This document shows positions 1 through 64,000 of a stretch of 64,000 bases of DNA, in pieces. The number at the start of each line of letters is the position of its first letter. Position 1 is the first letter of the stretch. The stretch is taken from positions 242,193 to 306,192 of the forward strand of contig RDEW01000011.1 in NCBI GenBank assembly GCA_011109175.1. Direction: 5' to 3'. Under the pieces are notes generated by a model that was given only the letters and a program-made list of their open reading frames with translations, searched no databases and was not told where the DNA came from. This DNA is from Dicyema japonicum (lineage: Eukaryota > Animalia > Dicyemida). Both the position numbers and the translations under genes were made by a program.

Positions 1-479
1 TTTCTAAAGAAACTGAGGTCTGGATACAGTCAGAAAAGATGGCTTCGTGAAATCCAGTGGCCAACATAATTCATGAAACATTTTTATGAGTTCTACCCTT
101 AGCAGTCTGCACTTCACACGTAATCCTTTTTCCTATATATCCTTTTGAATTCATCGATCCTCTCTTCAACCATATAGTTCCTAAAGGTATTTTCTACTTT
201 TAATTTAGCTCATCTTTTAATGACCCCCTTTTCCCATTCAACATTGTCGGGAGCGCGGTAGACAATCCAGAGGTTTTTTCAAGTTTATCTCTGTATTCAG
301 AGAATGTGGCCTAGGAAAGAGATCATTTTTATTCATATGTCGAGGATTTATACTACATGTTAGATGTTCGCAAAAGTATTCATTTTCTCAGAAAAAGAAC
401 TGAAATCAAACAGGTTTATAGCAACAAGTTTTAAGATGAGGTAAATTTATTAAATTAATAAATAATTAATTAACAAAGC

Positions 480-1175
480 CATCCATCCAAAGTGGACCCC
501 GCAGAAATAGTCGACGTTGAGTTCCCTCTCGCGGTCGCAACAGAGATCAACTGGAGAACTCACTGAGTCTCACGTGAGTCGTGGCTTTTTAGTGTAGCTA
601 GGCATCCAATTTTCTTTAGGAAACGAAGCGATTTCCAACTTATTCCTCCAGTTGTCTCAACAACAATAGGTAGAACGTGAATCGATCTCGTACGCTTCGT
701 ATTTTTCTCTTTGCCCTCATTGTTTTTCCCAGACATATAGTGTATCTACCGCGTTCCCGGCAATGTTGGATGGGCAAAGGGGATCGACACATGTAGCATC
801 CCATACTAAAGGTTTCTCTTTCTAGAATGGAATAATTGTGATTCAGTCAGGCCGTTTTCCGTCTCCTCTGTCCAAGCCAACAGGTTGGAGAGGTATCCAG
901 CAGACTCCAGGGCACGCTTAACAATTCCGTTGATCGCCTTATGTCTCGAGAATCGTCCTGCACTTCTTCGAAAAGAAAGGCATGTCCATAACAGTCGACG
1001 GTACCACCACACCGGCATTTGTGAGTCTGGCAAAACTTCTGTTCAAGTCTGATGCAGATACCGGTGCGGACTGTGTCATCATCAAGGTAGCTCCAGACTC
1101 TACCAAAGGGGAGGGAATTGACCCAAGCGCCACTCCATTCGTTTCTTCCACTGACGAGAAATACAAGTTCATTTG
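480..1175 (-). mobile_element. CRE-clade non-LTR retrotransposon, degenerate 3' fragment (CCHC finger + restriction-like endonuclease)
   Basis: SGAWVNSLP...LDDDTVRTGICIRL...HKCRCG..DCYGH, RHKAINGIVKRAL, then degraded RPDG/WDATC motifs; same family as the cleaner copy at 34513-35196. Confidence 0.8.
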
Positions 1176-1434
1176 GATAGTTCTCTTCCGACAATAAGAA
1201 TTTTTGTTGAATAAATAAGTTTGTCAAAACATATGCAGCAAATAAAACTTTGGAATTAATCAAAAATTTGGAATGAAACCAAATTTCCCAAATCATATTA
1301 CACACTCAAAAATAATTGCTTAATAATTTTAGCTTATAAACGATTTTTTAAAATGATTTTTGATTTTTAGAAAATGATATTTTTGTTTTGCACATTATTT
1401 TGTGCTTTTGTTGGTAATTTTCTAACAATTTTAG

Positions 1435-1760
1435 ATAATAATAATAACAGCCTTTTTCACGGAGCCGTGGTATTAGCTCCGCATAGGCAGGACACACAGT
1501 TAATTTTAGTAAAGAACAGTTAATTTTAACTAATCGTAGAACCAAGGAATGATCTTCACTTTTTTTTCTTTTTCTTGTGTGTGGGTTTTTTCTAGACAAT
1601 CCAGTTCCGCAGTGAGAGTCCACTGATGACGGCGTCATTCGTCAAGCCATTTTAGCATCGTAGATGCGAGAACCTTCCACCAGGTGAACAGCAGCGAGAA
1701 TCGAACCCGTAACCTAAGTCACTTTAGCCCGACACTTAACCACTATTAACCACTATGCCA
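1435..1760 (-). mobile_element. tRNA-derived SINE
   Basis: Minus strand starts TGGCATAGTGG (A box) ... GGTTCGATTC (B box) and ends in a (TTA)n tail; the body recurs at 18060-18162, 18443-18560, 21010-21093 plus 21884-21972, and 63080-63240. Confidence 0.75.
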
Positions 1761-1869
1761 CAATTTTAGATAACAAGCACTTTTTTCGAAATAAACGTTA
1801 TTCTGGTGACAAATTTGTTTTCATTTAATATTTTACATATAGCAAAAAGGTTTCGATTATAATAAAAAC

Positions 1870-2455
1870 CAAATGAGAGAGTACATAAGTAACCTGTTTG
1901 AGTTCTCTCGAAAATTATGCAATTGTTTATGATTCAGTATTTTGGAGCAATCAAAATAGAATCAAAACTTAGAAATTATACTTCATTAGTTACACTACAT
2001 CAACTAATTCTTTTGAAGCTGAATGCGAAAATAATAAAAATTATTTTTATAAAGTAGACGCAGTTTTATTATTTGGGTGATTATTCAAACTAATTCTTAG
2101 AGATGCTAACGTCAAAGGCCTATCGGGTCAAAAGGGAGCGGGAATCGAATTGTCAAAGACTGTCTGCACCACCCAAGCATTGGGAATCATTTATAAAAGA
2201 GACAACCAAAAATGGCTGCAGAAATTATGTCTCATGAGTTATTCCACTTGCTTGGGTTTCCGCACGTCAAAGCGACTGACAGTAACTGTGATGAAAACTG
2301 TTGAACATGCGTATAAATATTCTTTATTTTGAGACATGTTTCAAAATTAATACTTGACTGCGTCTGCATTGGAGAGCAAATAAAAGTGCCTTGCAACTTG
2401 TTTTAATTTTAGTCGATGTTAATAATGATGTTCCCGATGATGAAGTGACCATCTA
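1870..2455 (+). pseudogene. ADAM/reprolysin-type (M12B) zinc metalloprotease domain, frameshifted and truncated by a hAT element
   Basis: AEIMSHELFHLLGFPH (HExxHxxGxxH, 2233-2265); upstream VDAVLLFG|DANV..TVCTTQALGII joined over a 24-nt GT-AG intron (2077-2100); one-base shift in the A-run 2208-2212. Confidence 0.7.
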
Positions 2456-2457
2456 TA

Positions 2458-2910
2458 ATAGTGCTTCCCGATTGAGGGTGCTCGCACCCCCTAGGAATGC
2501 GAGAAATTTTTTAAGGATGTGCGAGAAATAATCTAAAAAATCATGATTACTCGTGTGTCAAAGTCGTGAATTTCATTTGAGGAAGGGCTTTAAATCATAG
2601 ACTGTTCAAAGCATTATGTATTGATTATAATGCAGACGCCACTGTTTTCTTGTATCGTACCAATGTTAGATGGCTGTCAAGAGGTCGTGTTTCGAGAAAA
2701 TAAGCGATAGAAATGAGGATAAAGACCATTTAACTGAAATACAAGCATGTACATCACTGAAAATGTTGTACGACTCAAATTTTTGGAGGTTTTTTGGTGC
2801 AGTTCTCAAGTTGGGTTTCCGACCCTTGGAAAAAAGCACTGCAAGTTCTGGTTCCATTTGCAACAACTTGGCTATGTGAATCTGGATTTTCATCTCCACT
2901 ATATATAAAA
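2458..2910 (+). mobile_element. hAT (Buster/ZBED-like) remnant
   Basis: hAT-like terminus tagtgcttccc...cgcaccccctagg and dimerisation-domain peptide KKALQVLVPFATTWLCESGFS. Confidence 0.7.
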
Positions 2911-3221
2911 ATACTAATATGTCAAATGGAGCTAATTTATGGATTTACGCCGTTCTTCTTCTCCATGTACAATTGTTAATTATTAGTAGGGCATTAATTA
3001 TCTAATAATAATTACCAGCAAGTCTCGACTGGGAAAAGGTGTCAGTACGGCCCCATCCCGAATCAAGTATTTCTCACCAAGAGAAGGGCAAGACCCGCTT
3101 CTGGGCGCTTTCAATCTCCACGATCCAGGCCCACCGATTATAAAGACAACAGGAATCCAGTCGCCTCAAGAGAGCGCTTCACAACCCCGTTGATGGCTGC
3201 GTGCCTAACATTAATAAAAAT

Positions 3222-3478
3222 TATGTTATGTTGTCCAATTAAGTCGTATCCGACCCTTGGAGATCTCATGAACGACTCCCCGATCCGTTGCAATTTAAAG
3301 TAGCCTTGATATAGGCATTCCCGTGACGTCTTCCACCGTGGATAGTCACCGAGTCCTTGGTCGGCCAGGTGTTCTCTTCCCAGTAATTTTACCTTAGCAT
3401 AATGGGTCTTTCCAGTGAATCAGAGCGGACAACATGCCTAAAGAACGCCAATCTGTGTTTTACAATCTTCCTTCTAGC
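3222..3478 (-). mobile_element. RTE-clade LINE, 5'-truncated 3' end
   Basis: Homologous to 20354-20740 and 33985-34372 (RLAFFGHVVRSDSLE..GRPRTRW); (ATAAC)n tail. Confidence 0.8.
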
Positions 3479-4411
3479 AAAACATTAATGAAATTACAGA
3501 TTAAAAATAAAATTTGATATTATATCTGGAGACCTGCTCGAGATACGAGAAAAAGCCATCCATTTGTGGCAATTGATCTAGGACTCCAAAACTATCAGCA
3601 AGAGAAAGGATTGTTTAGACATCGTGATCACTTGATTTAGACGATAACTATTAACTTCTTTCTTGTGGCATATTGTGAAGGAATAAATTAAAACGCGCTG
3701 GGGAGAATAAGATCCACGAAGAGAAATCGTGGTGTCCATTTTGAAGGACCAATCAATGCAAATTCCTTTGGGAACTTTGGCTGGTGGGGTGATTCAAAAT
3801 CACCAATTTTCTAAGAAAATCGATACTAGGGCTTTCTCCTTTGACGTAAAGCCACTGTGAATGTTCAGCGTTCGAATCGCCGCAGATAAATATTTTGTTG
3901 GGAAACTAGAAACAACGTCATCTTTTTCAACTTGTTCCTGTCACAAGAAAGTTCCCGTAATCTATCTACGTCATCTCCTCATATGAGCCGCTTCCAAATT
4001 AATCTCCTCATATGAGCCGCGTCGAGACAATCGGGAAGGTGGTCCTTGGTCATCCACTGAATCATGAAGCATAGGAAGAAAAGAAGTCTTCCATTGCCAT
4101 GTTAGCTGGGATTTCAAGTCCATTTTTAATATATGCCCAAAAAGCCTCTATCGAACTTCCCCAATTTCAATCGAAAATTTCAAGAACCCTCATGGAATCA
4201 ATCGATTCATAACATTCAAGAGCCTCATAAAGATATATCTATGGTGCTCCTTTGGCAGGGCCTTGGTGCATCCGTAGCCTCATTATATCCGAAAATTCGC
4301 TTATCTTATGTCTTTTGAGTCCGAAAAGAGGACAAGAGGTTACATCCATATAGAGAAGATGAAGACAATAAGTTTACAGGATCTATGCGTTAGTTCACAA
4401 TTTTAATTTAA

Positions 4412-4770
4412 TTTATTGAACCCAAACCACCGTTAATTCCAAAATAACCAAATTTCAGGTGATCCCAGCCTCCCTCAACAGTCTCCGCATCTTTTCTCAG
4501 TGTTCTTACTGTGTTCCTGCGCATTCTCCTGACATGACGAGTCTCCACCTGAAAAGTGCCCTGATGTGTAGGAAGAGCCGTCTAGGGAGAACTCCTCTAA
4601 ATGGTCGTTGACAAATGGTTTTTTTTGGATACACTTTTACTTGTATCTGACGCCACCATACAAGGCGAACCACATGACGCACGCTAATTAAGTGAATTGG
4701 GAACAGACGAACAAAACAGAGACTTTAATCAATTAGCCACGAAGCAGCACATGGCTCCACGCGGCCTATA
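4412..4770 (-). mobile_element. Short bipartite non-autonomous retroposon (RIME-like, Ingi-derived), copy 3
   Basis: Reverse complement aligns with 9258-9597 and 53487-53791 (gtgcgtcatgtggttcgcc..., gagggaggctgggatcacctgaa). Confidence 0.65.
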
Positions 4771-4863
4771 TTCAAAAAAACCGTGCACAATAACTACGTC
4801 ATCAACTCAACCATCCGACAAATCGATTACTAAATTAACTGGTTTAATGGATTTTTGAATATT

Positions 4864-5231
4864 TTAAAATTTATTATACCAAATTAATTCCTTCTGCTGA
4901 TTACTTGGAAAAAGGTTATCCTTCTGTCCCTTTTCTTTCATTAAATTACCATGGTGTCAGGCAATCCGCTCTCAGGAGGCGTCTAGTACCAAGGCGGCAT
5001 TAAAAATCATTTGGTCTTCTCCACTTACTGGATAATTCTTCTGATTGGTTCTTACAACAGGTGTTCGTTTGAAATAGCTTGTCTCTCCGTCTGCTACATT
5101 GTAAACTAAATGCATTCCTAACGTCAACCAATCGAGATATCTTACCTTCATTATTGCTTAAATAATTCAAATATGTGAATCCACGTGTTCAATCACCAAT
5201 CAAGACCATAGTCAGTAGTGAGAGAGTACAT
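4864..5231 (-). CDS. Putative small spliced gene of unknown function, divergent from XBP1
   Basis: An open frame MYSLTTDYGLDC...RTNQKNYP...ELIWYNKF* can be built with four GT-AG introns (two with GTAAG donors); no homology recognised. Confidence 0.25.
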
Positions 5232-5597
5232 AGTTTCTTCAAGATATTTGAAGTTGAAAGAGAACAAATTTAGCAATAATATCGAGATTATATATCCAAA
5301 TAAGGTTTTCAGAAAATACCTTATTTGGATAAAACGTCATGTATTAATGAAATAATTTTATATGAACTATTAAGTTAACTTCATTCACAACAACAACAAA
5401 TCGATCGTATTATCCATTAAATATTGTCTACTAACACATTTTTGTAAATATTATTAAAAGGCTTAAAAAAACCTTATAATGAGATTTTATTTGTTTATTA
5501 ACTAAATTAAAAATTATAATAATTAAATATTTATTTACTGAATTTTTGAATGGTTAACCAAAATATAATACGCTAATTGACAATCAATACTAATTAG

Positions 5598-6210
5598 ATG
5601 GATGATCATTGTGGTGCTTTTTCTATGTCTATTGATTATTCTTCCAACCACTCAAAAGTTGAGGATAAACTTATGAAACGGTTCAAATGCTTTATTTATC
5701 TCTAGGAAAATAAAAACAGAATCGCTGCTCAAATAGCACGACAGGAAGAAACTCTACATAAGCGATTTAGAGGAACGTCTAAAAGACCTGGAAAAATCCA
5801 ATGCTCTCCTCACTATGCAAAACAAGGGCCTTGATCGACAAAAATAGAGACCTGACTGAAAAAATTACTGAAATAACTCGCCATGGAGCTAGTGAGTCAC
5901 TGCCGCTTTTCAAGTCCGCTGAACTTGAGTCTTCTCCGCAGCAGAAGACGGCAGTGATCACTTCCCTCCTCTTAATAACTCTTTTTTTGATAAAGTCGTC
6001 TTTGACGACGACCCTATTGGAGAGTGGAGTGCGAAACAAAATTTATTTTACGGAGACTCAGATGGATCTTTTGGATGGACCGCTGACGATTTCTTTGCTG
6101 GTGAAATTAATCGTGTTGCAGTTGACGAGGATTGGGCATTTCCTTTTGGTTTGAGAAGTCCGGGTCAGTTTAAAGATTATATTAACTTTGATCCTTTCTC
6201 GCTCAATTAA
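5598..6210 (+). CDS. XBP1: X-box binding protein 1 (bZIP UPR transcription factor); unspliced form stops at 6154, IRE1-spliced form at 6210
   Basis: EDKLMKR|KIKNRIAAQIARDRKKLYISDLEERLKDLEKSNALLTMQNKALIDKN matches the XBP1 bZIP; 25-nt GT-AG intron 5681-5705; hydrophobic C-terminus in the unspliced frame and acidic/aromatic C-terminus in the spliced frame; three small indels in the bZIP (5712-5716, about 5740, 5826-5828) must be corrected. Confidence 0.9.
5891..5962 (+). other. IRE1-cleaved bifurcated stem-loop with a 20-nt unconventional intron (5919-5938)
   Basis: 7-nt loops CCG|CTGA (stem TCAAGT/ACTTGA) and CCG|CAGC (stem TCTTCT/AGAAGA) on a basal stem TCACTGCCG/CGGCAGTGA extended by AGTGA/TCACT. 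Confidence 0.92.
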
Positions 6211-7267
6211 ACTGGGGTGATAATAAATTATTTATTTATTTGGGACTTTTGAATTTATAATAAGCAATTACCTGACTAGTCACGTTTATAGCGTTTTTAA
6301 TTAAAAATTAAGCAAAATAGCTTTATTATCAAAAAATCTAAGTTAATCTAAATAATCTGGTATTTTTGCATTTCTTGTGACCGTTAATGTCCTAGCTATT
6401 CGTGGATCCACGGCTGGCTGTCATAGAAGGATCATTCAAAGAGCGTCAAGGGAGACTCGAAGAGGTCGGAAATAATATTATAATCATCTATTTTTGAAAA
6501 CCTTTTTGGGTCGCTGTTGAACATACGATTTTAAATCACATCTTTATCCTTATCAGCTCGGAATCGATGCAAACTCATAAAGTCAGGGCCCACATTCTGC
6601 AAGGCCTGCCAATCCAAGGAAAAGTCTGTCAAGTGCGTGAACTATGGCAACGAGGTATACAGGATGAGTTATGTAAAGTGTCTCCTCTATCAAAAGACCT
6701 CGAATAAGGTACTAGAGGGAAGACGACGAGTGCCCTACTCTAAGATGGGTAGCGATGTAAGCACTATCCATCGTATGGTAAAAAGCTACTGTATCAGTAG
6801 TGGTTCCACTTTCCCTAATGCCATTATGGCTATAGCCATGTGTTAAAGGAAAGAGAAGGATCCAAAATTATTTTTCAATATTGTTTTGTTGTATCTACTT
6901 GGAATTATTTGTAAATTGAGTGGCCTTTCAATTTTTTGACCTTTTAAAGTCAAACCTCTAGCATAGACTGTGTGTACGTCTAACAATTTTATTATACCTT
7001 CTGGTATAATCAGAGTTTAGCGTCCGACTACTGTAGCAAATTTGGAAAGGAGTTAGAGTTCGAGATGTTTCGTAGACCATAGAACCGATAATCCCACCTA
7101 TGTTATTAACAACATAGGTGCTAACTGTAATCCTCATGTTCACTGTAGACTACAAATCCTTAGCGCTAATTTCTCTATTCTAAGGAACTCGAGTTTATAG
7201 CCAAAATAATCAAAAATTTCAAGATTTTAAAAATAAACACGGAGAAGATTAGAAAGGCAACCATAAA

Positions 7268-7940
7268 TTAATAATATGGGACATCCACGTAATTTGCTGT
7301 GGACGCAATTATTTTGACTTCTTTAATCGGTATATCACTAGTGGATGTCTGGGACTGACCAATAAGCTTCACAATATCCTACAAATAAGAGGAAGCTTAA
7401 CCATCCCTTCAATGACCTTTCCGAATACTACATGCTTTCCATTTAGCCAGGGAGTAGCGGCGAGGGTAATAAAGAACTGCGACCCATTAGTATTTGGACC
7501 GCTATTGGCCATTGACAATATCCCCCAGTCACTGTGAGTGAGCTTGAAGTTCTCGTCATCAAACTTAGTTCCGTAGATAGATTTTCCTTTTATAACATTT
7601 GCAAGCAACCACCAGTCCCGTCGCTATTTGTAAAGTCTCCACCTTGAATCATAAAGCTATCGATAACTCTGTGAAAGATGGAGTCCTTGTAGGAGAGATT
7701 GGGATACTTTGTTGAGCATTAAAACATTACAGTGCCGTTTGCCAAATGAAAGAAATTTTCTGCAGTTTTTGGCACGGTTTTTCCGAAAAGTCCAATTTTG
7801 ATTGTTCCGACGGATTCGCCTCCAACGCTGATGACAAATTCAACCTGAGTTTGTACACTATGAATACCTCGTGAGTTATGAGTGGTCCACGCAAAGCAAC
7901 AAAATGACAGAAACAGTAAACAGAACATTAGTGAAACCAT
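7268..7940 (-). CDS. PPIB: Cyclophilin B-type peptidyl-prolyl isomerase with signal peptide
   Basis: GPLITHE|[68 protein letters not shown]; introns 7845-7867 (23 nt), 7707-7730 (24), 7587-7609 (23), 7379-7401 (23); one extra base in the run at 7901-7904 if intron 1 is spliced. Confidence 0.93.
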
Positions 7941-8019
7941 GACGCCTACTAAAATCAATAATTATTATTTAAATAAAAAATGATTTTTTAATAAATAATT
8001 TTACAATCTCAGTTAGCCC

Positions 8020-8760
8020 AGATCTCAATAGTTTGTAGTAGGCCAGCTGTCTTCAAACGACCAGCAGCTAATGATGGACGCTTCCACAAGTCACTGATAG
8101 TCAGTGCAGGAGAAAGCTCTGACTAGATTGTCCTCCAGTGGAAGAATAGTGGATTCGGGTTGGTGTGCATGTTGCAACCTATGATTTTTCGCAGAGTTCT
8201 ATTTTGAACCATTTGGAGTTTTTGGAGGTCGTCCGGATAGGGGTTGCATAGTTCAATCTTGTTCTAATGAATTGTTTGAAGATTACATTCAGAGCTCTTT
8301 TGTTTTGGTTGAAGTTACTTCCAGCCAAAGCGCGGAGAGTTATCAACTTCGTTTTTGCCTTTGCAACCACGTTATCCGCATGGTAGGTAATTGCCTGGCA
8401 TCGTCGTAAATGACCCCCTGGATTTCTCTGAATGATTGGACAAATGTTCGATAAAGTAATCTTGCTGCGTAGGACATGACGGGTGGTCTTGTCAAAGTCT
8501 TTACTTATGTCAATAGAGGCCAGGAATGCTGAGAGGAGGATTGTGGTTGTTGAATCTATCGGGAATAAAGTCAGTTAACTCGATCAGGTGGGTGGAGGTT
8601 GGATGCCTAAACCAGATTCTGTATTGTGATTTGGCAAGATATTTGTTTGTAATCAAGAATTTATGTAATCAAGTACCTGCCATTCCAAAATCTTTGAGGC
8701 TGCACAAAAAAGGAGATTAGACAAAATGATCCTGGGTCACACGGGTTTTTGTTGGGATTA
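8020..8760 (-). mobile_element. Ingi/I-group LINE remnant (RT and downstream region)
   Basis: Degraded NHNPPLSIxLASIDISKDFD and LITLRALAGSNF..KQFIRTRLNYA motifs. Confidence 0.65.
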
Positions 8761-9257
8761 TTGTAGATTGCTTCCAAAGTATAGGAACAAAACCCGAGTT
8801 TAATGACTTCCTTAAGATGGTCATGAAGACCTGCAATCAATATGGTACAAGATTCTTTAGATTAGGCATGTCAATTTTTATACGGTCGACGACATTGGAG
8901 CGGACCGCGTCATTTAGATGATACCATCAGAGAAAAGCAGTTGATTTCTGTCAATGTCGTTAAATTGACAGGCCGCGATTATGAGCGTTCTAAGTGATCA
9001 GAAGACGTCATATGCTTAAACTTTACGCTTGCCCTTATATTCGAACGTTCCCAGAACAAGATACTGTTCTACAAAGTGCGTGCTTCTACGTGTTTGATGG
9101 AATATTGTGCGCTTAGGTCCATAAAATAATACAGTCCGACTCCGAAAAAGTACAAAATTCTCCAATTTTGAGGTTTTCCCCAAAAATGAATATTTATTAA
9201 AAACAAGATAAATCATTAGATTTTTGTATATTGTACTTTTAATGCCTTTTGTACAGG

Positions 9258-9597
9258 AACTATGCCACGTGGCGCCAACGTTAGTGTAGTACTTTGGTTA
9301 CATGAATTGAAGATTATTTGTTTGATTCCTCTGTTCCTCCTCTTCCCCTTTGGCTACAGGGAGCTTAAATTGTTAGTGTGCGTCATGTGGTTCACCATCT
9401 TTAGTGGCGCGGATATAATCCTAAATTATATCCAAAAGGACCATTACTCAACAACCATTTAGAGGAGTTTTTCCTGGACGGCACTTCCTTCAAGTTAGGC
9501 TTAGGCTTAGGTTGCATGCTAAGACTGCTGAGGGAGGACGGGATCACCTGAATTTTTTCATTCTGGCTATGACGGTGTTTTCTGGTTCAATAATATT
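9258..9597 (+). mobile_element. Short bipartite non-autonomous retroposon (RIME-like, Ingi-derived), copy 1
   Basis: Near-collinear with 53487-53791; middle matches the 5' region of the LINE at 23350-23415; end matches the LINE C-terminus (LLREDGIT*) and 3' UTR. Confidence 0.75.
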
Positions 9598-10159
9598 GAA
9601 TTGATAAAGAAATTTGTCATTTTCATGTTATCTTGTTCTTTTTACCGTATTGAATGCACGATATCTGCTTCAAATCTATTTTAAGAACATTTTCAGGAGT
9701 TTCTTGTTTGACTACATTAAGGCGCATTATGAAAGCACGTTCCGTATCTTTCATGACTTCATACTCTAAATGTCTCGCTGTTATCTTCTTCACATCATCA
9801 TAAAAGGTCTCTAAATTTTCATTTTCCAATTATATCCTGATTAACTGGGCTGTTTTCGTTACCATGTTGTTTTCTAGTGTCATAAAGTTCATCCTCAAGA
9901 CTGATTCTTTCGTCCCAGGCCACAAGTAGTTGCAATATCTATCTGTAAGTCATTAGAATGCCTATTTGCAATTTTGCAAACAATAAGTTTTAATGGTGAC
10001 CGAGAAACCTTTGCATCTCAGAGAACGAAAAACTTCTAAATTTCCGTATTAATTGGTACCCATTTACCCAAATTGACTATATCAGCCTTCATATAAGATT
10101 TCTTCCCTTTTCAGTAAGACTTCCTTTAGAGATGCCATACTTTTTCACAAATAAACTGG

Positions 10160-10760
10160 CTCGTGGTGAATGCAGAGAAGTCGTCTACGTCACTATTTAC
10201 CTCGGACAAAAAATTGGGAAGGAAGACAGTCACCTTGAAAGTTAAACAAGGTCGGCATCCCTTTCCACAGATGTCAAAGGATCTTGGGTGTGACAATTGA
10301 TATGCATCTCTGTTTAACACCTCACGTAGAAAACATTCTATTGAATTGCGAGAAGAAAACTGAACGTATTGAAAACTTATTGGAAATATGGAAGAGTGGT
10401 ACTACCCAGTCTTGATGAACGTATACAAACAATACATCGAGCCATGTTTCTCATATGCATCGCCTCGTGGGGTCCGTCCATATCTTGGACAATATGAGGA
10501 AAATTGAGGAAATGCAAAAGAGGGCTTACAAAGTAACGGAGCGTTGGATTTGTGAAGAGCTTCGACCCGGACCTACGCCTCTGGAGCCCTTATGAGACTT
10601 GTCTCCAGATCACGGGGAAATTGGCCCTGAAAATTCGGGGCAGCCGTCCTCATGCGGGCACGAAGGAAGAACGACGGGCAAAGATTAGGTCTTTGTTAAA
10701 ATGCATCGGATCACGTGATAATTAGTTTTGTTTTACCGTGGTCTGGGTTAAATAAATAAA
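10160..10760 (+). mobile_element. Ingi-like LINE 3' fragment
   Basis: AEKSSTSLFTSD, KILGVT.D, YKQYIEPCFSYA motifs; 3' end homologous to 53300-53480 and 21545-21790. Confidence 0.7.
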
Positions 10761-11959
10761 AATTTAACTTTCTGGTCATACCCTTTCTAAATTTTCTAAG
10801 ACAAATTTAAAAATTACGAATTGTAACACTAATTTTCCCCCAGATAATTTCATTATTGCTATTCAAATAATAAAATCTCCTCAAAATTGAGGTTTTTGTC
10901 AATTACAAGTAAAGTTTTCCTTTTTTCCTGGCAAGTTCACATTCAAAATCACTTCTTTAGCATTTGTCTCCTGTCCATCGCTTTAGAAATATTTCTGTTT
11001 CAGTCACATGGAGAACTGATCACTTAATTAGTTGGTTTACTCCTTCTTTCTTGGTGTTCCCTTTTCGGGGTTAAATAAATAAATCAGAGTGAAATACTTC
11101 GAAGTGGGGATACCTGCAATGGCGTGCCTAGGGGGCTATAGGGGCAGTAGGGGGCAGCAGATCAAAGCCATAAAGCACACATTATTAAGTTATACTCACA
11201 GTGCTGAAGACTTAGAGCGCTCTGGTTTTATTTAATCGATGACAGATGCGCGTTCGCTGTGAATTCCCTAATCACTCTTCGTCATGAAGCGCAGTCAGTG
11301 ATATTCTCTTTGTTATGACGACGATGTCACCCTTGCGAAGCATAAAGTGTTTTGATTTTCGTGTGTATTGATTTCCTATAATTTAATCCGACAAATGAAG
11401 CGAATACAACCAACGGGGCTGAAAATCGCCGCAAAAAAAAAGCTCAGAGAAGCAGAAGATAATGCCACGAGAGGCTGTTCAGATGTGTGGACGAAGAAGC
11501 AACACGATCAATTGGATGTCGACAATTTTGAACCCACGGATGTCATCCAAGAGGGCATCAGAAATCCAGTTAACAAACAGCGCTACACTGATGGTGATAA
11601 TTCATTGCAAAATTGATTCCAGATTACGCTGATGCAAAATAACCCACAATGGTTCAATAAATTAAATATTATGCACCTCACTATTAATCAATATTTTATT
11701 TATTCATTTTATGATTTACAACATAATTTATTTAGTCACGGTTTTTTAAGATCCCCCTACACTATGGGAAGGCACGACCTTGGTGTTTTAAAAATGTTGG
11801 CACCGAACAGAGGAGGATAGAAAAGACAGATAACCAGAATCATCAGAGCACGACAACTTTATGATGTAATGCTTTTTTAAGAAATTGAGGAAATCAAGAA
11901 GGATTAAGGGCAACTCTAACCGCAATCTTTGTGCTTTAAATAGAACTTTTGCGCAGTAT

Positions 11960-12180
11960 AGTTAATGCAGAATAACCCATAATGGCTATTAATAACCACG
12001 ACCAAGGATCTCCTAGTTACGAAAAAAACCACATGCTGTTTATGGATGGCTTAAAAATATTCTCTCGAGAAGAAGACGCAACTATGAGGTTAACTCAATT
12101 TTTAAACCCGATGTACTTGAACGAAATGACCAAAAACCTGCTAATAGATCTGAATCTAATTTGCTTGACAATGTATGGAT
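11960..12180 (+). mobile_element. R4/Dong-like RLE retrotransposon RT fragment
   Basis: NHDQGS..NHMLFMDGLKIFSREE (YxDD-region equivalent), homologous to 37230-37310. Confidence 0.6.
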
Positions 12181-12229
12181 ATGGCAGTTCCTATTTTAGT
12201 TAGTTAGTTGCCCGGACCTCACTAACATG

Positions 12230-12890
12230 TAGGAGGCCGACTGGCATCAAGCGTCTAATTGATAGTGTTGGTGTTGCTGGTCCGGAGAGGATTTGATTGA
12301 TGATATCCCTAAGGGAAGGCAAAACTCTGATTTATCTCAGAGGTGATAATGTCCGAAGCATGATTCTTCTGGAATCTTTATTGAGGTTTGTTTCTGAGTC
12401 GTCTATAGGGGGAGGGGGTTATCCAGCAGGTGGTTTCTTTTTAGGCGACGAATGACCCTAGTTTACATGAAATCATGAATCGTCTACGTCATGGTAGACT
12501 TTTGATCTTCTTTAGCATTTGTCTCCTGTCCATCACTGTAGAAAGATTTCTGTTTTAGTCACATGGATAACTTTTCAAATATCTTCACTTCAGGTTGAAC
12601 AGTAAACTGTCGACAATCGGAAGTAAAAACCGTAATGATGGATTTCGAAGGGGAAGGAGTAAGTTGATTGTCAAGTAGCCACGTTGTTGGAATATCGAGG
12701 TGTGGTTGTAACCTTGTCGAGGATTTCTCGATGATATTGTGTGTTTGAAGCAATTATTAAATCATCTGCGCAAGAAAGAATAAGGGGTTCTTATTTCTCA
12801 GGGATATTCCTCAAATGAAGGTCGGGGGAGATGGCAGAATTTTGTGGAACCCTACATGATAAATATCTGGAATAAGATTTCTTTGACATC
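12230..12890 (-). mobile_element. Ingi-like LINE remnant
   Basis: VPQNSAISP, RLQPHL..WLLDNQLTPSPSKS..VFTSD motifs. Confidence 0.55.
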
Positions 12891-12894
12891 ACAA

Positions 12895-13745
12895 GAGTGT
12901 GATCCATTCTACATAAGGTGAGATCTGGGGAGGTATTTAAGTCCCCATGGCGTAAGGCGGTTCTTTCCGAATCGTCGGCCAATACAATGCAGTCGTTTCG
13001 AGTTTGCAATAGTTTATGAAAGAAGATTGAGGTTCCTGTTCCAGCAACTGCTCCATCTTTCCATGGAATTTCCACTGAGTCATATCCTTCCAGAATATAA
13101 TTCCTTCCTTCTCGAATCTTCGTCTCGTTGACTACCACGACATCTGCCTTGGCAGTCCTCATAAGTAGTGCTAGTTCATCATGCCTTTTCACCAAGGAGC
13201 GGGCATTCACCAGCACTAACTTTAGGTTTTTTTCAGATTTCTTTTTGGTGGCCTGGGCTCTCCATGGCCAGGTCCACCATTTCCCGTAAATCCACTCCTA
13301 GTGCATCACTTAATTCTTTCAGTCTTGTTATAATTCATTTAGTTCTTCTTTGATTCTTCCTGGTATCTTTTATTTGGTTTGCCAAACCGATTTCTTCGGT
13401 ATTAGCTGAAGAGAGCTTGTTAACCCTTGGAACAATAATTCTTTTTTCGTGTTAGTGTCTCAACTTTGTCGTCTATGACGTTCATAGATTTCAGATCTGC
13501 TTTTTGGACTTGGGGAATAAGCTTTCGCCTGGCCTCCATAAGCACAGGGCATCCTTCATACCTTGCACCGTGTTTTGCTGATCCGCAATTTATGCATTTC
13601 CGTTCAGAATCCATATCCATATTACATTTGGAGATGTCATGCTCTCCCGCGCAACGTAAACATCTTTTCTTTCCTGTGCACTGGTATGAAAAGTGACCGA
13701 TCTGCTGACAGTTATAGCAGATCGGCGGTCCTCTTCTCTTCCAAT
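12895..13745 (-). mobile_element. Jockey/I-group LINE 5' part: ORF1 with three CCHC knuckles and APE endonuclease start
   Basis: CYNCQQIGHFSYQC, CLRCAGEHDISKC, CINCGSAKHGARYEGC; LVNARSL..VVNETK..SPDLTL. Confidence 0.85.
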
Positions 13746-15543
13746 CCTTCCGAAAACGAATCAGTCCTGCCCTCCTTCTATTCGGAGTCTTATTCGCGAG
13801 AGGAATACTCTGAAGGCGAAGCACAGACGATGTGTGGACATGTGGGATAGGATAACTTTGAAAAATAATATCGATGCTATCCAAAAAGTTCTACAGAGAG
13901 CCTGGAAGTTGTACTCCGAAAACCAAGTTAGGAAAGCAGCCTCGAAAGTGCACTGGAAGAATCATTGTACTGGCGGATCAAGATGGAAGAACAATTCCCC
14001 TGGAAAGTGTACCGTCAGTATTCAGGAAACAATTAGAAAACATACAGGGAGTAGACCCCGCCAGTATTATATCTGAAAAATTCTCAGAAGAAATATCTAG
14101 TTCTATGGATTACTCCATAGACGATCTGAATAGTATGGTAGAGGAAATCACCTTGGCAGAAGTCAGGACTGCTATACGGGAGTGCAAAAACAAGGCTCCT
14201 GGATTTGATAGCATTCCGATGACTATGTTTAAAGAAGGATCCGATGAATTGCTATCTGTTCTACAAAAGATGTATAACGCGAGTTTCAAGCTCGGACATT
14301 CCCCTTCACTATGGAAGCAATCAATTGTATAGATGATCCCTAAACCCGGAAACTCGAGGAAAGATCCTCTTAGTTATAGGCTATGAGCCTTATCTGCTCT
14401 ACATCGAAGATTATGGAACGGATTTTTTCAAGAAATTGAATCAATATATAGAAAAGATCAATTTTCTACAGTGTTACCAATGGGGTTTTCGGCCAGATGG
14501 ATCGTGCGGAAATTGCATTCACTCTCTAAACTATGAGATTGCAAATGCTTTTGAGAAGAGGAGCCAGTTGAGCCTTGTCTGCCTTGACATCTCTAAGGCT
14601 TTCGACAGTGTATGGCACGAGGCCTTATTCTGTCAATTGGTTCGATCAAAAATTTCAAGACAAATGTTCCTATGGCTGAAGAACCTGTTGACTGGGAGGG
14701 TATCAAACGTGGTGGTTGGTGGAAGATATTCCGAAGATATATTGTTTAAAAGAGGAGTGCCGCAGGGGTCTATTCTAAGCCCTCTATTATTCAACATATT
14801 TATGGAAGACTTTCCTTCTCCACAGAGACGTTAGGACCAGGCTGATGATATATGCGGATGACATCTTAATCCTAGACTCATCTCTGAAGGCCTACATCTC
14901 TGAGCGACGAATCGGGGCTTTTATCGACAGAGTTCAGGTTTGGTGCGATAGGAGAGGGATGAAACTATCTACAGAAAAATCCAGTTACTTGCGAATATGC
15001 AGGCTGGGTCGACAACAGAGAGAGTATACGCTATGGATACCTAGAGTCTCTAGCCTGAAATACCTGGGAATTGCAGTGGATGGAAGAGGATCGTATCGGA
15101 AGGACATCGAGGAGCGGAGAAGAAGGCCGTTCAAGCGATGTTCTGCTCCAGAAAACTTATGTGGATGCCGATACAATGCTCTATATCTTCCGAATGTGAT
15201 TCTCCCAAGACTGATATACGGATGCGAAAGATGGTTTTACTCCCTCGAGAAAAAGGATTCTCGTTCGCCTGGAGAAAACAAGGCGAGCGGCGATAAAAAT
15301 ATCTCTGAGGAGGAAATTACATGAAAGCCTTTCCGAGGAAGAGAATAGCCTTGTCAGGCCGGTAAAAATAGATATCGAAGTAAGGTTGGGTAACCAGCTT
15401 TACAATACGTATTAAATGGACGACTACAATGGAGATGGGATACGTGTAAAGTGTCCAGGCCGCAAAGGCGGACACGATTAAAATCCCTTTAACTAACTCC
15501 TTACTTACTTTGGAATAAATTTGATTTGATTTGATTTGATTGA
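13745..15543 (+). mobile_element. Jockey/I-group LINE ORF2 (RT) with 3' end
   Basis: KAPGFDSI, QWGFRP, LDISKAFDSVWH, GVPQGSILSPLLFNIF, YADD, KYLGI; AATAAA followed by a (TTTGA)n tail at 15515-15543. Confidence 0.9.
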
Positions 15544-15984
15544 GGCGGTTCTTTTGTGTGAATGTGGATAATTCAAAACCATGAGGTTCTTTAATTCCAT
15601 TGATGTGTGGAAACCCTTTGGTCGGACATATCACGAAAATTAAAGAGGGTTTGTGACAACTAGATGGATGGGGAATGCACAAATTAATGACGGTGTCAAT
15701 TATCAATGTTGCACGTGTAGTGTCCGTTGTGTTAATGAAGAGAATTGAATCCCGCACCATAGTCAGTACAATTTCAACCGTTTGAGCCATTCAATTGGTC
15801 AGCATGTATATAGGAGAATCCTTTGAATCTTTGTGTTGATTTTGAAGAAATTAGACGAGCTTCTTGAAGAAGTAAGATGTCCACGTTGTGAGCAGTCAGA
15901 AACAGCACAAGTTCATCTCGTTTACTAGAGATTTCATTTGTAGACTATTAAGGCCTTTAAAAGGACCATGGTTATGTTCCACGT

Positions 15985-16300
15985 CTCCAGGAAGAAATAG
16001 TGACTTGAATAAAGGTAATTCCGTCTTAAAGTGATTTTGAATGTGAACTTGCCAGGAAAAAAAACTTTACTTGTGATTGACCAATGTCCTTCTCATAAAA
16101 TCATACTCACTTTGAAGTTCATAGAAATTCTTTTTGTCTCCAAGAACTCCCTTGTTGTTGCAATAAATGGAATCATAAATGCTTTAAGACGATCTCACGG
16201 TTTTAAAAATAAACGATATAATCGAAAAAATTGAGGCAGGAGAAAATGTCAGAATGTAATTAATGCAATCAGCCTCAAAACTGCTGCGAGATTTACTTGC
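15985..16300 (+). mobile_element. pogo/Tigger-like DDE transposase remnant
   Basis: KKTLLVIDQCPSH..IEILF..GIINAL motif. Confidence 0.5.
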
Positions 16301-16315
16301 TTGGAATAAATTAAC

Positions 16316-16538
16316 GGATCACCTGTAAAGTAGCCCCCCCCCCCGGCACAGGCCACAATATCCCCAATAGTGAAGGAATGTGTGTTTACCTGGGTACAAT
16401 CATTTGGTCGGATAAATGGAAAGGATAATCTCAATATTAACAAGTTTCTTGGAATTTCGAACACCTGACTGTAAATCATACTTTACGGTGGCTACTTTAC
16501 GGTTGTATCGAAAAGGGGGGCTGCTTTACATGTGATCC
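16316..16538 (+). mobile_element. Merlin (IS1016/ISXO2-like) internally deleted DNA transposon
   Basis: TIRs GGATCACCTGTAAAGTAGCCCCC / GGGGGCTGCTTTACATGTGATCC; internal GTIIWSDKWKG and FEHLTVNH motifs. Confidence 0.75.
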
Positions 16539-17395
16539 AAAAACTATTATCTACACGATTAGAAATTGTTTTCGGCGTATTTATTTATTAACCCGGATAC
16601 ACCGAGAAAGAAGTTAAAGTAAAAAACTAATTAAGTGTATCCAGTTTCCACTTTTACAGAAACAGTCCATCCGGAATCAACATAAAGGGTCCATACTTTC
16701 AGTTGTTGGAGCAAATCAGCAGATTTTGGAACCTGTCCCTGTATTATTTATATATTTTGAATATGTCCTCAATGATTGATTTAGAGTGAAATATATTCGC
16801 ATATAGTAGACAAAACAAAAAAGTGGGATTCCCTCATGGAGCAACGTTTGTAAGATAATTGGAAAAATGTGAAATTTTGCAGGTTACAATAAATTGCTGA
16901 TCAGTAGAAAATTAAAAAGCCAAAAGTTAAGGCTGATATCAAAAAAGGTTTTGAAATAACAAAATGTCGTTAAAATGATCTTTACTATGATATCACGATT
17001 GAGAGTCCTGTTATAACTTAGCTAGTTTCTATCCAATAAAAGTCTGATGTTTCTTTTGTGGTAGTATCTTCAAAGATTTGTATGGAAATGGTTGTATCAT
17101 CTGTAGAATGGTCAAGGAGTGGCATGGGCGGGTGGTCCCATGGAACTTGAGACACGCATTTGTAGAAGGTCAAAGATTAAAAGAGACGCGGGTAGTCCTC
17201 CTACACACACTGGCCCTCTATCCGTCTCTTGAATGGGCAAAGTTACTTCGATAAATAGTCAATTAGAGATAAATTTTCTTGAAAACATCTAAAATGTTAA
17301 TCACAATTATATTTTTAAAAAATTATATAATTTTTATTTATTTTAAATAAATTTAATTTAATTTGAATTAAGCGCTAATTTTGATAACACTTGAG

Positions 17396-17745
17396 ATGGA
17401 GTCTAAAAAGAGAGCTCGTTTAAATCCTGAAACAGAAGTATCTTATTAAATATCTATTAATAGGAAGATTCAAATGCAGAGAATTGTGAATCTAAGAAGG
17501 ATCCACCAAATTCTTTTAAAGTAACAGAAAATAATATTATAGCTATCCAATACTCGATTTGTTTCTATATCAGAATTTAAGGGAAAAACCTATGTTGATA
17601 TTAGGGAGTATTATCGCCCTGACGATACTTTAAAGCCAACAAAAAAAGGTTATATATGTCTTTATTCTAAGGAATTAGCCTATCAATTGACCAATGGAAG
17701 TTACTTTGTTCTCACGTTGACGAAATTAACGGTTTATTAAATTAG
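17396..17745 (+). CDS. SUB1: Transcriptional coactivator PC4/Sub1 (92 aa)
   Basis: Exons 17396-17437, 17464-17520, 17543-17648, 17672-17745 (introns of 26, 22, 23 nt) give ..RFVSISEFKGKTYVDIREYY..LKPTKKGISLSIDQWKLL.. Confidence 0.95.
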
Positions 17746-18059
17746 TTATTATTTGGTTACAATTTTTGTTTGCTTAAATAGGTTTTTTGTTCCATTTGAA
17801 ATTCGATAGTTTTATTAAACCTCCGAAGTGATTTAAATTAGTAAGCAGCTCTCGGGTTGTTTGCATTGTTGGCTTTAAAGTATAGTTATCCATCTTCTAG
17901 GATTTCCCTCCTCCTTTTTCGCTATCAAGGATGGTACGTAAGAAGGGAAGCGATTTGGATCACAAAATCCTCGATATTTGGCTCGACGAACATGAATACG
18001 AACTGTCCTCTTATGGTAGCGTATTTTTAAGGGTTTCGATTTATTAAAAAACTGCACTT

Positions 18060-18560
18060 ATACTCAGAGCCATATTAGCTATAGCTCCGATCAGGCAGGA
18101 CACAAAGTAAAGAACAGTTATTATAGCCAATCGATGAGGGAGAACCAAGGAATGCTCTTCAGGTGCATGTCCTATATAGAAGATTCGATTTATTGAAAAA
18201 CCCGTAATTAATCCATTTTAGCTTTGTGAAAATTCGGTATTTTTACACGAAGTGTATGCCATAATAAATTATTCATATTAGTTTAAAAATAAAATTTTAT
18301 CACTTAAGTGATCCTATTTCAGACAGAATTTTTTATTTCCCCGTTAATTGAGTTCGAATGGACTGACGGGTGATTTTAGTGACACATTTTGTATCTCTTT
18401 TTCACTAAAATTTTTTAACGAGTACCGGACAAATGTGTCTTCGGCCCCAGTTCGAATCTTGCTCTGTACATTCCGGCTGAAGGTTCCACGCATCTATGAT
18501 GCTTTCGCTCAACGACTGACGCTGTTATCAGTGAAAATTTCACTGCGGAACCAGACTCAC
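18060..18560. mobile_element. Two partial copies of the tRNA-derived SINE (3' end on minus at 18060-18162; head/body on plus at 18443-18560)
   Basis: caggcaggacac..agaaccaaggaatg and gttcgaatc..gaaggttccacgcatct..tcagtg..cactgcggaac are shared with 1435-1760. Confidence 0.65.
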
Positions 18561-19069
18561 ACTAAACATTGTTCCTGGGGCAGAATCTCCCACTTTGTCC
18601 AAGATTTATCTTTTTTCTATTTCTCCTCTTCCTTTTTTCCACTAAAGTGGCATCATGCAATTAACCTGTCTCAGGTCAAGCGCTATGGTGACACAACAAA
18701 AAATCATTTTGCACTTTCTCACTTCACTGGAAAGGTTCCCACAACTGTGAGTACTGGACGTTTTCTTCCCTGGATTGACTTGTGTGACATTATGCAGTCG
18801 TGGTAACTGGATACATTTAATTAGTCGTCAACTATTAACTCTATAAATATATTCGAGGTTAATGAATTAAATTAGATCGTAAGATGGAATGCGCTAGCAA
18901 ACTCGAAAACTGCTTACTAATTTACGAAGGGAAGAGCATTACAGGAATCTCGACCCGGCCGGACTCGTCCTCTCTCTTGTCAGTCAGGATCACTTAGTTG
19001 AGAACTTTAATTTTTTTCTCTTTGAACCAGTGATCTGGGGTAATAATAACAATAATTTATAACACTTTT

Positions 19070-20352
19070 TTCTTTATTTGTTTAGTAATGATTAGGGCCA
19101 GAAAATTGCAAATATTTCAAAAATTTACATTATGGAAAAATAAACGACATTATTGTAATACGAAATTAAATATTCCTGAACATTTTCAGGTTTAGAGTTT
19201 CGCATTTTTATTCAAATTTTCGTCAAGAGATATCATTGCCCTTTCAACCGAGGCTGAGCTTCTGAAACAAGAATACTCTTGATTTCTGAAGCTTTTTTGA
19301 TTTAATAATTTTTTTGCACCGATCTGATAAAAATCTCATGCTGTTCAGATCTGCATATGCTTTTTCAATTGAATAATCGAGTAGTTATGTATTTGAAATC
19401 ATTTTAATTAACATCAAATTTTGGTTAAACTTGAAAACAACATGGGAATATTAACTGATTCTTTGGCGAAACATTTTTGATTAAAACTTATCTCCTTCAA
19501 ATTCAGAGACAATTTTAATAATTTCTGGTAGATTCTGGGAGTAATATTTGGCTGCTTTTAGCCAGCTTGTGACAAAAACTTAGTGTGGATTTCCTATTTT
19601 TGAGAACATTTCCTAGCGTCGTTTGTTCTTCGCCGTGGCAGCCTTTAAAGAAGAAATCAAGTTATAAACATCTGTGAAGTAGGATTTTATTCTTAGAGCA
19701 CAATTGTGTAATAGAAGCGTAACACAAGTCACGTGGAAAAGATTTTGGTATATCAATTTCATTGATGCCCCAGCTAAAATTAAAATTATTCCTATCACTT
19801 TTCATACATCTTACGGCATCTGTGACAAATAAAACGAACTTTTCACGTTCGATTGAAAATTTCTTTATTATTTCACAAACTTCAACACAAACTGTTGAAT
19901 TTAAGTTGCTACACGATATCAGATGAAGATTTTTTCGGAGATTTTCCCAATCAGAGTAATTAAAAAGCGAGTTCGTTGACTTGAGCTTCACCACAAAACA
20001 GAGAAACATTTACCACTATTCAATATTTTCAAAAATAACATTAATTGCTTCTGAATAGTTTTATTTTACATTTCGATATTTTTTTATATTTGACCTTCAT
20101 GTAGATCAAATAAAGTAGAAGAGAAGAAATGATTTTTTGATCTCATTCTGGCAATATGTGAGTCTTGAGATAAGTGGATCACATTCGCCACAATAAGTGA
20201 ACAAGAGAAGAGTAGGAACATAACATAGGACGACCAAATTGCCAGGAATCGAACCAGCAGAGAATTATTAGTGCATGATATCAAATTCAGTCTAAGTATT
20301 TTATGTTTGCTGTTCATAATAGTAAAAACTGTGCAATTTTATTACTAACCCT
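19070..20352 (-). mobile_element. hAT-like (DUF659/CGGBP1-type) transposase remnant with imperfect TIRs
   Basis: FVLFVTDAVRCMK..YQNLFHVTCVTLLLHNCALRIKSYF; tagggc..aaaattgca and tgcaatttt..ccct at the ends. Confidence 0.65.
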
Positions 20353-20353
20353 C

Positions 20354-20740
20354 TTATGTTATGTTATCCAATAAGTCGTGTCCGACCCTTGGAGATCTCA
20401 TGAACAGGTTTCCTCCACTCTTTCCGATCCGTCGCAATTTTGAGTAGCCTTGATAAAGGCATTCCCGTGACGTCTTCCACCTTGGATAGCCACCGAGTCC
20501 TTGGTCGACCAGGTCTTTTCTTCCAGTAATATTGCTCAGCATAATAGTTCTTTCCAGGGAGTCAGAGCGGACAACATGCCCAAAGAACGCCAATCTGTGT
20601 TTTACGATTCTTCCTTCTAGCGAAATGTCCGTCTCCACCCGTTTGAGTACATCGATGTTTGTTATTTTGGAAGTCCAAGGAATTCTTAGTAACCTCCTCC
20701 AGCACCACAGTTCAAAAGCATTAATTTTTCGTCTATCTTC
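20354..20740 (-). mobile_element. RTE-clade LINE, 5'-truncated 3' end
   Basis: KINAFELWCWRRLLRIPWTSK..RLAFFGHVVRSDSLE; (ATAAC)n tail. Confidence 0.85.
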
Positions 20741-21101
20741 TCTTAGAAAAAGTTATTCACATGCAACGTCAAAACAGATTTTTATCATTCCCCCAGTCAG
20801 AGTATTCTAATGCTTCAGAACCCGTGTTAACAGTAAATGCAAATATCCTCTATACCAGTTTTCATTCAAAATGAGAATAGTTCCAATCAAAATGGAATAG
20901 TACCAATCAAAATGAGAAATTTTTGTGAGGTGTTCAAAATTTAATATAGATAAAAATAATAGTATTTTATTTTTATCTAAATGTTTTGGTGAAATGTTCA
21001 ACTGTACATTTCGGTTTACGGTTCCACGCATCTCGATACTTGGCTTGACGATTGACGCCGTCATCAGTGAACATTTCAATGCGGGACCGGATCGTCTATA
21101 T

Positions 21102-21875
21102 CAGTGCTTCTCAGAAATTTTTTTCCATGCGGCACACTTGGTGTAAAAAAATTTCCTCGGCACAACCTTAAATTTACTTTTTTTAAAGTTGAAATTAATT
21201 AGAAGTATTTAAAATACACTTTATTTATCGTTATTTTTTAATTGATGTTGCCGGCAAAGATTATCAATGTTGGGTCTAATTGTCGATAGCGCAACTCGCA
21301 TTTTTAACTCAACGTCTTTAAACAATTACGTTTATGAGTTTTAATATTTGCTAATGCTGAAAATCCAAGTTCACGTATATAAGAAGTAGAAAACATCAAT
21401 AAAATTTTCAACTCCTCGTCAGCTAAATTCATAAACTTATCTCTGATTTTCAGCCAAAATGAATCAAGTTCCATTTCAGAATATAGAAGTTTTAAGAAAC
21501 GATCATTATAATAATAATGACACCAGAGACCACGGTTACACAAACTAACTAATCACGTGATCCCAGCACGCTCTAGCAGGGACCTCATCTTGGCCTGATG
21601 CTCTTCCCTCGACCCCACACAAGCACGTATCGGTCGATTGACTGGATTTTCGCAGTCACGACGGCAAGTTCTATGGTTCATTCGTATCATGGCTTCAAGC
21701 GGTATTGGTGACTGAAACTCTTCATAAATCCAGCGTCCGTGACTTTGGAGGCTTCTTTCGGCTATCCTCGATCTTCGAAACATTTATCTAAGAGATTAAT
21801 GGGAAATACAAAAAAATAATGTATTTGCAGGCCACACCTTACAGGGTCTCGTGGCACACCGTTTGAGAAGCACTG
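21102..21875 (-). mobile_element. Non-autonomous Buster-type hAT, inserted in a SINE and carrying a nested LINE 3' end (21545-21790)
   Basis: Perfect 12-bp TIR CAGTGCTTCTCA; perfect 8-bp TSD GTCTATAT; FSTSYIRELGFSALANIKTHKRN. Confidence 0.9.
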
Positions 21876-21989
21876 GTCTATATAGTACATACACCCAAAA
21901 AAAGAAGTGAAGAGCATTCCTTGGTTCTCCCTCATCGATTAATTACTATAACCGTTCTTTACTGTGTGTCCTTAAAAGAAAAATTTGAT

Positions 21990-22600
21990 ATCACGATGTG
22001 AACTGGAAAAAGCCAATAGTCGAGAGAATGAGCAGAATAGAATTCACACAGCAGCTACTCTTTAAGGCAGTCAAGCAATACACCTATTCTGTTTATCTCG
22101 ATCAGAGGGGAGATCTCTACGTGGAACAAGGTGTAGTGTGATAGCTGCAGAGTCCGAAGGTACCAATATCCATATCATTTGATTTGTTGACAGTTTTGGA
22201 CTCTTACATAAAAATATACACAGAGGTAGGTTAAAATAGAGTGCTCGGAAGTGAGTCAGAGAATGCCTCAGGAAAGTGAAGGCTTACTACGGACGAACAG
22301 TGGTGCTTGTAATTGATAATGCCACTCCAAATTGAGATCATGTTGAAAGAACCATAATTTGTGGGGCATATCATCTTGAGACTAGCACCATATAGTCAAT
22401 GATCAACCCAATCGACGTGTCTGGTCTTTGTGAAAAGCGATATTGAAAGAAATTTGGCTGCTCAAATGACTAATGTGAACTGAAAAAAGGAATGGTGGTT
22501 ATATTGCTGAGAATACTTGAAGGGTTAGTCACAATGCAATGGATATGGTTAATGCAACTCTTTGTAGTGTGCCTCAGCAATAAGAGTGATTTAAAAAACT
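21990..22600 (+). mobile_element. Tc1/IS630-like transposase remnant
   Basis: VLVIDNA..HIILRLAPYS..INPI motif around 22300-22420. Confidence 0.55.
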
Positions 22601-23299
22601 TAAATTTTTATTTTTTGTAAAACTTAAAAAAGAGTTGAAAATTTCTCATTTTGAAATTTTCAACATATTGCTGCATATTTACGTATATCCGTCTCACTTC
22701 ATTCAAAAATGGAGAGTATGTGCATATAACAAAAATGAATATAAAGAAGCACTCAAAACATCTGGAATAGTTAATTCTGAGTGGGGAAAGTATTTTTTAT
22801 AATTATGTTTATTTAGCGAGATTTGGACCGAGCTAAAATTGGAAATTACCGAAATCTTACTGACTGGATCCTCTGGTCGTGAGGGATCTGCATCGTAGGC
22901 TTTAATTGGTCGGATGATAGCTCTACTTCATAGTTTGTTACGATCAGCAGATTTTTTCTTATTAAATTGCCACGTAAAGTAAATAACCAAGTATAAACAA
23001 CCACTCCTCAGAAGTTTTTTTAAGACGGTCGGTCCTCGACATACTTTAAGTCAGTTCATTCAGCAAGTATTCTATGAATTCACTGAGTTACAGATTTATT
23101 TATTTACCTCCAGTTCTTTCGAGTGAAAGAAACTGGTCGCTAACAAGAGCGTCAGAGTCAACCTGGAACAATGTTCTTTGGTGAAAGTACCGCTAGACTA
23201 AATGTTACAAACAAGAGAGTTAATTCAGCATACAAAAATAAATATTGTCACAATTGTCCTCACTTGGGATCGTCTGATGACATCTTTTCCACTCTGATT

Positions 23300-25960
23300 T
23301 GCATGAAGCTCTTCTCATTCCTTTGGTCTAATCAATACTTGATAATAACCATCTATGGCGGCACCAGATATAATCGTAAATTATATCAAAAAGGACCATT
23401 AGTCAACAACCATTCACTTCCTCCAGGTTAGAGCATTTATCTGGTAGAGACTCGTCACTTCTGGAGACGTCAAACGGAATCCTGGACCAAAAAGCTGAAT
23501 TTACTGAGCCTTAACGTGAATGGAGTCAGAGGCAAAGTATCGGAGCTAAAGTTTTTTTTGTGAGAGAAACAAGGTCGATATCTGCCTCCTACAAGAAATC
23601 AAGCTTTCTGGAAGTGTCACTACTCCAAAATTCGATGAGTTTAACATACTGAGAGCGGATCGACAATTGGGTCACGGCAGGGTCTACAACCTCGTCAGGA
23701 AAGGAATTAGTTTTACGAAAACTCCTCGTATTCTGGAAACTTGCTAAAGACTCTAACACAGATGTTATTGGGCTATCAGTACAAACCTCTTTCGAAGTTA
23801 TTGTTGTCGGCAACATCTATGTTTCCCCTCCAGGATCTGTACAAAAGGATTTTCCGTGGATTTGTCTCGATAATGTGGAAAATTTGCTGGTGTTCGGAGA
23901 CTTTAACGCCAAACACCCTTCGTGGTATGCGAAACAACCTCCAGAAACAAGGGGGTATCTAATTCTTTCCCAACTGGAAATCTGTCCATTGTGAACGACC
24001 CAAAGAGTAATACAAAAACCCCGTACAATGACAAAGCTTATGTCACATCGCGGGATCTTACTATTTTTCACCACATCACGCACCTCTTATTCGCTGGTCG
24101 GTAAATTATGACTTAGGGACCAAACCCCATTTTGACTAAGATCAACTGTTCTCCATCGACTGGGACAACCCATATGTTATATTATGACTATTAATGCTGA
24201 TTGGACAGGATTTGAAAAATACCTTGATTCATCCTTATTGGACTTCCACTCTTTAATTTCAACTCCCTAGATAGGGTAGTATATCACTTTAATAAAATGA
24301 TTCTCGAGGAGAGAAATTTATGCTCAGAAAAGGAATCCTAAAACTCTCGAAAAGGAAATACGATGCTAAAACAATCAAACTAATAAAGGAAAGGAATTGC
24401 CTTAAACGTATACGCATCTAACAAGAGACGCTATTAACAGGGTCTGAGCACTGAACACGGAGATCTCCGAAAGTGTATAAAGTTTACAAAGAAGGAAACT
24501 GGGCCGCATATCCAATGCCATGAACCAAAATGGATCACTTCCAAGACTTGGGAGATATTAAAGAACATTAAAAACCCTGACAGTAAGAATGAGGGAGACC
24601 TTGATTACCAGATAGATCTAAATAAATTCATGTAGCTTGTGTGAGAAGAGGTCACAGACTCTACAAAAGAGTTATCATTCTATCAAACACCAAATTGAAA
24701 CCGAAAAAAGGGAAACCATCATTGTGTTTACTACCGAGGGATGTAGCATCGGAAGAACACATATTCCTGTGGGTTAGACGGGATTCCAGTGATTCTGTTA
24801 AAAAAATTGGGCACTGTGACTGTTTTTGTACTAACAAGCATTTTCAACCATTCGATCAATTAAAACTCAATCCCCGCTATATGGAAACTATTTGTTATTC
24901 ATGCAATCCTGAAGTCTGGGAAACCAAAGGATCCCGGCTCTACAGACCGGTGTTGTTTTTTTGTGTCCAGATAAGAATCTGTGAAAGAATAGTTATGACA
25001 CTCATCCGCCTCCCCTCCCAGACGCAAGGTTTCAGCATGGCCTCAAAGAAGGACGTCGACATACTTAAGGCATTTGACTCTGTTCCGAGGAAGATCACCA
25101 CAAACAAAATTTATTCGTCGAACCTTGACGCAACCTGAGGTTATGGTTGTGTAAATCCTTGAGCGGTCACCGAAAACGAATACGCCAGAGTAATCGATGC
25201 TTCCCATCGAGACTTACCAAATGGCATTCCTCAGGGTTCTCCATTATCTCCCCTCTTATTCAACCTTATGACAAATGACCTACCACTTCCAGGAGGTGAC
25301 AACGACATATTACTGTTGCATCGAAGGATGTGAGTATTACCAACGCAACGCGAAGATTACAGGACAGTCTGAATAATCTGAGTAAGTGGCTTTATAGAGA
25401 CCAATTGAGAGCAAGTCCGGAGAAGTCAGTTTTGACGTCATACAGGAGACTGGAGAAACTATTGATTGACGTCAAGTTAGACGGGAAAACTATCCGTAAA
25501 ACAAAACTCAGAAAATCCTCGGAGTTACCTTCGACACCTTAAATTTTGATGAGGAAATAACGGCTTGTAAAAAAAGATTAACTTCATGAAAGCTTTTAGG
25601 GGGAAATATAAGAGACACCAAATGCCTAAATTGATTGGATACCCAATACAACCAGTACATTGAACTTACAATTGAATATGAATGTGCTGCTTGGAGGACA
25701 AACCAATCAAGATCCATAAAAATTCAGTCAAAGGCGGCGAAAGTACAAGAGAAGTCTTCTTGCAAGGAAATCCTGCAGACGGAAATCGATTCCAGACATT
25801 GTTGCATCCAATGTTCTTTTTCTGAAAGTTCGCATATCCTATGTCTTCTGAGTGTATCAAGAAAAAGGAGTATAGGTCATATCCACATGTGGGGGTGATG
25901 AAACTAAGTGTATCTATACAAATCAGTACCAGATCCTCGTCACCAGCTCAACCCTCCGAC
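23300..25960 (+). mobile_element. Ingi-like single-ORF LINE, near full length but degenerate (2A-like peptide, APE, RT)
   Basis: LVTSGDVKRNPGP then LLSLNVNGVRGK, CLLQE, VGNIYVSP, FGDFNAKHPSW, DILKAFDSV, GIPQGSPLSPLLFN. Confidence 0.8.
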
Positions 25961-25983
25961 CCATTGGAAACTTAATATTATTT

Positions 25984-26112
25984 GAAGATTTAGATATATC
26001 GAAGGGATAACAAATTGATGATTTTTTAATTGAAATTAGCAAACATTAAAGATTTAAATATATTGAGGGAATAACAACTTGATGATTTTTTAATTGAAAT
26101 AAACAAACATTG
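25984..26112. repeat. Tandem duplication of about 64 bp
   Basis: aagattta.atatat.ga.gg.ataacaa.ttgatgattttttaattgaaat.a.caaacatt occurs twice. Confidence 0.85.
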
Positions 26113-26619
26113 AATTTTCTCTACCATCCTTTATTTTCAAGTGAAATTTACCAAGAACTTCGTCTTCCCTTAAAAGTGCACTTATTTGAACCATCCAATC
26201 ACATGATGAGTTCCTTCAAAATGTCATTATCAGTGATTAAATGATTTTTACTAATCAAGTAGACCTAGGAGACAGTTAAAATGCCATGGGTCCTCCCCGA
26301 AGGTCTGGACTTCCCTTGGAGTCCCATGTCACTCGTCATTACCTTCAGGAGATTTGAGCCACCCAATGCTCATGGCTATGAAGGAAACATTTAATCGGCC
26401 ACTTCTTCTCCTCTCAATGAGTTTGCTTTCAAATGGAGTGTGATAATTTGGGGATGTCTCTGATGCTTCCACCATAATTTATCTTTCCAATTTACTTCTA
26501 TTATATTAATTCAGAATTTTCAAAAATCGAAAAATTGTTAGAACTTAATTACATAATATAAATTAATAAAACCCAGTCTTATTTCAAAAGACCAAAAATT
26601 AATGAAAAAGTCAGGGACC

Positions 26620-27353
26620 TTACTGCTTAGGATTCTGAGGAGTTCTGAGTTCATCCTCTGAGTGGGCAAATTTGCATCTGTCCCCAAATCGGCAATGATT
26701 GTGTAACAGTATGTAGTCACATAACCTAGTTTTATAATTCCTAGGCTCTTTCTTTTTTTTGGGGGAATCCGTAGAGTTCTCCTCTTTTGGTGGCACTTCC
26801 TTTATTTTCTTTGAATCTCTCGACTTTCCTATCGTGAATCTGATCATTCCTTCCCCAATTCTCGGCACTAACTATTTAAGCAAATATAAACCGTAGGAAG
26901 TAACGGCAACGAAAATTTATCGAATTTCAATGTAACAATAAAATTTGATAATTAGAAAAGCGTCTCGTTTTATTAACTCACGTGGTAATTCTCTTTCAAG
27001 TAATGGAGCTGAGTGGTTTGGGTGGTGACGTACATCCATGCATGAAATGTCTACTCTTCATGATGGATGAGAGCTACTTTTCTCTCGTGAACATGAACGT
27101 GATGATGGATTCAGGAGACATTGGAATCCTGAGTTCAGTGAGAAGTGTCGGATGTTCGAAGTATTTGGGTTCAAATTTTGCCCGGTTTTGAGGATCAGTA
27201 ATGCTTATAAAAATTTCTGATAGCCACGAGATTCCTTTAGTGATGGGATCGGGGTAAATAGAGAATTTACTGTAATTTCAGAAATTACTACTTTGATTTT
27301 GAATAGTTTGGCAGACTGGATTAAATTAGTGCCCACTTTATTGATTTAATCAT
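26620..27353 (-). CDS. CCCH zinc-finger protein with one TIS11/TTP-type finger
   Basis: YKTRLCDYILLHNHCRFGDRCKFAHSEDELR; continuous frame from ATG 27353 using introns 27316-27336 (21 nt), 27270-27291 (22), 27204-27227 (24), 27056-27077 (22) and 26868-26981 (114, GTGAGT donor). Confidence 0.8.
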
Positions 27354-27475
27354 AATAAATCACAGTAGAACCTCTAGAATCCACCACTTTTAGGGAGTCC
27401 CAAAATGTAGGAGACGGATTCAAGAGGAATTGATAAATAATTAATAGTAATAATTAGAAAAGTAAATAATTAGAA

Positions 27476-27537
27476 TACGTGCTTATTAATCCACGTGCTT
27501 ATTAAACCACGTGCTTATTTAACCACGTGCTATCAAA
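27476..27537. repeat. 16-bp tandem array of CACGTG (E-box) units upstream of the CCCH gene
   Basis: tacgtgcttattaat ccacgtgcttattaaa ccacgtgcttatttaa ccacgtgctatcaaa. Confidence 0.8.
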
Positions 27538-27744
27538 CATAAACCACCAGAATTGGACCGCTATTTATATAGTAAATTATTCGCCAAAATTCTCTCCTCA
27601 TATGTACTCAGCCTACTCAACAAAAATAAATAATCAGCTGAGAGATCCTGTAAATCCCTCAAAGACATAAAATTGGGTTCTCACCTTCACTAAAGATCTG
27701 CGACTGTCTGGAATGGAAATTTCGATTATCGACATTTATGGGGT

Positions 27745-28740
27745 TAGTTATTAGCCCCTATCTCGCAATCTTGTAGGAGTCATGTATTGACTTTGAATTG
27801 GTTTTATCTGGAGGAGGCTGATGAATTTTAGCCAAATAACGAAACAGGAGTGTTATGGTCGGAATTATTTTTCTACAGTTTTTCGTGCAAGTCAGGAAGT
27901 GGCAAGGGTGGTCTGGTTTTGTGGTTTCATTCAATAATTGAAAGTTCCTCATACAGAGGTGATCTTCCACTGGGAGACTGGTGGCTTCCAAGTGGAGGTG
28001 GTCGGGCGGTGTAATTTATTGCATCCAATAATTGTTCAAAGAGCTCCATTTTGGACTATGAAATTTTTGGATTTTGGAGGCTGAGAGGATGAGGCCCAAG
28101 AGTCACGTAGTTCAAGGTCGTCCTGATATATTGTTTGTAGATGATTATAAGGGTTTCCTTGTCCTGACCAAAGGGCGGAGAGCGTTTATTTTCTTGTTTT
28201 TGCAACCACGTGGGAAGGAGAATGTAAGGTATTGTTCGTAGATTACTCTGAGGATTTTGGGTGTTTTGAGATAGGGAGGACTTTCTGAAGATTTTTCAGT
28301 TTCGATTTTATGTTTAGCTTAATTCGGTCGGAAGTGAATACTGCAACGCTGGACTTGGAGGAAGGGGGAGAGATGGTTCGTTAATAACCAAGAGTCTAGA
28401 GATTCCAAGTATGCTTGAAGGCGGGCTGAGGCGGAAGTAATGTTTCTCTCCCGAGCGAATATCAGGTCATCCACGTGACAAGCATACCTTCCAGCTCGGT
28501 TCTGCTATTTAAGTGGAAATTGAACAAAGCCGGAGAAAGGCAGAGAGCCTCGTAGGACTCCGTTTGGGAGGTAACGAGAACGAGATTTCTTTCACATAAC
28601 AAGGGTAAATCCTATTCTGCCAGAGAGAAATGATTTCAGATATCTCTGTATGAATGGAAGAATACTCGATGGGAATATCTTGCTGCAAACAACGTGCCAG
28701 GAAGTCCTGTCAAAAGCCTTAGAACTGTCAATGGAGTGCC
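27745..28740 (-). mobile_element. Ingi-like LINE remnant
   Basis: IDSSKAFD, PNGVLRGS, KQYIRTTLNY, LHLEATSLPVEDH..KPDHPCH motifs. Confidence 0.7.
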
Positions 28741-28989
28741 GATTTGTGATTGTTGATATTCAGAATCGTTAGGTATTCTGATATGTCCGGGTTACGTTCG
28801 ACGTCTTCGGAGAAGGCAAAATACTCGCGTAAAGAGTTGAGCGCCCCTTGAGAACAGACAAAAGGATCCCGTTGAAGTGAATATTCAATTGGGAAGAAAT
28901 TGTGGATTTTTTAGTAATTATGTAGAACTTGACATCCAATTTTCGCCGCGAGGGTTCGAGATAGGGATTGAGAAATTTTATTTATTTTT

Positions 28990-30300
28990 TATTTTATTTT
29001 TAATAACCCCGGGAACACCGAGAAAGAAAGACAAAAGAGTCAGACAGTTAGGTGATCCCAGTCCTCGCAATCACTTGTGCCATTCGACGTCTGTGATCCT
29101 CCATCGTCCCCACTACTTTCCGGAAGAGCCTTCTCTCGGTCTTGCAGAGGAATCCGATCGGGGAGGGGAATTTCTTATCCAATCGGTTTTCTCTTGCCAT
29201 GGGAAGGATTAGGAGAAGCGGATTTCCATCTTCCTCACAGAGGCGAAGAAATCCGGAGCCACGACTACGGATCTTAGCTTCCATGAGTAGTGGGTCGACT
29301 GTTGATCCATTACGTGGGGAAAGCATACTGATTGTTTTCCGGTATATCGAGTTGATTCTTTGGACCAAAGACTCCGATAGCCCGAATCTCCATGCAACGG
29401 AGGCATACTCAATGGCAGGCGCGATTGTTTGTTGGTAGAGTGTAGAAACGGAAAAGTCCATGTTCCTCGTGGTCCTCCGAACAAGGGCGCGTATAACGTT
29501 AACTTTCTGGAGGCCCCTGGTGATCATGTCTGTTGCGTGGGAGTTGAATTTGAGAAGGCTGTCGTACTTGACTCCAAGGACAATGGGGGACTTTGTCACT
29601 GGAATCCTAGTGGGACCAATGAAAAGACTCGGTTCATCCTTGGAACGACGGTCCGACGTGAATGTGGAACAGATAGACTTGGTTGCAGAAATCGTTAGTC
29701 GATTGCCAGCAATCCAATCGTGGAGAATGTTCAATTTTGTCTGAGTTTTAAGGGATGCGACTTGAGTCGAGCGGTTCCGTATTGCAATGACTACGTCGTC
29801 TGCGTAGGATAATAACAGGGAATCTTCGTCTCCATCATTAGGTAGGTCGTGTAGGAAAAGGTTGAATAGAATTGGTGAAAGTGGAGACCCCTGGGGTACC
29901 CCGTTCGGTAGTAATCGTGATCTAGATCTGAGATCACCACTGACTACTCTTCCACGTCTTCCAGACAAAAAGTTGGCCAGCCATAATTTCACATTCGGAC
30001 GAATATTAGTAGAAAAAATTTTTCCAACCAAGATTTTCCTCGAAACAGTGTCAAAGGCTTTGTTGATGTCAATAGAAACCAAGATTGTGCGTTTCTGAGG
30101 CGGAGGATGGGTGTTAAAACCGTCGGCAATTAACTGCGATAAAGTTTCCAAGTATGTAGCGGTGGACCTACCGCGGAGGAAACCATGTTGAAATATAGGA
30201 CGCAGAAGATACGGAATAATGACTGATAATACAAGTTTCTCCATAATTTTTGACAGTGTGCTGGTAACGGAAATAGGCCTGTTGGATGCAGGATTGAGAA
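28990..30300 (-). mobile_element. Ingi-like LINE, 5'-truncated, intact 398-aa RT/C-terminal frame
   Basis: QHGF, GFNTHPPPQKRTILVSIDINKAFDTV, GVPQGSPLSPILFN, YADD; ends ..RTGIT* with a short 3' UTR and A-rich tail. Confidence 0.92.
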
Positions 30301-31297
30301 ATGGTGGATTCGAAAAGAGTTTTTAATAATTTTATAATAAATTTTTAATTTGTTTGATTACAAAAGCATATCAGTTTCATATAATTTCTTCAGAATGTCT
30401 GAACTTCCAACCTCACTTCAATGCTTCGAGGATTATCCTCAAAGCAGGAATTCGAGGCTTGAAGTTCTACAGCCAACATTATTGTCCTCAGTACAATTTT
30501 TTAATTTAGCTTAAATAATCAAAGACACAGTAGAACATTACCTGGAAGCAGAGGAACAAGGGTATAAGTTAGTTCCTCTATGAAGGAAGTTACTTTATTT
30601 TAAGCTTACTGGCACGAAAGTACTAAGAAATGTTTATTTACAAAAATGTTAATTTAAAAATATCAACACAATGACTTCCTAACTTGATAAAGAATCGATT
30701 CAAATAAGAAAGCCCAATTATGCGCTGGTCTCTATCGGGGCAAGTAAAAGAGATCAATTCGAGTTCATTTAACTCTTTTTACCTACGAAGATCTGCCATG
30801 AATAGATTGAATAGTAATGGAGACAAAGGGATCCTTGGGGGACACTATTCAAAAGAAATCAGGAAATAGATCTTGACTTCCCAATACAGACGCCTCCCCT
30901 CCGACCAATAGGGAAGTTAGCTAACCAGAGTTCAAGCTTCCAGGGATCTTTGGTAAATTTTCAAAATAAGAATCGTCCTTGACACCGAGTCTTTAGGAGC
31001 AAATCTGCGAACGCTTAATAGCCGCCATCATCCAGTCCGACTTCCCAGAGGACGTAGAACAGGTTGACTGGGGAATAATTGTGGTTTTTTAGTTACCAGA
31101 TTGAAACTTATATCCAATTTTTCTCCACGTAAAGGTGAACCATATCGAAAAGTCCAAAACATCATGCTCATAACAATTATGGATATCTCAGATCAACCCT
31201 TATTGATCATCAACATTATGAATTAAAGATCCTTCAAATTGGAGACCATTTAGAAATGAGATCTCTGCAGTTTCTCTTCCAAGCCTACAGCCTAGAC

Positions 31298-32739
31298 CAG
31301 AGGTTTTCAGAAAATAATTATCGCGGAACACTAATCGTAAAAAAATAATCCACGGCACACATTAAAAAATTAAATTTTTTTTCGCATACGTAAAAGTAAG
31401 AACAAAAATTGGTAATTTAATGCGCAAATTATTATTAATATAAAACAACAATAAATGAGAGTATTCGGCGAGAATTATAATTTTTTGTAAAAACTCAAAA
31501 CAACAACGTCAATCGCATTGTCAACCATTCTACCAGATATGGATGATATATGCCGACGAGAAACAGTGTTATCTGACAGTGGTACCTTCATTATTATTTG
31601 TTTATATTTATGACCAAGCATAGTCCGAGCAATGGTACGACAAGCAGGTAATATCAAGTTTTCGCTAATAGTATTAGGTTTCAGTTCTTTTGTTGTCAAT
31701 TCAGAAATATGAACATTTCACTGATTCAGTTAGCTCACAAAAGTATCACTAAACAACATTTGACTGGATCTACAATACATAGTAAAAACTAAATAATACT
31801 TGTTATGCTAGGAACCATAGCATCTGTCTACTTCAGGATCGTGATAACGGAAAAACTAAGTCGGACACTGTAACTCAGTAAAAAAGACCGTTGATCACCT
31901 TACAACTAGATGTGGGAGAATGCTTAATAGCTCATATCTCAGGCACCATAATAAAGTAGTCAGATGTTTACACCTACATCTTAGCCGTCAATATGGAATA
32001 AGAAAAACTGAAGACCCATTAAGTACAATCTTTTGTCGCAAATGAATTTGTGGAGATTCGTGTAGACACGACGATCAGAACGGACACGGCTATAACAAAT
32101 AAACCCGACATTTTCGTTTATGATAAAACAAAAAATACGATTACTCTTGTTGAAATTGGGATCACTTCGCAAAACTACCTTAAGCAGGTCGAGGCAGAAA
32201 ATTTCCACAAGTATGACCTACTGGCGAACGAACTTTAGATTATTCATCGTGCAAAGGTGAAAATAATCCCTGTGGTCATCACCTGCATAAAATTGTCTCC
32301 AGATTTTTCAAAGGCCACCTGGATACCCTCAATGTTGAAGGGAGGGTCAAAGCTTATATACAGACGCTAGTGTTACGGAAGACTTTGTAGAGTATGCAAG
32401 CTGAGGAGAGGCATGGAGTATCGATGCCTGTTGATAAGGAAGACGGCAGGGAATGTCAACCTAGGGTAGTCTCTGAATTTGAGGTATGCAGCGACGTGAA
32501 CACTCCTATAAAGGCAATAGGGGTTGACTCCAAGAAAAGAGGATTGAGTTAGACGGGCGTTAAATGAATTACTCTTATTTATTGTTTGATTAATAAAATA
32601 AATGGTAAACCCAAATTTTTATTTTTTATTCTTTTATTTCCTTCTCTTTGACCCAGTGATCCTGGGGGTAATAATAATAATAATATTTTTTATTGGCACG
32701 CTAGAAATTGTCTTGCGGCACACCGTTTGACAATCTCTG
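31298..32739 (-). mobile_element. Non-autonomous Buster-type hAT (family of 61872-62802) with nested R4-like fragment
   Basis: Both termini match 61872-62802; degenerate TSD GCCTAGAC/GCCTTGAT; KPNTISENLILPAC..VPLSDNTVSRR. Confidence 0.85.
31835..32600 (+). mobile_element. R4/Dong-like RLE retrotransposon 3' fragment
   Basis: TVDHLTTRCG..YLRHHN, NKPDIFVYDK..VEIGITS..ENFHKYDLLANEL. Confidence 0.85.
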
Positions 32740-33984
32740 GCCTTGATCATTCCTGCCACTCTCTAAACAAACCCTAAAACAAAAGAAAAATTATGATGAC
32801 AAACAGTAACCTGTCTCGAATGCTATCATCCATCCCTTCCAGCCCCAATGACCGGAGTCGTTTGAATTTTGTTTCTACAAGAAGCACCCGAAGACTCGAT
32901 GATAATAAAATACTACACCGGCCTCCTCCTCCAATAGACAAATCAGAATCCTCTCTTCCGAGGTACGTCCGGGTAAACCTGGTTTGTCTACGATGTGGAC
33001 ACTACCCGACGCAATTATATCCTTCGTTTCTTTTGCAACCTCCATGTGTTCAGAACAAATAACCAATTTAATTGTCACAACGTTCGTCTACAATACCGGG
33101 ACTGACCGATCTATGGGAGCGACCAGCATTTGCTGCGTCCTACTTAATAGCTGCCTGCTTTCTACAAGTTAGTGAGGCGGGGTTACTTAACTAACTAACT
33201 TGACACAGAGTCAAAAGCTTTTTTGGACGTCAATGGAGCAAAGTAGTCCACATGTGTCCCGGCCTGTGAGAAAAACCATATCGTATAAAGTAGTCAATGC
33301 AGTTGGCTGGAAGTAGACCTCTTTAAAACCATGTTGAAATGACAAGTCGGGAAAAAATTTTTGATTTTGCAAGAACCTGGATTTTCGACAACGGACACAA
33401 TAAGGCGACCGGTCTGTATGAAGCCGTATCCTTCTTCACTTTTCCGGGTTTCAAAATTGTCATAGGTGGACAAGCTTCCATAAGACTAAAATAGAATTTT
33501 TGTTAATAGAGTGCTTGAATATCTTCGTCAATGTAGCGATTCCATAATCCCCCGGATTCTTTAGGAGGATCATTGGGATTTTATCTGGTCTGTTAGAATA
33601 TTTTGTTTTAATGATTTTCAATACATTTCTCACGTCGTTTTCAGTGAAAACAGGTTCCTTTTTCGGTTTAGTGAGATATAAAGGGGGACATCCGACTTCT
33701 TATAACTCTTGTGGGATATTTTCACGCAATATTTTGAAGTTATTCAAATCCTTTTGGCTGTGATCCTCATCAAATATCTTTCATCCCCTCTTAGACGTCT
33801 CGAATAGTCTTTTAAACTTCTGCAGTGGATCTATTTCGATTCAAAAATGAGAGCACGTGCTTCCATGTCGATTTTTGTTATTTGATCTCCGTTTTTTATT
33901 TCATTATTCAAAAAACTCAGCTTGAGCTTATCCTCAGTAGTTAATTAGGCGGACTTTTTGAGTTCGTTTCTTTGCTTATAGGCG

Positions 33985-34372
33985 GATAGGCGAAGAATTA
34001 ATGGTTTTGAACTGTGGTGCAGGAGGAGGTTACTAAGAATCCCTTGGACCTCCAAAGTAACAACCATCAATGTACTCAAACGGGTAGAGACTGACATTTC
34101 GCTAGAGGGAAGAATCGTAAAACACAGATTGGCGTTCTTTGGGAATGTTTTCCACTCTGATTCACTGGAAAGAACCATTATGCTGAGCAATATTACTGGG
34201 AAGAGAAGACCTGGCCGACCAAGGACTCGGTGGCTATCCACGGTGGAAGACGTCACGAGAATGCCTATATCAAGACTACTCCAAATTGCAACGGATCGGG
34301 GAAAGTGGAGGAAACTTGTTCATGAGATCACCAAAGGTCGGACACGACTAAATTGGACAACATAACATAACA
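33985..34372 (+). mobile_element. RTE-clade LINE, 5'-truncated 3' end
   Basis: RINGFELWCRRRLLRIPW..GKRRPGRPRTRW..DRGKWR; acaacataacataa tail. Confidence 0.88.
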
Positions 34373-34459
34373 TATTCTTTGCTTGATTAATGCCGACCTG
34401 TCATATCCCCCGGCGTAGTTAAGGTAACGTTTGGGCACAGTGATCTCGCATTCAAGATA

Positions 34460-35240
34460 TTTTTTTTTTTTTAAATTTAAAATTTATTTTATTTAAATTT
34501 AAACAATAGAAGTCAGGTAGTTGCCGCCCTCACCGCGTGGCTGTTCCCTCTCAAAATTGCGAGCGAAATTCGCTCAAATAGCCAGCGGCGTTCGCGGAGA
34601 TCTCCAGTGCATGAGGTGATCCGGTTTCCAAGACGTCCGAAAAACTCGAGTGTAGAGGGGGAGTAAGATCCGGAAGTCTCCATAGCAAGGGGAACAAATT
34701 TGACATCATCGGGAAGGTCGACGTATTTAACGAGTTTGGCCTTCTCCGCCTTTACGGATGCTGAACAGGCCCTTGTAGCACTCTCGTGAAGATTTTTCTG
34801 GGCGAACGTGTCTGTACATGTCACATCCCAAACCAGTGGTTTCCCGGCCTCAAATGGAAATATGGTCATCCCGTCCGGTCGTTTCCCGTCACTTCTGCAT
34901 AACCCGACCGGTTCAAGAATGGCCGAGTATCCAGCAGCATCCATAGCTCGCCTGACAATTTCATTCAGAGCCTTGTGCCTTGGGGATCTGCCAGCGCTCC
35001 TCCTGCAGGCGAGAGGGTGCAGGCCATAGCAGTCTATCAGGATGCCACATCGGCACGGGTGGGGTACACATACTTTTAGTCCCAGCCGCAGAGAGATACC
35101 AGTTCTAACGCATTCATCATCCAGAAAAGTGCCCAAAGCTCCATTGGGGATGGCGTTTAGCCAAGCTCCGCTCTCAGGGGAAGCCCCCGAAAGCAAACAA
35201 GCGCGTCGGTGCTGATTGGCAGATTCTAGTAGGAGTCCAA
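34460..35240 (-). mobile_element. CRE-clade non-LTR retrotransposon 3' end, intact 227-aa frame
   Basis: SGAWLNAIP, CRC..DCYGLHPLAC, RHKALN, KRPDG..WDVT, AEKAKLVKY, FVPLAMETSG, RISLAILRGN; poly(A) tail near 34460-34472. Confidence 0.9.
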
Positions 35241-35812
35241 ATGATTTCCAGCATAATAAGTTGTCCAGGTTTCGCTGGCGATCTTGGGAAGGAGGCAGGG
35301 GGAGGTTGGTGGCATTCCAGGCTTCTCGTGCGTGGATTATCTCTTGGTCAGTTGAGAGATATTGCAGTTTACATAAGTGACTATTTTTTCCATGGAATTA
35401 CAGCCATCCAGGTACTTCAGTAGGTTGTCAGTAAACGTACGGTAAAGTCTCCAGTCTTCACGTTTATAGTTGAATTGTACTGAAAACCTCCTCCCAGTTA
35501 AAGTTTCAAGATATTCTTCAGCACTGAAGTGATCTCCACAAATATAAGATCTTTCCCATATAAAATGAGTAGCCATCAACCTGCTTTTTGTTCCGGTTAG
35601 TCCGTATTGATTTGTATCTAGGAAACAGTTGGGTAGGGCTGTTTAATGGGAGTTTCGTCTCTTGGATCAAAGTAAAAAATTTAAATTAAATTTAAGTATA
35701 CACAATCGAACGGCCATTCGAGATCCGTAAATTAAGTGTTTTTTAATTAAAAAAATTTTCAATTACATTCAAAATTAATATTTAAATTTAAGTATTTTAT
35801 GTGGTTGGGTTG

Positions 35813-36330
<518 letters not shown>

Positions 36331-36599
36331 TATATCATTATTGTTACTTTTTATTATTATTATTTAATAGCAATGTTCGTGGAATCAGAAAAGTTTACTA
36401 ATTTGAGATTCCACTTTTGCCATGCATCTCAGGATACGTTTCCAACCTCCCCTTATCTCGCAGCCGCGACTTTTTTTATAATCTATCAAATTTATTTTTA
36501 ACGATTATTGAGAGATATTTTATTCGAATAAACATCAAAGTCATCAACGAGTAGTTTAAGATCATTTTTTAAATTCAAAATTTATTAATGAAAAAATAA

Positions 36600-38630
36600 A
36601 ATGAACAAATCAGGCGACTATCGACCATGTGGAGGACAAAATTGTGTTGGTGTCGGAAGTTTTCTGGAGAGGTAGCGAATGTGATGGGGTGCACAACTAC
36701 TTTCTCAAAAAATTCCCATCGATTCATAACCACCGATGTGAAGAGGTCTCCAAGTTAATTACGGAAACTATACTCCAGATAAATGGTTCTACACTGGAGT
36801 CACCTATCTTATCTCGAAGAAAAACGTGTGTCATACCCCAAAGGACAGACCAATTACTTTTATGCCCAATTTATACGAGTTGGGTACAAACTATGTGAAA
36901 GGAACATTATCAGACTATACTAGGCATGCCATCAGTGACAATCAATTGGAGACACGAAGAATGTGTCAAGAGGCAGAAGGGGAATAATTTGGCAACTGTG
37001 GATAGACGTTAAGAAGGCCTTCGATTCAGTGGATCATGAAATTTAGTAACTCGATAACTCTGGACTTCTTCACTGGATTGTTGATTTCGTGAAAAACTTG
37101 ATCACAAAATAAAAAATTAAGTTGAAATTTAAAGAGGGATACTGCAGGATGACTCTGTCACCGCAATCTTTGTGCTTGTAATGGAACTTCTGAGGAGGAT
37201 GCTAAATGGGAAATACCCCAAAGTGGTTATTGACAACCACGACCCAGGATCCCTCAGTAATGCAACAAACCACCTGCTGTTTATAGACTCTCGAGAAGAA
37301 AACCCAACGATTATGATGAAGAAGGGTAATTCTTTTTTGAAGTCTTTGGACTTGTCGAAAAATCTGCTACTAATGTGCTCACCCTGGAATCTGAAGCTAA
37401 CTCGGGCTCATTAATATAGAACCTTCCGAATTTGAGCTGATTGACCAAAAGGAAAATTCTTGTACAGAATCTGATTCATTTGAAGCCTGGGAACAAGGAA
37501 AGACTCTATCTGCCAAGAGATAAGCTTAGAAGAGGATTGGTATCCATTACCCATAATGTGAACGCATGCTTTTACAATTCTTCCGAGACCTAGAGAAAAG
37601 TCGAATTATTATTTGAGAAAGCAGGGAATCTACAGGTCATAAAATCAAATAAAACACATTTGGCCACAATCGTAGAATTCCTCAAACGAAGGTATAATGA
37701 ACCCGCTTTTATGCATCTCGACTTACTAAAAGAGCTCCATGAGAAATCTTTAATCGAACAAATACGGAGGATGCGTGGAACCCTTTTCGAATGTTTGGAT
37801 GACATCAACGTTGAAGCCAGGGAGTCATCTGAGTGGTTATCACATGGGAACAATTCTCCAAGATCCGAAGGATTGTTGTGTAATATACAAGACCGTAATT
37901 GTTCTTCAACTATGCTGGAGAAAAGTGCAACCATTGTAACTCTGCCAGGAAAAGTGTCACCATTCGGCACAATGCTGCAACCTCGGGAGTCTCACAGGGG
38001 GTAATGGACAAACTAGATGCCTTCCATCGTAAACCAACTCCGACTGTTGCTTGGCATCAACTGGCTAAAAAAATTACAAACAAGAATCTATACAAAGTAT
38101 GTAATACAAGACCATTGAGTCTGGATATCCTTGAATCAAGATGGCGTCTATTTGGTCACATCCTTCGGATGAGCCAGATGACGCCTGCTAAAATAGCAAT
38201 GGAGAACTATTTCTGCCCAAAAGAGAATACCTTGTTCCGTGGAAGACCTCACATAACTTTGCAGAGGTTCTACACAAGGACCTGACCAATGTAAGACGGA
38301 AGCTGAAAACAGGAGATGATCTGGATACGCTCAGAATTAATTGCCAGTAACCGTGGGGGCATGGAGGAAGTTAGTTAAGAGAATTGTGAGATAAAAATAA
38401 CCTGAAGAAAAATACGGCACAAGCGGAACCTTAATTAAATAAATTACATTTTTTGGTTCTTCGAAAGTGCTATTAATAATAATAATTTGGCACAAGATGT
38501 GGTCGTAATGTTGACCAGCGATACCTGCGAAGGCATAATGAGGTGGTTAAATACATACATCATCTGCACCTGTGTCGTCGATATGAATTAAGAAGACTAA
38601 GAAACTCAAGAACACATACCGTGTGTTTTA
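36600..38630 (+). mobile_element. R4/Dong-like RLE retrotransposon, degenerate, interrupted by an RTE fragment
   Basis: DVKKAFDSV, NHLLFID, SSEWLSHGNNSPRSEGLLCNIQDRN; resumes at about 38489 with YLRRHNEVVK. Confidence 0.8.
37965..38400 (+). mobile_element. RTE-clade LINE 3' fragment (family of 49890-52518)
   Basis: DKLDAFHRK..RWRLFGHILRM..AMENYF..FRGRPHITL. Confidence 0.8.
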
Positions 38631-39212
38631 TTACTATTCTTTGTTATTCCACATCGAAATCACATTTTAGATTAAAGATCGGTTAAATAAGGAATAGGTC
38701 GGTTTAAATAAGGATATTGGGTTCTTATTGCATTCAGGTTTCCAAATTTTAGCTTATTTGTGAAAACTATATTTTTTTGAAAATGGAAGCGCGAAAGTAT
38801 TCCCACTATTAATTTAGCGTCATTCTAGGATCTTTCTTATGCAGTCCTTCAAGCTGCCCGATCAGTTTGATTAACATTGATGTGAGATCAAGAGAGAAAG
38901 TTTAACTGGGAGGAGGTTTCCAGTACAATTCAAATACAAACGTGCAGACTGGAGACCTTACCGTACACTTACCGACAATCTATTGCAGTACCAGGATGGC
39001 AGTACATTGAGAATGGCCAAGCATATTGAAGAATATTTTTGCTCGTCTTGGGAGCAGATCACTGACTTGCAGAACCGTGTCGGATCAGTATCGCAAGGAG
39101 AAAGAAAAATATAGGGGAAATGAGCTGGCTTAAAGAGTTTTCAATTTAGATAGAGGCCATGACTGAAAAGAACTTTTAGTAGTTGTTAAGTTTTTTTTAT
39201 CAAAGTTTATAT

Positions 39213-40613
39213 TGTCACATGGGCGGCGCGTAACGCATGGGCAGCCTGTTACATTTTTTCGACCTTGAAAAGGTCTTTTAATTATCCGACATTTAATTTT
39301 GTATATCCGATTTATATCGTGATTTAATCCTATTAAATTAGTTTTTTATTCATAAATGTTATGATTATAAAGATTTTATTTTTTTATAGCGGTAAACCTA
39401 GATTTCTAGCATGGAAGATTATTTTGTTGCAATGGCTTCTTACAAGAGTTTTGTGAAAGATTGCGTTGAATATCAAACTTTAAAAGATGCTTTGCATGAT
39501 AAATTTCCCGAAAAATCTTCCGAGGCACCGAAAATATAGGCTTGTAAAGAAGATAGAGAATTTTTCCATTATCAATGACAGGTATTGTAAATTTGCAATA
39601 ATTTTAGACTGTATCTTAAATCAACTGATTCCAATTACGGTCATTGACATATATAGTAGGTTGGTTTTTTTTAATTTATAGATTCGCTTTTGTACGACCA
39701 CTCTATAATAAGTCTGGTAAAGAAGTATGTGAAAACTTAAGATCTTTGTTCCGCCTGAATGGGCCATGTAAATTTTTTCAGTCGGACAATGGTTCTGAAT
39801 TTAAAAATCAAGAAATAACAAAACTTTGCGAATATTTTAACATTAAGAAAATTCACGGAAGGCCTAACAATCCACGAGCACAAGGAATTGTCGAAAGATT
39901 TAATCAGACGATCACGAGGACGTTGTCAAAAATGCTGGATAGCAGTGAAAAAAAGTGGCTTGATAAATTAGAAAGTGCTGTCTACAGTTACAACATATTG
40001 GTCCATTCATTTTCCAACGAAAGTCCTTTCGAAAGATATCGAGGAATTAAGGGAATAAATTAAATAATTAATGGTTATACTTATATCACATTATGACTTA
40101 TATAATTTAAGTGATGAGTGTGAGATTCCAGAACAAATTGACGATTTGGTTAATTGTTCGACTCCAGAATCTATTGAAAATTCACGTAGTTTGATTTTAA
40201 AAATTTATATCTATATAATTCCCAGTCAGATAATTTGTGTCCGAATGCGAAGAGATTCAAATACTTTTAACATGGGAGATAAAGTATAAATTAAAAACAT
40301 TAATAAATAGGTTCGGGCTAAAAAGGACTTTGGAACAAATTCATTGCGACTGGATAAGTTTGAGTCTCAGTATTATCCAGTTGCAAAAATAATTAATATT
40401 TTATCGAATAATCGCATGGAGGTAGCTTTAAATAGTTTAATTTGATAGATAAAAAATTCGAAAGGAGAAATATCGACTGTATTAATGAGTAAACTAAAAA
40501 AAGTTACTTAAATTTAATTTTTTGTGGTTAATAAATCATTTATAAAATTAATTGAAGTTAATCATGGTTCAAGGTTAATGTAACAGGCAGCCCATCGCTT
40601 GGCCCATGTGACA
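39213..40613 (+). mobile_element. Ginger (Ginger2/TDD-like) integrase DNA transposon with micro-introns
   Basis: TIRs TGTCACATGGGC...GCCCATGTGACA with an inner tgggc.gcctgttacatt repeat; 5-bp TSD TATAT; rve core VIDIYSR|FAF..FQSDNGSEF..PRAQGIVERFNQT; GT-AG introns 39582-39607, 39660-39681, 40284-40310, 40422-40448. Confidence 0.88.
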
Positions 40614-40816
40614 TATATTTTCGTGAGTATTGAGTGAGAAATTGAAATGCTCAAAAAATCACGATAAAAAGAGAAATTTTCATAAATATAATGTTAAAAA
40701 TTAAATGTAAAAGGCATTTTATTAATCAAACAATAAATAAGAGTAATTCATTTAACGCCCGTCTAACTCAATCTTCTCTTCTTGGGGCCAACCCCTATTG
40801 CTTTTATAGGCATATA

Positions 40817-42141
40817 TGCAAAAGAAACAGAGGATTTATTGCGTCGGTAGATAGGGGTAGTGTCCACATCGTAGACAAACCAGGTTTACCCGGACGTACC
40901 TCGGAAGAGAGGATTCTGATTTGTCTATTGGAGGAGGAGGCCGGTGTAGTATTTTATTATCATCGAGTCTTCGGGTGCTTCTTGTAGAAACAAAATTCAA
41001 ACGACTCCGGTCATTGGGGCTGGAAGGGATGGATGATAGCATTCGAGACAGGTCACTCTTTGTCATCATAATTTTTCTTTTGTTTTAGGATTTGTTTAGA
41101 GAGTGGCAGGAATGATCAAGGCCAGAGATTGTCAAACGGTGTGCCGCAAGACAATTTCTAGCGTGCCAATAAAAAATAAAAATTTGGGTTTACCATTTAT
41201 TTTATTAATCAAACAATAAATAAGAGTAATTCATTTAACGCCCGTCTAACTCAATCCTCTTTTCTTGGGGCAGAGACTACCCTAGGTTGACATTCCCTGC
41301 CGTCTTCCTTATCAACAGGCATCGATACTCCATGCCTCTCCTCAGCTTGCATACTCTCCAAAGTCTTCCGTAACACTAGCGTCTGTATATAAGCTTTGAC
41401 CCTCCCTTCCACATTGAGGGTATCCAGGTGGCCTTTGAAAAATCTGGAGACAATTTTATGCAGGTGATCACCACAGGAATTATTTTCACCTTTGCGCGAT
41501 GAATAATCTAAAGTTCGTTCGCCAGTAGGTCATACTTGTGGAAATTTTCTGCCTCGACCTGCTTGAGGTAGTTTTGCAAAATGATTCCAATTTCAACAAG
41601 AGTAATCGCATTTTTTGTCTTATCATAAACGAAAATGTTGGGTTTATTTGTTACAGCCGTGTCCGTTCTGATCGTCGTGTCTACACGAATCTCCACAAAT
41701 TCATTTGCAACAAAAGATTTTACTTAATGGGTCTTCAGTTTTTCTTATTCCATATTGACGGCTAAGATGTAGGTGTAAACATCTGACTACTTTATTATGG
41801 TGCCTGAGATATGAGCTATTAAGCATTCTCCCACATCTAGTTGTAAGGTGATCAACGGTCTTTTTTACTGAGTTACAGTGTCCGCACTTAGTTTTTCCGT
41901 TATCACGATCCTGAAGTAGACAGATGCTATGGTTCCTAGCATAACAAGTATTATTTAGTTTTTACTATGTATTGTAGTCAAATGTTGTTTAGTGATACTT
42001 TTGTGAGCTAACTGAATCATTGAAATGTTCATATTTCTGAATTGATAACAAAAGAACTGAAACCTTATAGCATTAGCGAAAACTTGATCATACCTGCTTG
42101 TCGTACCATTGCTCGGACTATGCTTGGTCATAAATATAAAC
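40817..42141 (-). repeat. Inverted duplicate of 31600-33037 (hAT + R4-like + LINE 3' composite)
   Basis: ORF pairs 32050/41508, 31981/41538 and 32793/40836 are near-identical in opposite orientation, including the junctions between elements. Confidence 0.92.
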
Positions 42142-42664
42142 GATCCTAAAGTAGACAAAGCCTTCCCTCGTTATAGGGGAGTGATTTACATGCACTAGCC
42201 ATCCAAAGGATTCAGCAATATTAACTTGTATGTCTTTTATAAACTGAATTAAAATAGAGTGCAGCAGTTTCTTCTAAATTTTTCCCAATAGTTATTCATG
42301 CTGTATTTCCATCAATTTAAACCTTCACATTTTCAATGTTGTACTTTCGGGAAATGAATTATACGATAGTGGCCATGTGTGTTTTCTTTGAATTAATGAC
42401 CCATATTATTCCCGCTCTTCTTAGGCAGTAATTTGCCTTATGTTCCGAGTCACCATAAAATCGGAGGAGCATTCATTCTGCTTTGTTACTGACAGACTCG
42501 AGGCCTCTTCCAAATTTATTTCTTGGTAAATAAAGTCTTTGTTCGCCAGTTGCAAGTGGATGTAGCTATCCATAAGAATTATGCGGATGTTTTTATCGAT
42601 TAATTATGTTTATGACAAATAAGAAATTTATTTGGTCGGTTTATAAATTTTCCGGTGGCATCAT

Positions 42665-42775
42665 TTTTAGATGCCACAAATGCTATTTTTGAAATTTAGA
42701 TGACATAAAATGCCATTTTTGAAATTTAGATGCCACAAATGCTATTTTTGAAATTTTAGTTGCCATAAAAATTGC
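42665..42775. repeat. Tandem repeat of about 30 bp, about 4 units
   Basis: tttagatgccacaaatgctatttttgaaa and variants. Confidence 0.85.
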
Positions 42776-42819
42776 TTTAATGAACCAAAAAATATGCTGA
42801 TAATTAAAATTTAATAATA

Positions 42820-44325
42820 GTAATCAACTAATTAAGCGTATTTTAATCCAGATTGTTGGTAATCCCTCTTCTTCTCTTAGAAGAAGAATGTGCCATAACC
42901 TCTCTGTTACTCCGCATCTCCACATCAGATTCAGTCAAAATATCTCCGTTAGAGTCCAGTGGGCTGTCCTCACGGCATGCCAGTTCCACAAGTTGGGAGG
43001 TAGCAGAGGCGTACTCTTCATCGTATACCTTCATCCCATGCTTATGTTCAATGAGCATACTTTCGAGCGTTCTCTTCAGCACAACCGATTGGATGTAAGT
43101 CCTCGTTGATTCTTCAATAGATAATTTATCCATATGATTCTTGAAGCATCTTGAGACAACTCCATCCCATGTCAAAACCACTGGAATAATCTTCACTTGG
43201 CATTCATAGAGCAGCGAAAGTTCATTTGCTAGCAAGTCATATTTGTGAAGTTTCTCAACTTCAACTTGCTTTAGTCGGTCTTGTGAGGTAATCCCCACTT
43301 CAATTAAGGTTACTTCCTTCTTTATTTTGTCGTAAACAAAAATATCAGGTTTATTGTATTGGACTTTTGTTTCTGCCAAAATCGACGTCAACTCCAATTT
43401 CGACATTTTGATTCGTCAATATTGACTGAACCGAATGTCCTTTCAATTTCCTGCTTCTTTTGATTCCACAAATTTGACAAAGATGAAGATGGATGCACTT
43501 TACCACTTCATTATGTCTTCGGAGATAATCACTATTTAGCATTTTACCACACTGAGTGGCCAAATGATCAACAGTTTTCTTGCTTTTTTTACAATGGTTG
43601 CATAATGACCCCGTGTGTGCAAAAAACAAATTCCTATCTTGCAAAAGACAGTACAATGCTTCGCTCCGTGGGCCGTTATTTCCTTTGGATAACCATTCTG
43701 AGGAAGTATATAGGTCGACATTTGTTTCATCAATACATTTGAACATAATTGAGTGTAGTGTTCTGCAATAAATTTTATTTAATAAATATTTTTTCTGAGT
43801 GTCCTTGAGGGACTTAATATCCATGCTTTCCCTGTCGGCAATTGCATATTTAGAGGCAAGAAATCCTGCGATTGTAGCCAAGTGCCATTTTTTTGTTTTT
43901 ATTACTCGCAGAATCCCCGACCTTCGCAAACACACAGTCGACTGTTTTTCCAAACTTTTAAAAAACTGGAAAAGTATTAATTCGCTCTTTAATGAAATCG
44001 AGGAAAGTCCTCTTCCAAAAGTCTTCCTGTCCAAATACAGCCTCTCTTTATTTGCAGGTTTGAGGTGCAACTTGAGTGACGTAAGCAGTTGCCGTATTTG
44101 TTGGTCAATATCATCAAATTCGTAAGGTTCAATATTAATTAATCCTATATAATAGTTATATAGGGACATTGCGTATTCATTTATTGCGCGAAATAAGTTC
44201 ACAGAATTTAACTTTGTTTTTGAAAGCATGGTTATTCTCTTCTTAACATTTTCAAGTATGGACTCCATAACTTTGCTTTTAAGAACATTACTTCCCTCAT
44301 CTTCAAAAACACCCAAATATCGAAA
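42820..44325 (-). mobile_element. R4/Dong-like RLE retrotransposon, 5'-truncated, young (one frameshift near 43390)
   Basis: YLGVFED, ERLYL..GRGL, LLQDRN, CNHC..TVDHLATQC, YLRRHNEVV, KPDIFV..IEVG..EKLHKYDLLANEL. Confidence 0.92.
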
Positions 44326-45199
44326 CCAAAAAATAATTATAAAAATACTATATCTCCTACTTTAGTCATATTGCATATTTACTGTAAATATCAATTATAG
44401 TTAAATACATTTGTAGTCGAAAATCTATGAACCATATTAATTTCATACTTTAAAAAGAATAGAAAACCTACATAGTGAACAATATTTTACAACAGCTTCA
44501 ATAATATTTCTTTTGATGGCAATATGTGAGCGTGAGCATAAGATATTGCATGCATTTTGAAATTAGGGTTATGGATTAGGGTTTTAACATTTATTATTTT
44601 CTCATTTCAAAATTATGTTTAACGTAACCTATTTAATTAAAAGAAAGTCACTAACATCTTTGAGCACAAATCCATCTCCAGTAATGCAATTTAAAAAACA
44701 AAGGAAAATAATTTATTATTCTTTATCGAAATGCAGGTTAGATATATATGACAGCTGCCAGATTACAAGGTAACCACTCCAGCATGTCACATATTACTTA
44801 GAATACACTATTGACAAAAGCATGTTATAAAAATGAATTAATGATCAAAACAGCGACATTAGTACAATTTGTTTATATACTCCAATAAGTCTATCGCTCT
44901 ACTCAAACATGTGTGATATAATAGTAAAAATAAATTAATCATTACATGTTCACTTCTATAATAATTATTATTATATAATAAACAAAATACAATATCCTTA
45001 ACATAATGTGATATAATCTCAGATTTGATATATTCTTCCATGTCTTCCGAAGGAAGTCGCACACACTTAATATAGCAATTACTCACCTAAATACAACTCC
45101 CTCTGAGAAGGGATTCATAGAATCCACCAATTCTAGTTCAGCATCACCTCATAGAGTTATCATTAGGTACATTATTATTATAAGCAACACTCGTAAAAT

Positions 45200-46262
45200 C
45201 ATAATAGTTATAATTTCACTCGTGCAGCATTCAAAACAATCCTCCGAACCAACCTCTACCAACTTCCTCGATCGTAAGAGAGTTTCCTCAACTCGTCCAG
45301 GTCGTCCCCACTTCTTAGACGTTTGTACGAGCTTTAGATCTCCGTCAAGTGTTTCAGGTAGTGTAATACGCCGGCGTCCACGAAATCACGGTCCCTGTCT
45401 CATAAAGTAGTCCTCCATTGCTATGTTGCTGGAGTGCCCAAGTCCATACGCAAAATATGTCCAAATAACCTCCAGCGCATATCAGCAATTTCGAGACCCA
45501 GTGGACCCGTGCAACATCTCTTGTACAGCGATTCCTTTTTTATTCTTGCTGACCAGTTCAGTCCCAGTAGGAATCTAAGTTGTCTTCGATGTCTGGTCCA
45601 AGTTGTTCGGTTTTGGACATTTCCCAGGTCGATGAATTGTACATTAGGATAGGCTTGACAAAGCCTTTATACAGTCTCAGACGAAATGATGTGCAGGATC
45701 GTCGTTTACCAATCCATCTTTCTTCAACTTGTTCATTTTACCCATGCGAGGGCCTTCCTTCTGGAATATCTTGACTGTCTCCAAGTAAAGAGCCAAGTTT
45801 GTTTGTTTTTTCCCATATTTAACTTGATCTGCTTTCCATTCTCCTGATTTCCACAATGTCAGTTTTTGCGGTGTTCATTCCAAGGAACCATCGGTTCAGC
45901 TCAGCAGGGGCCATTTCGAGGAGTCGAAGTAGGGCTGATTTGTTTCTAACACAAAGTCGATGTCGTCCGCATAGGCAATTTCGACGATGTTGCCATCATA
46001 GAACTTCCGAAAATCTCGTAATGCCGCCTCCAGATATATGACAAATAGCAGGGACGAGAGGAATCTCCCTGGGGAGTACCAACATTGCACGTAAATTCAC
46101 GGGATGACGTCTTACCGACCATCACTCTGAGCTTCATGTAAGATAGCAACACTCTGATCATACTGACAGAATCAGGGTCCAAGAATTGCTCTAGTATCCT
46201 GAGAAGTAGACCACGACGGACCGTGTCACACGCCCTAGAGAGCTCTATTCCCAGGATTTGGT
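45200..46262 (-). mobile_element. RTE-clade LINE remnant (RT to 3' end)
   Basis: LGIELSRACDTV, GTPQGDS, YADDIDF, RWRLFGHI, AMEDYF..RGRR. Confidence 0.85.
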
Positions 46263-46269
46263 ACATCTC

Positions 46270-49010
46270 CTTCAATTTAAAAAAAATTATCAAATCCAGC
46301 CATAAGTTCGCTCAAATCTCCATACAAGTCCTAACCTTCTCTAAAGACACTAAACTGTCGATATTCTTCTTAATACGCCTAGCATTAGCACAATCTAAAC
46401 ATTTCAAATTTTCTCTCATCCAATGACAATTTATCCACTCGGATTGACATCAGACAGACGGTGATCTCGTCAAAAGCCTTTTGTCCCAATGTAAATCGAT
46501 TCCCACGAATAGAAACAAATTTAGAGTAAAACTTTCAACACGTGCTTTCTGTCCTCACTAACCTTTATCTTCCTCTCCATTTCTATTTATAATTCCTTAT
46601 TATCAACCACAAAAAGGCAGCCTTTCTCTTCCAATTTATAATCTTATTCTTAGACAAACTTAAATTATCCTCACGCCCCTTCACTCCAAAACAAAAAGTT
46701 ACCTTTATTTCCTTCTTTAATCTCTCCAAATGGTGTTCAATACTACTCTTTTCACTCCCAAGATTCTCCATAGCAAAATACTTCCCTGAATTGTGAGTCC
46801 AACTCTGTTATAAGACTATGACTACCTCCTGCAGCTTTTGTTCTGATATAACTAAGGTACTTGAGTTAACTCCCTTATTATTGTCAGCAGAAGACAACCC
46901 CATCTTATTACTCACTCCTTTAGTCCCTAAACTATGTTATTACCAATATACCAGAAGTCTCTATCAATTTTTATATCCAAGGTAACCACTCGATCGATAC
47001 ATGACTGACCCGAACGCAAAGGCAGTGGCATGTCAATGTTATCAGCCACCAAAGTATTCCCATTAGTAAGAAGAAGGCAAACTATACTTAGCATCAGTTG
47101 GTCTTATCAGATAATACAACTGTTTGGCCCCTTTCTGTCTTAAATAACAACACCAAATTACATGTCAACTTTTTTTAGAGTTTCTGATTTCATTTTGTTG
47201 ATAAAATTCTCTGCAGTCTCATAATCCTCCACCACAATATTGTCTAGTCTAGAACAACCAGTTGATATAGCCACGTCACACTTAGCATCAATCATACCCA
47301 AACACTCCTAATAATTAATAATAAATTTTCCACCAATCTTCCAATAATTCCTGGTAGTCTTCCCTGTCGTTTCTCTCCATAAATGTCTTCATAATACTTC
47401 TACTCTTATTTGCTGAAGAATAAGAATTCACTTCCACTATTTTATTTCTATTTTTTCCAATCTCACAATAACCCCCTTATTAAACCTTAACGTTCATCAC
47501 TCCAATCTTATTCTTCAATTCTTATATTTTTATTAATCACTTCATTATTATTAACCCCAGGCTTACCATTGTAAGTCCAGCACAAACAGTCATAACCGCT
47601 AATCCAAGGAAGGAACAAAAGAAATAACATCTGCTTGTGCATCCAAATCCATCTTCCAATACTTCATTACAGGCTTCCACTTCCGAAGAGAGGTGGAGAA
47701 GTAGGTCCGCCCTCTTCCATTTTTGTCCCACGTCCTACCGTCGCGAACATCACTTCATTCTTTAGCGGAATAGTTTTCATAATGCAATTTTCATTAGAGG
47801 GTTTGGTCAGGGAGAAGGGTAGGAAGATCCCTTTTAACAACTTGTCGTGCCAGAAAGGACTCGTCGCCTCACGGGTGGGATCTGTTTGACAAGAATTGAC
47901 CTTCGCTGATAACTCCATCTTTCGGATAATAACCCACGACCTTCAGATCCGATGTCATCAGACGTTACATTCAGTCAGAAGACTTATCACTTCATGGGAG
48001 ATCTCTGAAAACTTTTCAATATTTTCAGTATATACCCTTTGATATACGCAGATCCCAACATTATGTTTAGTTGAATCAGCCTCTCTAATTCTGACATATC
48101 TGTTCCTGTTTCTGAATTTCCAGTTGAACAGGCTGTAATAACATTAAACTCCACCTTTGTGGCTGATTTCAGCTCATCAATGACAGTTAGCATATTGTCG
48201 TTGTTTTTTGCATGTTTAGTTTTAACAAATACCCAGACATTCTTTTTGTTTCTCACATGAGCGCTAGACCGTCGAGTAAGTGCTCATTCTAATAAATACT
48301 TGGGAAGTGAAATACCTCTGTTTTATTATGCTTGATTGAGTAGACAACTTGTGCTCGTTCCAGTTTAGTATGTTTCTGGACCTCTCTGTCTTTGTATCCG
48401 CAAATTCTAGCTTTTTGAACTTTTGTCTTTTATCAGATCCGACTTTATTAGCCGCTTAAAGTATCTAAATTATAAACACCACTACTTTTGTGTCTCAGAA
48501 TATTCCTTAGTAATAGTGCTCTCTGTGGAGTAATAGTCCTTCAATTTACATCACAGTAATCTAATTTGACCTTCAAAGACTTCTCGTCCTCCGAAGTTGT
48601 TGTACGATCCTTCAAATCAAATCTACAATTTCTCAAGATTATACATGTGTTTCTTAAACAGTTTAAATTTGTAGACAGTTCGAGAATTCAGCAGGCCCAG
48701 ATAATGAATAGCTTCATCTCAAGCCTCTCTCAGTTTGTTCTATTCAATTTCTGACTGTTTGGTCAATGTGAACTTGCATCATCAAAACAACTACCAGCTT
48801 AACTTTGGCATCAGAGAGTTTAGATATTCTATCCTCATAAAAATCAATAATTATTTTGTATCTACTCGACCAAATGATAGCCTCTAGGTTTTCAAGCATC
48901 CCTTCCTCATTCTCTCCTCCAGAGATTAGTTTCATAAGGGAAATCTGTTCAACCTCCCCCTATCATTATATCCTTCCATTTCACCTTAAGATAAGAAATC
49001 GGTTATTTTG
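46270..49010 (-). other. Degenerate intronless coding-like sequence, possible endogenous viral element; interrupted by a repeat at 47540-47930
   Basis: Long broken reading frames on one strand with no transposon motifs or micro-introns; weak resemblance to bunyavirus-type L protein (QLYYLIRPT, KYFAMENLG..HLERL). Confidence 0.3.
47540..47930 (-). repeat. Unclassified interspersed repeat, second copy at 56815-57010
   Basis: aagtccagcacaaacagtca..cattacaggcttcc..agaagtag..cttccattt..cacgtcctacc..cacttcattcttta shared by both copies. Confidence 0.75.
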
Positions 49011-49029
49011 AATTCCACTTCCACATTGT

Positions 49030-49420
49030 TTTAGATGACTGGCGACCTGCTTTGTTGAGATTTTCTTATAGAAACTCCTTCTTTGTGACAGTCCGACGAA
49101 TTGTGAATTTTTGTTTATCGTCGATTTGGTTAACGTTAATTTGTCTGAATTATATAGAGACTAACAACTATGAATGTTTGAGAATGATGAGCTTTTTGTG
49201 GATTAGCACTGCCGGGTTCTTTGAACGTATCTTTTGGGCTCTAAATCCAGAGACATCGAAAATCTTTGACTTTCAACTTCCATTTGGTCCGACAATACAG
49301 GAAAATTTCTATAATGGAAAAATAAAAGTACATTTTGGAATGGACCCAGTCGGTCGACTCCACCGTAGGATTTTGAAATTTTCCACTAATAGATAATCGA
49401 TTATGAAGTGACTTTTTAGG
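49030..49420 (-). pseudogene. SMC4: SMC4 (condensin) N-terminal fragment, unprocessed pseudogene
   Basis: VENFKSYGG..LGPFQN|KFSCIVGPNGS*KS..GFRAQKIRSK..VLIH; 23-nt intron 49309-49331; stop codon in Walker A plus deletions. Confidence 0.85.
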
Positions 49421-49651
49421 TTAAAATCGTTTGTAAATGCGACATCTTTTTCAATCTCTATTTGTCCTAAGGACCCTAGAAGATTGCATCAATGGTGACG
49501 TTATCGAAATAAGAAGAAAATTGCATCACTGGTGACGTTTAGATAGTCTACTATTATTATTATTAAGGCACTTTCACGAAAGCCATAATGTTTATAACCC
49601 CGTGTGTGCAACACTCAAAACACTTAGCGTTAATCTTCTCCATTTTCCTCT

Positions 49652-49696
49652 ATCGTGATGGCCAAGCGGTTAAGGCGGCAGATTTGAAATCTGTTG
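49652..49696 (+). pseudogene. 5' half of tRNA-Ser(UGA), truncated
   Basis: gtgatggccaagcggttaaggcg D-arm and gcaga-tttgaaa-tctgt anticodon arm; no T-arm follows. Confidence 0.65.
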
Positions 49697-49889
49697 TTGA
49701 GATAGTCTACTTTATGCGTCAATCAATTTAAATTTATTTAAAATTAATAAGACAAAATTAAATAATCTTAATTTAATATTGCAACTATTATTCCTCTTTC
49801 TCTTAGCAAAGTTAACTTCTAACCGAAAGAAGACACAGCTTCATTCAGGCCTATTTCTCTCTTATTTTTTTAAGCACTCCCGGGAAATC

Positions 49890-52518
49890 AAAATTAATTA
49901 GATTAATTAAGTTCCCCTTGTGCCACGTCCAGTATCCTCCCACTCATCCTCTTCCATGTTCCTTTGTTCCGGGCCATTGCTCGTAGTGAGTAAAGATCTT
50001 CACCATTTCGTAGAGTTTTGTTTATTCGGATTAGGTCATCATTTAGTACTGAAGGCAACGTCACTCTAGGCCTGCCACGGAATGATCCCTTCAGTTGTGC
50101 GAAATAGTTCTCCATTGCAATGTTTGGTGGAGTCAACATATCCATTCGTAAGATGTGCCCGAAAAATCTCCACCTAGCCTTGAGAATCTCCTCTGATAAT
50201 GGCCTTAAGCCACATCTTTTGTACAGTTCTGAATTTGATATCTTTTTCGGGAAATGTATTCTCAAGATGTTTCTTAGTTGATTTCTATGAAATTGATCCA
50301 GATTGTCCATTTCCCGTTTCGTAATCCCCCATGTCCCACAGTTGTATGTCAGGACTGGAACCACGAATGTTTTTACAATTTTAGCTTTGTATTCGTAGTT
50401 ATGCTCTTCTTAGAACGCCAGATAGTTAAGAATTTTTTATATGCAGCAGTGGAAAGGATTTTTCTGTGGGTAACATCTTCTGAGTCTCCAAGTAGTGAAC
50501 CAACTTTTTTATGCCTTCTCCATGATTCATCGTAAGTGCGTACAACTCGTACAAGTTTTGTATATTCAGTTTTGTCTTGGTTGACAACTAAGAACCATTT
50601 AGAAAAGGCATTTGGTAAGTTCTTGAGAACGTGATGAAGAATTTCAACATCTTCAGAAACAAAGTCAAGATCGTCTGCATATATTAACTCGATTATTTTG
50701 TTGTTCTCAATTAAAGGCCTGAAATCTCTCAGTGCAGCCTCCAGGTAGATTATGAATAGAACTGGTGACAAAGAGTCTCCTTGCGGAATTCCACGTGAAG
50801 TATAAAAGAATTCTGAAGTAGTTTTTCCGAGTTTGGTTGCTAGTTGCGTATTCTGCAGTAGTTTTTGTATAATTTTGACATCATCCGTTGTTAGGAAGCT
50901 TGTGAGTACTTCAAGAAGTTTGCCTCTATGAACTGAGTCAAACGCTCTGGACGTGTCTATTCCGAGAACATCTATGCACTTTTTATATTTTTATAGCACT
51001 TGACCATCTGTGTGTCCAAATGACATCGGCAGTGGATCTGCCTCACCGGAAACCACTTTGTCCTGGTGACAGAAAATACTCCACCTTGTCTTTGATTTTT
51101 TCCAATGTAATGATTGACAAGATTTTTCGCAGCGTAGTTAGTAGGATGATTGGTCTTAGGTTGGAAAGGGGCCCTTTGGGTTTTCCCGGTTTTTGCAGTG
51201 GAATTAACCAACCCTTGCCAATGTCTAACGTAGTGTTTTCTTCAAATATTTTGTTGAGTATATTGGTAATGATTGTTACCAACTTCACTGGGGCATACTT
51301 TATAAGTTCGGCTGGGATATTCTCTGGTCCTGCCGATCTGTCATTTTTCAATTTTTTAATTGCATCCAGTGTTTCTTGTGTGTTTATTGGGATGTCCAAA
51401 CCATGCTTGACTTGTGCACCAAATTTATAGCCTATTTCGTTGTCCCAGTTGAGCATATGATAGTAATAAGCAGATATAGTAGCTGCTTTGTCCTTTTCAT
51501 CGATAATTATTCTGCCAAGGATGTCATTGATTATTATGGGGCTTGCACTCTTTTTCTTATTAATTAATTGAATAGCTTTGAACATTTTCACTCCATCTTT
51601 ATATTTTTCAATGTCTTCAATTTGTTTTTCTATTTCTTTAGCCGTTAGGGATTTCTGAGTTTGCTTGATTTTTAATAATGTTCGGTTTCGTTGTTGCCGA
51701 AGTTCCTTGGCCTTTTCTGGAGACCTTGAGTTTTCTATCTTCAATCTCAAGGCTTTCTGGTTTTCTGATAGGACGCAAATATCATGATTGTAAAATTTAC
51801 GGGGTTTTGTAATACTTCCCAACACATCACATGCTGTACCTTTTATCGACTTTGTGACTTTGTCCCAAATAATATGAACAGGTTTAGTTTCGTCGATATC
51901 ATTAAGTTCAAGATTTAGTTGATACGCATATTTCTGTTGAGTTGACTTGTCATGTAATAATTGGATATCATATTGCTCCTGCTTTTTATTGGAAGGTGTT
52001 TTCATTTGGTTATGGACTTTGTATAGTCCAATGCGAGATAACCACAATTTTATGATCACTATTTGTCTCTAATCCTCCATATGACCTGGAGTCTACGAGG
52101 AGATGTTTGTGACCTCGTCTGCATAGTATGTAGTCAATTTGATTATATATTTTTATGTAATTTCCTTGCAAATCCTTCCTAGTTCCAGTCCAAGTCGTCT
52201 TGTGTCTCGCTGGGTGACGGAATTCCGTATTGCACAAAAACAGATCCAAGGAAGTGCAAAAGTGGATTAATGCCATTCCAGGCGTGTTTCGCCGATTTCT
52301 TCCATGAGATCCAATACAAGTTTTTCCAGATCTGGCTTTTCCTGCTTTGGCATTCCAGTCCCCAGCAATTAAGCAAAAATATGAAGAACTGAGGGTGTTG
52401 TAAACCCTTATGAGGGCGGAGTAGAATTCTTCTAGTTCTTCTGGATTGGCAGATGCCCTGATTCCAGTCAGGGCGTATATGTTGATGATTGTCACTGTAG
52501 AGTTTGGTTTGCTTTTTA
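49890..52518 (-). mobile_element. RTE-clade LINE, nearly complete APE-RT ORF with frameshifts
   Basis: IINIYA, GDWNAK, NQIDYIL, SDH, NLRPIILL, QSGFR, DTSRAFDSV, GIPQGDSLSP, YADD, RWRFFGHILR, GRPR. Confidence 0.95.
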
Positions 52519-53482
52519 TGCTCACTGGACGTCCACAAAGCTTTCGACTCTGTGCTAAAGAAGAACCTAACATGGAAAATCTACCAATCAGATATCCCTG
52601 AAAACCTCAAACGCTGGCTGATGAACTTCCTTAGCAGACGAAGAGGTAGAGTGTCCATTAGAAACATTCCTTCTGTCTCCCGTTTATTTCCAAATGGAGT
52701 ATTCCAGGATTCGCCGCTATCACCATTAATATTCAACTTATTTACGGCTGACATTCCGACGCCGAATGGAGAAGACCTGATTCTGGCTTATGCAGACGAT
52801 ATCGTCTTAGCTTCACGGGATCAGATCACCCAAACAGCGACGGAAAGAATACAACACCACATGGATCGACCACTCTAGTGGTTTAATGAAAATCAGATGT
52901 CAATCAATACCGAAAAATCTGTTACAACTCTCTATACCTTGGTCAATAGAGGTTACTGCGAAGGGAAGAGAATTGCCGTTCAGCAAATGGCAAAAAATAT
53001 ATGACTTTCGATACGCACATGAATTTTTCGAGACATGTCACTAACGTGCTGAACAATTGTGAGAAGAAAATCAATTTTCTGAAATGCCTAACAGGTCTAT
53101 GGAAAATTAGACATCACCCTATACTTAAAACGCTCTACTCACAGTACACCGAACCATGCATTTCATATGCGTGCACTTCATGGGGACCACTGGCCTCTTA
53201 TACGAACATCCAGAAAATCTCCGCAACCCAGAAAAGGGCCTTCAAGCTAACGGAGAGATGGTACACAGGGGAAAACATTAAATCACCCACGCCCATGGAG
53301 AAACTAATCAAAAAACAAAGATGAACACCAATGCAAAAAGAATGTGCTCGTCCGCAACGAACTTGTGTAAGCTCTAGGGATCAACACTGAGAAAAGGTGA
53401 GAGCCTTGATCCAATTCATCGGGATCACTTAGTTTAGTTTTTTTCGGTTTAACAGTGGTCTTTGGAATTTATTTATTTTTTA
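52518..53482 (+). mobile_element. Ingi-like LINE, 5'-truncated
   Basis: LDVHKAFDSV, GVFQDSPLSP, YADD; ends ..FIGIT* plus 3' UTR. Confidence 0.88.
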
Positions 53483-53486
53483 ATTT

Positions 53487-53791
53487 AACTATGCCACGTG
53501 GAGCCAACGTTAGTGTGGTGCTATGCGGCTACTTGAATTGAAGATTTTTTGTTTGTTTATTTTGTTTTTCCTCTTTTTCCAATTTTGGCTCCAGGGAGCT
53601 TGAATTGTTGGCGTGCGTCATTTGGTTCGCCATCTCTGATGCGCCAGATATAATTCTAAATTATATACAAAAAGGACCATTGGTCAACATCCATCCAGAG
53701 GAGTTCCCCTGGACGGTACTTCTTTCAAGTCAGAGCATACATAGACTGCTGAGAGAGGCCGGAGTCACCTGATTTTTTTTATTCTGGCTAT
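53487..53791 (+). mobile_element. Short bipartite non-autonomous retroposon (RIME-like, Ingi-derived), copy 2
   Basis: Collinear with 9258-9597. Confidence 0.75.
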
Positions 53792-53819
53792 CCAAGTCAA
53801 TTTTAATGATTTTCCCTCA

Positions 53820-54990
53820 TTCAATGGGATATCATCGAAACTACTACATTCCATTTACATAAAATCCTGGACCGCATTGTCAAACCTTTTTACAGCTCCA
53901 TACAATGATATCACCTCCAAATCTGATTAATTATCTTCGTTCTCGAGTTCCTATAGAATCGAAATTATGCTTATTCAAGAGACTCACCTTTCACAGTCTA
54001 GAGCTTTTCTACACTCCTTACGGAACTGACCTTTATCAACCATGATCAACATTCACTTCCGATCGTCGATATCGCACTCCATCCTCGGGCAAGTTATTCA
54101 AAAGGCTACTTTCTCCAACTATCTAAGATGATTTCAATATCAAGAACCTTGTTTGGTTAACTTCCTTCCGTGTAGATTTAATGAACTGTATATACATTTT
54201 CTTTAGTATTCAATTGTTCTAAAAGATAGGATTAAGAGATTAAAACCTAGACAACTTCCAAAAGAGGTCAAACAGAACAAGTTCATGTTAAAAATAGATC
54301 ACAGCAAAAAAGGTTCCGAATTTCTGTGGACTTTTAAAGCCATTACCAGTTCCCAGCTAACTCTTGCACACTAAACGTCTCGGTGTGTAATAAACGAAAA
54401 TAGATTAAGTCATTTAAAGAACAAGCTGATTGCCTAATTAGTCACTATTCTAAGTCAGCTATATGAATATGAACAAGACCTTTGCCCTCAATAAATGCCA
54501 AATCAGAACATCATCGAGTTTCCAATTTCTTTGATATCACAGCGACTGTCAAAACTGTCAAACAATCTTCTATGCGGGCCAGATAAGCTCCGTGTTCTAG
54601 ATTTGAAAATTTTGATCAATTTGAAATACGAGCTCTGATATTTCCAATTTATCCTTTAACTCCGTCGTTATTTAGTGATATAGAAGCTGTCGACCATCGT
54701 TACTACCCTGAAGCCAAATAAGAATCTGTGGCTGGAGTCTTATTTTCGATTTCTATCATTTGTGTTTACTCCAAAATTCTAGAACGTTTTGTGCTCACAC
54801 CTATTTATTCGTGCCTCAATACGTCAAAAAAATCATTTACTCTCCCCACTTCACTGGAGGGGTTTCCACAACTGCAAGTAATGACATCATGCTGATTCCG
54901 GATGACTCTGTTTCTGTAGAAGTGGAAACTAGATACACTTAAATAGTTGTTTACTTTAACTTCTTTCTCGGTGTATCCGGTTAATATTAA
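53820..54990 (+). mobile_element. Highly degraded Ingi-like LINE
   Basis: NPGP at about 53863, IQETHL, SDHLP-like and LKPNK motifs; LINE-type 3' end at 54920-54990. Confidence 0.5.
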
Positions 54991-56059
54991 TTAATTCGAT
55001 TGGGTGTTCATAATTGATCGATACTATATTTTTCAATGTTTGTTCTCGCTAGTTTTGTCCCACAAACTACGCAACCATAGCTGATGTTTGGCTTGACGTA
55101 CAGAGTCGAACATTAATTTACATCCAAAAATGAGCTTTCTGTGATCGTGATATTATACGGTATAAGGCTTATATCATCGAAAAACCATGATAATATGCAC
55201 GTTTGTGTTAAAAATTTAATTTTATTGCGAATAAATAAAAAGCAAAATAGCATTCTCTTAAAAAATAGCAAAAAATTGAAGTTTATTTAAAAAGATAACT
55301 AAAATAATTATTAAATGCACATCTATCATTTCTAAAATTTTATGAATTTTTATTAAATATCATTTTATGACAGTTGATTGTGCTAGATATGAGAGTTCAA
55401 CTCTAAATAAATAATTTTCTATTTTGTTGTATAATACACAAATAGTTCAACCGTTAAAATAAATGAATTTATTGATTTTTATTGTTTCAGGATCGCTGGT
55501 TTAAGATAGAAAATGGAATACTTTTAGCATAGATGGCCATCTAGTGCTGGTCTTTTGATTGGCATGTTGTCAGCTCATATGTTGGGAAGTTTTCTAGTAT
55601 CTGATGAGAATTTTGTAGATAGGGCTGCTTGGAAGGTTGACCGTCCTTAAGAGTTTTCGTTGTAGATAAAGCAGTTTGGAAAAAATACTTCAACATCTTA
55701 CTTAGTCTAATAATATGAGACATGGTCCAATTCAAAATATGTGATTTTTAGTTTGTTCGATAAAAAAACAAATAACTAGTTCAACCGTAAGAATAAATGA
55801 AATTAATGATTGCTAAATAATGCGATATTTTAGACTAACTGTCAGTTCAAATTTTAAAAATGAGTTAATTTGCTTAAATTTTTTTTATACCCACGTGACA
55901 TAATGAATTTATTTATTTACTTCTAGTCTCTTCAAGTGAAGGAAAAAATATTATGAAAGCAAAAAAAATTAATTTAATTTTATTAACAATGAGAAATAAG
56001 TCACTATCAAACGACTAATTAAGTGTATTTAGTTTCCAAGGTCAAACCCGAGGATTTTT

Positions 56060-56260
56060 TGTTTGTTCCGCTCGCGGTTGAAACGTCTAGTTCCCTTGCT
56101 CTTGCGACGTTGGAATTCTTGAGTCGTCTTGGGAATCAGATTTCTGCACGAATAGGAGATTCCTGTGAGCGCTGCTCCCCATCCTGACCTTCTCAATAGC
56201 CACGCAGTCAGGGCGGCAGCTGTATGACTTTTTTGTTTATTTTATTTTTTAACAATAAAT
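56060..56260 (+). mobile_element. CRE-clade 3' end
   Basis: FVPLAVETS..TLEFLSRLGNQI..NSHAVRAA, homologous to 34513-34700. Confidence 0.75.
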
Positions 56261-57828
56261 AAGAATTAACGTTTCCAAAAATCTTTCCAAGCACGAGTCG
56301 AGTCGATTCAAAATTATAGTTGTTGGAACTTCTCCAAGAAATGATCCATGGGAAGGGTAAATGATTTTTTGTATCTTCAACGCACTTTCTGATACAGATT
56401 GATTACATGACGCTGATCATAAAAAAGTGGACAAACATAAGAAAAGAACTATCGACAAGTAACCAGCGGGGGATTCAGACTCAGAACTATTGCTACAGGC
56501 ATGACTTGTAACTAATGACTAGTGCAGGTGTAAGATAAATGAATACTTGGTCGAAGGTTTCTCTATTTCTCTTATTCATTATGTTCTTTTGTTTTACTAT
56601 AGGCATATGATCCACCTGTCTCAGCTGGCGCCCATTGTTATGGTGGCGCGAAAAGGGATCGTTTGATTTCACTCACTTTACTGCAGTGGTTTCCATAACT
56701 ACAAGGAATGGACGATTTCTCAGATATAGGAAGATCTCTACTCCTATTAGCGTGTTAACTGGGTACATTTAATTAGTTGTTGACTATTAATTCTTTCTGA
56801 GTGTATTTAATGCCCCCTAGCTTACAATCTTTGGTAAGTCCAGCACAAACAGTCACAACAAATTAATCCAAATCCATCCTCCAATAGTCCATTACAGGCT
56901 TCCGTTTCCGAAAAGAGGTAGAGAAGTAGATCCCCCCTCTTCCATTTTCATCACACGTCCTACCATCGGGGAAATCACTTCATTCTTTAACGGAAGAATT
57001 TTCATAATGTTAATCTTCACAATTGGATTTGGTCTCAGTGTATTTGGAGCAATGTCCCCCTGTAGTCGAAACTGATTTGCTTCTAATGTCAATCAGCTAG
57101 TTTTTAATAATTTACAATTTATTGTTTTCTTGCTACATTGTTAATGCTCATCGTCATTGATCACTAATTTGCTAATGACATATCCATTGTCCAAAACGTT
57201 AACTATTGATCACAGAAGCAGAGACCTTCAATATCACACAAGTTTATCCATAACCAGCAAAAGTGGAAGTAAACGCCCCTCCAATTGAACGTGGAAAATC
57301 AAATGATCTTTTTTCTTCCACTCTAACATTGGAACCACCTAGACTGGTGGACGCAGGAAGATAAGGAACAGGAAAGGAAAAGAAATCTACGATCAAATTG
57401 CCAATGGAGAAATCAGTTGATATCACATCCGAACCACTAAGCTATCCAGTATGAGAGTCAACAAGTGATCACAGTAGACATCATCAGGATCGAGAGGTTT
57501 TTATGTGCTCCTCCATAGTTCCCACAGCTTTTCTGAATCCACGGCTAAATCATATCAATTATAGGATCCATTTCAAAAATACAAATAATTAAAAGTAGCT
57601 GTTGTTTATACTGTCAATTTGTAAACAATGTAGGTATTAATTAGCATTATTTTTCCTAAATAAACGTCACATATGGAAAGTGTCAATTATATGTACTTAA
57701 TTTATCTAGTTTTATAAATACTAACAATTAATGGGTTAAGTATTTTGAGACAATAATTCATTAATTAAACACTTAGAATTTTACAGGATTTAGGTTTTTA
57801 AGCAAATTAAATAAAACCATTGCAAGAG

Positions 57829-58619
57829 TTACTTTTCGTCATCTTTATCGGCTACTTCGTCATTAGTGAAGCTTTTCTGTTGATTATAAAGGTAGTTCAA
57901 ATAATAATTGTAGTACATCAAGTCAGTCATAAACGACGGGTTAAAATTATTCACATAATAACAGTTTTGAACAGGATTGAGGTTCGGCCTTGTGATATCT
58001 TCAATGGACCATATTTTTAGTTTTTTGTCCGTGCACATGTTGCTATCTACAATGCAACCAATTCTGCAAACTTTCTGTGCTATCTGTAGGAGCGAGACCT
58101 TCCTTTTTGATTATATTGGGAAACTTTTCATTTTTTTCTCTTTTTTCAGTCGTCTCCTTGCATTAGCAAACCACGTGGAAACCTAAAACTTCATATAATA
58201 AGAACTTGAATTAACGACATGTTGGAAGCGAGGCCAAGCATTATTTTTTCGTTTTTCGTTGGGTAAGGATTGTAGGAATGAGAATTTAGCCATTCTTTAA
58301 GGATTCCGGTTGTTTCCTTAGCAGAAGAACGTTTTCGCAGAAAATTATTATATCCAAGAAACTTAATAAAATCGTAGTAATACTTTATATCAAAGCAACT
58401 TTGGATATTAGAGTTGTTTGATTCGACCTCATTGAATTCAATGTTACTCGTATTTGGGACTAAGGCATAAATCTAGTTCAATACAATATTTTGGAACATT
58501 TGCTTTAAATACTGCTGATTATTAAAATAATGTTCATTTGATGACTTTGGTTCGTTATCCGAGTCCTTGAACTTAGAACATCATTGTGGAAACATAATAT
58601 TTTAAATACAAACCTTCAT
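57829..58619 (-). CDS. Irx: Iroquois-family TALE homeobox protein (5' exons uncertain)
   Basis: KETTGILKEWLNSHSYNPYPTKNEKIMLGLASNMSLIQ|VSTWFANARRRLKKE plus IRO-box-like KLKIWSIED; introns 58183-58205 (23 nt), 58099-58124 (26), 58047-58071 (25). Confidence 0.92.
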
Positions 58620-61600
58620 GTAAAACGTCAAGCTAAAAGAATTTTTAAATAATAAGTTGGCGTCAATCATTTAATTTGATTGCTTTTCTCTTTTTTAGCG
58701 TCAAAATAGAAATCGATGATATTAATTTACCGCTCAAACAATGAAATTTTACAAAATTTTACTAAATACTGAATAAAATAATTTAAATCAAAAAATAATA
58801 TATGGACGTTTATATTTTTTAAGTCAAATAATATTTTGACATCCACAATAACAGGTGATCGTTAGTGAATACTTTGATTTGCATAACAATGTGTAAACAA
58901 TTGACATTTGGACTGCTGTCTGTGGACAAATTAATACAAAACACCAATGCATATAATTTATTTAATTGTGGGCAATTTAAATGTCTGAATCAACAATGCA
59001 GTGAAATTTATGCTTATATCACCAAGGTCTTTGTCTCCTTCAGTGTCTTCATGTTTGACCTTAGATCACCACTGAGAATTTCAGTTAGTCTCGTATCTGG
59101 ACATTTACGGAATTTTCCCAGATGCTGCGCATTAGTCAATGTTCCAGATAACACATTTTTTACATATAAAACGTATCACTTGAAAGATTTTGGTGGACAA
59201 TTATAATATTGATTTCACATTTTTGGTGAAAAATATTATTTCAATGTTACCATTTATTGACATCGAAGGCAATAACAATCTTATCGAAAGGTATACTTAA
59301 GATTTACCATCAAAGCTTAGAACGCACTTTATTTATATTTCATAATTTTAGATATGTAAAATTATTTTTTAACGCCCAAATTATCAATTTGATACAAACA
59401 TAACCGGCCTTTCGTCATTTTAATAGTCCATGTTCTTGAGAGAGTTTTGCTGTGTTCCATTGGTGAGAGTGAAGCGAACCTTTCAAAATATCCTCTATTG
59501 TGAACCCCTCCTCAATTGGAGTAGGAAAGAGAAGGAACCTTTTTGGATGCCGGTCAGATATTGCGCGTCTCCTGATTTGGATAGATCCATGACGAGTCAA
59601 AATTTAAAAAATTTAGAAAGCAAATGGCAAAAAAGTTGTGTCTTGTTGACTGCACATGCGGGCCATGACCCTTGGTCCTGCAAAAGTGCGGTATTACTAG
59701 ATTTATGTTTATCCCTGAATTTCCGATGTCTATTTTTGGCATAGACATAAAATACGTTCTGATAATTAACTAACTATCCCCGCTGACATAAGTGACGTGA
59801 TTCGCCTCTCACGAGTAACTTGAGGAGCTACTGATTTCACGGAGTTTTCAATTTTTGACTAGATAGTATTGAACCCGGATCCTAAGTGCATCGACACTTT
59901 CTTTGCTCAGAATTTAGATGCCTTCCGAGTCCATCACCTCGGCCATTGTTACGAGGAAAAAAAATATGAACTTCCACCAATTATGAAGCGAAATAGACAC
60001 TCAGTGCAATCGAGGTACGTCACCGCCTATCTCGATGTTAAAATTTAGTGTGCGATCATTGCAAGAAAAGTTAAAAAACCGTTGACTATTTGGCGACTAG
60101 AAGTGGTAAAATGTTAAACAACGATTACTTAATAAAACATAATGGGGTCATCAGATGCATCCTTTGCATCAATACAGGAAGTATTGAATCAGGAAGCCGA
60201 AGAGACTAAACTCAGTCTACAATATCTAACCAAGACGCTGAATCCGCGACGATACATCTATCTTACAGATAACAAAATAGGCATGGGATTAAGTCCCCAA
60301 GGATGAATTCATCAATAAATATGTGGAACTAATGTGATTATTATGAAGACGCTACATGGTTAGAAGTGACTGATTTATATAAGGAAAGAGCGAATATTGA
60401 TCTCCAGTTAACTCTGCAAGAAAAAGAAAAATGATTTCAATAGTCAGGGTATATGGATAATGTTTAAAATTTAGTTTAATTTTTGAAGACGCGGAGACAA
60501 GGAGAGGTCGAAAATCCGAAAGTACTAATCACTCAGGGATAACTTCCATTTCATTCCAATTGTGATGGCGACTTGCGTGGCCGAGAGAGAAGACGGACGT
60601 ATTTCTCTCCAATATCTTACAAGGGTTGCTTGTGAAGGACTCCTGGTTGTGGCAGAGGCTCGAAATGGCGGTGATCATAAGGAACGCCTTTGAAATCCTG
60701 TCCTCTTAACTTAGTCTTTAATTTTTTTCTTTTTAGTGAAAATTTTGTGTTAAAAAAATTTAATCATTAATAGTGTCTAATGGATGTCTTAATGGCAATC
60801 ATAAAGTGTCATCGCTGTCTGACCCTTTTCGAGACATCTATTGACATTCATTATTATGGAATAAGAGCACTAAAACATCTCTTAAGGAGGAGTTTGTGAA
60901 TACAGTTCTTACTTATGTAAGTTTTCATTACATAAATTTTTGCGGATGTTTTAGTATAAATTTTTAATAGTGTGTCTTGCCTGGGCGTAGCAATAGGCAA
61001 TATGGCTTTCTAGAAAAGTGCGGGTTTTTTACTATAAATTTCACTTTAATTTTGTTATCTGAACTCAATCGTAATTTTTGTTTTAAATATATTTTCAGTC
61101 CACAAGCGAGACAGTTAGAATGTAGAGTTCCGTGGCTTTTAGAGTGTCAATTTTTCAAGTTCAAGAACCCACTTACCACCTCAACAAAAAAGGATTCATC
61201 CTTTCCTGCAAGAGTAGCACCGGGTAGATTCCCAGACACATCACCCTCAACAAGATCATAAACGTGGTCTGGAGTCAGCTGGGTTTCTGTCTCTGATAAA
61301 ACCTCTGGAATAAAAAGAGACATAAGATGACATTTTTCGAAATTTCACATAGATCTCTCATTTGGGACGCAACAACTCATCTACCGGTTCAAGTTTCACA
61401 TTTTCTACTCATTTTGACTGCCAAAATGCCGACTCTCCCGAACAAAGGAAATTGAAGTCGTCAAAACTCGGAGATCGCTTCCGTTTCATCCTAATTGCCT
61501 TAGAAAGCGGTTGGAAAAATTAGTAAAGGAGTTATCAATGAAATTAGAAATGAAATCACAACGCGAATCAGAGACCCCCAAACGGAGATAATTCTCTCAG

Positions 61601-61871
61601 TTCTTTGTAATCGTCATCATCCACCGCAATCCTCATAGTCTCATGGCAGTTGGACCCTGATTTGCTTCTTTTGTTTATTAATGCTCAAATTTCAAAAAAC
61701 GAAAAAAGCGAGGGAAATAATTCTTAAAAACCTCAGTACCACGTGCTAGCTTTAACATATGTTATGTCGACCACTATATTAGTGGATTATATATCGACAG
61801 ATGCTACAAGCTAATTATTTTAATATTCAAGGTTGCACATGGCGGAATGGTAAAAAAGAGAGACTTTAAGG

Positions 61872-62802
61872 AAGAGGTTGTCAAACGGTGTGCCGCCGAG
61901 ACAATTTCTAGTGTGCCGCCTGCCAAATACAAAATTTGAATAAATTTATATACATTTTTGAACTAATTAATTTAAAAAGATAAACGAATTAAAATAATTA
62001 CTAAAATTAAAATAATCATTTTTATTATACATTAAATGACATTTACATTGGTTAACCATTATTTATTAATTTTTTAATAACGTGCGCATCAACGTGCTTA
62101 TGGGTAAATCAGTTCGTCGTTCTTATAAAGATTCTTATTTGTCATTTGGATTTATATGCAAAGATAAAAATAAATTACCTCAATGTCTTAATTTGCATGG
62201 AAGTTTTGGCAAGTGATGATATGGTTCCTAGCAAACTAAAGAGACATTTTACTTCCAAGCATCAGGACTATTCCGAAAAATCTGTGGATTATTTTATCCA
62301 TTTGAAAAAAACAACTTAAGTATTATTTAGTTTTACTAAGAATCGTAGATCTGATGTTCAGTGAAACTTTTTTAAACACAAAGGAATCATTGAAATGTTC
62401 ATACCTGATCTTCAGAAGTGATAGCAAAACAACTAAAACCTCACATTATTGGCGAAAACTTGATAATCCCCGCTTGTCGTATTATTGCTTGGACTATGTT
62501 TGGTCATAAATGTTAACAAAAATAATGAAGATACTTTTGTCAGATAATACTGTTTCTCGTCGGATTTTTGCTGAAATGCGAGTGCCTTTGTCAACCATTC
62601 GACCTGATATTGATGATATATGCAAAAACAATAATAATTAAGAATTCATTTTTTTTATTAATAAAAATTTGGGCATTAAATTACCAATTTTTGTACTTAG
62701 TTTTACACATCTTAAAAAATTTATTTTTTTTATTTTTAATGTGTGTCGTGGATTATTTTTTTACGATTAGTGTGCGCGAGAATTATTTTTTGAAAAGCTC
62801 TG
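61872..62802 (+). mobile_element. Non-autonomous Buster-type hAT
   Basis: Perfect 8-bp TSD CTTTAAGG; BED finger PQCLICMEVL..PSKLKRHF..KH; KPHIIGENLIIPAC..LSDNTVSRRI. Confidence 0.92.
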
Positions 62803-63079
62803 CTTTAAGGTAATCATTATAATCGTGCTGTGCACATTGGGGGTAATTTTTTTTCTTGCCAGCAAAATAAACCATCAGTTGATATTAAGCAAAATCAAGA
62901 ATTTTTCAATCAGTGATGTTTTTATATTGGACTTGGATGTCTTGGACTAGCGTTGGTGTCCTCATTTGGTATCCTAGTTTTTCAGATTACCAAGAATCTG
63001 ATGAACAATTCAAAAGGAAGATGGTTTTGACATTTTTGCGATAAACGTGAAATTTTAATTATTTTAATCAATTAATGAA

Positions 63080-63240
63080 ATAACAGCCCTTTCACGAGAT
63101 CCAAAATATTCGCTGATGACAGCGTCACTCGTAAAACCCGGAAGAATCGTTGATGTGTGGACCTTCAGCTGAAATATCACTCGTCAACCAGAAGCACAGT
63201 AGATGCGTGGAACCTTCAGCGAGATTCGAATCCGGAACCA
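63080..63240 (-). mobile_element. tRNA-derived SINE partial copy with internal duplication
   Basis: B box ggattcgaatctc, then gctgaagg(t)tccac.catc twice. Confidence 0.6.
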
Positions 63241-64000
63241 CGTGGATTTTTTTTTCAAACTGTGACTTTAATTTAGTTAATTTTTTCTATTAAATTAATA
63301 CGAAAATTGACTGCTTCCTTTCCCCAAAAAAGACGAAAATTTTAGCTCCTGATCAGGGACTCTGTGAACGCTGCTGGCTATTGGAACGTATTTCCCTTAC
63401 AGTCCAATAACCATGCAGTCTGGACTGTATCATAACCATAATTTTTTTGTTATTTTATTACTTTAAGTAAAAAAAGCTCCATCTTAGAACACAAGAAATT
63501 TTTTTAAAACCAAGATAAAGACGCCTATAAAGTTATTCCTTTTGTTTTTTTCTTAAATCTCTTCACTTTTGCCTCTTCGGGTAGGCCTTGATGTCTGCTT
63601 GGAATACCGATGTCGATAAGGTGGGACAGTTGACAGGACTACATCCGCTGTCAGGAGCCGAGGGAGGTATCTTACTTGGATTCAACGTGGACAGACATTT
63701 TCTCTAACGCGAATCTGTTAAAGTCATCTTTACAACAGATTCCACATCGATACTCCTAGATGAAGTACCGCGTCATTGGATCAAGTTCTTTAAATTTCTG
63801 ACTGATTGAGATTGGACTCGAGCTCCAGGAAACCTCGGAGCATTGCTAAGACGGCGTGTGAAATCCATCCCCATTCGTATGGGCCTCTATGTCGCGATGC
63901 AATAGAATTACCGAGTCCATTATCCATTTTACCAATCACTTCAAAGGTTTCGAAGATAATTAGGACAATCCAGAAATGATCACTCGATCCTATAAATGAT

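Follow-up and report, generated by a model that had tools for sequence, protein, structure and literature searches.

An XBP1 orthologue with a predicted 20-nt IRE1 intron in the dicyemid Dicyema japonicum

The locus described here raises the question of whether Dicyema japonicum has an XBP1 gene whose mRNA is spliced by IRE1, and whether the piece removed could be as short as 20 nt. The locus lies in a 64,000-nt stretch of genomic DNA (C13:242193-306192; hereafter the window, in which all positions below are numbered and on whose plus strand all features of the gene lie). The published assembly of D. japonicum comprises 67.5 Mb in 377 scaffolds with a mean intron length of 38 bp and is a merger of Illumina/Platanus and PacBio RS II/Falcon assemblies (PMC6736024); the genome sequence that we searched comprised 67,542,437 bases in 377 pieces. 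A preliminary description of the window had proposed a hidden XBP1 at this place, together with a twin-hairpin site, a 20-nt IRE1 intron and a C-terminus coded in two frames, and the Rfam match, expression and conservation in a second species reported below all favour an XBP1 with an IRE1 site.

An XBP1 gene concealed by assembly indels

In the assembly as given, the bZIP domain is spread over three successive frames. Assembled public contigs (Logan) were aligned to positions 5001-6700, and two genomic contigs of about 3.09 kb, X1 and X2, span this whole stretch. Both place an extra A after 5711 and an extra CG after 5738 and have one G fewer at 5826 (5826-5828); contig X5, from a different study from that of X1 and X2, has the inserted CG and the missing G as well. 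What looks like frameshifting in the bZIP is thus due to assembly indels. Compared with the short-read contigs, the assembly carries about one indel per 200 nt in this stretch, a rate that fits an origin in PacBio RS II sequence. The three corrections restore a single frame in a script translation, which starts at ATG 5598 and runs through ...EDKLMKR, followed by KIKNRIAAQIARDRKK LYISDLEERLKDLEKSNALLTMQNKALIDKNRDLTEKITEI... Frame-breaking indels in a published assembly can conceal real genes from annotation, and they probably concealed this XBP1.

Exon 1 (5598-5680) encodes MDDHCGAF...EDKLMKR in its first 27 codons plus 2 nt; the start at ATG 5598, which is preceded by an in-frame TAG, is the probable one. 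It is followed by a spliceosomal GT...AG micro-intron of 25 nt (5681-5705), missing from transcript contig X5 and present in genomic contigs X1 and X2, and its removal joins ...LMKR in frame to KIKNRIAAQ in the script translation of the read-corrected sequence. The part coding for the bZIP up to the predicted 5' IRE1 cut (5706-5918) opens with the basic region KRKIKNRIAAQIARDRKK and continues into the zipper. By script comparison of the read-corrected sequence, this basic region is identical at 14 of 18 positions to residues 75-92 of human XBP1, printed as 75-RRKLKNRVAAQTARDRKK-92 in PMC7564462. It has the pattern N-x7-R with L at position 19, the first zipper leucine lying at the canonical distance of 18 from the invariant N, and the corrected zipper has five heptads with L50, L57, L64, L71 and L78 and then I85. 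Even the uncorrected 31-aa piece at 5737-5829 matches Pfam bZIP_2, with 22.7 bits (cut-off 22.3) and an E value of 1e-4. Just 3' of the second of the two stops described below stands a likely poly(A) signal, AATAAA (6222-6227), and transcript contigs X5 and X6 reach to 6216 and about 6236, respectively. DNA, pattern and protein searches found the locus to be single-copy in the genome and returned no intact XBP1 paralogue elsewhere in it. We conclude that the locus is the dicyemid XBP1 orthologue.

The twin-hairpin site and the two tails

In vertebrates, XBP1 mRNA carries a 26-nt IRE1 intron within a bifurcated stem-loop (PMC4687415, PMC5588925), and the metazoan XBP1 site combines the loop consensus C(C/U)G|CAGC with a central stem between exons and two arm stems that each pair exon with intron (PMC4687415). 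A bifurcated stem-loop of this kind stands at 5897-5957, directly 3' of the bZIP, as indicated by the fold, by Rfam family RF04247 and by conservation in a second species. In the fold of 5885-5970, the central stem S1 pairs 5897-5904 with 5950-5957 (8 bp) and is continued beyond a 1-nt bulge by five pairs (5891-5895 with 5958-5962). Arm S2 pairs 5910-5915 with 5923-5928 (6 bp) around the loop 5916-5922, arm S3 pairs 5929-5935 with 5943-5949 (7 bp) around the loop 5936-5942, and the 5-nt linker 5905-5909 is unpaired. The predicted free energy is -36.6 kcal/mol, and dinucleotide shuffles average -22.7 +/- 3.5 (z -4.0; none of 200 shuffles was as stable). The minimum-free-energy and centroid folds concur on S1, S2 and S3, and the fold is unchanged in the wider context 5850-6010. 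The fold thus bears out the preliminary description as to two 7-nt loops of the form CNG|CNGN on stems at this place; of the basal stem of 9+5 bp that it had proposed, the five pairs stand and the nine do not, since a ninth would compete with the final pair of S3, and the minimum-free-energy structure has eight.

The 5' loop, CCG|CUGA (5916-5922), fits CNG|CNGN with a predicted cut after G5918 and departs from the metazoan consensus at two positions; the 3' loop, CCG|CAGC (5936-5942), with a predicted cut after G5938, is an exact match to it. Between the predicted cuts, each after G3 of its loop, lies the predicted IRE1 intron of 20 nt (5919-5938), as had been proposed. It consists of 4 loop nucleotides, a 6-nt arm, a 7-nt arm and 3 loop nucleotides, with zero spacer, and begins with CU and ends with CG, i.e. 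it is not a GT-AG intron. A reading of 5919-5938 as a spliceosomal micro-intron was rejected on account of these ends and of its retention in a contig from which the 25-nt GT-AG intron has already gone. The preliminary description had further suggested that two splicing machineries act on similar lengths in this animal, which agrees with the 25 nt of the gene's own spliceosomal intron beside the predicted 20 nt.

The two strands of the window together contain five hairpins that have a CNGCNGN loop on 4 or more base pairs of stem (shuffle mean 3.4); this site is the only one with two of them 15-60 nt apart, an arrangement that 1 of 1000 shuffles produced. Run X2 also has a contig of 1501 nt that matches 5911-5948, a candidate for a further twin hairpin. 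In a scan of 251 nt against all 4227 Rfam families, the full model (1-72) of RF04247, 'bZIP non canonical Hac1/Xbp1 intron', aligned to 5898-5956 with 35.7 bits, below the gathering threshold of 41, and an E value of 1.7e-5. Relative to the RF04247 consensus, an extra inner stem of 5 bp is missing here and the intron is shorter. Speed filters removed the match in scans of the 64-kb window and of the genome; just 74 of 1507 candidates were scored in the genome, none of them matching, and the genome scan thus carries no information. In spliced XBP1 RNA an extended stem, ES1, forms from the exons and conceals the site that ligation has restored (PMC4687415). In the fold of the spliced form of species A, 1+5 pairs are added above S1 and a 12-nt loop remains; this extended stem is weakened in species B, the second species introduced below, by two changes in the linker.

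The two frames that meet at the site are those of the preliminary description, with the stops and the lack of an ATG in the second frame as it had given them. Read through the site, the mRNA encodes an unspliced protein, XBP1u, of 177 aa, whose tail (5939-6154) ends at the stop 6152-6154 and contains a hydrophobic region, TAVITSLLLITLFLI, at 5948-5992 (aa 110-124; Kyte-Doolittle 2.56 over 15 aa), about 53-67 aa upstream of that stop. Removal of the 20 nt would lead into the tail of a predicted spliced protein, XBP1s, of 189 aa (5941-6210; stop 6208-6210), in a frame with no ATG. This tail has 18 D/E, 18 F/W/Y and 5 K/R among its 89 aa, a composition that, judged from the sequence, is that of an acidic activation domain. 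After the site, the u-frame is open for 70 codons (P about 0.016) and the s-frame for 89 (P about 0.005), given the density of stop triplets in the window, and the third frame has 13 stops. A word-indexed protein search found no homologue of the u-tail open reading frame (5801-6151). Exhaustive HMMER searches with the acidic tail (5941-6207) gave four matches, which we judged to be compositional: they are long repetitive proteins, matched in 5-13 stretches at about 26% identity and with unrelated Pfam content. In the ESM Atlas the best score for this tail was 0.85, among bacterial hypothetical proteins, and was likewise rejected; neither search detected a homologue of the s-frame tail.

Expression, conservation and splicing machinery

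Transcript contig X5 (556 nt; 5638-6216; depth 273) is without about 24-25 nt at 5682-5702, the gaps summing to 24 when the extra A is allowed for, and the genomic contigs have these nucleotides. X5 is thus derived from RNA, despite the guess 'DNA?' in its record, and the gene is expressed. The 20 nt at 5919-5938 are kept in both transcript contigs, X5 and X6, and X5 therefore represents the unspliced XBP1u form, whose dominance is what one expects without stress. Among the assembled contigs we saw none, and no joint, without 5919-5938, which is weak evidence against excision because contigs drop minor isoforms.

X6, which comes from another study, is a 556-nt contig of a second species (organism B) that covers 5739-6233; the alignment of 495 nt contains 40 differences, about 8%. 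In the stem-loop, all 56 nucleotides that are paired or lie in a loop are free of substitutions (P about 0.009 given 8% divergence), and the two substitutions inside it, at 5907 and 5908, are both in the unpaired 5-nt linker. A change at 5891 abolishes the outermost pair of the 5-bp extension. Organism B keeps the fold, at -34.8 kcal/mol. A substitution-free run of 63 nt anywhere in the 495-nt alignment is not rare (P 0.13), and the weight of the conservation evidence lies in the position of the run, not in its length. The comparison is between two close species, and covariation is absent from it.

The coding parts were compared in the same alignment. The zipper has five synonymous and no non-synonymous changes (P 0.0015). 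Of the 23 changes on the 3' side of the site, 12 affect third codon positions in the s-frame, where 10 are synonymous and 13 non-synonymous; with an expected synonymous fraction of 0.27 this is marginal (P 0.06). The corresponding counts are 5 and 16 in the u-frame (P 0.85) and 3 and 20 in the third frame. In the hydrophobic segment the pattern is reversed: the change at 5972 is silent and that at 5984 replaces F with L in the u-frame, and both alter the s-frame. The u-frame and the s-frame both stay open in organism B. On small numbers, this pattern of substitutions is what dual coding would predict.

The enzymes of the proposed reaction, for which the preliminary description had recommended a search of the genome, are both present. 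The IRE1 locus (C317:454891-457629, minus strand) contains luminal, kinase and KEN RNase parts. Pfam Ribonuc_2-5A, the KEN domain, has one match in the genome, at C317:454891-455145 (77.5 bits), and the C-terminal exon matches the IRE1 KEN domain in PDB with an E value of 3.7e-13. The catalytic stretch reads RTYKG...RDLLRAIRNK / NHY (Y/R/N/H), with a micro-intron in between, and the gene also has a transmembrane-like segment as well as kinase pieces. The luminal domain of human IRE1 is matched by upstream exons in a PDB sequence search (6shc, E 4e-5; 2hz6, E 1e-4); a PQQ_2 profile search for this domain gave a match on another contig only. Three collinear pieces at C257:596840-598288 cover positions 1-426 of the RtcB family PF01139; stops interrupt their reading frame, as micro-introns or assembly indels would lead one to expect.

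Considering these results, we propose the following scenario, which very probably applies: canonical IRE1/RtcB splicing of a single dicyemid XBP1 with a 20-nt intron. The 25-nt spliceosomal intron is removed from the XBP1 mRNA as usual, and translation would yield XBP1u, the bZIP with the hydrophobic tail, which would draw the complex of mRNA and ribosome to the ER membrane as in other animals. Under ER stress, the RNase of IRE1 would cleave each 7-nt loop after its third base, at G5918 and at G5938, and RtcB would ligate the exons. The loss of 20 nt would then switch the frame and join the same bZIP to the acidic, aromatic activation tail of 89 aa, giving XBP1s of 189 aa. Cleavage, ligation, their dependence on stress and the roles of the two tails are what we infer from the features of the locus and the presence of both enzymes.

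Alternative explanations and known systems

The frame switch might instead be wholly or partly the work of the spliceosome. A candidate GT-AG intron of 50 nt (5892-5941; 2 mod 3) begins with GTGAGT at 5892, a strong 5' splice-site hexamer, and closes with a good pyrimidine-rich 3' site, CUUCUCCGCAG ending at 5941; its removal would, without IRE1, put the bZIP in frame with the same acidic tail, shortened by about 11 residues, and the spliceosome of this animal copes with very short introns with weak signals. However, all 50 nt are kept in the transcript contigs of two species, even in X5, from which the upstream 25-nt intron is gone; the GTGAGT sits within a base-paired stem; and conservation tracks the geometry of the hairpins, with substitutions in the unpaired linker only. 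The resemblance of the end at 5941 to a 3' splice site is forced, because the IRE1 loop consensus C(C/U)GCAG imposes the CAG. We regard this explanation, the main rival, as very unlikely. The two reactions might also share one element, in which a 20-nt IRE1 intron is nested within a 50-nt GTGAGT...CAG spliceosomal intron that has the same effect on the frame. Such a dual-use site, which we consider improbable, would allow XBP1s to be made by stress-gated IRE1 or constitutively by the spliceosome, e.g. in a particular life stage. It is also conceivable, if very unlikely, that a true XBP1-family bZIP gene with conserved hairpins is no longer productively spliced by IRE1, the site serving IRE1-dependent decay or XBP1u being the sole product and the second frame a by-product. 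The unspliced form as the only one seen among the contigs and an acidic tail without recognisable homologues agree with this. Against it stand the two loops, each of which conforms to CNGCNGN and has the required G as its third base, their spacing of 2 mod 3, the retention of RtcB, and the openness of the ATG-less 89-codon frame (P about 0.005, as above), which is open in species B as well and shows more third-position changes than the other frames.

Two further explanations deny the gene or the site altogether, and we hold both to be highly improbable. A decaying pseudogene, with real frameshifts in the bZIP and hairpins that are a recent relic, would account for the three frames of the assembly as given, and the preliminary description had itself named real frameshifts with an intact paralogue elsewhere as a reason to abandon its proposal. 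The short-read contigs of two studies, X1 and X2 from the same sample and X5 from the other study, instead restore one frame with their corrections and assign the indels to an assembly that merged PacBio RS II contigs and has about one indel per 200 nt in this stretch. Furthermore, the gene is transcribed and its intron removed, its zipper shows five synonymous vs no non-synonymous changes between species, and the genome holds no other copy. The hairpins might, on the other hand, be a chance structure in a conserved stretch that is dual-coding, in which a 63-nt run free of substitutions would not be rare at 8% divergence (P 0.13). The occurrence of any such twin in 1 of 1000 shuffles, the covariance-model match (E 1.7e-5) and the position of the site directly 3' of the zipper of an XBP1-type bZIP argue against chance.

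With splicing of the 20 nt by IRE1 and RtcB as the preferred reading, the finding suggests that an animal among the most reduced known, with about 5,000 genes, retains an intact IRE1-XBP1-RtcB branch of the unfolded protein response. Animal XBP1 introns measure 23 nt in C. elegans and Drosophila and 26 nt in mammals (PMC5588925). If spliced, the 20 nt would be shorter than any IRE1 intron noted in an animal so far and would extend the animal range given in reviews (23 and 26 nt) down to a length that is otherwise filamentous-fungal. A literature search turned up no description of XBP1 from a dicyemid or another spiralian, nor any animal XBP1 with a 20-nt intron, and all the papers found that pair XBP1 with a '20-nt intron' were fungal. 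With two arm stems and no spacer, 20 nt is close to the geometric minimum, and the 20-nt shift in size would offer a ready marker of ER stress in dicyemids.

The likeness to vertebrate XBP1 extends over the whole arrangement: a bZIP with a basic region 14/18 identical to the human one is followed by twin 7-nt loops, an exact CCG|CAGC 3' loop, and a central and two arm stems, and the frame shift, predicted in the dicyemid, exchanges a tail with a hydrophobic region for an activation domain. The hydrophobic segment, about 53-67 aa before the XBP1u stop, comes near the spacing of roughly 50 aa considered in PMC11077094, and its placement recalls that of HR2 relative to the pause site in human XBP1u as summarised there. 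In contrast to the vertebrate gene, the dicyemid intron has 20 rather than 26 nt, with arms that abut and no spacer; its 5' loop has CUGA rather than CAGC after the cut; the proteins, of 177 and 189 aa, are much smaller; and they are without a recognisable arrest peptide or homology in the tails. Drosophila Xbp1 and C. elegans xbp-1 share with it a short intron of 2 mod 3 and the IRE1/RtcB logic, which is predicted for the dicyemid, whereas their intron is 3 nt longer.

The hacA/hac1 genes of Aspergillus and Trichoderma have a 20-nt intron (PMC6627864), and the filamentous-fungal and dicyemid sites thus share this length as well as a compact twin-hairpin geometry, both falling within RF04247. 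However, ligation in fungi is by the tRNA ligase Trl1 and not by RtcB, fungal regulation adds alternative transcription starts and uORFs, and the dicyemid protein has a basic region like that of animal XBP1. Plant bZIP60 has a 23-nt intron and loses a transmembrane domain on splicing (PMC11077094); it resembles the dicyemid gene in its twin CxGxxG loops and in that splicing would swap a C-terminal hydrophobic segment for an activation domain, and differs from it in lineage, in intron length and in the membrane anchoring of the unspliced plant protein. Set beside these systems, that of D. japonicum looks like a conserved pathway of the expected sort, differing modestly in intron length.

A GT-AG candidate and assembly indels at XBP1

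The predicted IRE1 structure of XBP1 overlaps a 50-nt stretch, GTGAGT...CAG (window 5892-5941), which, at 2 mod 3, is a candidate GT-AG intron. Its removal would shift the reading frame from the hydrophobic to the acidic tail of XBP1, just as excision of the predicted 20-nt IRE1 intron would, and the stretch is kept in both transcript contigs (X5 and X6, the latter from a second species). Around XBP1, the assembly differs from the short-read contigs by small indels at window 5123, 5312, 5711, 5738, 5826, 6490, 6547, and 6635, among them a 9-nt insertion after 6547, giving a rate of approximately 1 per 200 nt. Where the assembly carries these indels, frameshifts should not be given a biological reading. 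Elsewhere in the window, 49652-49704 (+) gave a weak tRNA-like Rfam match, with 28.2 bits falling just below the gathering score of 29.

IRE1 surroundings and RtcB-like copies

The transmembrane and first kinase exons of IRE1 recur as a near-identical, inverted partial copy approximately 2.6 kb past the 5' end of the gene (C317:459194-459710, +; 2795-3311 of the extracted stretch L012, matching 2744-3233 (-) of stretch L001); this copy is either an inverted duplication truly present in the genome or a fold-back introduced during assembly. Within IRE1 itself, the catalytic motif RNK...HY is interrupted by a stop-containing stretch of approximately 27 nt (L001 ~1651-1680, -), presumably a micro-intron within the RNase active-site motif. 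Beyond the full RtcB on C257, approximately 20 more RtcB-like matches occur in the assembly (contigs C135, C355, C223, C46, C112, C1, C268, C315, C334, and C68), most with several stop codons; they are a family of degenerate RtcB copies, which is unexpected given the reduced genome.

A second twin-hairpin contig

The twin hairpins at window 5911-5948 matched, ungapped and with four mismatches, a 1501-nt contig of the genomic short-read run X2, whose depth is approximately one-eighth that of the genome and whose flanks on both sides of the match are dissimilar to the window. A search of the whole assembly (G000) did not recover this contig sequence. The source is probably another organism in the sample, with the host octopus or a second dicyemid as the probable candidates, and the contig would then carry that organism's XBP1 site, likewise with 20-nt spacing.
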